In this document: piece after piece, positions 1 through 54,403 of the stretch | Numbering within the stretch: position 1 is the stretch's first letter | Layout: the number at the start of each line of letters is the position of its first letter | Origin: an uncultured Candidatus Bathyarchaeia archaeon | Lineage (GTDB): Archaea; Thermoproteota; Bathyarchaeia; 40CM-2-53-6; CAVXDP01 | Length of the DNA stretch: 54,403 bases | Assembly: GCA_964562925.1 (NCBI GenBank) | Contig: CAZLVF010000006.1 | Location: 9,319-63,721, forward strand | Direction of reading: 5' to 3' | Made by a program: the position numbers and the translations under genes | Notes under the pieces: model-generated | The model's input: only the letters and a program-made list of their open reading frames with translations | Database searches by the model: none | Told to the model about the DNA's origin: nothing

Positions 1-178
1 AGCGACCGATCTTTCCAAGATCTTGTATCGCTCTAGACCTTAGACACGTTCCTGAACCTCCAATAGGCTCCGCCGTGACATTCTCACAACCAGGTTGCTC
101 TGTAAGCCAACGCATAGGTGTCTTACAGAGTCCCCTACTGCATCGAGGAGTCATAAAGGGAGCTAATATGAATAGGGT

Positions 179-1300
179 TTACCGCTTTTCTATTGGAACA
201 TATTCAAGGTTAAGAACTCCCACGTAGTCTCCCAGCGGCCGTATCAGCCGGTTCAGCTCGTATTGCTCGATAATCTGGGCGGTCCAGCCGGCCATTCGGC
301 TGCACGCGAACATCGTAGTAAACATGTCGACTGGAATCCCAAGTGCATAGTAGAGTGTTGCTGAGTAGAAGTCCATGTTTGCGTAAAGGCCTTTAACTTT
401 GAAAACGGTCTCTTCCAACTTCCTCGAAAGATCAAACCAGTGCAAGTTCTTCGTCTTCTCACATAGTGTCTCAGAGAGATCTCGGAGGTATGTGACTCTT
501 GGATCCTCGCCCATGTAGACCCTGTGACCGAAGCCAGGAATCTTCCTCGCGTTCTTGAGTGAATTCTTTACGTATTCGGTCACCTTCTCTTCGTCTTTGA
601 TGTCGAGAAGCATCTCCATAACCTTCTGGTTTGCTCCGCCATGAATCGTTCCTTTGAGTGTCCCGACCGCGGTTGTCAGGGCGGCATAGATGTCTGATTG
701 CGCTGAAGCTGTCACTCTTGCTGCGAAGGTTGAGGCGTTCAAGCCATGGTCAGCGTGAAGGACCCAGCAGATATCTAGAGCCCGAGCATCCTCGTCATCC
801 GGCCTAGTTCCTTTAAGCATGAATAGGAAATTTGCCGCGTGCCCAAGCTTAGGATCTGGCTCTATTGGTAGGCGTGAGTTTCTAATATGGTTATGAGTGG
901 TGACGATAGTCGGTGCTTGAGTGATCAGCTCAACCGCCATCTCCATAAGAGGCTCCCGGGTGATATCTTTCGCTTTCTGGTCGAACATGGCCATGGCTGA
1001 TATCGCTGTTCTGAGAACGTCCATTGGAGGTGCCGAATGGGGAACTGCTCCTATCAGAGTAACCACGCCCGCAGGTATCCTCCGGTTTACGACCATCTTA
1101 CGCTTGAACTCATCGAGCTGCGTTCTAGTTGGCAGTGAACCATATAGTAGAAGGTAGGCGACCTCTTCGTAGTTACTATGATCCGCCAGAGAGCATATAT
1201 CGATGCCCCGATAGACCAGTCGATTCTCTACGCCATCAACGAAGCTTATCTTCGTCTCAATTTCGGAGGGTTCCTCGAGTCTACGCTTCGCTGAGCCCAA
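179..1300 (-). CDS. gltA: citrate synthase
   Basis: 373-aa ORF with citrate synthase family motifs (GTIHGGANQKVMEML, GFGHRVY, TMFACSRMAGW). The start at 1298-1300 is TTG. Confidence 0.9.
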   Translation of the reverse strand: MGSAKRRLEEPSEIETKISFVDGVENRLVYRGIDICSLADHSNYEEVAYLLLYGSLPTRTQLDEFKRKMVVNRRIPAGVVTLIGAVPHSAPPMDVLRTAISAMAMFDQKAKDITREPLMEMAVELITQAPTIVTTHNHIRNSRLPIEPDPKLGHAANFLFMLKGTRPDDEDARALDICWVLHADHGLNASTFAARVTASAQSDIYAALTTAVGTLKGTIHGGANQKVMEMLLDIKDEEKVTEYVKNSLKNARKIPGFGHRVYMGEDPRVTYLRDLSETLCEKTKNLHWFDLSRKLEETVFKVKGLYANMDFYSATLYYALGIPVDMFTTMFACSRMAGWTAQIIEQYELNRLIRPLGDYVGVLNLEYVPIEKR

Positions 1301-1485
1301 TAGTGTTCAGCAACCAAGTTCCAGTACGTACCTCATGGATCGCCGTATAAGTACTACGTTTAGGTCAGCTATTTTCCAGGCGATTCAGTCAACGAACTTG
1401 AGGTCGAGAACTGGAGAGTTATTAATAAGGCTAGGGCCGCACTATCTATAGTTGCAGGGGCGAGGGTGAAACGATAGAAGCATCT

Positions 1486-1626
1486 TTGAAACCGGCTCAC
1501 GTTTGCCCAAAATGTGGCAGCGAACTCACACTCTTCTCAAGCGACACGGTTCGTACAAGATACTATTGTAGAAGCTGCAAGTCTTTTGTCAGTTTTCCCA
1601 GAACAGTGACAGAAACGAAAGCTTGA
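1486..1626 (+). CDS. small zinc-ribbon protein (46 aa, hypothetical)
   Basis: Hand-translated ORF below the track cutoff: (TTG)MKPAHVCPKCGSELTLFSSDTVRTRYYCRSCKSFVSFPRTVTETKA. It has CPxC...CxxC spacing typical of a zinc ribbon. There is no convincing SD sequence and the start codon is non-ATG. Confidence 0.3.
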   Translation: MKPAHVCPKCGSELTLFSSDTVRTRYYCRSCKSFVSFPRTVTETKA

Positions 1627-1789
1627 AGGTTAAGCCTTACCGCGAGCACTGGGCTTTGAACACGCTGGGTCCGATTAGCAGCAGCTTCCCATCTCAGCTT
1701 CGTTACAAAAGGGTCTGATCTTCGGATTTTTACCAAAACGTTTTTGAGACCGGGTTGGCTTCGGTTGATGGAGGAAAGATCGTAAGGTC

Positions 1790-2170
1790 ATGACGTATCT
1801 CGACGTGATCCCAACGTTCGAGATCGCACTCTACGCGTTTGTAGCAGTACTCTTTCTTGTCACCGGCTTCCTCAACTTGAAGGATCTCCAAGCTACTCGC
1901 GAAGAGAAGTGGACGCGACAGGATACAGTAGCCCTGACGCTTCGAACACTCTTCTTCTCGTTTCTGCTAAACTTTCTGTTGATAGTATTAGTTAACGGTG
2001 CGATCCTAGCGTTCACAACAATCTTCAGCTCTACGTTCTCATTCAGGCAGGTTCTACCCTTGGTCCTAACCTCGCTTGAGTTCTCGTTTGCGATGCTCTT
2101 CGTGACTGGCGTGGTCTATGGAATAGCCAAATGGAAGGATTGGTATGATCTCATCGATGCAGAAGACTGA
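1790..2170 (+). CDS. small polytopic membrane protein (hypothetical)
   Basis: 126-aa ORF with three to four long hydrophobic stretches (e.g. IALYAFVAVLFLVTGFL, LFFSFLLNFLLIVLVNGAILAFTTIF, FSFAMLFVTGVVYGI). Its 3' end overlaps the start of the next ORF. Confidence 0.55.
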   Translation: MTYLDVIPTFEIALYAFVAVLFLVTGFLNLKDLQATREEKWTRQDTVALTLRTLFFSFLLNFLLIVLVNGAILAFTTIFSSTFSFRQVLPLVLTSLEFSFAMLFVTGVVYGIAKWKDWYDLIDAED

Positions 2171-4889
2171 GCAGAACCAAGAGTTCAAGTATTGGTGGGT
2201 TCGACGGCCGGTCACAAGAAAGCTGCTGAGCGTTCCACTCTATTTTACCACCAGAAACTATCGGCTATGGCGTAACGCAAGATTGACACCACGCAAACTT
2301 CGAAGGTTGATACGCGCTATAGATGAGAAGTTCCCGAAGACGCGGGAGCAGCTCATTGGAAGAGACAATGAATACCAACAGATTATGTCGAGTATCAGCT
2401 TTCACGTGGTAAGAGACCCGTACGTGCGAGACATCTTTCGAAACGCGCCACCTCCAAAATTCTTTATCCTGAAAGGTTCCAGCGGCACTGGAAAGTCTCT
2501 CTTAGCTGAGGTGTGCATAAGGGAAGGAGTCATACATGGGGTAAAGAATGGCGTAAACGTTCAGCCGATGTCTATAAGGGGATCCGACGTCTTCGACCCG
2601 TACTACGGCCAGTCCGCGAGAAACTTGGCAAGTATCTTCGACAACGCGTTCAAAACCCCTACGATCCTGTTCGTCGACGAGTTCGAGAGCTTCGGAAAGA
2701 AAGTCGACAAGAACGCCTCGACGCTTGTACAGTCCGAGGACTTACGTGTCCAGAGTATATTCATCAGCAGTCTAAGAAGAATACTGGATACAAAGGTCAG
2801 AGCGGCAGCGATAGTTGCCACTAACATGTTCGAATCGATAAGAGAAGACGTTAGAAGACGTGCCTTTGTAGTAGACCTTGATCAAAACGTAAACCGTGAG
2901 ATGCTCCTAGCGATCCTTACGTCTGAGCTTCAAAACTTTGGATGGAACTATCTCGACGCTGAACAAGTTATGGTAACGCTTGAAAAAGCCGTAAGCGTCT
3001 ACAGGCAGACGCAGCTGACACCCTTCGATATTGTTGATGCATGCTACAAAGTCAGGAACAAGAAGATAGAACCGCTGCGACAGAGCCTCTTTGTAAGGTT
3101 TGAGGAGCGAAGCAAGGCCCTCCGAACGTACAAGGTTACGCTTGAAGACTTTGAGCTGGCGGCGAGAGAACTTCGAGGCTACGTCGAGACCGAGAAGAGC
3201 AGCGAAGTCATGAGCTCCATCCTGAAGATTAAACCTTCCATCACATATGATGACGTGGGCGGTCTATTCGGAGTGAAGGAGAGGATCTTCAAGGCTATCT
3301 CTCTAAGCCTCCGACCTGATCTGGTGAACAAGCTTGGATGGATACCGCCGAAAGGGTTCATACTCTGGGGCGAACCGGGATGTGGAAAGACACACATTTC
3401 AAAGGCTATAGCAAGAGAGAATGGCGCCGCGTTCTTCTACGCTCCGGCAGCACAGCTATTGATTAATGCCAAGTGGGTTGGCGAACCGGAGAAGAACGTC
3501 AAGGATCTGTTCGCCATAGCTAGAAAGACTGCTCCGAGCGTGATCTTCTTCGATGAATTCGATATAATCGCTGGAAAGAGAAAGGGCGATCCCGTAGGAG
3601 ATAAGATAACCGCGCAGATACTTACCGAACTTGACGGTCTTCAGCCCTTAGAGAACGTAATCGTAATCGCCGCCACAAACAAGCCTGAGATGGTTGACGA
3701 TGCTGTTCTTAACAGGGTCGAGCCCAATATCCTCGAGATACCCCTGCCAAAGAACGATGAAGAAAGATTTGACATAGTCGAGATTCATCTCAAACAGAAT
3801 GTGGCTCACCTACATCCAGAAGTGACGACGAAGAAAGTTCTTAGCGTCATGAAGCAACATCGTGTAGTATCGCCTAGGGTGATGGCGGAGATCATACGGG
3901 AAGCCAACCGCTTAAGATCTCAAGAGATAGTATCCGCATGGGAGACTCACAAGGGAGATAGCGAATACAGGTTACGTGCAGCAAAGATGTTCAAAGAAGA
4001 CCTTCAGAGACTTGGAGAAGTCCTAGATATGTGTGGACGAATGGGAGAACAGGTGATCTCCGAAGAGGAAGTATCCAGCGACAACTACAAGATCCGTCTC
4101 TATCACTTTGAGAAGGCGGCGCTACAGCTTGAGCAAGACCTTGACAAAGAGTTGATGGAAGCCCAAGAAAGCCTGATGCTCGATAAGCCTCAGAAGGGCA
4201 TCGCCTACGGTGTAGGAACAGACCCCCAAGGAAGACGTGGAATCATCCTAGTAGTAGAATGCACTGTTAACAAACAAGGCACAGGCAGAGTAAGTGTAAC
4301 GGGCGCAGCAAAGACGGCGGTTCTTGGTCCGGCAACAGCGGTCGAAGATGTGAGTGTAGTCGAGAGCGCAACGAATGTTGTCGAATATATACGAAACCAT
4401 CTGCGGGAAAAATTGAAACTTGACATATCCAAGTATGACTTCACGTTCCAAGTCATCAGCCCACTAGAAGGCGCAGCCGGTATGGGGGTGAGCGGCCCAA
4501 GCCTAGGAGTAGCATTCAGCGTAGCAGCCATATCTGAATTATCCGGCATACCGGTCGAACCTACGGTTGTGATGACGGGCAAAGGCGACATAAAAGGAAA
4601 CGTTGGGCCTGTCGGCGGAGTAGGATGGAGGGGAGCAGGAAAATTCCTCGCAGCAACACGGACAAAGAAGATCAAGGTTCAGAAGTTCCTTCTTCCAGAG
4701 TGGAACTATGAAAAGTCGGCAGATGAATGGGAAGTTCTCGAAGAGAAGAAGATTAGCGTAGTTCCTGTAAGATCCCAGATAGAGGTGTGGGAGCATGCCC
4801 TAGGTGTGAAGGAGGGCCAGATAATCCGGACGCTCGACTTGAACATAAACACACCAAGAGTTGAGGTAAAGGAATTACACTCGATCTAG
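2145..4889 (+). CDS. tandem AAA ATPase fused to a Lon-type (S16-like) protease domain
   Basis: 914-aa ORF. AAA module 1 has Walker A GSSGTGKS (aa 111-118, nt 2475-2498), Walker B ILFVDEFE and IVATN. AAA module 2 has GEPGCGKT (aa 409-416, nt 3369-3392), VIFFDEFD and IAATNKP. The C-terminal ~200 aa resemble the Lon protease domain: GVSGPSLGVAF (Ser786, nt 4500-4502) and MTGKGDIKGNVGPVGGVGWRGAGKFLAA (Lys833). Confidence 0.85.
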   Translation: MISSMQKTEQNQEFKYWWVRRPVTRKLLSVPLYFTTRNYRLWRNARLTPRKLRRLIRAIDEKFPKTREQLIGRDNEYQQIMSSISFHVVRDPYVRDIFRNAPPPKFFILKGSSGTGKSLLAEVCIREGVIHGVKNGVNVQPMSIRGSDVFDPYYGQSARNLASIFDNAFKTPTILFVDEFESFGKKVDKNASTLVQSEDLRVQSIFISSLRRILDTKVRAAAIVATNMFESIREDVRRRAFVVDLDQNVNREMLLAILTSELQNFGWNYLDAEQVMVTLEKAVSVYRQTQLTPFDIVDACYKVRNKKIEPLRQSLFVRFEERSKALRTYKVTLEDFELAARELRGYVETEKSSEVMSSILKIKPSITYDDVGGLFGVKERIFKAISLSLRPDLVNKLGWIPPKGFILWGEPGCGKTHISKAIARENGAAFFYAPAAQLLINAKWVGEPEKNVKDLFAIARKTAPSVIFFDEFDIIAGKRKGDPVGDKITAQILTELDGLQPLENVIVIAATNKPEMVDDAVLNRVEPNILEIPLPKNDEERFDIVEIHLKQNVAHLHPEVTTKKVLSVMKQHRVVSPRVMAEIIREANRLRSQEIVSAWETHKGDSEYRLRAAKMFKEDLQRLGEVLDMCGRMGEQVISEEEVSSDNYKIRLYHFEKAALQLEQDLDKELMEAQESLMLDKPQKGIAYGVGTDPQGRRGIILVVECTVNKQGTGRVSVTGAAKTAVLGPATAVEDVSVVESATNVVEYIRNHLREKLKLDISKYDFTFQVISPLEGAAGMGVSGPSLGVAFSVAAISELSGIPVEPTVVMTGKGDIKGNVGPVGGVGWRGAGKFLAATRTKKIKVQKFLLPEWNYEKSADEWEVLEEKKISVVPVRSQIEVWEHALGVKEGQIIRTLDLNINTPRVEVKELHSI

Positions 4890-4989
4890 CCAAGTCTCAA
4901 CCTTCGACAGACAAAACCTTCCCCTGTGAATCAGAGTAAAACTTAAATCTACTCTCATGACGCTTTTGACCCGAAAAGGTGAGCTATGA

Positions 4990-6630
4990 ATGTCTTATCT
5001 TACAGGTCAACCTGTTCTAATTCTGAAGGAGGGCGCCTCCAGGAGCAGAGGCAGAGACGCCCAAAGAACAAACATGATGGCCGCAAGGGTTGTTGCCGAT
5101 GTTGTGAAGAGCACCCTAGGCCCTCGTGGAATGGACAAGATGCTTGTTGACACTCTGGGCGATGTTACCGTGACTAATGACGGAGCCACGGTTCTCGACG
5201 AGATCGATGTCCAAAACCCGTCTGCTAAGATGATGGTGGAAGTTGCCAAGACACTGGACAAAGAGGTTGGTGATGGAACAACTACAGCTGTCATTTTGGC
5301 AGGCGAACTTTTGAAGAGGGCTGAGGAACTGCTCGATCAGGATGTTCATCCAACAACCATCGTTGCGGGATACAAGAAGGCAGCTGAAAAAGCGATCCAA
5401 GAGTTAAACGAGATAGCTACCGCCGTAAGCCTTGATGATAGGGCCACCCTGAAGAAAGTGGCTGTAACGTCCATGCTTGGAAAAGATCTCGGTGGAGCAC
5501 GGGAACACTTTGCAGACATAGCCATAGACGCGGTACGGCAGGTTACGGAGAAAAGGGGTACATCCATTTTCGCGGATATTGATAACGTCCAACTTGTGAA
5601 GAAGGAAGGAAAGAGCCTTCTCGACACAAGCTTGATCAAGGGAATAATAGTTGACAAGGAAGTGGTTCATCCGGGGATGGCGAAGACTGTGAAGAACCCA
5701 AAGATGGCTCTGCTAGACTGTGCGCTCGAAATAGAAAAGACAGAGATTAGCGCCGAGATCCGAATTAGAGATCCGACTCAAATGAAGGCTTTCCTAGACG
5801 AAGAGACGAGAATGATGAAGGAGATGGTAGACAAGATTAAGGCTTCCGGAGCTACGGTCGTACTCTGCCAGAAGGGAATAGACGACGCGGCACAGCATTT
5901 CTTGGCTAAAGAAGGGATCATGGCTGCTAGGCGAGTGAAGAAATCGGATATAGAGAAGCTTGCTAGGGCCACAGGTGGAAAGATAGTTACAAACTTGGAT
6001 GATCTGAAACCTGGCGACCTTGGAAATGCTGAGCTGGCCGAGGAACGTAGAATAGGCGATGACAAGAACATCTTCATAGAAGGATGCAAGGATCCAAAAT
6101 CGGTCTCCGTTCTTATCAGAGCAGGCTTGGAAAGGCTTGTGGACGAAGCTGAAAGATCGCTCAAGGACGGTCTATACGTCGTAGCTGATATTGTGAACAA
6201 GAACAAGGTCGTCGTCGGAGGCGGAGCGGTTGAAACAGAACTGGCGAAGAGGCTGAGAGACTACGCAGCCAAGATCGGTGGAAGAGAGCAGCTCGCAATC
6301 GAATCGTTCGCAGACTCAATGGAGATAGTGCCCAGAACGCTAGCTGAGAACTCAGGCCTCGACCCGATCGATATAATGGTCGACCTGAGAGCCGCACACG
6401 AAAAGAAAGACGGAATCAACATTGGAGTAGACGCCCTAAGCGGAGGCGTGAGAGACATGGAGAAACAGGACATCCTAGAACCTTTAAGAATGAAAGAGCA
6501 AGTGGTCAAGTCCGCTACTGAAGCAGCTAGCATGATATTGAGGATAGACGACGTTATCGCTGCAGCTAAACCGCCACCAATGCCAAAGGGTGGACCACCC
6601 GGCGGACCGGGTGGAATGGGAATGGAGTAA
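4990..6630 (+). CDS. thsA: thermosome subunit (group II chaperonin)
   Basis: 546-aa ORF with the group II chaperonin signature ([35 protein letters not shown]) and a GGMGME C-terminal tail. AGGTGA lies 8 nt upstream of the ATG. Confidence 0.95.
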
Positions 6631-6644
6631 AGGAGGGGATATAG

Positions 6645-8306
6645 ATGGCAGAAGCCATACCTGCAACCATAAGCGGTCAACCTGTACTAATCCTCAAGGA
6701 AGGAACTCAACGAACCCGAGGTAAAGAAGCGCAGAGAGCGAACATAATGGCAGCCAAAGTTGTTGCCGAGGCTGTGAAGACGTCGCTCGGACCTCGAGGA
6801 ATGGACAAGATGCTCGTCGCCAGCTTTGGAGACGTTACAATCACAAACGATGGAGCAACCATACTCAAAGAAATGGAGGTTCAACACCCAACAGCCAAGA
6901 TGATGGTCGAGGTAGCTAAGACAACGGACGATGAGGTGGGCGATGGAACTACCAGCGCCGTAGTCCTAACCGGCGAACTTGTAAGCAAAGCTGAAGAGCT
7001 GATCAACAAGGACGTACACCCGACGGTGATAGTTGACGGTTATAGACGCGCCCAAGAGAGGGCCTTGCAGATATTGAACGAGGTAGCAGTGAAAGTCGAC
7101 CCGAACGATAGGGAGACGCTGAAGAAGATCGCGAAAATTGCCATGGCTACCAAGCTCATATCGGAGAGCAGAGATCCTATGGCGGACATAGCTGTGGACG
7201 CTATGCTCCAAGTTGCAGAGAAGACCCCTGAAGGCTACAAAGTCGACGTGGAAGATGTGAAGGTCGAGAAGAAGGCTGGAGAATCCCTAACCGAGACAAA
7301 ACTGATTCAGGGCGTAGTCTTGGACAAAGAAGTCGTCCATCCAGGAATGCCAAAGAGGGTTGAGGATGCCAAGATTGCACTACTGAACTGCGCGCTCGAG
7401 GTTGAGAAGACAGAGTTCGATGCAAAAATCAACATTCAGAATCCTGAGGAGATGAAAGCCTTCCTCGACGAGGAGGAGAAGATTTTGCGAGACATGGTCG
7501 AGAAGGTGGCTAAGTCAGGCGCGAACGTCCTCATCTGCCAGAAAGGCATCGACGACGTAGTGCAACACTTCTTAGCAAAGAAGAACATTCTAGCGGTTCG
7601 GAGAGCTAGCGAGAAAGATATGGAGAAACTGGCAAGAGCATCCGGAGCAAAAATAGTAACCAACCTAGACGATCTAAACCCAGAAGACCTAGGCTACGCG
7701 AAACTCGTCGAGGAGAGAAAGATCGCAGATGACAAGATGACCTTCGTAGAAGGATGCAAGAACGCCAGAGCCGTTGCGATCCTGATCAGAGGAGGAACCC
7801 AAAGGTTCGTGGACGAAGCCGAGAGATCACTCCACGACGCCCTCTGCGTCGTAAGAGACGTTATCCGCGACCCCAGAGTCGTTGCAGGCGGAGGCGCTGT
7901 CGAAGTTGAACTGGCAAGCCAGCTAAAACGATGGGCAGGGAAACTATCGGGAAGAGAACAACTCGCTGTGCTCGCCTTCGCTGAGGCGTTAGAAGGTCTT
8001 CCTCTAATACTTGCGGAGAACGCAGGCCTCGACCCATTGGATATTATAGTTGAACTCAGAGCTAGCCACGAGAAAGGCCAGAGATGGTTTGGAGTCGACC
8101 CGTTCGAAGGGAAGGTCAAGGACATGATGAAAGATAACGTCGTGGAACCGGCGGCTGTGAAAGAGCAGATACTGAAATCAGCCAGCGAAGCTGCCTCTAT
8201 GCTACTGAAAATAGATGATATAGTAGCTTCTGGGAAAGCGAGAGAAGAAGCGAGACCGCCGAAAGGACCCGAGGAAGAGGGCGAGAGAGGCTCGGAGTTC
8301 GACTAG
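6645..8306 (+). CDS. thsB: thermosome subunit, paralogue (group II chaperonin)
   Basis: 553-aa ORF carrying the same signature set ([35 protein letters not shown]). Its tail is acidic ([11 protein letters not shown]) instead of GGM. It starts 14 nt after thsA. Confidence 0.95.
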
Positions 8307-8317
8307 AACCACCCTCA

Positions 8318-8330
8318 TCTCTTTTTTTGA
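8318..8330 (+). terminator. oligo-T tract after the thermosome operon
   Basis: A run of 7 T residues at 8323-8329 (ctctttttttg) sits 17 nt after the stop codon. Archaeal termination commonly uses oligo-T tracts. Confidence 0.35.
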
Positions 8331-8682
8331 AGCTTGCACTATCCTGTTTTCAATCTCTTTCGGATTGTCTAGCACAATTGTGACCAGTCTTATCTATTAT
8401 CAGCAAACCTTGCTACAGTTTCTTTTTGGTACCTGACCCAATACTTGTCATACGGCTGCCGTCAGGACCTTGAAACCTGGCCAACTGGCTTTGTGCTTGG
8501 ACGAAGGGGCCACGCTTTCTCTGTGCAGATCTTGTTGCGAACCGAATCGCTTTTGCAATAGAGGGAATACTAGTCTCTTGATCCAAGCTACCGTGCTAAG
8601 AGACTAGCTCTACAGCGCAATGAAATATACAATAGAAAGAAGGGTATCCGGATTTGCGCGAAGCTAGTTCGGCTTTGGAGAT

Positions 8683-9990
8683 CTAAGACACGTATCTAGG
8701 AACTTCTATCTTCTCCGGCTTGTACTCGACGAGTTTTCCCGCTAGAAAACTCTCGTATGCTGAGAGGTCCAGTAGACCGTGGCCGCAGTTATTGAAGGCT
8801 ATAACCTTCTTTTCACCAGTCTTCTTGCATCTGAGAGCCTCATCGATGGCATATTTCACATTGTGCGCAGTCTCCGGGGCTGTGATCATCCCCTCGGTTT
8901 GAGCAAGTATTCGAGCCGCTTCAAAGACCTCCTTCTGTTCGTAGGCCACGGGCCTCATGTGTCCCTTATTAATCAGGTAGGATATCGATGGAGCCATCCC
9001 GTGGTATCTCAAACCGCCGGAGTAGATCGGTGGACATGCATATCCATGGCCGAGGGTCAGCATCTTCAAGAGCGGTGTGATCTCAGCCGTATCGCCGAAG
9101 TCGTAGGTGTACGTTCCTCTCGTTGTATGCGGTACGGCTGTAGCCTCGCAGGCTATGAACTCCGTATCCCTCTTCCCTTTCAGCTTATCCATCATGAACG
9201 GGAAGCTGAAACCGGCGAAGTTAGATCCTCCCCCCACACATCCACAGATTAAATCTGGATAGACACCAATCATATCAAACTGTTTCTTCGCTTCCTGTCC
9301 CACGATGGTTTGGTGCATTAAGACGTGATTCAACACTGAGCCTAGACAGTATCTCGTGTCCTCACGTGAAAGTGTATCCTCCAAAGCTTCGCTGATCGCT
9401 ATTCCGAGCGTACCAGGGTGATTGGGGTCTTTTTCAAGGAGACTCCTTCCGTATTTTGTCTGGTTGCTAGGTGAAGGAAAGATCTCTGCTCCCCAAGTCT
9501 CCGCCATTGTACGTCTCCCGGGCTTTTGCTGATAGCTGACTCTAACCATGTAGAGTCGACATTTCAATCCAAAAAGTGAACTCGCCATAGCAAGTGCGGT
9601 TCCCCATTGCCCCGCACCCGTCTCTGTTGCGAGCCTCTCGATGCCTTGAGCCTTGTTATAGTAGGCCTGAGCTATCGCTGTGTTCGGTTTGTGGCTTCCG
9701 GTCGAGCTCAGGTACTCGCACTTGTAGTATATCTGCGCTGGAGTTTTCAGATAGGCTTCAAGTCTCTTCGCCCTGTAGAGCGGAGTCGGCCGAAGGCCGC
9801 GACGATACGCTTCTTGAACCTCATCTGGGATCTTGATGAAACGCTCGTTTGAGACTTCTTGGAGGATTAGCTCCTTAGCAAAGATCCGCATGAGCAAAGA
9901 TGGGTCTACGGGTTTGAGCGTTTTGGGGTCCAGAGGTGGAGGTAGCGGCTCAGGAAGGTCCGCTTGAATATTGTACCACGAGGTTGGCAT
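8683..9990 (-). CDS. trpB2: TrpB2-type tryptophan synthase beta-like PLP enzyme
   Basis: Contains WYNIQADLPEPLPPPLDP, the PLP-lysine motif GSHKPNTA and GGGSNFAG, all typical of the TrpB2 clade. The first ATG is at 9990. The ORF stays open to a TTG at 10155, but that extension would overlap the divergent ACT gene. Conservation (VFLDPDDMPTSWYNI) begins a few codons upstream of the ATG, so the true start is uncertain. Confidence 0.85.
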   Translation of the reverse strand: MPTSWYNIQADLPEPLPPPLDPKTLKPVDPSLLMRIFAKELILQEVSNERFIKIPDEVQEAYRRGLRPTPLYRAKRLEAYLKTPAQIYYKCEYLSSTGSHKPNTAIAQAYYNKAQGIERLATETGAGQWGTALAMASSLFGLKCRLYMVRVSYQQKPGRRTMAETWGAEIFPSPSNQTKYGRSLLEKDPNHPGTLGIAISEALEDTLSREDTRYCLGSVLNHVLMHQTIVGQEAKKQFDMIGVYPDLICGCVGGGSNFAGFSFPFMMDKLKGKRDTEFIACEATAVPHTTRGTYTYDFGDTAEITPLLKMLTLGHGYACPPIYSGGLRYHGMAPSISYLINKGHMRPVAYEQKEVFEAARILAQTEGMITAPETAHNVKYAIDEALRCKKTGEKKVIAFNNCGHGLLDLSAYESFLAGKLVEYKPEKIEVPRYVS

Positions 9991-10144
9991 ATCATCAGGG
10001 TCGAGGAATACGGCGTAATCAGATGCTAGTTCGCTCGTTTTCAGCTTGATTAGTCTCCGCGCCGTGGAAAGGCGACCGCATAGATACCTTGCGGTAGTAT
10101 TTAATACTTTAGCGTACAAAATCGATCGTTGGGACAGATCATCC

Positions 10145-10648
10145 TTGTGGAGCAAGATCGCAAAGAGGCTTAGCGACTATCCAGTTAGAGTCAATGTGAC
10201 CAAGGCTCTGATCGAGCTCGGATTGAGTGTCAAGGAGGATGGTAAGATCTACTGCGGACTCGTTGAGATGGCAGAATCAAAGATCGCCCGGGCTCTAGGC
10301 GTTGATAGACGAGTTGTAAAAGAGACCGCGACCCTGATAGCTTCGGACGAGATGCTAGCGCCCATATTCTCTAGACTAAGACCTGCCGGCCCGTTCCTGG
10401 CTGACATAGCCAAGTTCCTAGGATACATGGTTATTGAGATCTATGCAGACCCTTCGTCCGTTGGAATCTTGTCGAGTGCGTCTTCGATTATCGCAGGTGA
10501 AAAAATAAGTATTCGACAAGCTGTAGCTGATGACCCAGATCTGGTGCCTGAGCCGAAGCTGACTATTGTAGCGGACAGGGAGGTTTCAGGAGCGGCGCTT
10601 GAAAAGATCCTCAGGATCAGCGGCGTTAAGAAAATTACCGCATATTGA
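10145..10648 (+). CDS. ACT-domain regulator of amino-acid metabolism (COG2150-like)
   Basis: The ORF is open from 10046. The conserved region begins at the in-frame TTG at 10145 (MWSKIAKRLSDYPVRVNVTKALIELG...). The C-terminal half looks ACT-like (VIEIYADPSSVGILSSASSIIAGEKISIRQ). The family assignment is from memory. Confidence 0.6.
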   Translation: MWSKIAKRLSDYPVRVNVTKALIELGLSVKEDGKIYCGLVEMAESKIARALGVDRRVVKETATLIASDEMLAPIFSRLRPAGPFLADIAKFLGYMVIEIYADPSSVGILSSASSIIAGEKISIRQAVADDPDLVPEPKLTIVADREVSGAALEKILRISGVKKITAY

Positions 10649-10663
10649 AGAGAGGCTTTTTCC

Positions 10664-10972
10664 TCAGCTTTTCTTGGCTGGAACTTTCGGTCTAGACTTC
10701 TGTATAGTTTCGGCGATCCCCAATAGAATACGAGGTTTTGATCGTCCAGTTTGTTCGACTATCACGTATCCAGTCTTGTCCCACCAACTGCTAGGCCGGC
10801 TCGCGCCTTCAACTACTTGGGGGTTCATACCTAGCTTCTTGGCAGCTTCAAAAATTTCTGAGAGTTTAGGAGAGTCAAGCGACAGTGACTTTTTCAGTCT
10901 CCGCCCTTCCCTTCTGGTTCTTGAAGAGTTAATATTGGCAGGCCAGACTACAGCTCTTCCAGGCTGCTTCAA
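10664..10972 (-). CDS. srp19: signal recognition particle protein SRP19
   Basis: 102-aa ORF with the archaeal SRP19 pattern: VVWPANINSSRTRREGRRL.K, PKLSEIFEAAKKLG, and SWWDKTGYVIV. Confidence 0.85.
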   Translation of the reverse strand: MKQPGRAVVWPANINSSRTRREGRRLKKSLSLDSPKLSEIFEAAKKLGMNPQVVEGASRPSSWWDKTGYVIVEQTGRSKPRILLGIAETIQKSRPKVPAKKS

Positions 10973-10986
10973 AATTCAAGCCAAGC

Positions 10987-11379
10987 CTATGCCTTTGGTC
11001 GTTGTAGAATCGCGTTCACAACTCCATCTTGTCCAGGTCTGGAGGTAACCCTAGCCTCGCCAATGGCAGTTTCGATTATCGCTCCACGTGTGATGACGCC
11101 TCTCTTCTGATAGTCTGGGTTCGCCTCGTTCTTCAATACACGTGTGATCTCTACTTTCTGAGCCCGTCCGGTCGAAGGATCCGTCACATTAGCGGTCTTG
11201 CATGCGAGCGCCACGCGCTTCACCCCTCCGCCTCTTGTTCTTCTCTCACTCGACCTAGCATCTGAGAGTATGGTCTCAGCTGGCTCGTTTCCCATCTCAT
11301 GAGCCCTCTTGCCTCGGTAAGCTCTCTTCTTCCCTCCGGAAGCCTTTCTCTTACGTATATCTCCGTGCCACTGAGGCAG
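10987..11379 (-). CDS. rps8e: 30S ribosomal protein eS8 (S8e)
   Basis: The C-terminal motif ITRGAIIETAIGEARVTSRPGQDGVVNAIL is diagnostic. The first ATG/GTG/TTG is at 11295. The frame is open and eS8-like (LPQWHGDIRKRKASGGKKRAYRGKRAHE) for 30 more codons, up to a TGA at 11386-11388. The 5' end given here assumes the CTG at 11377-11379. Confidence 0.8.
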   Translation of the reverse strand: MPQWHGDIRKRKASGGKKRAYRGKRAHEMGNEPAETILSDARSSERRTRGGGVKRVALACKTANVTDPSTGRAQKVEITRVLKNEANPDYQKRGVITRGAIIETAIGEARVTSRPGQDGVVNAILQRPKA

Positions 11380-11551
11380 TGTACATCAACTCCGAATCAA
11401 TGAATCATTGGTGTTCGATTTTCCTGATTCATATAAGTGTTGCGTACAAGGGCTCTGGGTAGTCTCCGTCGGATGGGACAGGCTGGAAAAAATCGTCGGA
11501 TAGGCTACCAAGCACATAAAAGCTAAATTTCCACTAGCCCATCTATGCCTT

Positions 11552-11866
11552 ATGTGCATCACTTTCGTCGACATTATTACTTTTCTTGAAACCAATCTGA
11601 CATCAATTTTCGTCGTAGTGATTGGTGCCCTCATCGTCGCGTCCCTGTCTCGCTCTGGAGGAAAAGTGAAAATGTTCTTTATCAGACCAAAATTGCGCTT
11701 AGTTAATAATGAGGTTGATTCACAATACAACATTGCTTCCACGCGTTCTGCCAAACCTCTAACGGTCTATTTGGCAAAAGTGAGAGTCGTCAACATAGGG
11801 CATGACAATGCTGGACACTGTCAGATAAATTGTAGTTTTGACAACGCCGACTACAGTCTATATTGA
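11552..11866 (+). CDS. hypothetical protein with N-terminal TM segment
   Basis: 104-aa ORF in a lower-GC stretch, with one hydrophobic helix (SIFVVVIGALIVASL). No recognisable family. An antisense ORF (11386..11754) competes for the same DNA. Confidence 0.25.
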   Translation: MCITFVDIITFLETNLTSIFVVVIGALIVASLSRSGGKVKMFFIRPKLRLVNNEVDSQYNIASTRSAKPLTVYLAKVRVVNIGHDNAGHCQINCSFDNADYSLY

Positions 11867-11929
11867 AAACCAGATAGGATTATTCATCAAAACTGGACTG
11901 ATGCCTCAGTAGAAACATGGGTTAATCAG

Positions 11930-12205
11930 TTGTATGCTTTCTTCTATGATGAAGCGAAGCATAGCAAAGAAACTGATTTGTTAAGGAACCAATTTGGGAA
12001 AGAAACTCTGGTTGCCGTCTACGTAGAGGGTTCGAAACGTGCTTATTTGTTCGCCAACAACAAGATAGCGTTTGATCCTAACAAGGCTCAAAGAATAAAG
12101 ATCGTTTTGAACTATGCTAGATTATCAGGAGTCGATACCTATTCTGAGAGCGGTTTGTTTGAACTAAATTTCAAGGAGAATGGTTTCAAAAGGATAGAAA
12201 GTTGA
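11930..12205 (+). CDS. hypothetical protein
   Basis: 91-aa ORF in the same lower-GC stretch. No recognisable motifs. Confidence 0.3.
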   Translation: MYAFFYDEAKHSKETDLLRNQFGKETLVAVYVEGSKRAYLFANNKIAFDPNKAQRIKIVLNYARLSGVDTYSESGLFELNFKENGFKRIES

Positions 12206-12498
12206 CTCAGACTCTGGCTTGCGTTCTGTATTAGCGTGACCCATTTGTTCTTACCTTCCAAGGCTTCGTGTGGTCGAATGTAATTGTGAAAGATTTGATA
12301 GCCTTTCAGAATCGGACTTGTTTCTTGCTTCAAGCCTCTCATGACCTTTTCTCGATCTCTGACTTCTCCATTGAACCGCTCCATCTTGTTATTGCTGTGC
12401 CTGCTCTGAATCGCGATCTCGTGTATGTGCACGGTCGCCGAGGAGTTTGCAAAGTTAAGGAAGAAGCTTGACTTCTTTGCCGTTGATCCTATATGCAC
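12139..12498 (-). pseudogene. C-terminal fragment of a DDE transposase (IS6-like)
   Basis: The ORF translation contains SNNKMERFNGEVRDREKVMRGLKQETSPILKGYQIFHNYIRPHEALEGK..NKWVTLIQNA. This is the NNxxER...R.R....RG.K......YNFxRPHxAL block that ends IS6-type transposases. The whole catalytic N-terminal portion is missing and the flanking residues look like noise. Confidence 0.6.
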
Positions 12499-12666
12499 CC
12501 CCTCCGCCCCACCCCGCTCGGCAAAAGCGGAACATCTGTCAATCTTGAACGTAACAGTCTCAAAATAGGAGACGACTGACGGCGCTTGCGAAAGGTTCGC
12601 GGTGAAATAGGCTACAAAGCTCTTATTAGCGAACCGTCCCCACTCAATGTCTCCACGTGGTTGACG

Positions 12667-13461
12667 ATGGTATTATGTCCAAAATGTGGCAGGGAAGTTG
12701 AGGAAGCAGCGTCCTTCTGTCCGAACTGTGGAAGCCCCGTCTCGAGTGCTACTCCAACGCATCGACCCGAGTTCGAGATAAAGTATAGGCCTTCCTACTC
12801 TATGCTTGTGGTCCAACTCAAACCGAACCAGTCAATAATAGCCGAGGCGGGAGCTATGACCTACATGACGCCGAACATCCAAGTTCAGACACGTAGGCGA
12901 GAGAAGAGTATCCTAGGAACGATAGGGCTCTCTGTCCTAGGTCGTCAATCTCTCTTCGTAAACGATTACACGGCCACAGGTGGAGATGGAGAGGTGGCCT
13001 TCGTCTCAGCTCCCATAGGAGACATAGAGAGACTTGACATAATGCCGACAAAGGGCTACATAATCCAGAAATCTGCGTACATAGCTTCCACAAGCGGCGT
13101 CGACTTGGATGTTCAATGGCAGGGCTTTACAAAAGGCCTCTTTGGCCAAGGCCTCTTCATGATAAAGGTGACAGGTCAGGGCGACCTATTCATAAACACT
13201 TTTGGCGCATTGGACCGTCGTGCCCTAAAACCGGGTGAGATGCTAACTGTCGACAACTTCCATCTCGTAGCATTCAGCGACACATGCCAGTACAGAGTCA
13301 CAAAGTTCGGCGGGTTGAAGGAGACGATCCTCGGCGGTGAAGGCCTAGTAACCGAGATCGCAGGCCCTGGGGACGTGTTGATACAGACCAAGAACCTGAA
13401 AGAGTTCGTAGACTGGATCTGGACACTTTTGGAACCTAGGGTTCAAGCCAGAGCACGCTAG
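12667..13461 (+). CDS. AIM24/DUF124 (TIGR00266-like) family protein with N-terminal zinc ribbon
   Basis: From the ATG at 12667 the product reads MVLCPKCGREVEEAASFCPNCGSPV, followed by an AIM24-like body (GAMTYM, GDGEVAFVSAPIGDI, QKSAYIAS, GLFMIKVTGQGDLFINTFGA, GEGLVTEIAGPGDVLIQT). The track ORF begins at an upstream TTG at 12586. Confidence 0.75.
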   Translation: MVLCPKCGREVEEAASFCPNCGSPVSSATPTHRPEFEIKYRPSYSMLVVQLKPNQSIIAEAGAMTYMTPNIQVQTRRREKSILGTIGLSVLGRQSLFVNDYTATGGDGEVAFVSAPIGDIERLDIMPTKGYIIQKSAYIASTSGVDLDVQWQGFTKGLFGQGLFMIKVTGQGDLFINTFGALDRRALKPGEMLTVDNFHLVAFSDTCQYRVTKFGGLKETILGGEGLVTEIAGPGDVLIQTKNLKEFVDWIWTLLEPRVQARAR

Positions 13462-13547
13462 TTCAAGCGTTAAGATACATAGTAACTTCATGCGGTCAGA
13501 CGGTAAGTTTCAAAATCGAATGCTGGTAAGGCCTCAACAACATTTTC

Positions 13548-14126
13548 TTGGATGGATCCCGGTGGCGGATCTCCGTGCAGAACACGTTGAACAAGAATCA
13601 ATGTCTACTATTATGCATAGATTATCAGGAGAGGCTTCTGCCCAAGATCCACATGGCAAACGAAATAACAAGAAACGCGGTAATAATGATAAGGGCGGCG
13701 CGAGTTCTAAGCATACCAATTATAGTTACGGAACAGTATCCTGAAGGCCTCGGCAGAACCGTGAATGATATTGTTGAAGCTCTAGGTGAATACTACAGAC
13801 CGATCGAGAAGACCAGTTTCAACAACTTCGAATCGCCAGAGTTTGTTGAGAAACTTGATTCGGTCAAGCCGAAGCAGCTTCTAGTCATGGGGATAGAGTC
13901 CCACATATGTGTCTACCAGACGGTGTTGGAGGCTGTTAGAAGAGAATATCGCGTGTACCTTCTGGAAGATGCCACTTCATCAAGAAATCCTGAGAATAGA
14001 AGGATAGCCTTCGACAGAATGATTAAGGAGGGCGCCATCGCATCCTGCGTCGAGATGGCCATATACGAGTTGCTTAGGGTATCTGGAACGCCCGAGTTCA
14101 AGAAGATCCTCGAATTTGTGAAGTGA
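13548..14126 (+). CDS. isochorismatase-family cysteine hydrolase
   Basis: Contains LLLCIDYQERL, IIVTEQYPEGLG and LLVMGIESHICVYQT, the catalytic D/K/C pattern of the isochorismatase family. The real start may be the in-frame GTG at 13575 or the TTG at 13587. Confidence 0.85.
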   Translation: MDGSRWRISVQNTLNKNQCLLLCIDYQERLLPKIHMANEITRNAVIMIRAARVLSIPIIVTEQYPEGLGRTVNDIVEALGEYYRPIEKTSFNNFESPEFVEKLDSVKPKQLLVMGIESHICVYQTVLEAVRREYRVYLLEDATSSRNPENRRIAFDRMIKEGAIASCVEMAIYELLRVSGTPEFKKILEFVK

Positions 14127-14153
14127 GTATTGGAACGAGAGGAAGACTTTCTT

Positions 14154-14657
14154 TCAACGTTTTCTACTTTTGGCGTATGACCCAGTTAACGAATGAACCT
14201 TCTCCAGAAACTTAGGAATGTCCGGATTCGCTAGGCTATAGAAGATCCATTTTCCCTCGCGTCTATCCTTCAACAAACCCGCACTCTCAAGCATGTTCAA
14301 GTGATGGGATGCTGTAGGTTGGGTTAGGTCGAACGCGGCCATTATTTCACATACACACATTTCACGAACACTCAGTAGTTTGAGAATCTTCAGACGTGTG
14401 GGATCCGATAAGGCCTTAAGAATCCTACTCTGCTGCTTAACTGATTGTTCGTTTACTCTGTTTTCAACGAGCCGTCTAAGCGCCTTCACATATATTGAAG
14501 CATTCTCCTCAGTGCATAGTCCAGAGTCCGCCAGCCTTTGAACACGTTCTTCTAGATCTGATCTTCGATCCGCTTTATCCATCATCACGAGATCATTCCA
14601 AGAATTGACTCGTGTAGAATGAAATCTGGTGATACATTTTAACCTGTCAACCGACAA
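14154..14657 (-). CDS. arsR: ArsR/SmtB family transcriptional regulator
   Basis: LKALSDPTRLKILKLLSVREMCVCEIMAAFDLTQPTASHHLNMLESAGLL is the canonical ArsR winged-HTH with a CVC metalloid site. It lies immediately downstream of acr3. Confidence 0.85.
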   Translation of the reverse strand: MSVDRLKCITRFHSTRVNSWNDLVMMDKADRRSDLEERVQRLADSGLCTEENASIYVKALRRLVENRVNEQSVKQQSRILKALSDPTRLKILKLLSVREMCVCEIMAAFDLTQPTASHHLNMLESAGLLKDRREGKWIFYSLANPDIPKFLEKVHSLTGSYAKSRKR

Positions 14658-14672
14658 TTATGTCAGATACTG

Positions 14673-15746
14673 TTAAGTCTCCCTTTTCCTGAATAATCGC
14701 TTTTTAGCCCAGAGCGATACGTTAACGAGGCTTATCAATACTGGAACTTCCATCAGAGGTCCTATAACCGCCGCAAAGGCTTGCCCCGAATTTATGCCGA
14801 AGATGCTTATCGCCACGGCGATCGCAAGTTCAAAGTTGTTGCTGGCGGCTGTGAAAGACAAAGTCACCGTTTCAGGATAAGTGAACCTCAGAGCCGAGGA
14901 CATCAGGAATGAGAGTCCAAACATCATCAGAAAGTAGCTGACAAGCGGAATTGCTACTCGTACGACATCCCAGGGCAAGGCGAGAATGTACTCACCCTTC
15001 AACGAAAACATAACGACTATAGTGAAGAGCAGTCCAATCAATGCTGTGGGGCTCAACCGTTTTATGAAGACTCCTTCGTACCATTCCCTTCCTCGGCGTT
15101 TCATCAGAGTAAATCTTGTCACGATTCCAGCTATGAAGGGTATGCCCAGAAAGATGAAGACGCTTCTAGCAATGTCCCATACAGAAACGTGTACAACCAT
15201 AGCGGCTGACTGGCCCGCGATCCAAGATGACAACAATGTCACAAGAAAGTAGGCGTACACCGAGTAGAGAGCGATCTGGAACACGGAGTTCAAGGCTACA
15301 AGGATCGCGCAATACTCATTGTCTCCTCCTGCAAGAAGGTTCCAGATTAGAACCATGGCGATACAGCGGGCAATCCCTACGATGATGATGCCGACGCGGT
15401 ACTCTGGAAGATCGGGTAGGAAGAGCCAAGCCAACCCGAACATTAGGAATGGGCCTACGAGCCAGTTTTGGACGATGGAGACGGCGAACATCTTCCAGGC
15501 CTTTGCGACTTTTGAAAGCTCTTCATACTTTACCTTGGCCAACGGAGGGTACATCATCCATAACAGCCCAACAGCTATGGGAAATGAGACCGTATCAAGT
15601 CGCATGGCATCAAGTATGTTGGCAACTTGCGGAAACACGGCACCAGCTCCCACTCCGATTCCCATTGCGAGGAATATCCAAATAGTCAGGAACCTGTCTA
15701 GGAGCGGTAACTTACTAGCCCTTGGGGAACACGCATCTTCGGGCAT
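14673..15746 (-). CDS. acr3: ACR3-family arsenite efflux permease
   Basis: 357-aa polytopic membrane ORF. The ACR3-type N-terminus is LDRFLTIWIFLAMGIGVGAG, and the protein has about 10 hydrophobic segments. Confidence 0.9.
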   Translation of the reverse strand: MPEDACSPRASKLPLLDRFLTIWIFLAMGIGVGAGAVFPQVANILDAMRLDTVSFPIAVGLLWMMYPPLAKVKYEELSKVAKAWKMFAVSIVQNWLVGPFLMFGLAWLFLPDLPEYRVGIIIVGIARCIAMVLIWNLLAGGDNEYCAILVALNSVFQIALYSVYAYFLVTLLSSWIAGQSAAMVVHVSVWDIARSVFIFLGIPFIAGIVTRFTLMKRRGREWYEGVFIKRLSPTALIGLLFTIVVMFSLKGEYILALPWDVVRVAIPLVSYFLMMFGLSFLMSSALRFTYPETVTLSFTAASNNFELAIAVAISIFGINSGQAFAAVIGPLMEVPVLISLVNVSLWAKKRLFRKRET

Positions 15747-15778
15747 AAAGTCGGGTTAGCCCGGACTAACACATTTAA

Positions 15779-15997
15779 ATCTATCGTTATGTCTATGACG
15801 CCGTAGTTACGGTCTGCGATGAAGCCAGAGAAGAATGTCCATTATTCCTTGGAACTTCTAGAACTCTCCACTGGAGTTTTCCGGGGTCTTATGAGACTGA
15901 AGGCAGCGCGGAAGAGATTCTAGACATGTTCACTAAAGTTAGAGACGCTATCAAGGATAGAGTCTTGAAGGCCATTGAAAATAGGGAATTAGACTAG
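15779..15997 (+). pseudogene. arsC: truncated arsC (LMW-PTP type arsenate reductase), C-terminal half only
   Basis: Hand translation gives IYRYVYDAVVTVCDEAREECPLFLGTSRTLHWSFPGSYETEGSAEEILDMFTKVRDAIKDRVLKAIENRELD*. This matches the YDxVxTVCD...CP.F.G...HW....P....GS.EE....FR.VRD.I..R pattern of thioredoxin-coupled ArsC. A TAA lies directly upstream. The P-loop (CxxxxxR) N-terminal half is absent, and there is no in-frame start until the Met near the end. Confidence 0.6.
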
Positions 15998-16092
15998 AGG
16001 ATCTACACTAGCAACGGTATTAGGTGGGAATCGCTGAAAAATGTATTCGAGGACGTTGGTTGAAGAAAGAACACTTGAGGTGACATATTCAA

Positions 16093-16821
16093 ATGAGTAA
16101 GATCTTCAAACTCAAGCCCCCAGACGAGTATCCGCCTGAGGATGGTAGCTATCTACGGGGCAACGACTACTCTCCTGTTGCGGTAGTAATCTTACTTCAT
16201 ACAATATATGAGAAGATCCCGGATCTTCTGGTTGGTTTGTCGAAGGTTTCAGTTGAGGCGGGCGCTGCACTGGCAGGTTTTCTTCAGACAGAAAACATTG
16301 GGATAGAGAAGATAATCTGCAATGTGGTCGCCAACCCTAATATCAGATATCTTGTTTTATGTGGAATCGAGTCGGCAGGCCACCATCCCGGCCAGACATT
16401 TGAAGCCTTCATGAAAAATGGCGTCGATGACAAGAGGAAGATCATAGGCGCGATCTCCCAGACCCCATACCTCTACAACATATCGCCCGAGGCCATACAA
16501 CGGTTCCGAAAACAGGTTACGCTTGTGAACCTGCTAATCGAGGAAGATAGAAAGCTTAGGATAGACCCTGAGGCAATCAAAAGGATAATCAACACTTGCA
16601 TACAGGAGGAAGCTACGTCAATTCTTAACTTCACCTTGTATGATCCTGGAGCTTACCCTGAACCGGCGATCTGTCAGAGGATTACTTGGCGGGTTGAGAA
16701 ACCTTGGGCTCATTACTCTGAAGAGGAAACTGAAAAGCTGAGGAAAATAACAGAGATGGCAGCCCTTAGGCGCAAGCAGCAGACGGAACAAGAGAAGCGA
16801 GACCAAGAAGTAGTTTCTTAG
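16093..16821 (+). CDS. MtrA-like corrinoid protein (tetrahydromethanopterin S-methyltransferase subunit A homologue)
   Basis: Contains GSYLRGNDYSPVAVVILL, AGAALAGFLQTENIGIEKIICNVVANPNIRYLVLCGIESAGHHPGQTFEAFMKNGVD and IIGAISQTPYLYNISPEAIQRFRKQV, the MtrA pattern including the GH..GQ putative cobalt-ligand region. It has no C-terminal TM helix and instead carries a charged tail. GAGGTGA lies 9 nt upstream of the ATG. Confidence 0.75.
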   Translation: MSKIFKLKPPDEYPPEDGSYLRGNDYSPVAVVILLHTIYEKIPDLLVGLSKVSVEAGAALAGFLQTENIGIEKIICNVVANPNIRYLVLCGIESAGHHPGQTFEAFMKNGVDDKRKIIGAISQTPYLYNISPEAIQRFRKQVTLVNLLIEEDRKLRIDPEAIKRIINTCIQEEATSILNFTLYDPGAYPEPAICQRITWRVEKPWAHYSEEETEKLRKITEMAALRRKQQTEQEKRDQEVVS

Positions 16822-16865
16822 TCGCTATCTACCAAATAGGAGCCTGAAAGAGAGAATAGGCGAAA

Positions 16866-16985
16866 ATGAGCACATGCCAGAGATGCGGCCGGTACATATG
16901 TGAGTGGCAAAGATCAGCTGAAAGGAGTATGTGCGACGTCTGTTTCATTGAGGAGATACGTGAGGAAGATACGAACCGAGGTTGA
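16866..16985 (+). CDS. small cysteine-rich (zinc-binding?) protein, 39 aa
   Basis: Hand-translated: MSTCQRCGRYICEWQRSAERSMCDVCFIEEIREEDTNRG*. It has CxxC...C and CxxC pairs. The ATG at 16866 lies 44 nt after the MtrA-like stop. Confidence 0.35.
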   Translation: MSTCQRCGRYICEWQRSAERSMCDVCFIEEIREEDTNRG

Positions 16986-17447
16986 ACCCAGAGCGAACGC
17001 GGTGGTCGATGCAGGGCCGGTCGTCCTGTTCACTGCTCCAATAGGCTTGGCTCAGTCGACGGTCCCCTCGGAGTCGAATGCTCTGATCGATTCTGGCAAC
17101 TTGGTGGGGCGTAAGGAAGACCATGAGAAGTTTTGCTCGGTTGCTTTCCAAGATCTACGGAGCAGATTGCCTAAGCAGATTTTCTCGCTAATCGTTTGAC
17201 ATAATCCGCACGATATCGTTCGAAGAGCGTGATTTGATATGGAAGCTGGATTTACAGGTCGGTTAGCCTTGGAGGCACCCGCCTTCCTCCTACCCCCTCC
17301 AGAAGCAGCGCATCTACCGATCCAGAACGTGGCGACCATAGGAGGCAGGGAGCAACGATCCATACGAGGAGCTTAGGTTAACAGAACTGTTGAGTTTCAC
17401 TGAATCGCTGGAGGCTTTCTCAGCTCCGAGCATAGAAACTTTTCAAT

Positions 17448-18077
17448 CTATTTCTGAGTTTCTGCAGGCGAGGCTTCGGTCTTATCGAGAGCTTCATCAG
17501 GTGGGTTCGGTCGATGAATAACATCGCCAGGCTTGACTATTTGAAGTTCTTTGAACAGCTTCTGGAGCTGCCTCTTCATGGCCCCGACGTCATGGCTGAG
17601 GTTGAAATAGTCTGCAAAGGTCTCGCTCGTTCTCAAGATTTTTGTCTTTCCAGCCTTCTCGTCAACTACCAAACCCGAGTCCTTCAGTTGTTTCACATAC
17701 TCATACGTGAGTTTTCCCCGGACTTTCACCACATACGCCTGTGAAACAGGCTGTTTTACAGCTATAAACGAGAGAGTCTTCAGTGGCCCCAGAGTCAAGA
17801 GTTGGCGCGTCGCAAGCTTCTTGACAGCTGCCACATACTCGGGTTTCAGCTGCATTACGAACCGTCCATCCTCTAGCTCCAATATCTGAATCGAGCTATG
17901 GATCTGCTCGTACCTCTCGCGAAGTTTCTTGGCGAGGTCGTGAACAGTGCTCTCTGACTTTACTTTGAGGATTGATCCGAGGAGCTTCAGGTCGAGCGGC
18001 CTACCTGTCACGTAGAGCGCAGCCTCAACCATCGCGAGTTGTTCTCTCTCCCTCTGGGATAATGGTTCAGGCTGCAA
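17448..18077 (-). CDS. scpB: segregation and condensation protein B (ScpB, kite subunit)
   Basis: The pattern MVEAALYVTGRPLDLKLLGSIL ... GRFVMQLKPEY ... LKTLSFIAVKQPVSQAYV is the tandem winged-helix ScpB pattern. It overlaps scpA by 11 nt. Confidence 0.85.
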   Translation of the reverse strand: MQPEPLSQREREQLAMVEAALYVTGRPLDLKLLGSILKVKSESTVHDLAKKLRERYEQIHSSIQILELEDGRFVMQLKPEYVAAVKKLATRQLLTLGPLKTLSFIAVKQPVSQAYVVKVRGKLTYEYVKQLKDSGLVVDEKAGKTKILRTSETFADYFNLSHDVGAMKRQLQKLFKELQIVKPGDVIHRPNPPDEALDKTEASPAETQK

Positions 18078-18741
18078 CTGTGGACGTTACCTCTCTGACT
18101 AGTATGGCTATATCGCCAAACTCTTGGTCTTGTTGTAACGTTATCTTTCCTTGGATCGCAAGGAACAGGAGCATTATGAAGTCTCTTACTATGTCTAGGA
18201 AGCGTTTATTTCCAGTTAGGTTGAGAAACGATATCGGGCCTTCTCTCTTGGCTCTCTTGACTAGGTCTGAGTAGAACTCTCCTATGTGCTTGTCGATGTT
18301 CATGAGAAACTCGTCTAGGTGCTTCAGTACGGCGGGCGGTGTTAGGAGAGGCTTCTTTTCCAAGAGAGCTAACCGTTCGCTTTCCAACACTTCCTCTAGG
18401 GTTCTTAGCACCTCAGAGATCGATGTTGACGTATACTCGAACCTTATCGGCATGGGCAGGGCAGGAGGAACGTAGTCTTGAGGTCTGGGTTGAGGAGGTT
18501 TTGGAGGCTCCTCCATCTTGAGAACCTCCTCTGACTTCAGCCTGTGGATTATCGATGATGACAATAGAGCGATTCCTGAGGCGGGGAAGTCGATGTATCC
18601 TTTCTCGTTCATCTGAGCCAAGAAAGAGTTCAGTATGTTGGTCAGGTTGACATCCCATGGCTTCAGCCTATGCACCCTTAGCAGGTCGAATAGGATGACG
18701 TAGGGTGGGCGGAGCCAGAACGGTTTCTCCAGCTCTGTCAC
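18067..18741 (-). CDS. scpA: segregation and condensation protein A (ScpA, kleisin)
   Basis: N-terminal ILFDLLRVHRLKPWDVNLTNILNSFL and C-terminal IVRDFIMLLFLAIQGKITLQQDQEFGDI fit the ScpA kleisin. It overlaps the smc stop by 4 nt. Confidence 0.85.
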   Translation of the reverse strand: MTELEKPFWLRPPYVILFDLLRVHRLKPWDVNLTNILNSFLAQMNEKGYIDFPASGIALLSSSIIHRLKSEEVLKMEEPPKPPQPRPQDYVPPALPMPIRFEYTSTSISEVLRTLEEVLESERLALLEKKPLLTPPAVLKHLDEFLMNIDKHIGEFYSDLVKRAKREGPISFLNLTGNKRFLDIVRDFIMLLFLAIQGKITLQQDQEFGDIAILVREVTSTVAA

Positions 18742-21700
18742 GTTCGTGCCTCCGGCATAGGAAGCGAAACGGCCTGGGAGACTCCTTCTTGGATGTAGAC
18801 CCCGTAGATCCTGTCGGCCCTAGAGATGGTTATGTCCCTTAATGAGACTACGATGAACTGCGACCCTCTCGAGCGTTCTCTAAGTAGATCAGCCAGCCTC
18901 TGTGTGTTGAGAACGTCGAGATGAGCGTCGATCTCGTCAAATATGTAGAAGGGCATCGGGTTGATCGATTGAAGTGCTAGAATGAAACAGACCGTTGCAA
19001 CAGACTTCTCGCCTCCACTCGCGCTGCCGATTGTGAGTTCGGCTTTTCCGGGGAACCTCAGGTAGATGTCCATTCCGCCCTTGAACGGGTCTTCCTGGTT
19101 TTCAAGTAGAAGCCTTCCAGATCCGCCGTTGGATATCTTGGAGAATATCTCTTGGAAGTTTCTGTTCACGCTGTTGAAGGCTTTCATAAATGTATCGTAC
19201 TTCTTTCTCTCCAGCTCGTTCATGAAGTCTATTATGGTAAGCTTTTCATTCGAGAGTTCGTTTATTCTGGTGGAGAGCTGCTTATAGATCTCCTTCTGTT
19301 CTTCATACTGAGTCACGGCAAGCTGGTTCACCGCTCCGATCTCTTCAAGTTCACGTTTAATCAGGTTAAGCGTCGATTCAGCCTCGTTCACTTCTTCAGA
19401 GTCGGCCTGAACCACATCTTGATATCCGAGCTCCTGAAGCTCTTTTAGAAGATATGAGGCCTGTATCTCCTTCTCCTTGAGTTCTCCACTCAACTGGTTT
19501 GTTTCTGTATTAAGTTGCTCATACTTTTCAAAGAGCGCCTTCGTTTGCGACTCTAAGAATTTGAGTTTCGTTTGAAACTCGTCTCTAGTATTTCGGACTG
19601 TAGACAGTTCTTCAGAGATTGATTTGCGTTCGACCTCGAGTTGGGAGAGCTGGTTGAGTGAATCGTCTACGTTTGTCCTCTCTTTCTGGATGCTTTCTTT
19701 TAGTGTGGTTATCTCTTCCTCAAGCTCCGAGACCCGTGTTCTCATCTGTTGGAGGTTTGGTTCTAGGATCTGAATCGATGACTCGAGCGTTCCGATCCTG
19801 CTATCGATCTCTGAGAGTTTCCGTTGGAGTTCGCTGGTTTCTTTCGACAATTCTAGGTGCTTCTGCTGAGATTGGGAGAGCTTTGCAGGATCAACTTTCG
19901 ATCTAGCGGCTTCTCTTCTCTTTATCAGCTCGTCAAGTCTACTTCTAATCTTAGATCTTCTACCACCCATTAGTACGTTTTGATTCTTTTCGTTATGGAC
20001 TTCGACGCTAAGTTCGTCGATCCTCCTGAGAATGTTTGAGAGTGTACTCTTCGCTCTTTGAAGGCTCGTTTCAACATTTGACATCTCTCCATCTATGTGA
20101 ACGATCGATCCTTCAGAGTGAACTTTGTTTTCTTTGAGTGCGTCAAGCTCGGCCTGAAGTCGTTCGACATCCTCTTCGCTCTTGGTGACTAACGTTTCAA
20201 GTGACTTTATCATTCTTTCAAGGTTCTCGACGGCTAGAGTCTTTGAAATCAAAAATTCGATGTCAAGGGGTTTTCGATAGTATCCTCCTTCTATTCCTCC
20301 TTCAGGCTCGTAGACTTCGCCACTTAATGAGACAGCCCTGACGCCGTTCACGGCTGCCATATACGCTGCTTTTTGGCTGTTTGCTAGGACTGTATCTCCA
20401 AAAACAAAGTTGACTGCAGGTTTCAAGGGTTCTTCAACTTGGACGAGGCTTGCAATCGGTCCGATGATGTCAGGGTCGTCCTCGGGCCAATTAACGCTAG
20501 GGATGGATGAGAGGCTCTCCAATGGGACAATCTTTATCCTGCCCATTCTTGTTCGTTTCAGGCTCTCTATGCATTGGACAGCTGATTCTACGTTTTTGAC
20601 AACAAGAGCTTTCATCCATCCGGCTGAAGCTGTTTCCAACGCCTTCCGATAATCCTCTGGAACCTTAACCAGTCTATCGAGCCTTCCAACCACATCTGGA
20701 ATTGCTCCGGCCCGGCCTAGTTCTTCTACCGATTGTAGAGCCTTCTCTTCTGCTCCGAAGGTCTGAACAACGTCCTTTTGAATCTCAAACTCGAAAGTAG
20801 TCGCAGAAGCTCTCTCCACGATCTCCTTAGATTCTCGAATATCACCCAGTTTGCTCTCTTTGAGCTCTGCGTGATCTCTGATCTTCTTCTCTATCTCCTC
20901 CAGTTGTTTCTGCTCCTCGATGCGTAGATTTGCTAGATCTTTAGATCTCTTCTCTATCTCTTCTATCAGCCGTTCATACTCGATCTTCCTACTCTCAAGG
21001 GTCTTTAGATGTCCGAAGACAAGTTGGAGCTTAACCGAGCCTGCGTCTATCTCTGCACCTAGCTTCGCCTCTTCGCAGGACAGTTCATTGATACTATCTT
21101 CCAGATTCTGCAGTTCTTTGTTGAAGGCATCAACCGTCCTTGCAGCGTCTTGGACATCTTTCCATATCTCGGTCTCAACCGTCGTCTTTTCGGTAAGTAC
21201 AGTATACAGGTTCTCTCTGGCTTCTCTCAGCCTTAAGAGCTCAGCCTTGTGGCTTTCAACGGTCTTCACAACTTCGTCTATCTGCTTTTCAAGGTCTTGC
21301 TTCTCCTTTTCAACTCTCTTCAGTCGCGTCTCGCTGGAGCCGGTTTCTGTCTGAGACTTTGCTATCTCCCTAGATCGCTCCCCGATCGTTCGCTCAACCT
21401 CGAACATCCTAGCTGTCCATTGATCAACAGTCTCACGTTCAAGCCTCTGTTTCTCATCCTCGATCTGGACTTTCTCATTTGAAACTCTGTCTCGCTCCTG
21501 TCTTACCCTCTCGGCTTCGACTCGCCTCTTTTCGGAATACTCTCTCTTCTTTGATGCTTCTTCCTGTAAGCTCTTGATCCTGCTCGAAAGCATGAGAGCT
21601 TTAGACCGGTTGAACTCGTCCTTGAGAAATCTATACCTTAAGAAATCGTTTCTCTCTCTTTCGAGAGATTCGACGCGGGATCTTACCTCATCTACCTTGG

Positions 21701-22274
21701 CTGATGCAACCTTCAGGTTCACGTCTGCCTGCTGTAATTGAACCTGAGCCTCAGCCTTCTTCGCATCGTAGACGGCGATTCCTATCATATCCTCAACGAT
21801 CTTTCTTCTCTCTTCAGGTGTAACCTCCGCTAATCTCGTGATCGCATGCTGCGGTACAATGTTGAAGCCTGTAACCTCTATACCGGCCGAGGAGAGAATC
21901 TCAGTAACCTGCTTTCTAGGTATCCTGCGTCCGTTGATTCTGTATACTCCCTCTCCACCCCTGACGAACTCTCTCGATACAGTAACCAAGTCGGAATCGA
22001 CCGGGATCCGTCTATCCGAGTTTTCGAATTGAATAGCCGCATAGGCAGAGCGCAGGTGGGTTTGAGTTGTCTTGGAAATGAGGTCTCCAAGAGACCCGCC
22101 GCGCAACTCTTTCGGGCTGAGTTCACCTAGAGTGAACTTGACGCTGTCCACTATGTTGCTCTTTCCGGAACCGTTGGCTCCTGTGATGACGGTGAAGCCT
22201 CTATCTAATGACAGTGAGACCTTCTTGCCAAAGGTCTTGAAACCTCTCAGGTCGATTCTTTTGATATAGACCAA
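18738..22274 (-). CDS. smc: chromosome segregation protein SMC (canonical, full length)
   Basis: 1178 aa. It has Walker A GANGSGKSN, long coiled coils, a hinge (GPIASLVQVEE...AVSLSGEVYEPEGGIEGG), the signature SGGEKSVATVCFILAL, Walker B FYIFDEIDAHLD, and QFIVVSLR. The start is TTG. Confidence 0.95.
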   Translation of the reverse strand: MVYIKRIDLRGFKTFGKKVSLSLDRGFTVITGANGSGKSNIVDSVKFTLGELSPKELRGGSLGDLISKTTQTHLRSAYAAIQFENSDRRIPVDSDLVTVSREFVRGGEGVYRINGRRIPRKQVTEILSSAGIEVTGFNIVPQHAITRLAEVTPEERRKIVEDMIGIAVYDAKKAEAQVQLQQADVNLKVASAKVDEVRSRVESLERERNDFLRYRFLKDEFNRSKALMLSSRIKSLQEEASKKREYSEKRRVEAERVRQERDRVSNEKVQIEDEKQRLERETVDQWTARMFEVERTIGERSREIAKSQTETGSSETRLKRVEKEKQDLEKQIDEVVKTVESHKAELLRLREARENLYTVLTEKTTVETEIWKDVQDAARTVDAFNKELQNLEDSINELSCEEAKLGAEIDAGSVKLQLVFGHLKTLESRKIEYERLIEEIEKRSKDLANLRIEEQKQLEEIEKKIRDHAELKESKLGDIRESKEIVERASATTFEFEIQKDVVQTFGAEEKALQSVEELGRAGAIPDVVGRLDRLVKVPEDYRKALETASAGWMKALVVKNVESAVQCIESLKRTRMGRIKIVPLESLSSIPSVNWPEDDPDIIGPIASLVQVEEPLKPAVNFVFGDTVLANSQKAAYMAAVNGVRAVSLSGEVYEPEGGIEGGYYRKPLDIEFLISKTLAVENLERMIKSLETLVTKSEEDVERLQAELDALKENKVHSEGSIVHIDGEMSNVETSLQRAKSTLSNILRRIDELSVEVHNEKNQNVLMGGRRSKIRSRLDELIKRREAARSKVDPAKLSQSQQKHLELSKETSELQRKLSEIDSRIGTLESSIQILEPNLQQMRTRVSELEEEITTLKESIQKERTNVDDSLNQLSQLEVERKSISEELSTVRNTRDEFQTKLKFLESQTKALFEKYEQLNTETNQLSGELKEKEIQASYLLKELQELGYQDVVQADSEEVNEAESTLNLIKRELEEIGAVNQLAVTQYEEQKEIYKQLSTRINELSNEKLTIIDFMNELERKKYDTFMKAFNSVNRNFQEIFSKISNGGSGRLLLENQEDPFKGGMDIYLRFPGKAELTIGSASGGEKSVATVCFILALQSINPMPFYIFDEIDAHLDVLNTQRLADLLRERSRGSQFIVVSLRDITISRADRIYGVYIQEGVSQAVSLPMPEART

Positions 22275-22464
22275 TCGCTAGGAGCCCGGCCGGTACAATT
22301 CACACGCCGGTAGGTGAGAGGGAACGAGAATTTAGCGGTTCCTGTCAAGAATATGTAGCACACGATCGTTGTAGGGCTTGTATGTCATATTGTCTGTATC
22401 AAATTCCATTCAGAACCGAGTGAGAGTAGTCAATGTTCGGACCGATCGATGCATATTCTTCTCT

Positions 22465-23247
22465 TCAGGCTCCGAACCTTCGTTTTCGCTGTTGGTAGGT
22501 TCTGATCGCTCGGAGAAGATCTATCTTCCTAAAGTCAGGCCAGTAGACGTCTAGGAAGCATAGCTCGCTATAGGCTGACTGCCAAAGGAGAAATCCGCTG
22601 AGCCTCTCCTCTCCGGATGTTCTCACTACAAGGTCGGGATATGGGTTTGGAAGATGCGCTGTGTACAGATAGTTGCTGAAGAGCTTCTCGTCGATCTGAG
22701 CTGAGGTAAGTTTTCCATACTCTACGTCTCTTCCAAGTTTCTTCGCGGCATCAACTATCTCTGCTCTTCCACCGTAGGCGATTGCTATATTCAGGTAGTG
22801 GCCATCGTAGTTGCTTGTAGTTTGCTCCACCCTTTCAAAGATCTCACGCATGCTCTTGGGAAGTAGCTCCAGTCTTCCTAGGGCTTTAACCCGCACACGG
22901 TTCTCATGTATTCTCGAATCATCTCCTAGACGTCTCAGCTGATTCTCAATCAGTTTCAAAACCCCCTCCACCTCGTGCCCCTTCCTGTTGAAGTTCTCGG
23001 TAGAAAAAGTGTAGACGGTTACCGTCTTTATGTTCAGGTCGAGCGCCCAATCGAGAAACTCTTCGCCCGTCTTCGCGCCTCTTTCATGGCCTAGGATCGA
23101 AGGCAGAGAATGCCCGGAAGCCCATCTTCTGTTCCCGTCAAGAATCAAGGCTATATGCTCCGGCATCCGGTCAGCTCTCACTTGTCTGTCTAACCATTTC
23201 TCATACAGTTTGTAGACGCCTATAGATCTAAGAAATCCTCTTAGCAA
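22465..23247 (-). CDS. uppS: cis-prenyltransferase (undecaprenyl/di-trans,poly-cis-prenyl diphosphate synthase)
   Basis: Contains HIALILDGNRRWA, FSTENFNR, RTSGEERLSGFLLWQSAYSELCF and the RRFG C-terminus. Confidence 0.9.
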   Translation of the reverse strand: MLRGFLRSIGVYKLYEKWLDRQVRADRMPEHIALILDGNRRWASGHSLPSILGHERGAKTGEEFLDWALDLNIKTVTVYTFSTENFNRKGHEVEGVLKLIENQLRRLGDDSRIHENRVRVKALGRLELLPKSMREIFERVEQTTSNYDGHYLNIAIAYGGRAEIVDAAKKLGRDVEYGKLTSAQIDEKLFSNYLYTAHLPNPYPDLVVRTSGEERLSGFLLWQSAYSELCFLDVYWPDFRKIDLLRAIRTYQQRKRRFGA

Positions 23248-23256
23248 GTCTTCAAC

Positions 23257-24156
23257 CTACATCTTCGCGTGCTCGAGAGCTCTTGAACAAGAACATCCTC
23301 TCTCCCTCGGGATTGACTTGATCGTCTCGTCAAGAATCTCTTTAATGGCCTGTATGCTCTTTCGGGCTATATCGGTGACCTCTTCCGCCGTTAACCTGCT
23401 CTGTAGGCCCGCCGCCATATTCGAGACGAAACATATCGCGGCATAGCAGATCTCAAGTTCTCTGGCAAGAAACACTTCGGGAGAGCCGGTCATGCCCACG
23501 ATGTCGCATCCGATACTCTTCATCATCCTGATCTCTGCAGGTGTCTCAAATCTCGGGCCTTCTGTTGCTGCAAGAACCGTTGCTTCCCAAGACTGCTTGC
23601 CCAGTTTCACTGAAGACGCTGAAAGGAACTTCCTCAGTTCGGGACAGTATGGATCGGTCACATCTATGTGAGTTACAGGCGCTTCATCATAGAATGTGGC
23701 TATCCTCGTCTTGGTGAAGTCTATTATGTCTGATGGAACCACTAGGTCGCCTGGTTTGTACCTCTCGTTTATCGCTCCTACCGCGTTGGTTGATATGATT
23801 CGTTCTACTCCGATCTTTTTCAGACTCCAAATGTTTGCGCGGTAATTGACTCTGTGCGGTGGGATCTCATGTTCTAGTCCATGTCTGGGTAGGAAGGCTA
23901 CAGGATGCTCGCCTAAGGTCCCAGTGGATATGGGTGGCGAGATACCGTAGGGGGTTCCCATTCTGAATCGTTCAGCCTTGTCCAAGAGGCGTTCTAGGCC
24001 TGTGCCTCCAATCAGCGCTATCCTCGCTTGATGCAACCGTTCCACGTCCCAGTTATCTTCAGAAACGTCGAGGACAGAGAAAACTCTATTGGCAGCGGTT
24101 TGGTCTTCTGCGGTCTCACACAGCTCCCCTATCGACAAGTAACTTGAACTCTTCAA
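23257..24156 (-). CDS. mtnP: S-methyl-5'-thioadenosine phosphorylase / purine nucleoside phosphorylase
   Basis: Contains IALIGGTGL, FLPRHGLEHEIPPHRVNYRANIWSLKKIGVERIISTNAVG, EGPRFETPAE and VGMT. The long form overlaps the upstream gene by 41 nt. An in-frame GTG at 24045 (MERLHQARIALIGG) is a plausible true start. Confidence 0.85.
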   Translation of the reverse strand: MKSSSYLSIGELCETAEDQTAANRVFSVLDVSEDNWDVERLHQARIALIGGTGLERLLDKAERFRMGTPYGISPPISTGTLGEHPVAFLPRHGLEHEIPPHRVNYRANIWSLKKIGVERIISTNAVGAINERYKPGDLVVPSDIIDFTKTRIATFYDEAPVTHIDVTDPYCPELRKFLSASSVKLGKQSWEATVLAATEGPRFETPAEIRMMKSIGCDIVGMTGSPEVFLARELEICYAAICFVSNMAAGLQSRLTAEEVTDIARKSIQAIKEILDETIKSIPRERGCSCSRALEHAKM

Positions 24157-25057
24157 ACGTCAATTTCTTTCCCTTCTTCAATTTATTCGTAGCTAGGTCC
24201 TCGATTTTCTTTCGTATCTCCTCCTCTTTGAGTGCTTCTTCAGCTTCGTAATAGCTCCTGATCTGATCTTCCAACTCCTTGATCATCCCTAGCTTGGCTA
24301 CGTACTCGAGATGTGCATTGTCGCCTTGGGTTCTAGTATTCATATAGGCGTGGTGGGCTTCATCCGCTTTCTTCTTTAATTCCGTAGCCGAGCTCACAAT
24401 CTCCATCATCCTCTTATGGTAGACCTCGCTCTCCTCGGCAAGTTCTGTAAGCCGCTTATGAATGATGTTTGCTTGTAGTTCAATAGACTTTGATTCATTA
24501 TGGAGCTTGGCGATCTTCTTTTCTATCTCCTTCTTCTTCTTTAGAATGGCTAATTGGCCTTCAAGTTCTTTGACTCTTGAGATAAGCTTGTACTCCTCTC
24601 TTTGCGACAGAGGGGTCGTCTGGATCTGCCACTCAAGTTTTTCCAGATCCTTCTTTGTGGACTGATAGGTTCCCGGCGCCTGTGTATCAAGTGCACGAAG
24701 CTTCTCTGTCAAGGCCTTGACTTCGGCCCGGTTTCTTGAAACAACGGCTCTCGCCTCATCTCGCTTTGCTTTCAGACTTTGAACTTGAGCGTTCAACTCG
24801 TTCCGCTTGTTCTTGACTGTCTGGATCTCTTCCTTCAGTCTTTTGAATTTCTCGTTAAGCTCATCTCTTGTTTCCGCAAGTTTCTTAGCCTCTTTGTTGA
24901 GTTCATTACGTTGATTGCGAGACGTAGAAACCTGTTCCTCGAGGATCCTGACTTTCTCAGCGATCTCTCCAGGCTCCGACTCGTTCACTTGGCCGCCACC
25001 CAGACGTGACAGCCCTAGCTTCAAAAGCTTCAAGAGATAAGCTTTGTCTAGAGTCAA
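24116..25057 (-). CDS. conserved archaeal coiled-coil protein (COG1340-like)
   Basis: 313 aa, almost entirely heptad-rich K/E/L sequence with repeated NELN..AK.L motifs and a short C-terminal KKGKKLTFEEFKLL tail. The family name is from memory. Confidence 0.65.
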   Translation of the reverse strand: MTLDKAYLLKLLKLGLSRLGGGQVNESEPGEIAEKVRILEEQVSTSRNQRNELNKEAKKLAETRDELNEKFKRLKEEIQTVKNKRNELNAQVQSLKAKRDEARAVVSRNRAEVKALTEKLRALDTQAPGTYQSTKKDLEKLEWQIQTTPLSQREEYKLISRVKELEGQLAILKKKKEIEKKIAKLHNESKSIELQANIIHKRLTELAEESEVYHKRMMEIVSSATELKKKADEAHHAYMNTRTQGDNAHLEYVAKLGMIKELEDQIRSYYEAEEALKEEEIRKKIEDLATNKLKKGKKLTFEEFKLLVDRGAV

Positions 25058-25233
25058 TCGAACGGGTGTCAGTCATTCCAGTCGAGAGTGGCCATGAATA
25101 GTCGCTCTGCGACGACGCTGGAACTAGAAAGCGAAAATGTGGGAGAGATGGAGATTTTCAAAAGACGAAGGAAAGGGCTATGGTTTGCTATCCAAGCTGC
25201 GGGAAAGATTGCCGGTGGGTCTAAGTTTGGAAC

Positions 25234-25383
25234 TCAGCGGCGTCTCTTTATTCCTGTTGGTCTAGCAACCCGCACGGACCCGTCGGAGAGAACATGAAAC
25301 TCAACCACATCACCTGGCCGCAGTGACAGCAGCTCGCAGAGTCTCCTACCCAAGCCTCCAATATCCAACTCCGTCTGAGGCAT
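25234..25383 (-). CDS. AbrB/SpoVT-like small DNA-binding protein (49 aa)
   Basis: Hand-translated: MPQTELDIGGLGRRLCELLSLRPGDVVEFHVLSDGSVRVARPTGIKRRR*. The L.PGD.VEF.V..DG.V.V core is typical of swapped-hairpin AbrB/MazE/VapB domains. GGAGCG lies upstream of the ATG. Confidence 0.45.
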   Translation of the reverse strand: MPQTELDIGGLGRRLCELLSLRPGDVVEFHVLSDGSVRVARPTGIKRRR

Positions 25384-25410
25384 CAGTTGATCGCTCCAAA
25401 CTCGAGTCTG

Positions 25411-25542
25411 CTACGCGTTCGGCTCGATTCCACCGCATCTCCGGCAGTACTTCGCGTCTATCACGTCGTAGTCGTTTTCAACTTGATCGATGACGAGAGA
25501 ATCTTGGAAGCTGTGCCCCACTAGCCTACAAATGAAGTTCAC
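25411..25542 (-). CDS. small zinc-ribbon-like protein (43 aa, DUF1660-like?)
   Basis: Hand-translated from a GTG: VNFICRLVGHSFQDSLVIDQVENDYDVIDAKYCRRCGGIEPNA*. It has the C-x-x-x-G-H...C-R-R-C-G pattern. GGAGG lies 9 nt upstream of the GTG. Confidence 0.4.
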   Translation of the reverse strand: MNFICRLVGHSFQDSLVIDQVENDYDVIDAKYCRRCGGIEPNA

Positions 25543-25933
25543 TCTCAATCGCCTCCGACGTGTCGATAGTTGTTGGTTGGTGATATATTAACGTTCCGAT
25601 ATTGGTACGTTGACGTTCTCCACAATCTCAAGGAAGAAAGGCTCAATGAAAGGTTTCTTATTGGCAAACGCATATTTTCTACGAGGCCGCATTCACTGCC
25701 TGAGGTGAAACAAGATGGGCAAGCCACGACAGATAAGAAAGCCAAAGAAGAAGAAGTAGAAGCCTTACTACGCGCGGTAAGGCGGCTCGGTTCTTTTTCT
25801 CCGATTTAGTAGAGCTATGCGTCTCAGTTTATGTACAAACGCGTGTCCGCTAAGGATGTCATGAATTAGTTGGGATTGGCAAGACATAAAAAGCAAATCA
25901 TACGTACTATGTTAGCCAAGCGAATCTGTCTGC

Positions 25934-26200
25934 ATGTGTCAAGAATTGAGTAGTCTAGTACTCGATACAACAAACGTAGAACAAGAGATAGACCTGCTGA
26001 ACACGGCTACCAAACGTTTACGTCTGAACCGGTTTCCCGGCTCCACTTTCTATCCATGGTGTAGAGTTAGAGACCCCGTGGAAGATCACTTTCTGGTTCT
26101 ACATCTTCCACCGGAGTATCGTTTCTCATGTCAAGATGTGGAGAGCTCTATCATACTGAACTCCGTTAAGGAAAGAGTTGCCGACGCTACAGCACGGTAG
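25934..26200 (+). CDS. hypothetical protein
   Basis: 88-aa ORF with no competing ORF, no SD sequence and no recognisable motifs. Confidence 0.25.
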   Translation: MCQELSSLVLDTTNVEQEIDLLNTATKRLRLNRFPGSTFYPWCRVRDPVEDHFLVLHLPPEYRFSCQDVESSIILNSVKERVADATAR

Positions 26201-26251
26201 CAGCTCCCAGCGGATATGGTCGCTGAGACTTTTTCCACGGAAGGTATAGCT

Positions 26252-26980
26252 TCAGGTATCCTGTTGTTTCTTCTCGAGGATGATCCTTGCGTCTACAACG
26301 CTGGCGCCTTTTGTGTATACCATTGTTGGGTTGAGATCTATTTCTGATATCTCTGGGAAGTCCATTGCAAGGTCTGAGACTCTCAGTAGAGTTTCGGCTA
26401 TGGCTTCTTCGTCGGCCGGGGGAAGGTTCCTGTAACCTTTCAGGATAGGGTAAGCCTTTATTTCATGGATCATTTCGATTGCGTCGGTTCTGGTGATTGG
26501 AGCTACTCTAAAAGTCACATCCTTCATTATCTCTACGAAGATTCCCCCGATCCCAAACATTACGGTTTGTCCAAACTGAGGATCCTTGATAGCTCCTATG
26601 ATTACCTCGGTTGCTTGCGGCGCCATCTTCTGAACCAATACGCCCACGATCCTAGCGTCAGGTCTATGGCGTTTCGCATTTTCCAGAATCTGATCAAAAC
26701 CCTTCTTCACACTCTCCGATTCATTAAGTCCAACTAATACGCCGCTGGCCTCGGTCTTGTGGACTATGTCAGGTGAAACGATCTTGAGGACAATAGGAAA
26801 CCCTATTCTCCGCGCATGCTCGACCGCTTCCTCAGCCGTGCTTGCAACAATAAATTCCGGAACCGAAATCTTGTATCTGAGACAGATCTCCTTCGCCTCG
26901 TTCTCAAGCAGATTAAGCCTTGACTCCTCTATCGCCCGGCTGATTATCTCCTCAACCTCTTTCTGTCGGATGATCTCCAC
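26252..26980 (-). CDS. acdB: ADP-forming acetyl-CoA synthetase beta subunit (ATP-grasp domain protein)
   Basis: LLENEAKEICLRYKISVPEF....AEEAVEHARRIGFPIVLKIVSPDIVHKTEASGV.VGL and PEISEIDLNP are typical of the ACD beta / ATP-grasp_5 family. The start is GTG. Confidence 0.8.
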   Translation of the reverse strand: MEIIRQKEVEEIISRAIEESRLNLLENEAKEICLRYKISVPEFIVASTAEEAVEHARRIGFPIVLKIVSPDIVHKTEASGVLVGLNESESVKKGFDQILENAKRHRPDARIVGVLVQKMAPQATEVIIGAIKDPQFGQTVMFGIGGIFVEIMKDVTFRVAPITRTDAIEMIHEIKAYPILKGYRNLPPADEEAIAETLLRVSDLAMDFPEISEIDLNPTMVYTKGASVVDARIILEKKQQDT

Positions 26981-27091
26981 GCCCCAACCAGCATGATGTT
27001 CAGGTTTTCATAGATTTCAAATTTTCTTGGGAAGTTGTGCTCCCCCATATCGTCTAGAGCTAGTCAACTCATAATCGACGGAAATCCTAAC

Positions 27092-27853
27092 CTAGGGAGT
27101 AGGTTCCTCACCGCCACTAAGTATCCTTGTTAGGGCTGCGTATAACTCAACAAAACCCGTGAAGGTCTTTGCAGACACAGGGGTCGGCTCGGAGATCAAA
27201 CCGGCCTGTGATATGGCCCGTGCCAAGTCTCTGTTGATAAGTGAGGCGGTCTCTCCAAGTTGCGCTTCAAGAGAACTCTCAAGTGCCTCGAAATCCTCCG
27301 ACCAAGCAGTCATCTGATCGAGCTCCTCCTCAGATACCAGATCGGTTTTCGTGATGGCGTAGACCTGCGGTTGAAGAAGCCTGTTATAGACCGCGGCCGC
27401 CATAAACATGTTGGATACGTAGTTTGTGGGATACTTCGAGAATACACCATCGAACAGGTATAGCACAGCCTTTCCTTCGTCGGAGATAGTCTTCGAAATA
27501 TAGGGGCCGCTCTCTCTGAACGCGAACAACTCAAGCTGACCCGGGGTGTCAGCGAGCACTATATCCGCAGCCTCTTCCTCGATGTTATGTCTTATCTCTT
27601 CCATGTGGTCAGCAATCAAGTCGGCCGCCATAACGAGAGCGCCGTTCGGCCCCAGTTGGTACTCCTCCATAAGACGCTGCGTATCAACAAATACCCTGCA
27701 GTCTACGGTCGGGTTATAAGGCAAGTTGACTGCGCCAGGATCGAAATTGACTGTGATAACGTTCAGTTCCTTGAGCTTCAGCCAATCCTGGAAGGTGCTG
27801 ACTAGATAGGATTTGCCGGACCCAGCCATACCCACGACAACTATAACATTCAC
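27092..27853 (-). CDS. GPN-loop GTPase
   Basis: The P-loop VVGMAGSGKS, VNFDPGA, and the eponymous LGPNGAL motif are present, followed by DTPGQLELF. Confidence 0.9.
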   Translation of the reverse strand: MNVIVVVGMAGSGKSYLVSTFQDWLKLKELNVITVNFDPGAVNLPYNPTVDCRVFVDTQRLMEEYQLGPNGALVMAADLIADHMEEIRHNIEEEAADIVLADTPGQLELFAFRESGPYISKTISDEGKAVLYLFDGVFSKYPTNYVSNMFMAAAVYNRLLQPQVYAITKTDLVSEEELDQMTAWSEDFEALESSLEAQLGETASLINRDLARAISQAGLISEPTPVSAKTFTGFVELYAALTRILSGGEEPTP

Positions 27854-28368
27854 TCATCAATCCCGTCCGACTCTAAGATTCAGCAAGCCCAATTCGTAAA
27901 GTAAAGCCCTAGAATTCTCATCGCGAGCTGAATTTAAGGCTGTCAATCGATGACAGCGACAATGAACCCTACCTCGGATATTTCTTATAAGAACTGCCAG
28001 TGTTAGCTTGGAGATTCAACCGCATAATGAGGCGGGATTGGGGACAGGTACCGAGCAGGAATTGTTGCAACAACCGCGATATCATATGTACCCGACTGGT
28101 ATTAGGAAGGATTCAGGGTAAGCAGTTACACCACTCTGTGTATCTCTCTAAAGATGAATATACCATCTAGGTTCGAGTTTCTAGATCGAGTTCTATGCTC
28201 TCGCGTTGCAGTTGGTCGTGCGCTTAGGTGGCTCTGGCTCTCACATCTATGGGTTACAACAAATTGATTCAGGATAGCTTCCGGAGCGAGCCTAAACATT
28301 ATGGCGTGAAAAAATATTTGGTTCGATCTGAAGGTCGGAGAAAGCTCCAAGGCCCAGCAGCGTTTGCG

Positions 28369-29187
28369 TCAGCTCACATGGACGCCCTTTCTGCTGGCAA
28401 GGGGTTTGACAACCGTCCTTACCGCTTTCAAGATCTCTTCTCTTGTCTCTCTCTCATCTGATGAGGTGGCTGAGAAGTGAAGTTCAAGCTTGGAACGTTT
28501 CAGTCCTCTGCCGCCTCTTGGATGGGACTTGATGAAGACGTTTGGATAACGGTTCATAGCCCTATCTATTATGGGTGAGAGCTCAGATTCGACTATCCCC
28601 TGTACCATGATACTCTTGTCGTAATAACTGGCCTCTCCAGTCCTCGCTCTTATCATCGGCGCGATGCTCGATTTGAATATGGCCCTCATCTCCTTCGGAA
28701 CTCCCGGAAGGCAGATTATCTTTGTACGACCCTTCTCGGTCAATACGGCTGGAGCACTTCCAACAGGGTTCACAACAGGCTTGGACCATAGTGGTAACCT
28801 TGCCATCTTGAGTCTCGGGCGGTTCAAATGAATAGTCTCTCCGGGAGCGATCCTGCGGTAGTGTACCTTCATAAACTCGATAGCCGTCCTGTTAAGTTGG
28901 ACTGGTCGGTGGATTGCCTTGGCTAATCCTCTTAGGGTCATATCATCATGAGTCGGTCCAAGTCCGCCAGTCGTGATAATCATATCCGGCTTTCTCCTCA
29001 GCGCCTCGCGGAGTGAGGAGGCTATCCCCTGGAGATTATCTTCCACAGTGGTTTCCTTGGAGACGCGGCCACCTAGTTTCGCTATCTGACTTGCAAGCCA
29101 TCGTGCGTTTGTATTCAGTGTTTTGCCTATTAGAAGCTCGTTACCTACGCATAAAAGTTCAACAGTGCAAAGGGGGCGGGGTCTCAT
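28369..29187 (-). CDS. CinA-like / MoCF-biosynthesis (MoaB/Mog fold) domain protein
   Basis: VELLCVGNELLIGKTLNTNARWLASQIAKLG.....V.D and DMIITTGGLGPTHDDMT are the CinA N-terminal domain signature. Confidence 0.8.
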   Translation of the reverse strand: MRPRPLCTVELLCVGNELLIGKTLNTNARWLASQIAKLGGRVSKETTVEDNLQGIASSLREALRRKPDMIITTGGLGPTHDDMTLRGLAKAIHRPVQLNRTAIEFMKVHYRRIAPGETIHLNRPRLKMARLPLWSKPVVNPVGSAPAVLTEKGRTKIICLPGVPKEMRAIFKSSIAPMIRARTGEASYYDKSIMVQGIVESELSPIIDRAMNRYPNVFIKSHPRGGRGLKRSKLELHFSATSSDERETREEILKAVRTVVKPLASRKGVHVS

Positions 29188-29206
29188 GGGTTCTCGGCTT
29201 TTTAGT

Positions 29207-29413
29207 TTACTTCTTGGAAAGCCACCATTTCAGATACTCTTTCTGTTTCCTCTTCTTCTCGTCGTCGCTTCTGGCTCTGGAGTCAAGCATCTTCTCCTTT
29301 GCCTCCACGATCTGTTGGAAGGTGAAGGTTAGTCCACAGCTCCTGCAGCTATATTGTTTCAGAGACATATCATATGAGAGCTCTCCGCCACATTCTGTAC
29401 AGTAATAGGGCAT
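29207..29413 (-). CDS. zinc-ribbon protein with basic C-terminal tail
   Basis: 68 aa: MPYYCTECGGELSYDMSLKQYSCRSCG (CxxC..18..CxxC), then a K/R/E-rich helix. It lies 19 nt upstream of the CinA-like gene on the same strand. Confidence 0.65.
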   Translation of the reverse strand: MPYYCTECGGELSYDMSLKQYSCRSCGLTFTFQQIVEAKEKMLDSRARSDDEKKRKQKEYLKWWLSKK

Positions 29414-29543
29414 GATCGTCTATCCTCCAGACCAACCTGTACTATGTTTGAAACTGGAGTATTCAACGTTTGCGCAAGGAGAAAAAAGGTTGTTAAGCGA
29501 ATGCCAAGATCTACTTCTATACCTATGACTATGAGTTCACGAT

Positions 29544-31127
29544 CTAGACCAGTTTCTCTCCGCATTCGACGCAGAACTTTGCCTTCTCCGCGACCTCGGT
29601 TCTACATCTCGGACAGAGTCTCACTAAGCTTGGGTTTGATTCAGGTTGAGGCGTAGGCTTCAGTGTAGGTTCAGCGTTCAGGTTGGCGTTTCTCTTTCTA
29701 TAGAGCCTTCTCACGAACGGTCTGATGTAGGGTGTTATCGCGGATCGTTTCCAGACGACTGCGCCGAAGGCGGCTACACCTGTAAAGACCGATACGGCAG
29801 CGTATGTCCAAACGTAATCTTCTCTCCACACCGCGGTGACCGTCCTCGGTCCGTCCATAACGATAGTGGATGTTGGGGAGGTTGTGCTTACATCTCCTGT
29901 CCAAGATGAGAAGACATGATTTGCTCCTAGGATGCCCCAAGTCTCCATAGGAACCTTGGTCGGGCTGACGGAGAAGCTGGCCGTTGACTCAGCCTTATAC
30001 CAACCCTCACCTGTGGTTGAACCGTAGTCGGATATCACCTGTAGGTAGTACTGAGCATCCCAGTTAGCGGTCAGCGTCTTCGGCGAATCCATAACAACTG
30101 TCACACTTGGCGAAGTTGAAGTTACGTCTCCACTCCACCCTACGAAACTTAGACGCGACTGGCTCGGAACCTCATTCGCAACCGCGGTTGCGCTCACCGT
30201 CACGGATGAGCCTTCATCAAACCAGTCGCTGGAGCGATCGATGGTCCCCTCATTCGGGTTGATCGTTAGATAATACTGGGTTTTCCAATTCGCTGTGAGC
30301 GTGTGAGGTCCGTTCATGGTTATCGTGACAGTAGGCGAGGTTGAGGTCAAGTCTCCAGTCCAACTGGTAAAGACATATCTCGTGTCGATGCCTCCCTCAA
30401 CTGGCGTGGTTACTGAGGCAGTAGCAACTGATCCAGCATCATACCAGTTGTCGCCAACCGGGTTGCCATAGGTGGAGCTAACCGTCAACTTATACTGAGT
30501 AACCCAGTTCGCCTTGATCGCTTTCGAGCTGTCCATTAGTACCGAGTTCGAGGCCTCATGCGGATCTGCAGAGAACGTTGCTCCGGACCAAGAGTCAAAC
30601 CTATACTGCGTCCCAGCTCCCCCTGGTACGATGTCCTTTGCTGATATGCGAGCCCACGTCCCAGCCGGATACCATCCCACGCCGGCCACAGGTCCATGTT
30701 CAGATTGAATCTGCAGATAGAACAGAGTAAGGTAGTAGAACGTATGAGACGCATCACCCGACAAAGAGAATGACCATACGTTATCGGGGCAATAGAAGGC
30801 GACCCAACTGTACCCAGAATACCACGGAAAACCAGAATAGTATGGGTATCCGTCTGGAACATAACTATCTATAGCGATCTCATGCGAAACGGCATCGCTC
30901 ATCAGCCTAGTCCATGTTTGGCCGCCGTAGATGGTTGTATTGTAGACTCCGTCAACCCATATACGGGCATAGTAGAATGAAGGGAGACCGTACGTGTTGA
31001 TTGAAACGTTGTAGGACGTAGCTGCATGGGCGGGTCCAAGGCTACTAGAAACCCCCGTTATTGAAAGAATAGATAACAGAGCAAGGTAAATCGTCAGTCG
31101 AGCTATCCTCGCGGCGGTGGGTCTCAT
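29544..31127 (-). CDS. secreted repeat protein (divergent InlB-B-repeat-like units) with TM anchor and cytoplasmic zinc ribbon
   Basis: The signal peptide is MRPTAARIARLTIYLALLSILSITGVSSSLGPAHA. There are four units of the form (F/Y)xF.SW(T/S)GD..STSP..T..M.GP.T.TA.W..QY.L. A TM helix (YAAVSVFTGVAAFGAVVW) follows, and the C-terminus is CPRCRTEVAEKAKFCVECGEKL. Confidence 0.8.
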   Translation of the reverse strand: MRPTAARIARLTIYLALLSILSITGVSSSLGPAHAATSYNVSINTYGLPSFYYARIWVDGVYNTTIYGGQTWTRLMSDAVSHEIAIDSYVPDGYPYYSGFPWYSGYSWVAFYCPDNVWSFSLSGDASHTFYYLTLFYLQIQSEHGPVAGVGWYPAGTWARISAKDIVPGGAGTQYRFDSWSGATFSADPHEASNSVLMDSSKAIKANWVTQYKLTVSSTYGNPVGDNWYDAGSVATASVTTPVEGGIDTRYVFTSWTGDLTSTSPTVTITMNGPHTLTANWKTQYYLTINPNEGTIDRSSDWFDEGSSVTVSATAVANEVPSQSRLSFVGWSGDVTSTSPSVTVVMDSPKTLTANWDAQYYLQVISDYGSTTGEGWYKAESTASFSVSPTKVPMETWGILGANHVFSSWTGDVSTTSPTSTIVMDGPRTVTAVWREDYVWTYAAVSVFTGVAAFGAVVWKRSAITPYIRPFVRRLYRKRNANLNAEPTLKPTPQPESNPSLVRLCPRCRTEVAEKAKFCVECGEKLV

Positions 31128-31357
31128 TCCTGAACGCTTCCCTCATTTCAGAGTCGTTTAGCCAAGTATATAACAATGCAGTGTGACCTTACACTTGATA
31201 CCGTAGTGAAAGCGGCGACCTTACACCTGACAATGTAGTTAAAGCGCAACAATGTACAAACCTCTGTTAGAACTTGGTTGAAATATCGCTTTTTGACCAA
31301 AAACATTGAAATATGCTCTGTACCGGTAACACTTGGAACATATCTGAGGAAACATGA

Positions 31358-33250
31358 TTGAAGCCGGCTGCTCTGATAATCATTCTATTGACAGCGCTAT
31401 CATTGATTCCCAACTTCGCCTCTCTCTCTAGTTCTTCATGGAATGAAACCTGGACCGGTTACACTTCCAGGAGGATAGTTCCACTAACGATAAAGGTTGT
31501 ATTCGTTGGATTGAACTCTGATGTACTTGAAACCAAATACATGATGTGGAGGGAGAACCTTCCGGAAAGTCAAACAAACCTGATCTTGGTAGGCGACAAC
31601 AATACTGGAGTCTTCTTCAACCTCACATACGACTTCATCTTCCCGGAGTCGGCCTATAAGAATGAGCTGTTGGCTTATCTCGAGGAGATCGGTCGTGCCG
31701 GACCCGCCTACAACCCATGGTGGGACATGTTCACCTACAATATCTTCTTCGATGCCCGCAAGGTAGAAAGTTGGCTTTACGAGAATAACGCCGAGTATGG
31801 CGGTCTTCCAGAGAACGGGTACACGTTTATCATAGCCAACTTGACCGAGCTCAAATCCGTGACGTATGAACAGATGAACGACCCTAAGTCTTCTCCGCCA
31901 ACCCCTCACTACTACAGTGTCAACTACGAGGACTGGGATAGAGACTACAGGCTTCGATATAGAGAGTTCGCTGTTGCTTGGGGCGGAGCTTACAGGTTAT
32001 GGTTTCTAGATCTAAGCGCTGGTCCCGAGTATTGGACATGGGCGACCGAGTCAGATGTGCCTTATGTACCGCTCCAGGTAGCACTCAAGGCTTTCAACAT
32101 CGATGTCCGCACGCAATTCGGCAGAAGGTGGCTGTCAGAGTACATAGCCGACTACATAGGCGAAGCCGTGAGAAACTTTGCCATTCCACAGTTTGTCTAC
32201 CTTCCTAGATACAGTGGCCGCTACAGAATAGTCGCCTACCTCCTAGACAATAGAACTGAGGAGGAGAGAAAAGAGGTTACGTTAAGATCGACCGTCAACG
32301 CTGAATGGGTTAGCGAAGCCTTCGAACAGCTCTTTCCATACTCGAGAGTGGAAACCTCGGTCAAGATCAAGAGCGTCTCAGACTATCCCGAACTTCAAGA
32401 GCAGATAGCAAACTATACCTATTCTAGCATTGACTCGTCAGGAACACCGTACATCGACCTAAGATCGGTCTACAGTTACCTTCAAGCCCATCTGAAGACA
32501 TTTGTACCCGACTACCGTCGCGACCAAAGAGAGTTCACGATCCCGATCTTTGCCTTTGCATTCTCCGGCAACATCCGATTCGGCTACAGTTACAAATGGT
32601 ACGTTATGGACGAGCCAACATTCAACAGAGACCTCTACGGCATCTCGCTTGGAGACCTTGCCATCATAGGCTTATCCCATGCCGACTTCCTATTGGGCAA
32701 CGAGGTTGATCCCCCACAGCCCAACAAAGGGATCGGATACACACAGCTCATAATCCACGAGGCAGGGCATATGATCGGGCTTATGCATCCGCATCAGTAC
32801 GGCTCCCTAGGCGATTATGTCTCATCCGCTATGAGCTACTATACGTGGGAATACAACTTCAGCCGGTTCGACCTAGACGCGGTGCAAAGAGCTCAAGCAG
32901 ACCAGTTTATAATGGAGGCTTCATCGATGCTGGAGCAGGCTAAGAACACTATGACCGACCGACTACCTTCATTTGAGTTACGGAACAGGATCGACTCAGC
33001 TGAGGATCTATTGACAAAGGCTCAACAACAGTACACGATGATGAACTATGTCTCAGCCCTCCAGTACGCGAAGAGCGCGGTTGAGACCTCGAGAGAAGCC
33101 TTAACAGAGGCGAGGAACCAGTGGCTCGCCTTGCCTATATACACGTTGCTTGGAGTTGTGATCGGGATCGCTATCGGTCAAGTTGGCATCCCGTACATTA
33201 GGAAGAGGAGACTGGAGGGCGCTTCTAGAACGGTGCAAAACCGTTCGTAA
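31358..33250 (+). CDS. secreted, C-terminally membrane-anchored zinc metalloprotease (metzincin-like)
   Basis: TTG start. The signal-like N-terminus is MKPAALIIILLTALSLIPNFASL. HEAGHMIGLMHPH (HExxHxxGxxH, nt 32756-32794) is followed by a possible Met-turn (SSAMSYY). The C-terminus has a TM helix (LALPIYTLLGVVIGIAIGQVGIPYI) followed by RKRR. Confidence 0.75.
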   Translation: MKPAALIIILLTALSLIPNFASLSSSSWNETWTGYTSRRIVPLTIKVVFVGLNSDVLETKYMMWRENLPESQTNLILVGDNNTGVFFNLTYDFIFPESAYKNELLAYLEEIGRAGPAYNPWWDMFTYNIFFDARKVESWLYENNAEYGGLPENGYTFIIANLTELKSVTYEQMNDPKSSPPTPHYYSVNYEDWDRDYRLRYREFAVAWGGAYRLWFLDLSAGPEYWTWATESDVPYVPLQVALKAFNIDVRTQFGRRWLSEYIADYIGEAVRNFAIPQFVYLPRYSGRYRIVAYLLDNRTEEERKEVTLRSTVNAEWVSEAFEQLFPYSRVETSVKIKSVSDYPELQEQIANYTYSSIDSSGTPYIDLRSVYSYLQAHLKTFVPDYRRDQREFTIPIFAFAFSGNIRFGYSYKWYVMDEPTFNRDLYGISLGDLAIIGLSHADFLLGNEVDPPQPNKGIGYTQLIIHEAGHMIGLMHPHQYGSLGDYVSSAMSYYTWEYNFSRFDLDAVQRAQADQFIMEASSMLEQAKNTMTDRLPSFELRNRIDSAEDLLTKAQQQYTMMNYVSALQYAKSAVETSREALTEARNQWLALPIYTLLGVVIGIAIGQVGIPYIRKRRLEGASRTVQNRS

Positions 33251-33270
33251 AAGTGTTATCGTAGAACTCG

Positions 33271-33627
33271 TTAGTGTGTGCCTCTAACCTTCAGGAGCCT
33301 TGACATCAATTCCTGAGGGTTTTTTGAAGGTTCCAGACAGACCTGTCCAACACAGGTGTACGCCGTAGGTACATTTGAATCAGCGTAGCCGAGAACGTCT
33401 ATTCTATCTCGGTCTACATCGAGATCTAGGACTTGAACTGCCTTCCTTGAGGCGTAGAACCTCAAACCTTCATCGCGCAGGTTCGTAGTTGCCGGATCCT
33501 TATAGGCGGCCCGTGCATAGCCAGATGTCATGATACCGTATGCTCCATAGGTTTCCTCGAAGATGCCGAGCGTTTCCTTCGCTTTTCGAAAGGCTTCCTC
33601 ACCCCATTCATGCCAGAGAATTTCAGC
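33271..33627 (-). pseudogene. remnant of a DUF255/YyaL-type thioredoxin-domain gene (large internal deletion)
   Basis: The frame is open from the TAG at 33628-33630. AEILWHEWGEEAFRKAKE matches the family N-terminus (W..WGEEAF.KAK). It runs straight into sequence resembling the family C-terminus (...PTAYTCVGQVCLEPSKNPQELMSRLL). Normal members are about 600-700 aa. The first start codon is only at 33531. Confidence 0.6.
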
Positions 33628-33728
33628 CTATGCCGTTCCAGAGATCTCGAACTACTAGCGTGGTACGGGACGCGTCATCTTAGAGTATTGTAGAATAGGT
33701 TTATTGTCTACCATTTGGCTGAAGCCGA

Positions 33729-34817
33729 TTAAAGATACTTTTTGATTGTTGGAGGCGATGTCTCGAACCTTTGTAGGTTGGACACTTTGACGCCGACCAG
33801 CCTGATCTTTCTCTTGTCTTCCTCAAACTCTTTGAGAAGGTTTCTCGCTGCGCCAGTGATCGCGCTCTCGTCTATCATGTGATAAGAGAGACTTTTACTC
33901 CTTGTGAAAGTTTCAAAATCTTCGAACCTTACCTTGAGAGTGACCGTTTTGAAGAGAAGCTTCGAGTCTCTTAGCTGAGCGGCTAGTCTAGCGCCAATAG
34001 CGTCAATGGTTTTCGTTACCATCAATACATCATCAACATCTATCTCGAATGTATGTTCACCGCTCAGCGACTTCGGTTCTTGCTCGCCCTCGTACACCTC
34101 GCTTTCATCGGTTCCGTTAGCGACACACCATAGTTCGACGCCATATTTTCCAAGTATTCGTTGTAGGTCCTCTCTTGAAGACCCTGCCAGTTGTCCGATC
34201 GTGTAGATCCCCATATGTTTCAGAACCTCTCTAGTCTTCTTCCCAACTCCGGCGATTTTCGAAGCTGGAAGGGGCGCCAAGAAATCTTTGACCCTGTCGG
34301 GAGTAACTATCGTTAACCCATCAGGCTTCTTGAAATCAGAAGCTATTTTCGCCACGGATTTGTTAGGAGCCACTCCAACCGAGCAAGTCAATCCCACTCT
34401 TTCGGAGATAGCCTTCTTTACAGCCTTCACGAGACTCTCGGGGCTGTCGTACTCCTTAACCCTGCGTGTAACGTCTAGAAATGCTTCGTCGATTCCACGC
34501 TGCTCAAACCTATCCGCGAAGCCTCTTAGAATGTTCATAACCCTCTCACATACCTCGAGATAAAGGTCCATGTCAACGGGCAGGTATACCCCGTTTGGGC
34601 AGAGTCTGTAAGCGGTTGAGATCGGCATCCCAGACCTCACACCGAACGTCCGGGCCTCGTACGAGCAAGTAGAGACGACTCCACGCCCAGTTCCCCCCTT
34701 GGGGTCGGCGCCCACGATAACAGGTTTACCCTTCAGGGAAGGGTTCCTAAAGATTTCAACAGACGCGTAGAAGGAATCCATATCGACGTGGAATATTACT
34801 CTCTGACCTTTGCTCAT
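33729..34817 (-). CDS. dinB: Y-family DNA polymerase IV (Dpo4/DinB)
   Basis: Contains VIFHVDMDSFYASVE, SYEARTFGVRSGMP, IDEAFLDVT, CSVGVAPNK..AKIASD..KPDG and GVGKKT. Confidence 0.92.
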   Translation of the reverse strand: MSKGQRVIFHVDMDSFYASVEIFRNPSLKGKPVIVGADPKGGTGRGVVSTCSYEARTFGVRSGMPISTAYRLCPNGVYLPVDMDLYLEVCERVMNILRGFADRFEQRGIDEAFLDVTRRVKEYDSPESLVKAVKKAISERVGLTCSVGVAPNKSVAKIASDFKKPDGLTIVTPDRVKDFLAPLPASKIAGVGKKTREVLKHMGIYTIGQLAGSSREDLQRILGKYGVELWCVANGTDESEVYEGEQEPKSLSGEHTFEIDVDDVLMVTKTIDAIGARLAAQLRDSKLLFKTVTLKVRFEDFETFTRSKSLSYHMIDESAITGAARNLLKEFEEDKRKIRLVGVKVSNLQRFETSPPTIKKYL

Positions 34818-34856
34818 TCCGATCAGACATGCATCTAATCTGAATAGTTCTCTCTT

Positions 34857-35297
34857 CTAGTTTTTCGACTTGAAGAAGAGCCACTGGTTTTGTCGAAACT
34901 TAACTAGTTTATAGCCGCCTTTCAATATGCTTCCTTCGAGATCAAATTCTAAGACGTGGTCTTCCCGCTTCTTCAGGTTGTATACGCCTTTATCCCATAT
35001 CTCAACCGTTCCCGCCCCGTACTCGCCCTCAGGTATTCTTCCTTCAAAGGTTATGTATTCAACAGGGTGATCTTCAACCTCTATCGCCAGCCTACGTACG
35101 TTAGGTATCGTAGGAGGCTCTTTTGGAACGGCCCAGCTTTTCAGTACGCCATTCATTTCCAAACGGAAGTCGTAGTGGAGGTGGGTTGCTTGATGCTTCT
35201 GAATGACAAACCTCTCTCCGCCAGTTTCGTTCGTCCCTCCTTTGGGCTCGGGCGTTGTCGAAAATTTCCTCTTCTTCCAGTACTCCTCAAGCGACAT
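34857..35297 (-). CDS. stand-alone LigD-type 3'-phosphoesterase (PE) domain protein
   Basis: FVIQKHQATHLHYDFRLEMNGVLKSWAVPKEPP ... EDHPVEY..FEG.IPEGEYGAGTVEIWDKG is the LigD PE signature (HxHxDFRLE, WAVPKG-like, EDHP). 146 aa with no ligase or polymerase domain attached. Confidence 0.85.
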   Translation of the reverse strand: MSLEEYWKKRKFSTTPEPKGGTNETGGERFVIQKHQATHLHYDFRLEMNGVLKSWAVPKEPPTIPNVRRLAIEVEDHPVEYITFEGRIPEGEYGAGTVEIWDKGVYNLKKREDHVLEFDLEGSILKGGYKLVKFRQNQWLFFKSKN

Positions 35298-35537
35298 AAC
35301 ATACTACGCTCAAAGATCCAGCAGGAAACAGGACATGGATTCTCAGCCGAAGGGATAAATCTATTCCGAGATCGATTGGCTCTGTCGGCTCAAGTGGCTG
35401 TCAAGGGCTGTTGCCTCTTTTCCTCCTATAACTCACATCCAGTATGGGTAGATGTTCTTCTAAGGGGGGGCATCCAAGGCCCATAGGCAGAGGAGACCAG
35501 CTTCTGGCTTGACCTAAGTGGGCACTGTCCTTGAGCT

Positions 35538-36062
35538 CTAAGAGGCTCTTGTGCTCGATCGTTTTGTGCTGGCGGGTCGGTTCGAGTCATACAACGTGAC
35601 TACGAGTTTCGAGACTCTCTGGCCGAGCTTCATGCAGAGTCTTAGGTCTCCCTTCTTTGGAGGGCCTACAGCTGCTACCCCGTAGTGTTGTCTTTCTGAT
35701 CGTCCTTGGACTATCATCCCATGAATCAGCATCGATTCAATTATTGAGAGGAGGGTTGTCTCGGCTCCTGAGGCTGTTGCGCCTGAGCTTGTGAAGGCAG
35801 CTCCAACCTTCCCTTCAAGAGAACCATGTATTCTCACGGATTTGTCGATTAGAGCCTTGGTCTTCGCTGACATCTGGCCATAGTATGTTGGGGAGCCTAT
35901 GATTATGCCGTGAGCCCCTCGTAGATCGGCGAGGTTGGCTCTGTCAACCCTCTTGAGATCGACCGAGACTTGTTTGATGCTTCTAGCTCCCTCGGCTACA
36001 GCATATGCCATCCTTCTAGTGTTTCCAGTTTTGGAATCATATAGGACAAGAACCTTTGGCAT
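35538..36062 (-). CDS. flavodoxin-like FMN protein (WrbA/NAD(P)H-quinone oxidoreductase-like)
   Basis: MPKVLVLYDSKTGNTRRMAYAVAEGA and GIIIGSPTYYGQMS are the flavodoxin-like FMN-binding motifs. Confidence 0.8.
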   Translation of the reverse strand: MPKVLVLYDSKTGNTRRMAYAVAEGARSIKQVSVDLKRVDRANLADLRGAHGIIIGSPTYYGQMSAKTKALIDKSVRIHGSLEGKVGAAFTSSGATASGAETTLLSIIESMLIHGMIVQGRSERQHYGVAAVGPPKKGDLRLCMKLGQRVSKLVVTLYDSNRPASTKRSSTRAS

Positions 36063-36147
36063 AGCGGTCAGCTTTCCGGAGTGCTCCTTCTATCATGTGC
36101 TTTTATGAGGTCTACCCAGGCGATTCGATCGGGGCTTAGCTATCTGA

Positions 36148-36732
36148 TTATTGGCTAACATCGTCGAAACCTATGAGAACCGTTCCGAAGACGCCTTCCC
36201 GGGTTTCGAATTCAAACCAGCCTTTTATGACTTGGTCGCTCTCGCCGCAAGGTTCGCCGAGAACTAGGTTCGTAAAGATGGATTCCTTCGATGTTTCTGT
36301 ACTTGTTGGCGTGTGGACTATCACGAGTTGGTCAAGTTCAGTCTTCCCTTTGGGTAGCTTCTTCCTGAAGACAGCGAAGTTGTCCCAGAGAAAGACGTTG
36401 TCCTTCGATTCTCTTAGAGCTTCGAGCCTCTCGCTCTCGTAGAGTTCTTCTCCTACTAGGTCGTCTTTGTACATCATCCTCATACGAGGCAATGGAAGAT
36501 ACTTGAACTCTCCCCCCTTGGTAACTATTGCTAGCGTATGCCTTCTTGAGATGGCGTCTCTAGCAGCCCTGTTATAGGTTCTGCACATTCCCATGAACTT
36601 CTTCTCCTCGTTCCTACTCTCAATTTCCAACAGCGATCTCTTCTCAGCATCATCAAGAATCTTAAGCCGTACCACGCCATCGAGCTTTCCGAAGAAATCC
36701 AACGCCTTCCCCAAGCATCTCACCAGAGCCAA
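36148..36732 (-). CDS. hypothetical protein
   Basis: 194-aa ORF with normal-looking composition and no motif I recognise. It is divergent from the SMC-like operon across a 149-bp spacer. Confidence 0.5.
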   Translation of the reverse strand: MALVRCLGKALDFFGKLDGVVRLKILDDAEKRSLLEIESRNEEKKFMGMCRTYNRAARDAISRRHTLAIVTKGGEFKYLPLPRMRMMYKDDLVGEELYESERLEALRESKDNVFLWDNFAVFRKKLPKGKTELDQLVIVHTPTSTETSKESIFTNLVLGEPCGESDQVIKGWFEFETREGVFGTVLIGFDDVSQ

Positions 36733-36881
36733 ACCACTACATTACTTTGCATCAGGCCTTGAAAGAGCTTACGGCTAGGGCCAGCAGGCTATCAGTGACA
36801 GCATCGACTTCCTTAGTGGATAGCGCTTGGTTTTTTACTATGCGTTAACTTCGTAACCGTATTGCCGGTAGCAGATAGCGA

Positions 36882-38822
36882 ATGATAAAAGGCATCACCC
36901 TTCAGAACTTCATGTCTTACGACCACGCGTATGTACCACTGGAGCAGGGGCTAAACCTTATCTGCGGCCCCAACGGCGCCGGCAAATCCTCTATACTCTT
37001 GGCCATATCGGTTGTTCTAGGCCAAACCTACACCGAACGCGCTAGGAGACTGAGCGACCTCATCAGACGAGGCCAAGACCAAGCTAGAATAACGATACAA
37101 TTCGACAACACACCGAAGCAGGGACGCAGACCCTTCTCCCAGTATCATATGGATACGGTGAGTGTAACAAGGGTTCTGAAACGCACAGGCGACTACATGT
37201 ATCTGATCCAGAATCGCCCCGCGTCGAAGACTACCGTACTTGAAGCGCTTAACAGGCTTGGACTGAACCCGGACAATATGTTGGTCATAATGCACCAGTT
37301 GATGGTTGGAAGGTTTAGCTCCATATCCGCTCAAGAAAAGCTTCGGATGCTTGAAGAAGTCGTCGGCTTCGAATCGTATCGAACCGACGTGCTTGAGGGA
37401 CAGCATCGGTTAGGGCAGGCTTCAAGCGAAGAAGAAAACCTCGTGAATATCCTCCGGTCCACACAAGAGACCTACGATTATTGGAAGAGAGAGTACGCCA
37501 AGTATCAAAGAAAGAAAGAGCTCCAGTCAAGACTCGATGAGCTACAGAGAGAACTTCTCTGGGCAAAAGTCGAGAAGAAGGAAGGAGCGCTATCCAAACT
37601 CGAAGATAGAATCAACCGTCTGAAACGTTCACTCGAAACTACCGGTCTGAAGGCTTCCGAGGCGAAGGATGAGAGAGAAAAGCACAGTCAAGAATTGGCC
37701 TCAAGCAGGAAGAGGATGAAATCACTGCGGGACGATCAGTTGGCGGAGACTCGAAACGTTGCGATACATGAGACAAACCTCGAATGGATCTCAAAGCTAA
37801 CTATATCCAACCTAGCTGAAAACCGACCTAGTCATCTGGATGAAAACTCGACACAAGTAGTTGACGGCCCGGAAACGATCGTAGACGATGCGCGTCGACT
37901 GGAAGAGCTTCAAAAACTGAAAGAATCCAATCGAAGACTTGAGTCGATCACGGCAGACATAGCTAAACTCGCAGATCAAATAGACCAGGATCTCGCATCC
38001 GTCGTAGACTCCAGCGTTAGATCTGAGGTCGAGTCTTTCAAGATCGGACTGCTCAAAGAGCAGATCGAGCATTTAGAAGCTGAGAGGATTGCAGCACTTG
38101 AGGAGCTGGAACCTCTCAGAACTGAGGCTGAGAAGCTTGGTTCTAGAATCAAGACATCACGAAGAAACTTGGATATAGTGGCTGAGATCAACACGGTCCA
38201 GGAGCAACTCAAGCCATATGCCAACGTTTCCGAAGATGTGGAGAAGATGTTTACGTCCTACACCGGGATGCTTGAAGACCTGAAGGAGAAGGCTGAGCTT
38301 GTCAAGAGGAATAAGCAAGAAGTCCAGGAAGAGTTGAACAAGCGCCTAGAAAAATGGAGGGAGGTAATCGAACAGTTCTTCGACCAGCTAAGCGAGAGAT
38401 ATAGCGATCTCCTAGCTGAGGTTGGAGGAAGTGGAGCCGTCAGGCTGACCAACGGGCACGATATCGAGAAAGCTGGCATCGATCTTCTGGTGGGCTTCAA
38501 GGGTAGCGGTCCGATGCCTCTGGACTCTTTTACTCAGAGCGGAGGTGAACGGAGCGTGGCCCTCATGGCGTTCCTGCTTGCACTTCAACAGTACGTGACC
38601 TGTCCCTTCCGTGGAATCGACGAGTTCGATGTTCATATGGATCCAAGGAATAGGGAGGCTGTCTCAAGGCTGATCGTCTCAAGCTTCGCGGGAACAAGAA
38701 ACGGGCAGTATGTAGCTATCACTCCAAGCCAAGTCGTAATCAAGGATAGTGACGTACACGTTATAGTCGTACAGAATATTGAAGGCCGGTCCATAGTCAG
38801 CGAGGTGAGGCGGAATGATTGA
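36882..38822 (+). CDS. short SMC-like ABC ATPase with Smc5/Smc6-like head motifs, no hinge, no zinc hook
   Basis: 646 aa. The N-terminal head has ITLQNFMSYDHAYVPLEQGLNLICGPNGAGKSS (Walker A, nt 36966-36992) and the Q-loop region NPDNMLVIMHQ. About 335 aa are coiled-coil-like, with a ~35-aa Pro/Gly-containing apex (aa ~300-335). The C-terminal head is QSGGERSVALMAFLLALQQYVTCPFRGIDEFDVHMDPRNRE...GQYVAITPSQV. There is no CxxC. Confidence 0.85.
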   Translation: MIKGITLQNFMSYDHAYVPLEQGLNLICGPNGAGKSSILLAISVVLGQTYTERARRLSDLIRRGQDQARITIQFDNTPKQGRRPFSQYHMDTVSVTRVLKRTGDYMYLIQNRPASKTTVLEALNRLGLNPDNMLVIMHQLMVGRFSSISAQEKLRMLEEVVGFESYRTDVLEGQHRLGQASSEEENLVNILRSTQETYDYWKREYAKYQRKKELQSRLDELQRELLWAKVEKKEGALSKLEDRINRLKRSLETTGLKASEAKDEREKHSQELASSRKRMKSLRDDQLAETRNVAIHETNLEWISKLTISNLAENRPSHLDENSTQVVDGPETIVDDARRLEELQKLKESNRRLESITADIAKLADQIDQDLASVVDSSVRSEVESFKIGLLKEQIEHLEAERIAALEELEPLRTEAEKLGSRIKTSRRNLDIVAEINTVQEQLKPYANVSEDVEKMFTSYTGMLEDLKEKAELVKRNKQEVQEELNKRLEKWREVIEQFFDQLSERYSDLLAEVGGSGAVRLTNGHDIEKAGIDLLVGFKGSGPMPLDSFTQSGGERSVALMAFLLALQQYVTCPFRGIDEFDVHMDPRNREAVSRLIVSSFAGTRNGQYVAITPSQVVIKDSDVHVIVVQNIEGRSIVSEVRRND

Positions 38823-39618
38823 AGAAGGGAACGCGCGGAGCGGGGTCTACCTAGCCTCAGGCAGAACAGAGGTCAGGGAGGTCTTAGAGACATGCGAAGC
38901 GATTCAGAAGAGGAAGTTCAATCCATTTCTATTAGATGTGGAACGTGCAGTAGCGACCCTGAGAAAGTACTTTTCCCGTTGGAAAACGTTCAACGACCAT
39001 TGCCTCGACGCTCGAACCCTCAACAGCCTCACTGAAGTCGTCAGACTTCAGAATAGCCAGCTGAGATATCAGTCGAGTACGCTCTACACTGACCCGAAGC
39101 TCCTCTCTGATAAACTCAGATCTCTCTCGGTCGAGGGTCTCGCCCGGATCTTCCTGAAGAGCTGGCATCCCATAGTTGAGCTTGAGCAGCTTGCGACGAC
39201 TACGGTTAAGGAAGCGCTCCACTATTGGGACACATTGCTCCCCTTTGATGTTAGACGGAAGAGGCTGGAGGCTCGCGAGGCGTGTTCGCCTTTAGCACTT
39301 GACTTGGAGAGTCTGGAGAGTATGGGTATCACCGCTGAGCAGACGTTCTCCGAATCGCTTGAGAAGTTCTGGATGGAGATGAGGCGACATGCTGAGCAAA
39401 GCGGGAAGCTCAGCTACTGGGAGTTTGTGAAGCGTGATAGCTTTGAAGAGACAGCCGCAAGAGCCTATTTCGTCAGTTTTCTGGTCACTTATGGTTATGC
39501 GACTTTGGAGAAACGTGAAAAAGACCTGTTTCTCACACCTCACACCCGAAGGGTGAGGCTCGACCTCGGGAGACTCGTAAGCTTCCCAATTAGCCTCAAG
39601 CCTGGGGAAAGAAGGTAG
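38815..39618 (+). CDS. ScpA-like kleisin paralogue
   Basis: 267 aa. The ATG overlaps the upstream stop by 8 nt. It has block-wise similarity to the canonical ScpA in this window: NPFLLDVERAVATLRKYF vs KPWDVNLTNILNSFLAQM, and FEETAARAYFVSFLVTYGYATLEKREKDLFL vs FLDIVRDFIMLLFLAIQGKITLQQDQEFGDI (C-terminal winged helix). Confidence 0.6.
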   Translation: MIEEGNARSGVYLASGRTEVREVLETCEAIQKRKFNPFLLDVERAVATLRKYFSRWKTFNDHCLDARTLNSLTEVVRLQNSQLRYQSSTLYTDPKLLSDKLRSLSVEGLARIFLKSWHPIVELEQLATTTVKEALHYWDTLLPFDVRRKRLEAREACSPLALDLESLESMGITAEQTFSESLEKFWMEMRRHAEQSGKLSYWEFVKRDSFEETAARAYFVSFLVTYGYATLEKREKDLFLTPHTRRVRLDLGRLVSFPISLKPGERR

Positions 39619-39636
39619 AGACTTAGGAGAACAAGG

Positions 39637-40254
39637 TTGACTCAGCAGAGCGAATCCAACCCACACTTCTACGCTGAGAAGCTCAAGCGGGCAGCTCATC
39701 TACTGTTCTTTAAGCGAGGAAAGGTTCCAGGTGCTAGAGAATGGGAACTGAAAGCGAGACTAGGAAAGAACTACGAAGAGATCCTAACCGACTTGAACAG
39801 GGTTCTAGAAGATCTTGACCTCGAAGTGAAGAGAGCCAGAGATGAAGCCTCTTACAGAGCACCTGATCCCTTATCGGTCGATGAAGAATCTGAGGATCGA
39901 TTTCTTATCCGATTGAAGAGTGAGATGACCCTAACTGAATCTAGGCTCTGCGGCTGGAGGATTGACAACCTCGCGGCTCTTACGATGGCTATAGCCTACG
40001 TGATATCTAAGCAGGGAAAGGCTCCGAGGGCTGAGGTTGAGCAGGATCTCTCGTACAAGTTTGGAAGATGGCGATCGATGAACCTTACTGACATCTTCAT
40101 CAGGACAGGATACCTGAGGGAGGACGAGGAAGGTCTTCTGAGATTGGGTTGGAGAACAAAATCAGAGGTGGATCTGAGAGCTTTGATGACTCTTCTTCTG
40201 GAGGCCAAACCAGAACAACCTCCACCGGAGTCTCAGACAATTGGGAATGATTGA
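39637..40254 (+). CDS. tandem winged-helix kite-like protein (ScpB/MAGE-Nse-like)
   Basis: 205 aa with a TTG start 18 nt after the kleisin stop. There are two WH-like halves: AAHLLFFKRGKVPGAREWELKARLG..NYEEILTDLNRVLEDLDLEV...RFLIRLKSE, and LAALTMAIAYVISKQGKAPRAEVEQDL....MNLTDIFIRTGYLREDEEGLLRLGWRT. This mirrors the ScpB layout. Confidence 0.55.
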   Translation: MTQQSESNPHFYAEKLKRAAHLLFFKRGKVPGAREWELKARLGKNYEEILTDLNRVLEDLDLEVKRARDEASYRAPDPLSVDEESEDRFLIRLKSEMTLTESRLCGWRIDNLAALTMAIAYVISKQGKAPRAEVEQDLSYKFGRWRSMNLTDIFIRTGYLREDEEGLLRLGWRTKSEVDLRALMTLLLEAKPEQPPPESQTIGND

Positions 40255-40437
40255 TGCCGTCTTCGTCTCCACTATGGTCAAGTAATTTGCAAACATAGAT
40301 CTTGAACCTGTCATTTTCAAGGCTAGTAGTCCAGCTATTTTGTACACTCTAGATGCCATACGATACGCGATCAACCCATACGGTTTATTCGTTGATTTAG
40401 CGTACAACATAGCTGCGCCCTCTGAGTGAGTTAGCAG

Positions 40438-41559
40438 ATGAGAGTGGCAATCATACACCCACACCTCTTCGTAAGGGGCGGAGGTGAACGTTTGACGAAG
40501 ATTCTTGCTACGGGTTTGGAGATGATGGGGGACGAGGTCTCGATAACCACGCACTCACTGGAAGGAGGCTTCCCTGAGTTGAATGAGGTGAGAAAGAAGT
40601 ACTTCTTCAAAACTTCCTCTACCCCATTGAAGAGCGCCATCCTGAAGAATCTGGCTGGGATAGCCCTATCGATTAAGGAGACGATTAGACGATTCGATCC
40701 GCATGTGGTTGTGGCCATGACGGAAGATGTTGTGAACCTTGCCTTTGTCAAACTTGTTAAAAGGAAACTCAGGACGATACAATATGTTCACTTTCCCATC
40801 GAAGAAGAATCGGGCTTTTCAAACCTCTACACAGACTACTGCAGGTTTCCTAGCTGGTTTAACAAGAGGTTCCTATGGGCTGCGGACTTCATTTCATGCA
40901 ATTCGAGATACACGCAAGCAGCTATTGATAGAGTCTGGAAAAAGGCTGCCGATGTAATTTATCCAGGGATCGATTATCCATTCACGGTGAAGCCTGACAA
41001 TATCGGCAGAGATCGTGAGAATATTGTGCTGTGCGCTGGAAGGTTTACCAAACTGAAGAGACAAGACTTTCTGGTGAGAGCGTTTCGAAGAGTGAGAGAG
41101 AAGGTTAGAGATGCCAGGTTGATTCTTGCAGGCTATCCGGACGGGCGTCACAGCTGCTTCTTGAAAAATTTAGTAAACCCTGGAGAAGAGGCTGTTGAGA
41201 TACATCTCAACCCCTCCGATCATGAATTGATTCAGTTGTATCGTAGTGCTAAGGTCTATTGTCACCCTAGGATCGCTGAGCACTTTGGCTTGACGCCTCT
41301 CGAGGCTATGAGTCAAGGCGCACCAGTTGTAGCTTATGATCTTGGAGGGGTACGAGAGACAGTCGTCGATGGAGAGACAGGCTACCTAGCTCAAAACGAT
41401 GAAGAGTTTACGAGGTACATATCCAAGGTGTTACGATCAGGGCACAGTGAATGGATAGAAATGCAAAGTAAGGCTGTAGAGAGAGCACTGCTGTTCTCAC
41501 CGGATCTTTTCATTGCGAGGTTCAGGGCGCTTGCAATGTCTGGTATCGGGCCATGCTAG
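40438..41559 (+). CDS. glycosyltransferase family 4 (GT-B)
   Basis: The N-terminus is MRVAIIHPHLFVRGGGERL. The C-terminal half contains EHFGLTPLEAMSQGAPVVAYDLGGVRETVVDGETGYL (E-x7-E region). Confidence 0.85.
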   Translation: MRVAIIHPHLFVRGGGERLTKILATGLEMMGDEVSITTHSLEGGFPELNEVRKKYFFKTSSTPLKSAILKNLAGIALSIKETIRRFDPHVVVAMTEDVVNLAFVKLVKRKLRTIQYVHFPIEEESGFSNLYTDYCRFPSWFNKRFLWAADFISCNSRYTQAAIDRVWKKAADVIYPGIDYPFTVKPDNIGRDRENIVLCAGRFTKLKRQDFLVRAFRRVREKVRDARLILAGYPDGRHSCFLKNLVNPGEEAVEIHLNPSDHELIQLYRSAKVYCHPRIAEHFGLTPLEAMSQGAPVVAYDLGGVRETVVDGETGYLAQNDEEFTRYISKVLRSGHSEWIEMQSKAVERALLFSPDLFIARFRALAMSGIGPC

Positions 41560-42707
41560 AGGTATGTTTCGTATCGACATATCCTCCAATGCAGTGTGGG
41601 ATCGCAAACTACACGCACGGTCTAGTTCACGCTCTCATTAACAGCAGAAAAGTTCGAGCTATCGTCATAACGGAGAGAACCGGAGAACCCCCGGTTCGCG
41701 GGAACACCCTATGCATTCCAAGCTTCAATAGAAGCGAGGACTACGTCGAGGATATCCTACATTCGATAGTCGAAACTCGGCCAGACATCGTTCACATCCA
41801 ACATGACTACACTCTCTATGGATTAAGTGATCGTTTTTTCAATCTTCTCAAAAGGATTGGGTTGAATCTTGTTGTCACTATGCATGAGGTTCACACTCCA
41901 GCGACGATTGAAAAAATCGGTTACGGCGTTGAAAACTTGGCTAGGAACCATGCGGAACTTGGCAAACTCGTCACAAAGATTGTCACTCACTCAGACACTA
42001 TGAAAAGGTGGCTGGTAGAATATGGTGTCGAGGCCCGTAAGGTGGAAGTCATACCACACGGGACAACTGTACTGCCAAGAGTTAACAGAGCCCAAGCGAA
42101 GAGAGCGGTTGGCTTTTCGGAAAAGGATAGGGTAATCCTCTCTTTAGGTTTCATCAGACGATTCAAGAACGATCGTCTCTTGATAGAGGCTCTGCCAGAG
42201 GTGCTCAAAGAGGTTCCAAACTCACACCTCCTCCTTGTCGGTGGCCTCCATCCATACTCCTCACCCAAAGATGTGGAAGAGGCACAAACGCGTAGATCCA
42301 TGGTCCACAGACTAGGGTTGGATCGCCATGTAAGGTTCGTAGAGCGATACGTAAATGAGAGAGAGATGCACGGTATCCTCGGCTGTGCTGACGTTCTCGT
42401 CTACCTGCATGACAAGCCGTACGTCGAGGTTAGTGGTGCAGTTCACCTTGGCATAGGCGCGGGTAAACCTATAGTCGCCACGTCGGTCACTAGGTTCGAG
42501 GAGGTTCAGAAAATTTCGCCCGAGACGGTTCTGACCCCAGGCAACACTCGGCTGCTAGCCGAGATCCTATCAAGAGTATTGACCGACAACAATTTCGCTA
42601 GTGATCTGGCAAGGCGTACGAAGGCCTACGCCCGTCAGACCAGTTGGAACGAGGTTGCAGAACATCATTACCTAATGTACCGAGAGATGCAAGGCCATGC
42701 CAACTAA
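41553..42707 (+). CDS. glycosyltransferase family 4 (GT-B)
   Basis: Contains VCFVSTYPPMQCGIANYT and LLLVGGLHP...VSGAVHLGIGAGKPIVAT. It overlaps the previous gene by 7 nt. Confidence 0.8.
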   Translation: MLEVCFVSTYPPMQCGIANYTHGLVHALINSRKVRAIVITERTGEPPVRGNTLCIPSFNRSEDYVEDILHSIVETRPDIVHIQHDYTLYGLSDRFFNLLKRIGLNLVVTMHEVHTPATIEKIGYGVENLARNHAELGKLVTKIVTHSDTMKRWLVEYGVEARKVEVIPHGTTVLPRVNRAQAKRAVGFSEKDRVILSLGFIRRFKNDRLLIEALPEVLKEVPNSHLLLVGGLHPYSSPKDVEEAQTRRSMVHRLGLDRHVRFVERYVNEREMHGILGCADVLVYLHDKPYVEVSGAVHLGIGAGKPIVATSVTRFEEVQKISPETVLTPGNTRLLAEILSRVLTDNNFASDLARRTKAYARQTSWNEVAEHHYLMYREMQGHAN

Positions 42708-43229
42708 ACTGTGCTGATTAACCCCGGATTTATGTTCGGATATGACCCGCTTTCGAGAGCGCAAATGTTACCCTCAATAAAGCGAAAGGCTATCCCGAGG
42801 TTTTCCATGCAAGAGGGGTAAGAGCTTCAGCATCGACCTGAGAACTCCGTATACAAACAAAACATTCAAGATGGACCGCAAAGATCTCATTGACGTTAAG
42901 GAGAGTCATAGCCGCTATGAGAAAGATACATTGGACAAGCCGTCGTAACAGGGAAAGATCTCTTCGGTGCGAAGTCTGTGGAACGAGGGTATGGAAGTGG
43001 AATCTCCGTAGGCATAAGAGGAAAGTCCATCCAGAAGAGAAAAAGTAGACCGAACGATAAGCACAATCAAAAGCGCCGCCTACTCTCGACATCTAGTAAG
43101 CCGAGATGAATCAACTCTCGCGATCCCTAACTGATCTGCTTTTTCTATTACTCGCCTAACCTTACTCGGTTTATTGCTTTGTCTATTGTTAGCCAATAGA
43201 AGCGTAATCGTCGGTGAGGCTAGACCGCT

Positions 43230-44306
43230 TTGAAGATAGGTATGATGACGCCCTGGAACACAAACTCCGGTCCTTCGACGTGTGCCGAACTGATTGGAAG
43301 AGAGTGGATCAAGGCAGGCCATGATCTCACGGTTTTTTCGCATGATGGCTCTGCAACATCGGACGGGATAGTCATACAGGAAGATGAACCGTTTGTTGTA
43401 AGATGCTTCGGGACCTCCTACTGGAAGCATAGGGACTGGTTAGATGCAGCTCCTCTGCTGAGATCTCGCCATGAACTCTTCTTGGTTCAACATCTCTCGA
43501 TCATGCCCCTGCGACAACTGCTTGAAGTCTTTCCCGAGATTCGAGACAAGTCTAAGACTGTACTGGTGATCCACGAGAACAGACTTCCATCCGATCTTCT
43601 ATTCTACCGTTTCTCTTGGGACTCTATAGTCTGTTTTGACGAGCGTTACAAGGCTTTTCTGGTTAAGAGGTTTTCGCCATCAAAGATACACGTTATCCCA
43701 TTTCCCTATCACCCAATTATGCTCGGCGACAATATAGGCTCGAGGCTTGAGCTCGGTTTGCCGCTTGAGGAGAGAATCGTCTTATTCTTTGGTTACAGCT
43801 TGTGGCGTGACGTGCCGGTCCTACCTTTTCTAGCTGAACTCGGGGAAAAGTATCCGATACATGTATTGGCGCTCAGTACGGACGAGCCTAGTCTCGAGCA
43901 GCTTAAGACTGCGAGTAGAGGGTTAGACCTCTCTATAGAGATAAGGAGGGAGGCGCCTCCGCTATCTCAACTCTACAAGTACCTTCATGCCTCAGATGTT
44001 CTCGTCAAGCATGTTGATGAGGAATGGAAAGAGGATGTAGTCTTGCTCTCGAGTACTGTCCAACTATGTCTTGGTTCAGGATGCCCGATGGTTATCTCAG
44101 ATGCGAAGATCTTTGAGAAGTATGACCGGCAGGTTCTGAAGTATCATGTATCAGACCCTGAAGATTTCAAGGCATGTCTTGTCACTGTATTCGAAGAGAA
44201 ACAAGAGCTCTTAGAGCTACGTGAAGCCGTGAGAGAGTGTATTGAAAGGGACTCTGCGCAAGTTGTTGCAGAAAAATACATTAAGCTGTTTGAATCATTG
44301 CAGTGA
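43230..44306 (+). CDS. divergent GT-B-like protein, paralogue A
   Basis: TTG start. (M)KIGMMTPWNTNSGPSTCAELIGREWIKAGHDL resembles GT4 N-termini, but GPS replaces the usual CGI. The C-terminal LLSSTVQLCLGSGCPMVISD lacks an obvious E-x7-E. It is about 40% identical by eye to ORF 45312..46337. Confidence 0.6.
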   Translation: MKIGMMTPWNTNSGPSTCAELIGREWIKAGHDLTVFSHDGSATSDGIVIQEDEPFVVRCFGTSYWKHRDWLDAAPLLRSRHELFLVQHLSIMPLRQLLEVFPEIRDKSKTVLVIHENRLPSDLLFYRFSWDSIVCFDERYKAFLVKRFSPSKIHVIPFPYHPIMLGDNIGSRLELGLPLEERIVLFFGYSLWRDVPVLPFLAELGEKYPIHVLALSTDEPSLEQLKTASRGLDLSIEIRREAPPLSQLYKYLHASDVLVKHVDEEWKEDVVLLSSTVQLCLGSGCPMVISDAKIFEKYDRQVLKYHVSDPEDFKACLVTVFEEKQELLELREAVRECIERDSAQVVAEKYIKLFESLQ

Positions 44307-44331
44307 ACTTCTTGTTTGTTCTTGCCAGTGT

Positions 44332-45291
44332 CTACGGTCTTTTTCCAGATCTCTCAGTCTCCACGTCTTCCAGTGATCCAATCAGTTCCGATACTTCTGC
44401 TGTGGCGAGGCATATGACGGTGTCCGCTCCAGCATAGTAGAGGAAGACTTGATCATCCATAATGACGGCGCCGCATGTGAATACGACGTTTGGAACTATG
44501 CCCTGAACCTCGTACTCTTCTTCCGGTTCGAGTATGGGATCCTTGCTTCTCTTCAGAATCCTTTCCGGATTGTTAAGGTCAACGAGAGCAGCTCCTAGGC
44601 GATAGTGCCACTCCCTGTCCACAGCGTGATAGATGAACAGCCAACCGTCCTTCGTCTTTATCGGTGGTGCACCGCCTCCTAGCTTGAAGTACTCCCACTT
44701 CTCCTTGGGGCTGAGAACTATGCTCGTTTCCTTCCAATTCAAAAGATCGTTCGAATACGCGACCCAGATGTGAGGTGGGATACGATGATACATTACCCAT
44801 CTTCCTCCTATCTTCTCTGGAAAGATACACGCATGTTTGTTATCCACAACGGGAAACGGGTAAACCCTTCTTCCCCAATTCCATCTATGTTCTAGAAAAT
44901 CTCGTGTAGAGATGGAGGTTATCGCTATCTGTATGGAGTCAAATGAAGGAACTAGGCTTGGAACTCTTCCGTAGGCCGTGTAACTGAGATAGATCTTGTC
45001 ACCGATCTCGACCAGTCTAGGGTCTTCGCATCCGTAGCATTCAAGCTCGTTCCCTGGGTCCGGCTCGAAGACGGGGCCGTTCAGTCTCTTCTCTATTTGG
45101 AAACCGTCAGTAGATGAAGCGTAGCCTAGTTTGGAGACGCCACCCTTTGACCCGCGACCCCTGTAAAGGAGGTGAATCTTGTCTGACTTCAGAAGTGCTG
45201 CGCAATTGAACACCATCAGCGACTCCCAAAAATGCCTGCTCACAGGTGTGAGTATAGGGTTTCCTTCGTACCGTTTGAATCTGAAGGGCAT
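44332..45291 (-). CDS. glycoside hydrolase family 130 protein (beta-mannoside phosphorylase/hydrolase type)
   Basis: Contains YEGNPILTP, VFNCAALL..DKIHLLYRG, GYASSTDG, GCEDPRLVEIGDKIYLSYTAY, GGGAPPIKTKDGWLFIYHAV...YRLGAALVDL.NP, NVVFTCGAV and LYYAGADT. Confidence 0.85.
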   Translation of the reverse strand: MPFRFKRYEGNPILTPVSRHFWESLMVFNCAALLKSDKIHLLYRGRGSKGGVSKLGYASSTDGFQIEKRLNGPVFEPDPGNELECYGCEDPRLVEIGDKIYLSYTAYGRVPSLVPSFDSIQIAITSISTRDFLEHRWNWGRRVYPFPVVDNKHACIFPEKIGGRWVMYHRIPPHIWVAYSNDLLNWKETSIVLSPKEKWEYFKLGGGAPPIKTKDGWLFIYHAVDREWHYRLGAALVDLNNPERILKRSKDPILEPEEEYEVQGIVPNVVFTCGAVIMDDQVFLYYAGADTVICLATAEVSELIGSLEDVETERSGKRP

Positions 45292-45311
45292 CTCTCAAAC
45301 CGACCCTGATG

Positions 45312-46337
45312 TCAAAGTCTCTGGAACAATTCAATATATCTCTTAGCTATAGCTTCAGCTGAATTCTTCTGAGCGAACTCATCCGCGGCACGGATAGTTT
45401 CCCTCAGCTTTCTTCCTCCTTCGAGAGCTTCGATGAGGCTGGCTTCAAATTCCGTAGCTGTCCTATACTTTAGAACCTCTTTCTTAAAGTCTTCAAAGAA
45501 CGGAGAATCCAAAGCTATGATTGGGCAGCCTGAGCCGAGGCATTGGTGGGCTGTGCTCGAAACGACCGCTTTCTTCTCAGCCCTTCTATGAAGTACGAGG
45601 GCATCGGATGCGTGTAGGTAATCGTAGAGGTTCGTCATATCTGGAGCTTCGTGTCTAATTTCTACCTGAACGCTCTGAACCACTAGATTGGTTGGTGCAT
45701 GAATGCTAACGATCAGGAGCAAGATAGGATAGCGTCTACCAAGACTTGAGATGGTCTCGATCATCTCAAGATCATCTTTAACATGTTGTCCAAATATGAG
45801 TAGGATCTTCTTGTCTAGCGGTAAGCCTAGCCTACGTCTCGCTTCCGTTCTATCTCCCTTCACGACGGGACGACATGGGAAAGGGATTACGTGTATCAGT
45901 TCTTCTGGAAAGACCTCACGAAGGAAGCTCTTGTATCTTTCATTGAAGCAAGCAATAGCGTCCCATTCAAACTGGTAGAATGAAGCATCTGAAGAGAGTT
46001 CAGCGTCATGTATTATGTTCACGGCTCTTGCCTTATCCTTGATGTGGTGAAAGATCTTTCCCAACTCATCTTTCGGTAGCATACCTAGGTCTTGCACAAC
46101 AAAGAATTCGAAGTTGTCTTCCAGTATCGGTCGAGGGTCAAGACCTCTAAGGGTGCCGAAACATCTCGCGACGTAGCTCTCGTCCTTTCCAACGAAAGCG
46201 GTTCCATGAAAGTCCGATCTAAAGAAAGAGTACACCATGAGATCATGTCCCATCTTGACCCATTCTCTGCCAACCAGCTCCGCATGTATCGAGGGCCCTG
46301 CATCAAGGTTCCAGGCGCTCATCATACCAATCTTCAC
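45312..46337 (-). CDS. divergent GT-B-like protein, paralogue B
   Basis: The track ORF runs to 46487. The paralogue alignment starts at the in-frame GTG at 46337: (V)KIGMMSAWNLDAGPSIHAELVGREWVKMGHDL. This is the same GTG/TTG-AAG-AT-GGT-ATG-ATG start context as paralogue A. The C-terminal region is VVSSTAHQCLGSGCPIIALD. It lies 20 nt upstream of the GH130 gene on the same strand. Confidence 0.6.
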   Translation of the reverse strand: MKIGMMSAWNLDAGPSIHAELVGREWVKMGHDLMVYSFFRSDFHGTAFVGKDESYVARCFGTLRGLDPRPILEDNFEFFVVQDLGMLPKDELGKIFHHIKDKARAVNIIHDAELSSDASFYQFEWDAIACFNERYKSFLREVFPEELIHVIPFPCRPVVKGDRTEARRRLGLPLDKKILLIFGQHVKDDLEMIETISSLGRRYPILLLIVSIHAPTNLVVQSVQVEIRHEAPDMTNLYDYLHASDALVLHRRAEKKAVVSSTAHQCLGSGCPIIALDSPFFEDFKKEVLKYRTATEFEASLIEALEGGRKLRETIRAADEFAQKNSAEAIAKRYIELFQRL

Positions 46338-46523
46338 AAAACACACCGAGTCAGGGCCCATTTTCAATCTAATAAATTGTTTACCGAGGAGGAAAGGAGC
46401 ATAGTTAAGCGATAGCTTTGGGCAAGGTTGCAGCGTTACGCCTATCGGTCTTCCACATATAGTTTTAGAAGCTGCATGTATCCACAATGAATATTTTCAT
46501 CGACTGATGAAACGAGGCCTGCG

Positions 46524-47435
46524 ATGAAGGCTATGGCTTTGCCATCAAATGTCTATGACGTGGTGGGTGAGATTGAGAAAGATACGCATCGTGGAGCGAG
46601 AGAACTGACTGTCGTGGCCCTTGAAGGGTTGCGGCGTTCGATCAAGCAGTTTCAAGCAAGCAACGAACAGGAGCTAACCGGGTTTCTGTTGACCGCAGCG
46701 AGAGCCTTCGCTCAAGCTAGGCCTAGTATGATCTCGATAACGAACAGCATGTCCACCGTGGTTTACGATGTATTGAGGCATGCCGTTGTTCAGGGAGGAT
46801 TAAGAGAATGTGTGCTGCACATGATAGATGAGCAATTGACAAGGTTGGAGAAAGCTTTTGGTAACGTCATTTCAAATGCGGCAAATCTTGTAAAGCATAA
46901 TAGCACAGTCATAACATGCAGCTACAGTTCAACTGTACTCGAAACTTTGATCGGGATTGGGAGGACTGGCCGATCATTTAAGGTTCTAGCCCTCCCTTCG
47001 CCTTCTCTCAATGAATCGATAGAGTACGGCGTTCTGATGTGTGAGAGACTACACGATGCGGGTATACGAGCCGCCGTCATAGGGGAAGAGATGATTGAAA
47101 AACATGTTCGATTTGTGGACATCGCGTTGGTAGGAGCTGACTCGATACTCCCGGATGGATCTGTAATAAATGGGTCGCCCACGTTACGACTGGCAAGAGA
47201 ATCTTCAAATTGTAACAAACAGTTTTGCGTTGCATCTGAGACTTGGAAGATCAACCCGCTACCTCTACTTGACATTAAGCCCCCAATAGAGAAGGGTATG
47301 GAGAGGATCCCTTCCGACCTCGTCACGACATTCGCTACGGAGGATGGACTGATAGCGCCAAAAGATATCTGTTCTTACGCTAGGAAGTTCTCAAAGCGTT
47401 TACGAGCGATCCAAGACGAATGGAGGCTCGGTTGA
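46524..47435 (+). CDS. eIF-2B alpha/beta/delta family protein (sugar-phosphate isomerase-like)
   Basis: Contains RGARELTVVAL, ARPSMISITN, ITCSYSSTVLETL and VDIALVGADSILPDGSVINGSPT, the IF-2B family pattern. That family includes MTR-1-P and ribose-1,5-bisphosphate isomerases, and the subfamily is not resolvable by eye. Confidence 0.8.
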   Translation: MKAMALPSNVYDVVGEIEKDTHRGARELTVVALEGLRRSIKQFQASNEQELTGFLLTAARAFAQARPSMISITNSMSTVVYDVLRHAVVQGGLRECVLHMIDEQLTRLEKAFGNVISNAANLVKHNSTVITCSYSSTVLETLIGIGRTGRSFKVLALPSPSLNESIEYGVLMCERLHDAGIRAAVIGEEMIEKHVRFVDIALVGADSILPDGSVINGSPTLRLARESSNCNKQFCVASETWKINPLPLLDIKPPIEKGMERIPSDLVTTFATEDGLIAPKDICSYARKFSKRLRAIQDEWRLG

Positions 47436-47703
47436 CGTTTATCGTCTCTCACAAAAAAGCTGCTACCTAGAGACACGCTTTTCGAATCATTGGAAGACGC
47501 TGGTAGCCGGTCGATGCGGGGGCCTGTGGAAGACGTGCATCGGCTTGGATGATTAAGAGCTCCAAACCATTTCTCCATGATAATCGCACAAGATGCCTGA
47601 GAGAGCTACGTTTCGGAAACTTGAGGTTGAATGGGCCATGAGAGAATAGGACTGTTATCAAATGGACGAGTGCAGTTAGCCAGAATATTTCGGTTGGTGA
47701 GCG

Positions 47704-47856
47704 TGGCGCCGCCGAGAGGATTCGGACCTCTGACCAACGGGTCTCTGTTCCCGTTGTCCCACGGGATTAACAGCTTCAGCCTAGACCCTTCTTGGGTTAG
47801 TCCGCTGCTCTACCACTGAGCTTTCGTCTATTCAGTTGGTTTGAATAAACGGCGGC
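47704..47856 (-). tRNA. candidate tRNA-Phe(GAA) with three putative introns and encoded CCA
   Basis: The minus-strand read is GCCGCCG-T-[26 nt]-A-GCTC-AGTGGTA-GAGC-A-GCGG-[21 nt]-G-CTGAAG-[31 nt]-A-CCCGT-TGGTC-AGAGG-TCCGAAT-CCTCT-CGGCGGC-G-CCA. Removing the bracketed segments (47823-47848, 47781-47801, 47743-47773) gives a 75-nt cloverleaf with the anticodon loop CTGAAGA. Caveats: the T-loop has C at position 55, the discriminator is G, and the intron boundaries were placed by hand. Confidence 0.5.
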
Positions 47857-47896
47857 TCGTTGCCGGCGGCACCGTTCAAGTTGAAAATTGTTAGCG

Positions 47897-48649
47897 CTAT
47901 TTAAGTCTTGGTCGCAGTTTTGATCGTTGTCCATACTCAGTTTCGATGTACCTCCTTATCCTTGTGGCCTGTATCCGTGGAATAAGCTTGGGTTCAGCGA
48001 ATGTTGCTGCCAGATAGGTTAACTTGGCATTCTCCTCTATTGCTATTGTAGTGTTCAACGCTTCGTTAAGGTCTGACCCGACTGTAACTAGGCCGTGATT
48101 CGCGAGAAGAACCCCTACACGATCCCGTAAGACCATTACAACCTCTTTCCCAAGCTCCCGCGTTCCAGGAATAACAAATCTTGTAACAGGAACATCTGAA
48201 CCGACCAGTCCAGCCATCTCGATCGTCACCAACGGAATCTTCCTCCTCGCGATCGCGAACGCGGTTGCGTATACGGGATGCGTATGGATTATCGCGTTCA
48301 CATTTCGCCGTCGGCGATATATCTCGAGATGAGTCGGGGTTTCGGATGTAGGCTTAAGTCTTCCTTCTAGAACCTTACCGTTGAGGCCTATGACGCAAAT
48401 TTCTCTTTCCCTTAGAGTGTTCTTCGCCAGTCCGCTCGGCGTGACTAGAATGCGGCTCGAACGCGGTAGCCTAGCGCTAATATTGCCTAGCGCGTATGAT
48501 CCAAGAAAAGAAATCAAACCTAGTTTGCCCAAGATCCTGCCGGTCTCAACAATCTCTTTTCTAAGAAGATCTTCCTTGGGAGATACGTCTTCTCTGCGTC
48601 CCATACGCAGCCGAGACAGCTTGCCCAAGAGTATTACCCAGAGCTTCAC
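47897..48649 (-). CDS. class II aldolase/adducin-family protein (FucA / MtnB-like)
   Basis: GNISARL, LVTPSGL, KPTSETPTHLEIYRRR.NVNAIIHTHPVYATAF and LLANHGLVTVG are the class II aldolase zinc-site pattern. A likely true start is Met16 at 48604. Confidence 0.85.
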   Translation of the reverse strand: MKLWVILLGKLSRLRMGRREDVSPKEDLLRKEIVETGRILGKLGLISFLGSYALGNISARLPRSSRILVTPSGLAKNTLREREICVIGLNGKVLEGRLKPTSETPTHLEIYRRRRNVNAIIHTHPVYATAFAIARRKIPLVTIEMAGLVGSDVPVTRFVIPGTRELGKEVVMVLRDRVGVLLANHGLVTVGSDLNEALNTTIAIEENAKLTYLAATFAEPKLIPRIQATRIRRYIETEYGQRSKLRPRLK

Positions 48650-48764
48650 ATCTTTCTATGTCAGACAAAGCAATAATCATGGTGGAATACATACGCTCTC
48701 ATAACCTTGATCTACGCGTGGCTGTAAGAACCGCTTTTATCCCATCAGGACCAAACTAGAGACC

Positions 48765-49139
48765 ATGAAAATAACCTATGAGTCAGCGCCCGATGTGGAA
48801 GTGCTTGTGAACGAGATTATATCGGGACTGAATTTTACGCACATCAAATCTTCCCGTGTTGCGTGTGTAAGAAGTATGGGTTCAAAGTCGCGAAGAACCA
48901 TCGCCAGAATCTATGGTCTATCCAAGATCTGGCAAAAGGCCCTGAACCTAGAGGCAAGCTATGTTATCGAGGTCCTCTCTGAACGGTACGATAAGCTTGA
49001 TCAGGAAGGTAGAGAGAAAGTTCTTATTCACGAGCTTCTGCACATCCCATTCTCTTTTGGCGGCGGGTTCAGAGGTCATTTAGGCTGGATAAGCGATCGT
49101 AAGATAGATCGGCTTCATCAACTCTTGAAAAGCAGCTGA
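48765..49139 (+). CDS. putative zinc metallopeptidase (COG4900-like)
   Basis: 124 aa with VLIHELLHIP (HExxH) followed by GGGFRGH. The family name is from memory. Confidence 0.65.
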   Translation: MKITYESAPDVEVLVNEIISGLNFTHIKSSRVACVRSMGSKSRRTIARIYGLSKIWQKALNLEASYVIEVLSERYDKLDQEGREKVLIHELLHIPFSFGGGFRGHLGWISDRKIDRLHQLLKSS

Positions 49140-49329
49140 GCTAAGAAACAGGCAAAGACAAGACCGAAAACGGTCGGCGTTATCAAGCCGACTTATCTCT
49201 AAATCTAGAATTGTGTGATCCCTTCTACTTCAGAACTTCATTTAGAGACATTGCAGCGTGAGCGAGGACACAAAGAATCTCAAAGACCAAGAAAAACTAT
49301 TATGGTGGATGTTTGCATTCAGAACGCGA

Positions 49330-49416
49330 GGGCCCGTAGCTCAGCTAGGTCAGAGCGACAGAACAAGGTCGAAGCTCATAACCTGCTGGTCCCCGGTTCG
49401 AATCCGGGCGGGCCCA
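49330..49416 (+). tRNA. tRNA-Met/Ile2 (CAT anticodon) with a putative 12-nt non-canonical intron
   Basis: The read is GGGCCCG-TA-GCTC-AGCTAGGTCA-GAGC-G-ACAG-[AACAAGGTCGAA, 49362-49373]-G-CTCATAA-CCTGC-TGGTC-CCCGG-TTCGAAT-CCGGG-CGGGCCC-A. The acceptor, D and T arms are perfect. The anticodon arm closes only if 12 nt are removed between positions 30 and 31, which leaves an A27:C43 mismatch. No CCA is encoded. Confidence 0.7.
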
Positions 49417-49548
49417 CAGACCAGTCTAAGTTGTGATATCGTAGTCCGCGTTTCGGCTGAGCCTGGGGCTGGCAGCCCAGAGTAGTTACAGAGGCTGTTA
49501 TGCATGGGGGAAGATGAGATCTGGGCTCAACTGGATGTTGTGGACATG

Positions 49549-49938
49549 CTAGATCAAATAAACTTCGGGTAGACCTCGAAAATGGGGGTCGCCAGTGACA
49601 ACCTTTCCGTTCCTTTTCCTTGCTGTCGAGAGTACAATCGAATCGGATAAGCCCCAGCCAGGGGTTCGCCTTTTCATAACAACATCCACCTTGGCCGCTT
49701 CCACCGCCAACTCTTCGGTCAGCGCGACGAGGGCGCTTCTTGACTTTATGAAAGCTCTGCGGAGCTCCGCCTTCTCCTGATCCTCAGTCCTCAGAACCTT
49801 CGCATATATCTCTGCCAAACATATCGATGGCGTGAGCTTCTCATCGGCCTCAGAGTCTACGATCGCTTTGACCTTCTTGCCCGCGTCAGTGCCCATAAAA
49901 TACTCTAGCCACGCGAAGGAGTCGATGACGTATCTCAA
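49549..49938 (-). CDS. vapC: PIN-domain toxin VapC
   Basis: 129 aa. MRYVIDSFAWLEYF (the first acidic Asp), ...CLAEIY..., LSDSIVLSTA and GDPHF fit the PIN fold. Its start overlaps the upstream antitoxin stop by 4 nt. Confidence 0.85.
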   Translation of the reverse strand: MRYVIDSFAWLEYFMGTDAGKKVKAIVDSEADEKLTPSICLAEIYAKVLRTEDQEKAELRRAFIKSRSALVALTEELAVEAAKVDVVMKRRTPGWGLSDSIVLSTARKRNGKVVTGDPHFRGLPEVYLI

Positions 49939-50120
49939 ACACGATCCCTGTGATCTCTCAGGTCTCTCAGAGAAGCCTTCTCCATGGTACCAAACATGCT
50001 CTCCCCCTTCAACAAGGCCTCAGCCAAGATCGCGTTAATGGCCTCCGAGAGCCCTCTCGGCCCATACTTGCGTCTGAGGATCTCATACAGGTCCTCTCTA
50101 AGCGTGACCGTCGTCTTCAT
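49935..50120 (-). CDS. vapB: VapB-type antitoxin (61 aa)
   Basis: From the internal ATG at 50120: MKTTVTLREDLYEILRRKYGPRGLSEAINAILAEALLK..., a ribbon-helix-helix-like N-terminus. The track ORF extends to 50180. Confidence 0.6.
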   Translation of the reverse strand: MKTTVTLREDLYEILRRKYGPRGLSEAINAILAEALLKGESMFGTMEKASLRDLRDHRDRV

Positions 50121-50289
50121 AAACCGTGCTCCAAAACGTAAACTTAAACATAGACATTTAAGTCTTTCCGTTGCGATCAAGCTGGCCCACGCAATCCGAC
50201 CTGAACCCTGAAGTATTCCTTGACGTAGTGAGAAAGACTCTCAAATTATAGCATCCCAATTTCAGAACCAAACCTAACAACAAAAACGC

Positions 50290-50309
50290 TTCGATTCCGG
50301 GCGGGTCCA
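50290..50309 (+). repeat. degenerate direct repeat of the tRNA-Met 3' end (att-like)
   Basis: TTCGATTCCGGGCGGGTCCA matches TTCGAATCCGGGCGGGCCCA (49397-49416, T-loop plus 3' acceptor strand) at 18 of 20 positions in the same orientation. Confidence 0.5.
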
Positions 50310-50419
50310 TCACAAAAACCCTCTGGTCCAGAGAAGATTGTGCGGTTCTATCCTACTTTGGTTTCTAAAGCCAATCCACAATGCGCCCAAGGTCGAATAG
50401 ACGCTAAAACAAGAACAAT

Positions 50420-50866
50420 CTAATGCCTAGCCCAGAGTTTTTCGGCGCGGGTTTCTATCCATTTCGTCACTTTCTTCTCTGTTACTTGATCGGCTTCGTC
50501 TTGCTCCTTTAGTTTCTGTTCGATAGTCTTTAGAAGCTCTTCAGGGTTTACGGGTTTCATGAGGTACGCGTCGGCTCTTAGGTTCAAGGCTTTGACAGCG
50601 TTTTCCATTGAGGGGTAGCCTGTAATTATGATCTTAATTGTCTCAGGAAGGTGACCGTTGATTGTTCTGAGCAGTTCTGTGCCTTCCATGTCAGGAAGTT
50701 TGATGTCTAGCAACGCGAGGTCGTAGTACTGAGCGCTGGATTTCTCTAGAGCTTCTTTGCCGGTTTCTGCTGTATCAATCTTGTAGCCCTCTGTTTGAAG
50801 AATTTCGGTCAAACTCTTGAGTAGCGATTTGTCATCGTCAACTATTAGGATGCGTTTCTTTTCCAA
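50420..50866 (-). CDS. CheY-like response regulator (receiver domain only)
   Basis: Contains KRILIVDDDKSLLKSLTEIL, DLALLDIKLPDMEGTELL and ITGY....A.....ADAYLMKP. A likely TTG start at 50866 is preceded by GAGGTGAT. The track ORF extends into the kinase gene. Confidence 0.9.
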   Translation of the reverse strand: MEKKRILIVDDDKSLLKSLTEILQTEGYKIDTAETGKEALEKSSAQYYDLALLDIKLPDMEGTELLRTINGHLPETIKIIITGYPSMENAVKALNLRADAYLMKPVNPEELLKTIEQKLKEQDEADQVTEKKVTKWIETRAEKLWARH

Positions 50867-50873
50867 TTCTATA

Positions 50874-53384
50874 TCACCTCTTTCTGAGCGGTAGTCTAAC
50901 TGTGAAGGTTGATCCTTCGCCCATCTTACTCTCAACTGTAATGGTGCCATCATGCGCTTCTACCAGTCGTTTAGAGACGGGCAACCCAAATCCTGCTCCT
51001 TTGCTCTTGGTAGTGAAAAGTGGAACAAAGATCTTGTTCATGTTCTCTTGTGGTATTCCCACCCCTGTATCCTGTATACTAATTAGAGCAGCGTCCTCCG
51101 TCTCTGAAGCTCTTATGGTGAGTTTACCTCTATTGGGCATAGCTTGAATGGCGTTTGTGACTAGGTTGGCGAATACCCGCCTCATCAACGTAGGGTCGAT
51201 CTTGAGTTTCGGAAAGTTCTTGTCAATTATTCTAGAAGCCTTCACAGTCTCAGGGACTGTGATCGTTGAGAATGTGTCGTCGAGGAGCTGATTCAGACTG
51301 GTTTCAACAGGTTCAGGGCGTATGGGTCTCGCGTAATCCTGCAGATTAGAAACAATCTTGTTCATGTATTCCATCTGTTCCCTCAGATCGTTAAACAGAC
51401 CCTCCAAACCAAGTTTCGTCGCCACCTCCGAATACGGGAAGGCCAAGTTCTTCACAGCCTTATTGGCTAGAAAGAGTCTGTTAACCATCACCTGCAACGG
51501 GTTGCGCAGATCATGCCCCACCATTGCTGCCGCTTCACCGATAGCAGCCATTCGCTCACTCTGGAGAAGCCGCTGCTCCATCCGCTTGCGCTCAGTGATG
51601 TCCCTGAAAACACCAACCAGATACGTTTTTCCACCCAACGTTGTCGGTGATGCGCCAACATCAACGTAGAAAATGCTGCCATCCCTTCTTTTCACAGGAA
51701 TATCCTTGGCCAGCGTAATCTCTTTCTTCGCCGCTCTTTCAAACTGTTCTAGTACATATGGGAGGCTATTCTTGGGATGGATATCCAAAACTCCAATATC
51801 CCTGAGCTCTTTACGACTATGTCCTATCATTTCGCAAAACGCTTTGTTACCATCAAAGAATTTTTTGTCTTCTACACTCACCAAATGTATCCCGTCGATT
51901 GCATTGTCATAAATGGTTCTGAACTTTTCCTCTGACTCGCGTAGTTCCCTACTTCTCTCTTCAACCAACTCTTCCAAATGCTTGCTCTGTTCTCTAAGCG
52001 CATCTTCCATACGCTTAGTTTCGGTCATATCGAAGCTCACTTCTAGTACGAGTGATGAGCCATCTACATCAGTGAAAGGATAATCGTAGATCCTATGAAT
52101 CCGGCCGTCAACGCGCGTGTGCTCCCATTCCTGAGGCTTTCCAGTATCGAAAACACGGAATGTCATACAGTCATCACAGGGTTGACTTCTTCCATGAAGT
52201 AATTCGTAACAGGGGTCTGCCTTCGAGTCGCCATAATGCTCTCGGAAGATACGGTTTGAAAACCGAATCGAATAATCTGGGGCAACGAGACAAATCGGTG
52301 CTGGCAACTCTTCCAGAAGGGAGTAGAGTCTTTTCCGCTCGCGTCTCAGCGCATCCTCCATCCGCTCACGTTCGGTGATGTCTGTGTCTGCGCCTCTGTA
52401 TCCTAGAAGGCTTCCTTTCTCGTCGAGTATAGGAGACCCACTTGTTGAGAGCCAGACGGTCTTACCGTTCTTGTGCATGTTCCGGTTTACGAAATCGCGG
52501 AAGGCTTTCTTTTCTGCGAATACTTCAAACGCAGCGCTCTTAAGTTCCTCCCGGTCATCGGGATGGAAGAAGTCATAGAAATGTTTTCCAAGCACTTCCT
52601 CTTGCTTGTATCCTAAAATCTTTTCAACAACAGGACTCGCGTAAACGTATTTCCCCTTACTGTCAACCTCCCAAATCCACTCTAAGGCATTCTCCGAAAC
52701 ATCCCTAAACCTTCTCTCGCTATTTCGCAGCTCTGCCTCCACCCGTTTACGCTCAAGAGCGTCTCCGATAATCTTGGAACATACCCTGAGAAGTGCTAGA
52801 TCACTATCGCTCCACCGTCCAGTTCCAATGACGTTGTCAAAACCTATGAACCCAGCGAGCTCTCCTCCAATATTGAGGGGTAGTACCAGAAGCGATCTTA
52901 TGTCCTGATCTTCCAGCAGTATTTTTCGTTCGGTTCTTACTTCTACAGGCATTTTTGAAGCATTTTCAATTTGAATAATCTCTCCTTTGCGGAGTTTTGT
53001 CATCCACCAAGGAAACTTGTCTGTAGAGAGGTTCTGTAGATTATTGATTTGCCGGCTCACGCCTTCAGCACACCATTCATGTGTGTTATCCATGATGGTT
53101 CCATTATCGCGGAACAGAAAGAGGTAAGATCGGCTTGCCCTGCTCAAACGGCCTATATCGGCTAGTGAAGCGTTGATAGCTGTATCAACGTCCAAAACAC
53201 CGACGAAACTGGATGATATTTTGGAAACAGTTTCTTCAAATTCCAACCTGTGTAGGATGGCTTGTTCTGCCAGCTTGCGGTCGGTAATGTCAATGAGAAT
53301 GACCGCATCTGCCGGTTTTCCTTGGAAAAGGATCTTCTGTGCGTGAACTATCACGGGGATCTCGGAACCGTCTCGTCCTGACAA
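50874..53384 (-). CDS. multi-PAS/GAF sensor histidine kinase (downstream part of a frameshift-split gene)
   Basis: It has several PAS-type repeats each ending in DITERK/DMTETKR, and a GAF-like segment. The H-box is AAMVGHDLRNPLQ, the N-box FANLVTNAIQA, G1 IQDTGVGI, and G2 SKGAGFGLPVSK. The N-terminus begins in mid-PAS. Confidence 0.9.
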   Translation of the reverse strand: MSGRDGSEIPVIVHAQKILFQGKPADAVILIDITDRKLAEQAILHRLEFEETVSKISSSFVGVLDVDTAINASLADIGRLSRASRSYLFLFRDNGTIMDNTHEWCAEGVSRQINNLQNLSTDKFPWWMTKLRKGEIIQIENASKMPVEVRTERKILLEDQDIRSLLVLPLNIGGELAGFIGFDNVIGTGRWSDSDLALLRVCSKIIGDALERKRVEAELRNSERRFRDVSENALEWIWEVDSKGKYVYASPVVEKILGYKQEEVLGKHFYDFFHPDDREELKSAAFEVFAEKKAFRDFVNRNMHKNGKTVWLSTSGSPILDEKGSLLGYRGADTDITERERMEDALRRERKRLYSLLEELPAPICLVAPDYSIRFSNRIFREHYGDSKADPCYELLHGRSQPCDDCMTFRVFDTGKPQEWEHTRVDGRIHRIYDYPFTDVDGSSLVLEVSFDMTETKRMEDALREQSKHLEELVEERSRELRESEEKFRTIYDNAIDGIHLVSVEDKKFFDGNKAFCEMIGHSRKELRDIGVLDIHPKNSLPYVLEQFERAAKKEITLAKDIPVKRRDGSIFYVDVGASPTTLGGKTYLVGVFRDITERKRMEQRLLQSERMAAIGEAAAMVGHDLRNPLQVMVNRLFLANKAVKNLAFPYSEVATKLGLEGLFNDLREQMEYMNKIVSNLQDYARPIRPEPVETSLNQLLDDTFSTITVPETVKASRIIDKNFPKLKIDPTLMRRVFANLVTNAIQAMPNRGKLTIRASETEDAALISIQDTGVGIPQENMNKIFVPLFTTKSKGAGFGLPVSKRLVEAHDGTITVESKMGEGSTFTVRLPLRKR

Positions 53385-53500
53385 GTTAATCTCGTATGGC
53401 GGAATGGCTTCTCCGCGTAACCTCTTCGCTATATTCGCCTTTACCAGATTTCGAAATTCCTTTGAAACTGCCTTTTCAATAAAGTTGAATGATGGAGAGG

Positions 53501-54403
53501 TTAATCCTCAAAAGTCCAACCTGTCCTTTTGCACGCAGCGCTATTCACGTATTTCAAGCTGCCTTCCTGGATGATCGTCACGAGGTTCGGTGAATTCTCA
53601 ACTATCGCCCGATACTTCTCCTCAGACTCCCTCAATGCTTGTTGGGCTTGCTTACGATCGGTGATGTCTCTTCCATAGATATTGACATAGCCGGTATCCT
53701 TAACCGGCACAAGAGTAAACAGAAAGGTCCGGTCACCAAGCTCGACATCTACGCTTCTGCTTGACTGGCTCGTATACAATTCGTTTACCAAGTCACGCCA
53801 ATACTTTGGGGCCTTGCCGCCAGCCTTACATCCCCAATCCTGCAATAATCGCTCGCTCGCTTTATTCGCGTCAAGAACGACGCCGTCCTGGCTTAGTCGC
53901 ATTACGGGGTTTGGGTTCTCTTCAGGAAATCTTGCTAAACTCTTGATCTCATCTTCAGCTTCCTTGTGCTCGGTGATGTCGTAGATCGTCCCTTGAACCA
54001 TAATAGGCTTCCCTGAATCGTCACAGATATTTTGGATGACTTCGTGAACCCATCGTATCTCACCATCTTTGCGTACGATGCGGTATTTCCTTTCCTCTGA
54101 ATAGTTTGGTGTTGAAGCTACTTTGGATTCCGAGATTCGTGGTAGATCTTCAGGATAGATAATTTGGTTCCATCTTGGTTTTCCAGCAGTGAACTCTTTC
54201 TCCGTGTAACCGGTGATTTTCTCGACAGCGCCGTGGAAGAATATTGGAGTCCAGTCCATGTTTCCACGATAAGCTATTCCCTGTAAGTTCCGCAAGAATG
54301 AACGGTACCGTTCCTCGCTCTCCCGTAAAGCCTCCTGCGCCCTTATGCGCTCGGTAATGTCTAGGAACGTGACTTGTAGGGCGGGTTTACCGCGGTACTC
54401 GAT
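53501..54403 (-). CDS. PAS-domain sensor protein, upstream part of the split kinase gene (5' end off-window)
   Basis: The frame is open to the window edge (IEYRGKPALQVTFLDITERIRAQEALRESEERYRSFLRNLQG...). It contains three PAS-like units and stops at TGWTFED* in the middle of a PAS fold. Confidence 0.8.
   Translation of the reverse strand: MEYRGKPALQVTFLDITERIRAQEALRESEERYRSFLRNLQGIAYRGNMDWTPIFFHGAVEKITGYTEKEFTAGKPRWNQIIYPEDLPRISESKVASTPNYSEERKYRIVRKDGEIRWVHEVIQNICDDSGKPIMVQGTIYDITEHKEAEDEIKSLARFPEENPNPVMRLSQDGVVLDANKASERLLQDWGCKAGGKAPKYWRDLVNELYTSQSSRSVDVELGDRTFLFTLVPVKDTGYVNIYGRDITDRKQAQQALRESEEKYRAIVENSPNLVTIIQEGSLKYVNSAACKRTGWTFED

Follow-up and report, generated by a model that had tools for sequence, protein, structure and literature searches.

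The locus analysed here raises the question of what is encoded by two overlapping genes of an uncultured Bathyarchaeia archaeon, a small membrane protein (ORF1) and a large ATPase ending in a Lon-like domain (ORF2). The whole stretch of DNA analysed, of 54,403 nucleotides, is hereafter called the window. A first-pass annotation made from the sequence alone had proposed either a protease-dead scaffold or a degradation machine complete in itself and tethered to the membrane by a trans-acting anchor. We consider it probable that the gene pair encodes one membrane-tethered double-AAA Lon unfoldase-protease with a dedicated membrane partner.

Both open reading frames were found where that annotation had placed them, at 1790-2170 (126 aa) and 2145-4889 (914 aa), with the expected overlap of 26 nt, which shrinks to 14 nt should translation of ORF2 begin at Met5 (2157). 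ORF2 is composed, in this order, of a basic N-terminal helical region, the AAA modules D1 and D2, a helical linker and a Lon S16 domain. The features are as follows.

1790-2170, + strand: partner gene, 126-aa integral membrane protein, short form (ORF, hydropathy, homologues, upstream position)
1796-1882, + strand: partner TM1, aa 3-31 (Kyte-Doolittle)
1925-2038, + strand: partner TM2 region, aa 46-83 (hydropathy; alignment of partners with Asgard N-termini)
2048-2128, + strand: partner TM3, aa 87-113 (hydropathy)
2129-2170, + strand: partner acidic C-terminal tail and stop codon (sequence)
2145-4889, + strand: ATPase-protease gene, 914 aa (Pfam, NCBIfam, PDB sequence search, AlphaFold and Foldseek)
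2157-2159, + strand: Met5 ATG, the more conserved candidate ATPase start (comparison with close relatives)
2184-2435, + strand: N-terminal helical region, aa 14-97 (alignments, AlphaFold, sequence)
2442-3134, + strand: AAA module D1 (Pfam, alignments, sequence)
2475-2498, + strand: D1 Walker A
2598-2612, + strand: D1 pore loop PYYGQ
2664-2687, + strand: D1 Walker B
2853-2861, + strand: D1 SRH R237-R239
3252-3989, + strand: AAA module D2 including its lid (Pfam, PDB sequence search, alignments, AlphaFold)
3369-3392, + strand: D2 Walker A
3471-3485, + strand: D2 pore loop KWVGE
3540-3563, + strand: D2 Walker B
3714-3716, + strand: D2 single SRH arginine R524
3993-4175, + strand: family-specific helical linker, aa 617-677 (AlphaFold)
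4182-4814, + strand: Lon S16 protease domain, aa 680-890 (Pfam Lon_C, dyad alignment, invariance, fold match)
4500-4502, + strand: Ser786 codon in GPSLG
4641-4643, + strand: Lys833 codon in GGVGWRGAGK

The double AAA motor and the protease domain

The presence of two complete classical AAA modules in ORF2 was confirmed. The Walker motifs quoted previously were all found (GSSGTGKS/ILFVDEFE and GEPGCGKT/VIFFDEFD), both sets being intact, and the motifs PYYGQSARN and KWVGEPEKN can also be read from the sequence. AAA is identified twice by Pfam (E 2e-49), the NCBIfam CDC48 model is colinear with aa 62-677 and the best PDB sequence matches are VAT, p97 and Cdc48 (E ~1e-74). The AlphaFold model of ORF2 (mean pLDDT 81) was matched by Foldseek to p97/Cdc48 D1-D2 across 600-650 columns. 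Conservation was assessed over 73 homologues at 30-88% identity. K117 of the D1 Walker A and the Walker B pairs D178/E179 and D470/E471 are invariant in this set, K415 of the D2 Walker A is a lysine in 72 of the 73 sequences, and the pore-loop aromatics are conserved in both rings. The D2 module had been described as lacking the RxGRFD arginine-finger box. This holds for the first arginine, which is replaced in the main clade (N523), and not for R524, retained in 73/73 sequences as are R237-R239. Since the first arginine is lost in that clade, hydrolysis in D2 may be weak or otherwise organised.

Neither CDC48_N nor any other N-domain was detected in ORF2 by Pfam. The N-terminal region displays the invariant W17 and W18 and a net charge of +14 over aa 14-66. 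The ATPase is devoid of TM segments, as stated earlier, its highest 19-residue Kyte-Doolittle mean being 1.49. The helical linker, previously estimated at ~130 aa, is shorter in the AlphaFold model, where helices 538-615 form the alpha-helical lid of D2 and the linker proper is restricted to aa 617-677. Its helices (617-632, 652-661 and 665-677) lead into the Lon domain, and its conserved motifs are Y648 and H654-F655.

The Lon S16 assignment of the C-terminal domain was substantiated by a Pfam Lon_C match at aa 680-886 (E 2.4e-14), scoring 53.8 bits where the cut-off is 21.1. A structure model of the C-terminal part (pTM 0.82) was matched by Foldseek to LonA, LonB and LonBA protease domains with E-values of 1e-14 to 1e-17 and a TM-score, normalised to the target, of ~0.8. 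In the alignment with A. fulgidus LonB (GDSAS, GGVTQ-KIEAA), both residues of the candidate dyad, Ser786 and Lys833, fall on the catalytic Ser and Lys. The G-P-S786-x-G and G-G-...-G-x-G-K833 motifs are invariant in 73/73 homologues, T811 of the MTG motif is present in 66/73, and position 787 is occupied by either Leu or Ala, depending on the family member. The dyad residues are separated by 46 residues, against exactly 42 in LonA and LonB (PMC9569914). The insertion before Lys833 thus amounts to four residues (GGVGWRGAGK versus GGVTQK), instead of the six counted at first, and accounts for the wider spacing. It is absent from all characterised Lons.

Comparison with known proteases

The Lon subfamilies described so far (A, B, C and BA) have only one AAA+ module, of Lon type, attached to the S16 protease (PMC9569914), and by these published criteria the view that ORF2 fits no named Lon subfamily is borne out. 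The family departs from the defining features of LonA, LonB, LonC, LonBA, Cdc48/VAT and FtsH, and is rated here as a new AAA+ protease subfamily with an architecture of its own.

The best PDB sequence match of the C-terminal part is the A. fulgidus LonB P domain, with E-values of 2.4e-11 (1z0b) to 6e-11. ORF2 resembles LonB (MEROPS S16.005) in being archaeal, with predicted membrane association and ATP dependence, and in carrying a predicted C-terminal S16 Ser-Lys domain in the same chain. In LonB, a TM hairpin interrupts the sole AAA+ module between Walker A and Walker B, and the catalytic Ser is preceded by an Asp (PMC9569914) within the motif [ED]GDSA[ST]. ORF2, in contrast, possesses two classical AAA modules without TM segment, an anchor that is separate or N-terminally fused, and the invariant Pro785 before Ser786, in addition to its spacing of 46 residues. 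A Pro at this position characterises the A-type (LonA) centre (PMC9569914), so that ORF2, with its invariant G784-P785-S786, is of A-type like LonA and LonBA, whose fold matches are equally good (5e7s and 4ypm, E ~6e-17; BsLonBA 8dvh, 4e-16). It nevertheless differs from both by the Cdc48-like D1-D2 tandem that replaces the single Lon-type AAA+ module and by the Ser-Lys spacing of 46 rather than 42. LonA was rejected on a TIGR00763 'lon' score of 62.6, versus a cut-off of 608, and on the two AAA modules, whose best matches are Cdc48/VAT/p97; no LON or LON_substr_bdg domain was detected by Pfam in ORF2, whose N-terminus is a short basic helical region. LonC, ATP-independent with a degenerate ATPase site, was set aside as the Walker A/B motifs of both ORF2 modules are intact. 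LonBA carries its membrane anchor at the N-terminus (PMC9569914), as does the fused form of Asgard archaea described below. It was rejected because the window encodes the anchor in a gene of its own (cis anchors being confined to Asgard), the AAA modules are two and the lineage is archaeal. To our knowledge, LonBA is known from Firmicutes only.

Cdc48, p97 and VAT share with ORF2 a colinear classical AAA D1-D2 tandem in which each ring has its pore loop. In archaea, the protease served by Cdc48/VAT is a distinct particle, the 20S proteasome, whereas the protease of ORF2 is fused in cis rather than docked and its tether is predicted to be provided by a dedicated partner; the SRH boxes of ORF2 are moreover compact and Vps4-like (RRR in D1, NR in D2). 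This assignment was rejected, as PF02359 and PF02933 (double-psi-barrel N domain) are absent from ORF2, while present in the true Cdc48 matches (P0108-P0120), and the TIGR01243 score is 214.5 for a cut-off of 802.65.

FtsH can be viewed as a functional analogue, with its N-terminal membrane anchor, classical AAA motor, C-terminal protease and pore facing the membrane. FtsH combines a single AAA ring with an M41 zinc metalloprotease, its anchor being always in cis, whereas the present system has two rings, an S16 serine protease and an anchor that is usually a separate polypeptide. No Peptidase_M41 match was obtained in ORF2, and TIGR01241 scored 139 against a cut-off of 600. As far as we know archaea are devoid of FtsH, and the ORF1/ORF2 system could therefore fill part of its niche. 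The ClpAP and ClpCP machines similarly pass substrate through two stacked ATPase rings to a serine protease chamber, but belong to another AAA+ clade, employ ClpP as a separate 14-mer and are soluble.

We know of classical-AAA proteases only as FtsH, a metalloprotease, or as unfoldases docking onto a separate proteasome. The present family joins a Cdc48-like double ring and a Lon protease in one chain, to which a dedicated membrane partner is added, and may thus be regarded as a natural chimera of two ATP-dependent protease lineages. It would constitute a second membrane-bound ATP-dependent protease system in archaea. The caveat that it could be a widespread, already-named family applies to its breadth across archaea and not to its name: neither a name nor a study of a double-AAA Lon family was found in annotations or in the searchable literature, and members are annotated just as 'AAA family ATPase' or 'hypothetical'. 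The name-bearing organisms among the homologue matches are only MAGs and Candidatus taxa, which may explain why the family is uncharacterised.

The membrane partner and the gene overlap

ORF1 had been described as a small protein with 3-4 TM helices, in agreement with the three hydrophobic stretches listed above (Kyte-Doolittle, 19-residue window, mean of at least 1.6). Alignment of the partners with the Asgard N-termini reveals a conserved W-[ST]-x-x-D-[ST]-x-A-L motif preceding the TM2 region. The tail that follows the three stretches, KWKDWYDLIDAED, is acidic and predicted to be cytosolic, with a net charge of -3 for +14 over aa 14-66 of the ATPase. ORF1 has ~85 homologues, 124-127 aa in length. 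Long-form partners comprise a signal-anchor and an extracytoplasmic beta-rich domain of ~140 aa, absent from the partner forms of the window, Bathyarchaeia and Asgard. Within the closest clade, the partner evolves faster than the ATPase (53-74% versus 81-89% identity).

The association with an upstream membrane ORF was recovered in every lineage examined. Such an ORF lies directly upstream, on the same strand, in 51/51 metagenome loci that include the ATPase 5' end, and a same-strand upstream multi-TM ORF is also found in six further lineages, namely Bathyarchaeia, Nezhaarchaeota, Methanomethylicaceae, a 'Sulfolobales' MAG and two distant groups. No Pfam match was obtained for these ORFs across the lineages examined. 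In the distant 38% and 33% groups, the similarity of the partners concerns position and architecture and is not demonstrable in sequence, the hmmsearch E-values of 0.0014 (5.9 bits) and 2 having been computed against just those two sequences. A single in-frame polypeptide, with the partner joined to the N-terminus of the ATPase, is encoded in Odin-, Hod- and 'Prometh'-archaeota. ORF1 is homologous to the N-terminus of the fused proteins (BLASTP E 4e-17 and 3e-16), in which the partner tail (YELIDEE) ends only 3 residues from the FKPWW motif, and a closed 1.4-Mb Odinarchaeum genome displays the fused form without a separate partner gene. Partner conservation and the Asgard fusion both support the tethered machine with a trans-acting anchor. 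Some divergent branches bear soluble N-terminal extensions.

The ATPase start codons at 2145 and 2157, together with an SD-like GGAAGGA, are located inside the DNA of the partner tail, in the +1 frame. The ATG at 2145 chosen at first does exist; the conserved start is nevertheless probably near Met5 (2157), judging from aligned relatives. The position-1 ATG is lost (TAC-GAT) in 9/10 close relatives surveyed, where a TTG or ATG at position 4/5 is retained, and homologue P0003 begins at the Met5-equivalent position. The conserved tail, the overlap and the +1 frame of ORF2 are observed in 26/26 loci of the 60-100% clade. The ORF1 stop precedes the W17 codon by 7-31 nt in 24 of these loci; the distance is 58 and 64 nt in the remaining pair. 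SD-like sequences, GGAGGGG or GGAAGGA, are frequent. In the 40% group, where ORF2 is in frame +1 or +2, the two genes adjoin each other (L088 has an overlap of 1 nt), while they are 62 nt apart in the one locus of the 33% group examined (L089). Both genes are probably co-translated from one mRNA, and translational coupling is suggested by an ATPase start that would fall within the last partner codons (+1), often behind an SD-like GGAGG derived from the partner K-W-R-G codons. A search for RNA runs carrying the locus returned none.

The proposed machine and its alternatives

The likeliest function of the pair is that of a hexameric membrane-tethered ATP-driven unfoldase-protease, acting like FtsH or LonB with different parts. 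ORF2, presumably a hexamer, would stack its classical-AAA modules D1 and D2 as two rings, both having an aromatic pore loop, and thread the substrate polypeptide into the Ser786-Lys833 Lon chamber at the C-terminus of the same chain. ORF1 would be the dedicated three-TM membrane partner, with a predicted N-out/C-in topology. Its acidic cytosolic tail may contact the basic Trp-Trp N-region of the ATPase, and this contact would keep the D1 pore entrance at the membrane. Reading away from the membrane, the succession would be anchor, N-region, D1, D2 and protease, with the polarity of FtsH. By analogy with FtsH and LonB, from which the substrate class is deduced, the job of the machine would most likely be the extraction and degradation of membrane or membrane-proximal proteins, in quality control or regulated turnover. 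The split (TACK) and fused (Asgard) forms together predict which parts of the proteins touch, and a thermophilic or Asgard homologue should suit biochemistry and cryo-EM. A bolder proposal, possible but rather doubtful, is that of an unrecognised archaeal membrane-protein dislocase-protease of TACK and Asgard lineages, ERAD-like, in which a receptor-tethered Cdc48-type double ring has its own Lon chamber and which would represent a fifth Lon subfamily joining the classical-AAA and Lon lineages. The optional ectodomain of the membrane receptor would then sample the extracytoplasmic side and the motor would pull proteins from the bilayer and degrade them, as a prokaryotic self-contained counterpart of Cdc48-driven extraction.

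Instead of being a passive anchor, the small membrane protein could serve a regulatory protease as its sensor, adaptor or substrate, the ATPase-protease being recruited to its partner, or degrading it, upon an envelope signal, in the manner of the regulated proteolysis of membrane anti-sigma factors or of adaptor-controlled FtsH. The beta-rich ectodomain of the long-form partners could sense outside the cell, its dispensability suggests a modular add-on function and the faster evolution of the partner is in line with such a role. We nevertheless hold this to be unlikely, as the partner of the window has no ectodomain and the covalent Asgard fusion would be expected of a permanent subunit or anchor more than of a substrate; the sensor role also overlaps with the tethered machine, since an anchor can double as an adaptor. 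That both ORFs are a single gene, either a TACK fusion produced by programmed +1 frameshifting or a frame split by sequencing or assembly error, is very improbable, even though a fused form exists in Asgard archaea and ORF2 is always +1 to ORF1 in the 60-100% clade. The identical split in 26/26 independent loci from many assemblies argues against an error. A start codon of its own is always available to ORF2 within the overlap, frequently accompanied by an SD-like motif. The codon immediately preceding the ORF1 stop is variable (GAC, GAA, GAG, GAT, TAC, TTC, CAG), no conserved slippery site for +1 P-site tRNA re-pairing is present, and the frame and spacing change in the 40% group and in L089.

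The catalytically dead Lon domain, leaving an unfoldase or scaffold only, could draw on the difference between GPSLG and the canonical GPSAG, on the insertion before the Lys and on the missing first SRH arginine of D2. A dead site would, however, not be expected to be so conserved: none of the 73 sequences, the most distant at 30% identity, departs from Ser786, Lys833 or the neighbouring glycines, T811 is largely kept, position 787 switches between Leu and Ala and the Walker A/B sets are maintained. The scaffold option of the first-pass annotation is consequently not supported and appears most improbable. An anti-phage defence or accessory-island system combining an AAA ATPase and a Lon-like protease (cf. 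BrxL, IetA/IetS) is suggested by PADLOC IetA models matching the D2 region (E 1.6e-35) and by NCBIfam IteA (E 2.5e-31), and is scarcely credible. These matches span the generic AAA core only, with 109 bits for IteA against an NCBIfam cut-off of 510, and the partner has no PADLOC match; IetA/IteA and BrxL-type defence were rejected in the absence of a full-length model match and of a defence-island context. The chromosomal context of the pair consists of citrate synthase, thermosomes, SMC and DinB and, with no specific PADLOC match, the pair is housekeeping in character. Neighbours other than the partner ORF are not kept across lineages. The module spans Bathyarchaeia, Nezha-, Verstraete-, Odin- and Hodarchaeota lineages and the close relatives L088 and L172 share protein identity and local synteny, a distribution that fits a mostly vertical inheritance.

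Organization of the gene pair and its genomic setting

The module consists of two genes read from the same strand, ORF1, encoding a small membrane protein, and ORF2, encoding an ATPase with two AAA modules (D1 and D2) followed by a Lon protease domain. Both were found where the first-pass annotation had placed them, and the motifs quoted there were all retrieved with the same residue numbering. The start of ORF2 is in the +1 frame within the final codons of ORF1, and the proposed overlap of 26 nt, or 14 nt from the Met5 ATG (position 2157), was verified in the sequence. All the claims made on the ORF1-ORF2 module are computational. The main features of the window are located as follows.

1790-2170, + strand: ORF1, membrane partner, 126 aa
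2145-4889, + strand: ORF2, ATPase-protease, 914 aa
4990-6630 and 6645-8306, + strand: tandem thermosome-like (group II chaperonin) subunit ORFs
18738-22274, - strand: SMC protein with hinge domain, 1178 aa
36882-38822, + strand: Rad50/SMC_N-like ATPase, 646 aa
49330-49416, + strand: tRNA detected by Rfam, 49 bits, 87 nt

ORF1 has no match in Pfam. Three hydrophobic stretches are apparent on the Kyte-Doolittle scale (aa 3-31, 46-83 and 87-113), in line with the lower figure of the 3-4 transmembrane helices initially proposed. The ATPase had been described as devoid of such segments and this was borne out, the highest 19-residue Kyte-Doolittle mean in ORF2 being 1.49.

The window derives from the chromosome of an uncultured archaeon of freshwater or other sediments. 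The nearest named relatives of ORF1 and of ORF2 belong to Bathyarchaeia. The 11 sequencing runs listed with the locus are all metagenomic DNA (a kind guessed by the tool) and originate from sediment only; no RNA run carrying the locus is found among them. Citrate synthase, DinB and a PAS histidine kinase are encoded in the window together with the SMC and Rad50-like proteins, and since the two latter genes serve ordinary chromosome maintenance, a chromosomal, housekeeping setting is confirmed. The thermosome-like pair, whose identity was read off the translations, starts about 100 nt after the protease gene; this proteostasis neighbourhood is not kept in other lineages. The tRNA is not reported by ARAGORN and may contain an intron or depart in some other way from typical archaeal tRNAs. 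Opposite-strand ORFs located within 2145-4889 (e.g. 4205-4675, 156 aa) were taken as shadow ORFs of a strongly conserved coding region.

Double AAA motor and Lon protease domain

Two AAA stretches are recognized in ORF2 by Pfam (E 2e-49), and its best 60 PDB sequence matches are exclusively classical AAA proteins, namely VAT, p97/Cdc48, NSF, AFG2 and Rix7 (top E about 1e-74). The NCBIfam CDC48 model is colinear with aa 62-677, with a score of 214 bits versus a cut-off of 803 bits. An AlphaFold model generated from a 73-sequence alignment (mean pLDDT 81) was compared to known structures using Foldseek and matches D1-D2 of p97/Cdc48 over 600-650 columns with 24-26% identity. The CDC48 N-domain is absent, and the first 97 or so residues of ORF2 form a helical region displaying an invariant Trp17-Trp18 pair and a net charge of +14 over aa 14-66.

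Conservation was counted among 73 family members (30-88% identity). The Walker A lysine of D1 (K117) and the Walker B residues of both modules (D178/E179 and D470/E471) are invariant, the Walker A K415 of D2 is conserved in 72 of the 73 sequences, and aromatic pore loops are present in both rings (Y-Y-G in D1, K-W-V-G in D2). The second region of homology of D1 is compact and Vps4-like, with R237-R238-R239 invariant. D2 had been described as lacking the usual arginine-finger RxGRFD box: the first Arg is indeed replaced by Asn or Asp in the main clade, but a single Arg, R524, is invariant there, and the canonical R-x-G-R-F-D is retained by the most divergent group (33% identity). The helical linker of about 130 aa proposed between D2 and the protease was likewise only partly upheld, as helices 617-677 constitute a family-specific connector whereas the rest belongs in part to the alpha-helical lid of D2 in the AlphaFold model.

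The assignment of the C-terminal domain to the Lon S16 type agrees with a Pfam Lon_C match at aa 680-886 (E 2.4e-14), well over the gathering score. The best PDB match of aa 641-914 obtained with phmmer is the protease domain of A. fulgidus LonB (1z0b, E 2.4e-11; 1z0c, 1z0e and 1z0w, 6e-11). In this alignment both residues previously designated as dyad candidates coincide with those of LonB, Ser786 facing the first Ser of GDSAS and Lys833 the Lys of GGVTQ-KIEAA. The insertion preceding Lys833, originally counted as 6 residues, amounts to 4 relative to A. fulgidus LonB, the Ser-Lys spacing being 46 residues in ORF2 and 42 in both LonA and LonB (PMC9569914). Following published criteria (PMC9569914), the catalytic centre is of the A-type, with a Pro preceding Ser786. 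When modelled on its own by AlphaFold, the segment aa 640-900 (pTM 0.82) matches about equally the protease domains of LonA (5e7s, 4ypm), T. onnurineus LonB (3k1j), B. subtilis LonBA (8dvh), A. fulgidus LonB, E. coli Lon and human LONP1 (Foldseek E 1e-14 to 1e-17; TM-score about 0.8, normalised to the target). The motifs G784-P785-S786-x-G788 and G824-G825-...-G830-x-G832-K833 are invariant in 73/73 sequences, and Thr811 of an MTG motif is found in 66/73. Such invariance of the dyad and its flanking glycines is not a dead-site pattern, and the protease-dead scaffold offered as one option by the first-pass annotation is therefore judged unlikely.

Two variations of the Lon region were observed. 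In L172, a locus of the 38% identity group on a 776-kb contig, a 719-aa AAA-AAA ORF (3001-5160) is followed after 14 nt by a separate 195-aa Lon ORF (5174-5761), and the same split appearance is displayed by proteins P0094-P0096. The Lon domain of L172 stands apart through either a genuine split or an assembly indel error; the contig name suggests, without showing, a long-read assembly. The divergent protein P0227 (1120 aa, representative library) extends C-terminally beyond the Lon domain by about 200 aa that include a HExxH motif (AIVHEIDHAIMW), possibly a second, metallopeptidase-like domain.

Membrane partner, Asgard fusion and gene junction

Approximately 85 homologues of ORF1 were retrieved (124-127 aa, 53-74% identity), always annotated as hypothetical. 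Exact-protein lookups of the ATPase took in Bathyarchaeia, Nezhaarchaeota, Methanomethylicaceae, a 'Sulfolobales' MAG and two distant groups (38% and 33% identity), and in every case a same-strand multi-TM ORF without Pfam match lies immediately upstream; the other neighbours vary from lineage to lineage. A contig scan by full-length alignment with generic AAA motifs returned only ordinary Cdc48-type paralogues. The metagenome scan started from an alignment of the linker and Lon parts, free of such motifs and giving a family-specific pattern, and yielded 80 loci. An upstream membrane ORF is present in all 51 loci that include the ATPase 5' end (10 at about 80% identity, 16 at about 60% and 25 at about 40%), so that the small membrane ORF noticed in the first pass is conserved beside the homologues in loci and lookups alike.

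Short partner forms (124-126 aa; one ORF called 142 aa) are those of the window's clade and of Bathyarchaeia. In the long forms (254-318 aa), the same three-TM core is preceded by a signal-anchor and by an extracytoplasmic, beta-rich domain of about 140 aa; these forms include the following.

L083, 2205-3026: long-form partner
L085, 2223-3026: long-form partner
L087, 2211-3020: long-form partner
L135-L170, upstream ORFs: long-form partners

Pfam searches with four long-form partners gave sub-threshold hints only (PKD and DUF4842, E about 0.01). In the 38% and 33% groups, position and architecture are what the partners share with the main clade, sequence homology not being demonstrated: the main-clade partner profile gives E 0.0014 (5.9 bits) and 2, respectively, in a database of those two sequences only. 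The divergent proteins P0213, P0215, P0218, P0221 and P0222 carry long, charged and apparently soluble N-terminal extensions replacing the WW-basic region. L088 and L172, both of the 38% group, have a common neighbourhood (TGS-domain GTPase, RDD, SUI1, partner, ATPase-protease, TFIIB and an actin-family gene), which suggests vertical inheritance in that lineage.

Judged from sequence, ORF1 is a real and dedicated partner of ORF2, and the strongest evidence for this is a natural fusion. In Odin-, Hod- and 'Prometh'-archaeota the family members exceed the others by about 100 aa, and the added N-terminal segment is homologous to the whole of ORF1 (BLASTP E 4e-17 and 3e-16), with the common motifs W-[ST]-x-x-D-[ST]-x-A-L and Y-[GA]-[IV]-A-K-...-Y-[DE]-L-I-D-E. 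The closed Odinarchaeum genome contains one 1012-codon ORF and no separate partner upstream. As three residues join the partner tail (YELIDEE) to the ATPase (FKPWW) at the fusion junction, the acidic C-terminus of the partner is predicted to adjoin the basic N-region of the ATPase in the two-protein form.

Within the 60-100% identity clade, the frame of ORF2 is without exception +1 with respect to that of ORF1, and the ORF1 stop lies 7-31 nt upstream of the W17 codon in 24/26 loci, the distance being 58 and 64 nt in the remaining pair. The ORF2 start codon is made from codons of the partner's conserved tail. The ATG at 2145 (from TAT-GAT) is not conserved, being TAC-GAT in 9 of 10 close relatives surveyed, while a TTG or ATG is kept at position 4/5 in close relatives and the P0003 protein (89% identical) begins with the TTG that corresponds to position 4. 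The start is thus more safely placed at Met5 (2157). Gene callers disagree on this start, P0002 (100% identical) being called 860 aa. A Shine-Dalgarno-like GGAGGGG or GGAAGGA is often spelled by the partner K-W-[RK]-[GD] codons, 8-15 nt upstream. In the 40% group the genes simply adjoin each other, in frames +1 or +2; in L089, the only locus of the 33% group examined, a gap of 62 nt separates them. No conserved slippery site precedes the ORF1 stop. Programmed frameshifting or assembly error is unlikely given the separate starts, the varying frames and spacing and the absent slippery site, and the junction features taken together point to two coupled genes.

Relation to named families and proposed arrangement

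ORF2 is a member of the S16/Lon_C superfamily failing the defining features of each named group, in line with the earlier difficulty in placing it. It differs from LonA by the absence of a LON domain and of a single Lon-type module, from LonB by the absence of a TM insertion and by a Pro instead of Asp ahead of the catalytic Ser, and from both by the spacing (46 versus 42). Unlike LonC, it has intact ATPase sites; with respect to LonBA, the family has two modules, an anchor usually in trans and an archaeal lineage. ORF2 has neither the N-domain of Cdc48/VAT, whose score is far under cut-off, nor the M41 domain of FtsH, with which it would share the proposed polarity from the membrane. Lon-like-Ms of Methanobrevibacter is a different, single-ATPase protein.

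A linker-plus-Lon profile compared to a representative library of 1.84 billion proteins retrieved only about 20 clusters at E<=1e-30; about 35 clusters cover the whole region, generic Lons beginning near 1e-17. The family is thus small in sequence space, yet broad across archaeal lineages, with members in Bathyarchaeia, Nezha-, Verstraete-, Odin- and Hodarchaeota and Thermoprotei MAGs. Its members are annotated only as 'AAA family ATPase', 'SpoVK/Ycf46/Vps4 family' or 'hypothetical'. A tandem classical-AAA Lon is not described in the searchable literature or in Lon classification papers, a coverage beyond which most subscription journals lie, so that an earlier mention is possible; the Lon fusion is unmentioned in papers on Asgard ESCRT, Cdc48-family phylogeny and archaeal dark matter. 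On these sequence comparisons, the module was rated as a putative new subfamily and architecture among Lon proteases, having its own dedicated membrane partner.

The module would most likely assemble into a membrane-tethered hexamer in which a two-ring unfoldase is combined in cis with a Lon chamber, ordered from the membrane as anchor, basic N-region, D1, D2 and protease. Substrates would enter at the D1 pore facing the membrane, with degradation taking place in the distal Lon chamber; the natural role of such a machine would be membrane-protein or membrane-proximal quality control. We infer the hexamer, the contact between partner tail and N-region, an N-out/C-in topology and translational coupling. 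As the main alternative to this tethered protease, or as a refinement of it, the partner may also act as a sensor or adaptor in some lineages, as suggested by the extracytoplasmic ectodomain of the long forms. A defence function is unlikely, as PADLOC and NCBIfam defence models recognize the generic AAA core only, far under cut-off, and none matches the partner, while the flanks of ORF1-ORF2 are occupied by housekeeping genes.

Follow-up and report, generated by a model that had tools for sequence, protein, structure and literature searches.

A second SMC-kleisin-kite operon with a hinge-less ATPase, probably SMC5/6-related, in a Bathyarchaeia genome

We analysed a 54,403-nucleotide stretch of DNA from an uncultured Candidatus Bathyarchaeia archaeon (contig CAZLVF010000006.1; hereafter the window) and confirmed that it carries a three-gene operon encoding an SMC-type ATPase, a kleisin and a kite. 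The operon as a whole very probably encodes a complex of the archaeal 'SMC5/6-related' type, which TACK and Asgard archaea have as their second SMC complex; we infer its mechanism by analogy. This 'SMC5/6-related archaeal SMC' was defined in Bathyarchaeota, Thaumarchaeota, Verstraetearchaeota and Crenarchaeota (Yoshinaga & Inagaki 2021, PMC8665677), and operons with Nse4-like and Nse1/3-like partners have been described in TACK and Asgard archaea, including Bathyarchaeia (van Hooff, Raas, Tromer & Eme, bioRxiv 10.1101/2024.01.07.573240). The system itself is therefore not new, having already been published for Bathyarchaeia; an earlier, sequence-only reading of the window knew of no description of such triads with a dedicated kleisin and kite, and these two studies contain them. 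Our assignment to the SMC5/6-related group is by subunits, lineages and our own comparisons.

Two SMC operons in the window

The three genes of the operon are co-oriented on the forward strand, and an ORF check recovered each of them together with the strings that the sequence-only reading had quoted from their translations. The SMC-type ATPase gene (36882-38822, 646 aa) ends in a TGA at 38820-38822, and the ATG of the Nse4-like kleisin gene (38815-39618, 267 aa) lies at 38815, producing an 8-nt overlap. The kleisin stop codon (TAG, 39616-39618) is followed by an 18-nt spacer containing GGAG and then by the TTG start of the Nse1/Nse3-like kite gene (39637-40254, 205 aa). Re-reading both junctions bore out the tight coupling described earlier, and these junctions indicate translational coupling.

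The canonical set lies on the reverse strand (17448-22274), with smc at 18738-22274, scpA at 18067-18741 and scpB at 17448-18077. Pfam identified SMC_N (2.2e-55), SMC_hinge (8.4e-23), SMC_ScpA (2.1e-7) and SMC_ScpB (4.1e-31) in its products. The canonical SMC is a 1178-aa, hinge-bearing protein that scores 594 bits with TIGR02168, over the cut-off; the solved structures that it matches best are those of Pyrococcus Smc, Bacillus Smc and SMC2/4/3/1, and the strings reported for it (SGGEKS, FYIFDEIDAHLD and QFIVVSLR) are all present. With all three subunit types recognised in the forward-strand operon, the claim of a second SMC-kleisin-kite operon beside smc-scpAB holds.

Subunits of the second complex

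The catalytic motifs of the 646-aa ATPase are intact and invariant across an alignment of its family (A1). From the N-terminus these are Walker A, GPNGAGKS (aa 29-36, 36966-36989), the Q-loop IMHQ (aa 136-139, 37287-37298; I136, M137, H138 and Q139 all invariant), and the ABC signature SGGER (aa 553-557, 38538-38552). The Walker B and D-loop segment FRGIDEFDVHMD (aa 576-587, 38607-38642), which includes IDEFDVHMD at aa 579-587, aligns with PFRVVDEINQGMD of Smc5. It is followed by QYVAITP (aa 609-615, 38706-38726; Q609, T614 and P615 invariant), which aligns with QYFLITPKLL of yeast Smc5, whereas the canonical SMC of the window reads QFIVVSLR at this position.

Between the head halves, an N-terminal arm (about aa 166-315, 37377-37826) and a C-terminal arm (about aa 331-480, 37872-38321) align with the head-proximal arm and the C-arm of yeast Smc5, respectively. 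They are joined by an apex turn, RPSHLDENSTQVVDGP (aa 316-330, 37827-37871), marked by P316, G329 and P330, as the earlier description of a short Pro/Gly apex had it. That description also gave the coiled coil as about 335 aa; it is indeed short, but about 315 aa separate the head halves. Each arm, at about 150 aa, would measure about 22 nm if helical. Pfam matched SMC_N (E 1.4e-36) and no SMC_hinge in this protein, and a motif scan found no C..C pattern, the only cysteines being C28 and C574, in agreement with the reported lack of a hinge domain and a CxxC hook.

The hinge-less architecture is, for the most part, a trait of the ATPase family. Of 49 complete representatives, 45 are 548-685 aa long. 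Over 128 diverse short members, the heads are the best conserved part (top-residue frequency 0.60-0.67), the N-terminal and C-terminal arms are moderately conserved (0.42), and the apex is the least conserved (0.18, with 34% gaps), its length ranging from 0 to 85 aa; none of the 128 has a CxxC. Rare relatives retain a hinge-like domain or long arms with a CxxC: one 982-aa relative has a hinge-like middle domain and the same kleisin and kite families encoded downstream, and three long relatives carry a central CxxC.

In sequence comparisons the ATPase heads are most similar to Smc5 and Smc6. The best PDB match of the single sequence was yeast Smc5 (E 8e-36, 127 bits, versus about 37 bits for Rad50), and a profile of the family ranked Smc5 or Smc6 in all of its top ten places (184-214 bits), above archaeal Smc of Pyrococcus (171), SMC2 (125) and Rad50 (43). 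The canonical SMC of the window ranks these structures the opposite way, with only 52 bits for SMC5 and 41 for SMC6. Both claims that the sequence-only reading had made about the heads, that they are of SMC rather than Rad50/RecN type and that they are nearer Smc5/6 than the canonical SMC is, are borne out by these scores. Among NCBIfam models the ATPase reached 202 bits with TIGR02169, under the cut-off of 729. In a search of 1.84 billion representative proteins, the family was followed directly by long proteins, roughly 1040-1170 aa in length, with E-values near 1e-33 to 1e-31; of ten that were looked up, five are eukaryotic (one named SMC5-like), one is a hinge-bearing SMC of canonical type and four are unlabelled. 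A head-domain tree of the kind proposed earlier, here a crude neighbor-joining tree built with distance methods on 316 columns from the best matches to the query and without a Rad50 outgroup, separated the canonical SMCs from a group of the ATPase family and eukaryotic Smc5/6-like proteins with 100/100 bootstrap support. Monophyly of the family itself was recovered in 74/100 replicates, or 26/100 with P0439 included.

The 267-aa protein is an Nse4-like kleisin by both profile and fold. Its family profile matched yeast Nse4 (E 3.3e-6) and human EID3/NSMCE4B (E 4.2e-6), Pfam Nse4_C was found in 30 of 34 family members, and its AF2 model retrieved only kleisins at Foldseek ranks 1-12, in line with the earlier identification of a kleisin. 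The N-terminal helical domain (aa 6-91, 38830-39087, + strand; predicted helices 6-31, 42-53 and 59-91, with block pLDDT of about 75-88 over aa 11-80) weakly matches the ScpA N-domain 6ivh_A (E 0.14) and would be the part that binds the SMC neck. The C-terminal winged helix (aa 178-242, 39346-39540, + strand; pLDDT 71-89), where Nse4_C lies, matched the C-terminal winged-helix domain of ScpA (4i99_C; TM(target) 0.79, rmsd 2.1) as well as Scc1-C (1w1w_E) in Foldseek, and it would bind the SMC cap. This domain also aligned with the ScpA of the window in hhalign (E 4.4e-4, 57 columns). The block-by-block parallel to ScpA that had been proposed thus stands for the C-terminal winged helix and is undetectable elsewhere; BLASTP returned no match between the two kleisins of the window, nor between its two kites.

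The 205-aa protein is predicted to be a tandem winged-helix kite with a fold nearest to Nse1 and Nse3 (MAGE). Its AF2 model (pLDDT 76) has two winged-helix halves: domain A (aa 9-93, 39661-39915, + strand), assigned by DSSP as H9-25, H35-42, H46-58, E62-67 and E88-93, and domain B (aa 99-170, 39931-40146, + strand; pLDDT 90-94), assigned as H99-124, E128-130, H131-142, H144-157, E160-162 and E167-170. All five Foldseek matches at E<=1e-3 are kites, namely MAGE-G1/NSE1 (5hvq), JetB (8dk1_E) and Nse1/Nse3 (7dg2), and the MAGE/Nse3-like pattern suspected earlier is consistent with these best folds. By sequence, the kite of the window has no Pfam or PDB match and is not recognisable as Nse1/3, and within its family weak Pfam matches appeared to SMC_Nse1 in 4 of 34 members and to MAGE in one. 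At full length, both the kite and the kleisin give low Foldseek TM-scores (0.2-0.3), since domain orientations differ and the middle of the kleisin is disordered.

Conservation of the operon and alternative explanations

Clustering at 90% identity gave >1000 homologue clusters for the ATPase and >900 each for the kleisin and the kite, numbers that rule out a chance observation. The kleisin gene adjoins the ATPase gene in 77 of 80 related loci, and the kite gene is also present in 72, confirming the synteny expected earlier; these loci span Bathyarchaeia, Nitrososphaeria, Methanomethylicia, Geothermarchaeota and Hadesarchaea. Pfam confirmed the Dpo4 (33729-34817) and LigD-PE (34857-35297) genes near the operon. 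The hinted link to them is unsupported, because no neighbor gene of the window recurs among the 80 loci, where the conserved neighbors are TFB, small proteins without annotation and housekeeping genes. Neither Nse2 nor Nse5/6 was found among the Pfam-annotated neighbors in the window or among the annotated recurrent neighbors, several recurrent families being unannotated.

Could the operon serve defense, as an anti-plasmid or anti-phage system of the Wadjet/MksBEF or Lamassu/MADS type restricting foreign DNA? Smc5/6 and Wadjet each restrict extrachromosomal DNA, JetB is among the top fold matches of the kite, and the ATPase matches PADLOC mad3 (E 9e-41), LmuB (7.5e-22) and JetC (1.4e-8). These PADLOC matches, however, reflect the general resemblance among SMC heads, and the SMC models give higher scores. 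PADLOC matched neither the kleisin nor the kite, so no JetA/JetB or MksE/F is recognised. A nuclease or Toprim partner recurs nowhere among the conserved neighbors, real homologues occur on none of 2.9 million viral contigs searched, and the operon keeps a stable chromosomal place by housekeeping genes in dozens of genomes, as a core-like locus rather than a patchy island. The operon shows no defense-system signature, the suggested plasmid or virus restriction finds no support, and we consider this explanation unlikely.

Even less probable is a repair ATPase of the Rad50/SbcC/RecN type or an ASRP (ClsN/Sph/arcadin-4), with the two small proteins unrelated to it. The short length, the lack of a hinge and the short coiled coil (antiparallel, as in RecN) do resemble RecN and ASRPs, and the central CxxC of the three long relatives resembles the zinc hooks of Rad50 and ASRPs, although the ATPase of the window has none. 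Its matches to NCBIfam models of Rad50 (about 60 bits), ASRP (49.6), and arcadin-4 and RecN (45) fall far under the cut-offs of 300-1000 bits and under its SMC score, and Rad50 came last in both PDB rankings. We know of no kleisin or kite partners for RecN, Rad50 or ASRPs, whereas here both are conserved.

A third reading, in which smc-scpAB was duplicated and the copy is truncated or decaying, or in which the operon is an artefact of assembly or gene calling, would leave these genes without a separate function and is scarcely credible. An SMC of half the normal length lacking a hinge and a kite lacking a Pfam match might suggest as much, but lengths are conserved throughout the homologue clusters, the catalytic motifs are invariant, the heads are well conserved and the gene order is kept across archaeal classes. 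Nor is the operon a recent duplicate, because its sequence similarity to the ScpA and ScpB of the window is undetectable beyond one winged helix.

Proposed mechanism and relation to known SMC complexes

For the SMC5/6-related complex that we favor, structures of Smc5/6 and Smc-ScpAB suggest that the single SMC protein would form pairs whose heads engage around two ATP. One kleisin would bridge each pair asymmetrically: its N-terminal helices would bind one SMC at the neck, and its C-terminal winged helix the other at the cap, while the kites, presumably two, would sit on its central part. DNA may be clamped atop the engaged heads within the kleisin/kite compartment, with ATP hydrolysis cycling the clamp. 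Every experimentally studied SMC complex has, to our knowledge, a hinge or a zinc hook. Because the 646-aa protein has neither, and its arms of about 150 residues end in a poorly conserved loop, they could be joined only via heads, kleisin and arm-arm alignment. On this view the complex would work in genome maintenance as an ATP-gated clamp or tether on DNA close to the heads, rather than as a hinge-dependent long-range loop extruder, with repair or the handling of replication stress as a default guess by homology.

Like the published SMC5/6-related archaeal complex, the operon combines the same three subunit types, occurs in Bathyarchaeia, Nitrososphaeria/Thaumarchaeota and Methanomethylicia/Verstraetearchaeota, and co-exists with canonical Smc-ScpAB; its single SMC gene implies a homodimer. 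Adjacent Nse4-related and Nse1/3-related genes were scored in Bathyarchaeia genomes (Supplementary Table 3 of bioRxiv 10.1101/2024.01.07.573240). Nothing excludes membership. SMC-kleisin adjacency was found there in only 2 of 9 downsampled species, compared with the 77 of 80 loci here.

Eukaryotic Smc5/6-Nse1/3/4 shares the alignable head motifs PFR..DE...MD..NR and QY..ITP, a kleisin with an Nse4-type C-terminal winged helix, a tandem winged-helix kite of MAGE/Nse1 type, and a kleisin-kite architecture rather than HAWKs. It differs in having an Smc5/Smc6 heterodimer in place of one SMC gene and Nse1 plus Nse3 in place of one kite, which here has a single cysteine and no RING domain in its 205 aa; about 390 aa align per Smc5 half, versus about 150 aa per arm helix (~22 nm) in the hinge-less archaeal ATPase. 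Smc-ScpAB has the same triad, homodimeric SMC and operon layout, and its kleisin C-terminal winged helix is weakly alignable, but head identity to the canonical SMC is only about 28-30%, the hinge found in the canonical SMC is missing from the 646-aa protein, and the kite is not ScpB-like at the sequence level.

A 'hinge-less' SMC clade from marine metagenomes affiliated with Actinobacteria (PMC12153180) is likewise a natural SMC homologue with heads and coiled coil but without the hinge. That clade is bacterial and branches with bacterial SMC, with kleisin/kite context unreported, and does not belong to the archaeal Smc5/6-related family. The published archaeal SMC analyses (PMC8665677; bioRxiv 10.1101/2024.01.07.573240) cut out the coiled coil and worked on the head domains, and the ~650-aa hinge-less form goes unmentioned in their searchable text and supplements. 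Relative to that text, what is newly noted here is a family that is mostly without a hinge and 548-685 aa long, its arms (about 22 nm if helical) meeting at a variable apex.

Operon layout and conservation

Three plus-strand genes of the window encode an SMC-type ATPase of 646 aa (36882-38822), a kleisin of 267 aa (38815-39618) and a kite of 205 aa (39637-40254, with a TTG start). All of the sequence strings quoted in an earlier, sequence-only reading of this DNA were found in the three ORF translations. The ATPase and kleisin genes overlap by 8 nt, the kleisin ATG at 38815 lying just ahead of the ATPase TGA at 38820-38822, and the kite TTG start lies 18 nt past the kleisin stop with a GGAG inside the spacer. 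The sequence-only reading had described these genes as a second, miniature SMC-kleisin-kite operon with Smc5/6-like heads; our analysis confirmed the observation and supported its core interpretation. The three genes are conserved and translationally coupled, the ATPase motifs are intact, and the two partner proteins have kleisin and kite folds.

A canonical set lies ~14.6 kb from this operon on the minus strand. It consists of smc (18738-22274; Pfam SMC_N and SMC_hinge, the latter with E 8.4e-23), scpA (18067-18741; SMC_ScpA) and scpB (17448-18077; SMC_ScpB). The SMC_ScpA match is limited to the N-terminal ~60 residues (E 2.1e-7), so this protein is a rather divergent ScpA.

The gene order recurs in other genomes, as the sequence-only reading had proposed to check: across 80 related loci, the kleisin gene lies immediately downstream of the short SMC in 77 and the kite gene is present as well in 72. 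These loci come from Bathyarchaeia, Nitrososphaeria, Methanomethylicia, Geothermarchaeota, Hadesarchaea and other archaeal MAGs, with some contigs labelled bacterial, and the closest ATPase relatives in species-representative genomes are from Bathyarchaeia MAGs (72% identity). Exceptions to the synteny are mostly contig ends. One Geothermarchaeales MAG (L055, 4665-6614) truly lacks both partners beside its short SMC; the gene that follows there is convergent and, from the look of its sequence, presumably GTPase-like. Five operon contigs (L008, L010, L017, L026 and L036) carry the bacterial names Acidiferrales, Acidoferrum, Methylomirabilota, 'bacterium' and Dormiibacterota and are probably mis-binned archaeal contigs.

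The genes surrounding the operon are less constant. The 80 loci contain no counterpart of the window's Dpo4, LigD-PE, flavodoxin, 194-aa upstream ORF or downstream glycosyltransferase-like genes. Since no window neighbour recurs, the proximity of Dpo4 and LigD-PE, to which the sequence-only reading had drawn attention, is not a conserved association. Those recurrent neighbours that are annotated are lineage-specific, such as a TFB gene upstream in 37 Bathyarchaeia loci, and resemble housekeeping synteny particular to each lineage; the remaining recurrent families carry no annotation. Within the window, a stand-alone LigD 3'-phosphoesterase-domain protein (146 aa, LigD_N E 5e-40) abuts a Dpo4/DinB-type Y-family polymerase, forming a small repair pair at 33729-35297 (minus strand). 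The 194-aa ORF (36148-36732, minus strand) is divergent from the operon and has no Pfam or PADLOC match, and a 630-aa ORF (31358-33250, plus strand) has no Pfam match. Upstream of the short SMC, 15 of the 80 loci carry on the opposite strand an ORF of a separate family, 226-286 aa long and without a Pfam match (L048:5227-5949, minus strand, with equivalents in L049, L050, L055, L060, L061, L062, L064, L069, L072, L073 and L075-L078). All of these loci are from the more distant lineages (Nitrososphaerales, Methanomethylicia, Geothermarchaeota, Hadesarchaea and some Bathyarchaeia), and the window lacks the family, which could represent a fourth partner or mere conserved synteny.

Relationships of the heads, kleisin and kite

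Pfam SMC_N covers residues 1-631 of the ATPase as a split head (E 1.4e-36), and the Walker A motif (aa 29-36), the Q-loop residue Q139, the signature SGGER (aa 553-557) and the Walker B/D-loop IDEFDVHMD (aa 579-587) are invariant in the family alignment. As a single sequence searched against all PDB sequences, the ATPase matched yeast Smc5 best (E 8e-36), followed by Pyrococcus Smc (1e-29) and then human SMC5, with Rad50 at just 2e-8. When a profile of 14 family sequences was used instead, the ten best matches were yeast and human Smc5 and Smc6 (184-214 bits), with Pyrococcus Smc (171 bits), SMC2 (125), SMC3 (122), SMC1 (116), SMC4 (96) and Rad50 (43) below them. The window's canonical SMC produced the opposite order (Pyrococcus Smc 370 bits, SMC2 217, SMC5 52, SMC6 41). 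The Smc5/6-like head motifs to which the sequence-only reading had pointed are visible in the profile alignment, where the family's PfRaiDEFDvHmDPknRE pairs with PFRVVDEINQGMDSRNER and qyvaitPgq with QYFLITPKL.

When 1.84 billion representative proteins were scanned with HMMER without filters, long proteins (~1040-1170 aa, E ~1e-33 to 1e-31) came directly under the family. Ten of these were looked up. Five are eukaryotic (a Sycon ciliatum 'SMC protein 5-like', two fungal proteins, a EukProt entry and a protein of the protist Chromosphaera perkinsii); of the others, one is a canonical-type SMC with a hinge and four have neither name nor source organism. Neighbour-joining (NJ) analysis separated canonical SMCs from the family together with eukaryotic Smc5/6-like proteins in 100/100 bootstrap replicates, in a crude distance-based tree of 316 head columns whose taxa were the best matches to the query, without a Rad50 outgroup. 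The NJ tree is consistent with published ML/Bayesian trees, for which it and the PDB ranking are a proxy and not a replacement; the link to the published trees was drawn from taxon overlap and these proxies. Collectively, the comparisons suggest that the ATPase heads group with eukaryotic Smc5/Smc6 and not with canonical SMC or SMC1-4.

The window kleisin alone matched Nse4_C below threshold (E 0.004) and the PDB entries for Nse4 and EID3 with E 0.3-0.4. With a family profile of 34 sequences from diverse loci, the C-terminal third matched yeast Nse4 (E 3.3e-6) as well as human EID3/NSMCE4B (E 4.2e-6), and there was a weak match to the ScpA N-domain (E 0.14); 30 of the 34 members match Pfam Nse4_C. 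The AlphaFold2 model has a helical N-domain (aa 6-91), a low-confidence middle bearing conserved aromatic residues, and a C-terminal winged helix (aa 178-242). Foldseek returned kleisins at ranks 1-12, with full-length matches to Nse4 and RAD21, and superposed the winged helix on the ScpA C-WHD with a TM(target) of 0.79 and an rmsd of 2.1 Å. Profile and predicted fold thus point to an Nse4-related kleisin encoded with the ATPase. The block-by-block parallel to the window's ScpA claimed in the sequence-only reading held for the C-terminal winged helix (hhalign E 4.4e-4) and failed elsewhere, where there was no alignment; BLASTP of the window's two kleisins against each other found no similarity.

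The kite was identified by fold comparison alone, as sequence-only search did not succeed. The window kite had no Pfam, NCBIfam or PDB sequence match, a 34-sequence profile was also blank against PDB, and among its relatives Pfam SMC_Nse1 matched weakly in 4/34 and MAGE in 1/34. The model (pLDDT 76) comprises two winged-helix domains in tandem, and all five Foldseek matches at E<=1e-3 are kites: MAGE-G1 and NSE1 (5hvq), JetB (8dk1_E), and Nse1 and Nse3 (7dg2). Further matches were MAGE-A4, MAGE-A3 and MukE. The differing orientation of the two domains kept TM-scores low (~0.3). The model supports a kite fold with Nse1/3 as nearest relatives, a fold-level likeness that does not by itself demonstrate orthology. 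The tandem winged helices and MAGE/Nse3 likeness noted in the sequence-only reading were recovered. The kite showed no similarity to the window ScpB by BLASTP or hhalign, which fits the published split of archaeal kites into separate Nse1/3-like and ScpB-like sequence archetypes (bioRxiv 10.1101/2024.01.07.573240). We therefore regard the protein encoded next to the kleisin as Nse1/3-like and not ScpB-like, with weak support at the sequence level.

A system of this kind has already been published. Archaeal SMCs have been divided into a canonical and an 'SMC5/6-related' group, the latter known chiefly from TACK metagenomes (Crenarchaeota, Verstraetearchaeota, Thaumarchaeota and Bathyarchaeota), with a canonical SMC also present in 44 of 80 carriers (PMC8665677). 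A second operon type with an Nse4-related kleisin and an Nse1/3-like kite was described by van Hooff et al., whose Supplementary Table 3 includes genomes of Bathyarchaeia in which an Nse4-related and an Nse1/3-related gene are neighbours (bioRxiv 10.1101/2024.01.07.573240). Like the archaeal SMC5/6-related complex, which ranges over TACK and Asgard archaea and often accompanies canonical Smc-ScpAB, the window operon is from a member of the Bathyarchaeia and shares its window with the canonical set. It has every defining feature of that complex and is a further instance of it.

Several better-known complexes share parts of this organization. Prokaryotic SMC models, those of canonical Smc-ScpAB, ranked first for the ATPase in NCBIfam, but at 202 bits (TIGR02169) and 155 bits (TIGR02168) the scores were far under the curated cut-offs of 729 and 567; there was no SMC_hinge match, and the partners matched neither SMC_ScpA nor SMC_ScpB, ruling out this assignment. 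The eukaryotic Smc5/6 complex proper is an Smc5/Smc6 heterodimer joined by hinges, whereas the operon has one hinge-less SMC gene and one kite. Eukaryotic Nse1 carries a RING finger; the window kite, with 205 aa and a single cysteine, has none. No Nse2 SUMO ligase and no Nse5/6 subunit was found among the window neighbours (flavodoxin, an ORF without annotation and other unrelated genes) or the annotated recurrent neighbours, and the eukaryotic complex was likewise ruled out. Of the remaining ATPases, each of the NCBIfam Rad50, ASRP, arcadin-4 and RecN models scored <=62 bits. The Rad50 cut-offs are 700-1087, and the ATPase lacks the zinc-hook CxxC. For ASRP (ClsN/Sph1/Sph2) the score was 49.6 bits against a cut-off of 300, again with no CxxC. 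For RecN (TIGR00634) it was 45.2 bits against 407.85, and RecN, which acts in bacterial SOS repair, has no known kleisin or kite, whereas the window ATPase keeps both as conserved partners. These three were rejected.

A defensive complex of the Wadjet (JetABCD) or MksBEF(G) type combines a JetC/MksB ATPase with a JetA/MksF kleisin, a JetB/MksE kite and a JetD/MksG nuclease, and JetB was among the kite matches. This likeness is at the fold level only; the JetC model reached just 31.5 bits, the kleisin and kite had no PADLOC match, and no nuclease was present in the window neighbourhood or among annotated recurrent neighbours. The best PADLOC match of the ATPase was mad3 of MADS (E 9e-41, 138.6 bits, over the N-terminal 267 residues), which we read as probable generic SMC-head similarity because the partner proteins lacked defence matches; PADLOC matches in general amounted to this, and membership in a defence system was rejected. 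So was a mobile-element origin: a scan of viral contigs recovered no homologues, its sole matches being three N-terminal stretches of 78 residues with 31% identity. As a default guess drawn from homology, the complex encoded by the window operon might serve in repair or replication-stress handling.

Short arms without a hinge

The ATPase has no Pfam SMC_hinge match and no C..C motif, with two cysteines in all. Its head halves are separated by ~315 aa, in which P316, G329 and P330 mark the turn; this gives about 150 residues per arm, or ~22 nm if helical. That it lacks a globular apex is suggested by length, Pfam, motif and alignment. Short-SMC ORFs in 79 related loci span 581-683 aa, and 45 of 49 complete 50%-identity family representatives fall at 548-685 aa. 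Across 128 short members, the top-residue frequency was 0.60-0.67 in the heads, 0.42 in the arms and 0.18 in the apex, which has 34% gaps and a length of 0-85 aa. None of the 128 has a CxxC, and phmmer with a canonical hinge as query found no match in the family. As judged from these sequences, the short hinge-less architecture is a family trait and not peculiar to the window gene.

If the structures of Smc5/6 and Smc-ScpAB are a guide, the ATPase would form a homodimer in a presumed 2:1:2 complex, in which the kleisin N-terminus would bind one SMC neck and its winged helix the other SMC cap, kites would sit on the central kleisin, and DNA would be clamped on the ATP-engaged heads. Because there is no hinge and no hook and the apex is not conserved, the dimer is expected to be held solely by heads, kleisin and arm alignment, and the complex would serve as an ATP-gated, head-proximal clamp or tether for DNA. 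Co-occurrence of this complex with canonical Smc-ScpAB in one genome implies a putative division of labour between the two in archaea.

Nowhere in the main texts, the 2024/25 preprint supplements and the literature searched are archaeal SMC5/6-related proteins described as short or hinge-less. In the 2021 study, a length filter of 500-1500 aa lets 650-aa proteins through, and the coiled coil was removed before analysis (PMC8665677). One 'hinge-less SMC' paper was found, on a marine clade affiliated with Actinobacteria (PMC12153180). The hinge-less short arms and the variety of apex forms may be the new parts, and are worth follow-up. We put at slightly under even the chance that prokaryotic Smc5/6 relatives in most TACK lineages are natural 'mini-SMC' complexes, which kept the full head, kleisin and kite module while shedding the hinge and over half of the arm. 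If so, this SMC lineage would need neither hinge-mediated dimerisation nor long arms for its core function, and a head-proximal DNA clamp would be indicated as its ancestral and sufficient activity. It has long been asked what part the hinge and 50-nm arms play in entrapping DNA and extruding loops, and what the head/kleisin/kite module is capable of by itself. A three-protein, homodimeric, hinge-less SMC-kleisin-kite machine of about half the canonical mass is small enough to suit structural and single-molecule work. Its biochemistry would also bear on the origin of eukaryotic Smc5/6, since the operon belongs to the archaeal lineage thought to be its source.

Apex forms within the family

Three apex forms occur in one family: a hinge-like region, none (548-685 aa, the great majority), and long arms with a CxxC. 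The first is represented by P0407 (982 aa), a family protein in which the globular middle region matches SMC_hinge best among Pfam profiles, over 104/116 profile positions. This match is sub-threshold (E 0.0076) and a PDB sequence search with the region was uninformative, so we term it hinge-like and not a proven hinge. The third is represented by P0387, P0391 and P0395 (1016-1047 aa), in which a zinc-hook-like CxxC lies exactly mid-length; the one CxxC-form locus examined (L084, 2105-5248) has no adjoining kleisin or kite.

In the NJ tree, P0407 and P0439 took weakly supported basal positions in the family (49-74/100), and the CxxC forms were nested among short forms in 100/100 replicates, their long arms apparently re-elongated within the short clade. 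An early loss of the hinge in TACK, with hooked long arms gained secondarily in one sub-lineage, would be a reasonable but unproven account of these placements. At the P0407 locus (L085, 4014-8261), the gene is followed directly downstream by a kleisin (E 4.7e-39) and a kite (E 3.7e-34) of the same families as those of the short forms. An Lhr-type helicase gene and a DUF763 gene lie just downstream of this operon.
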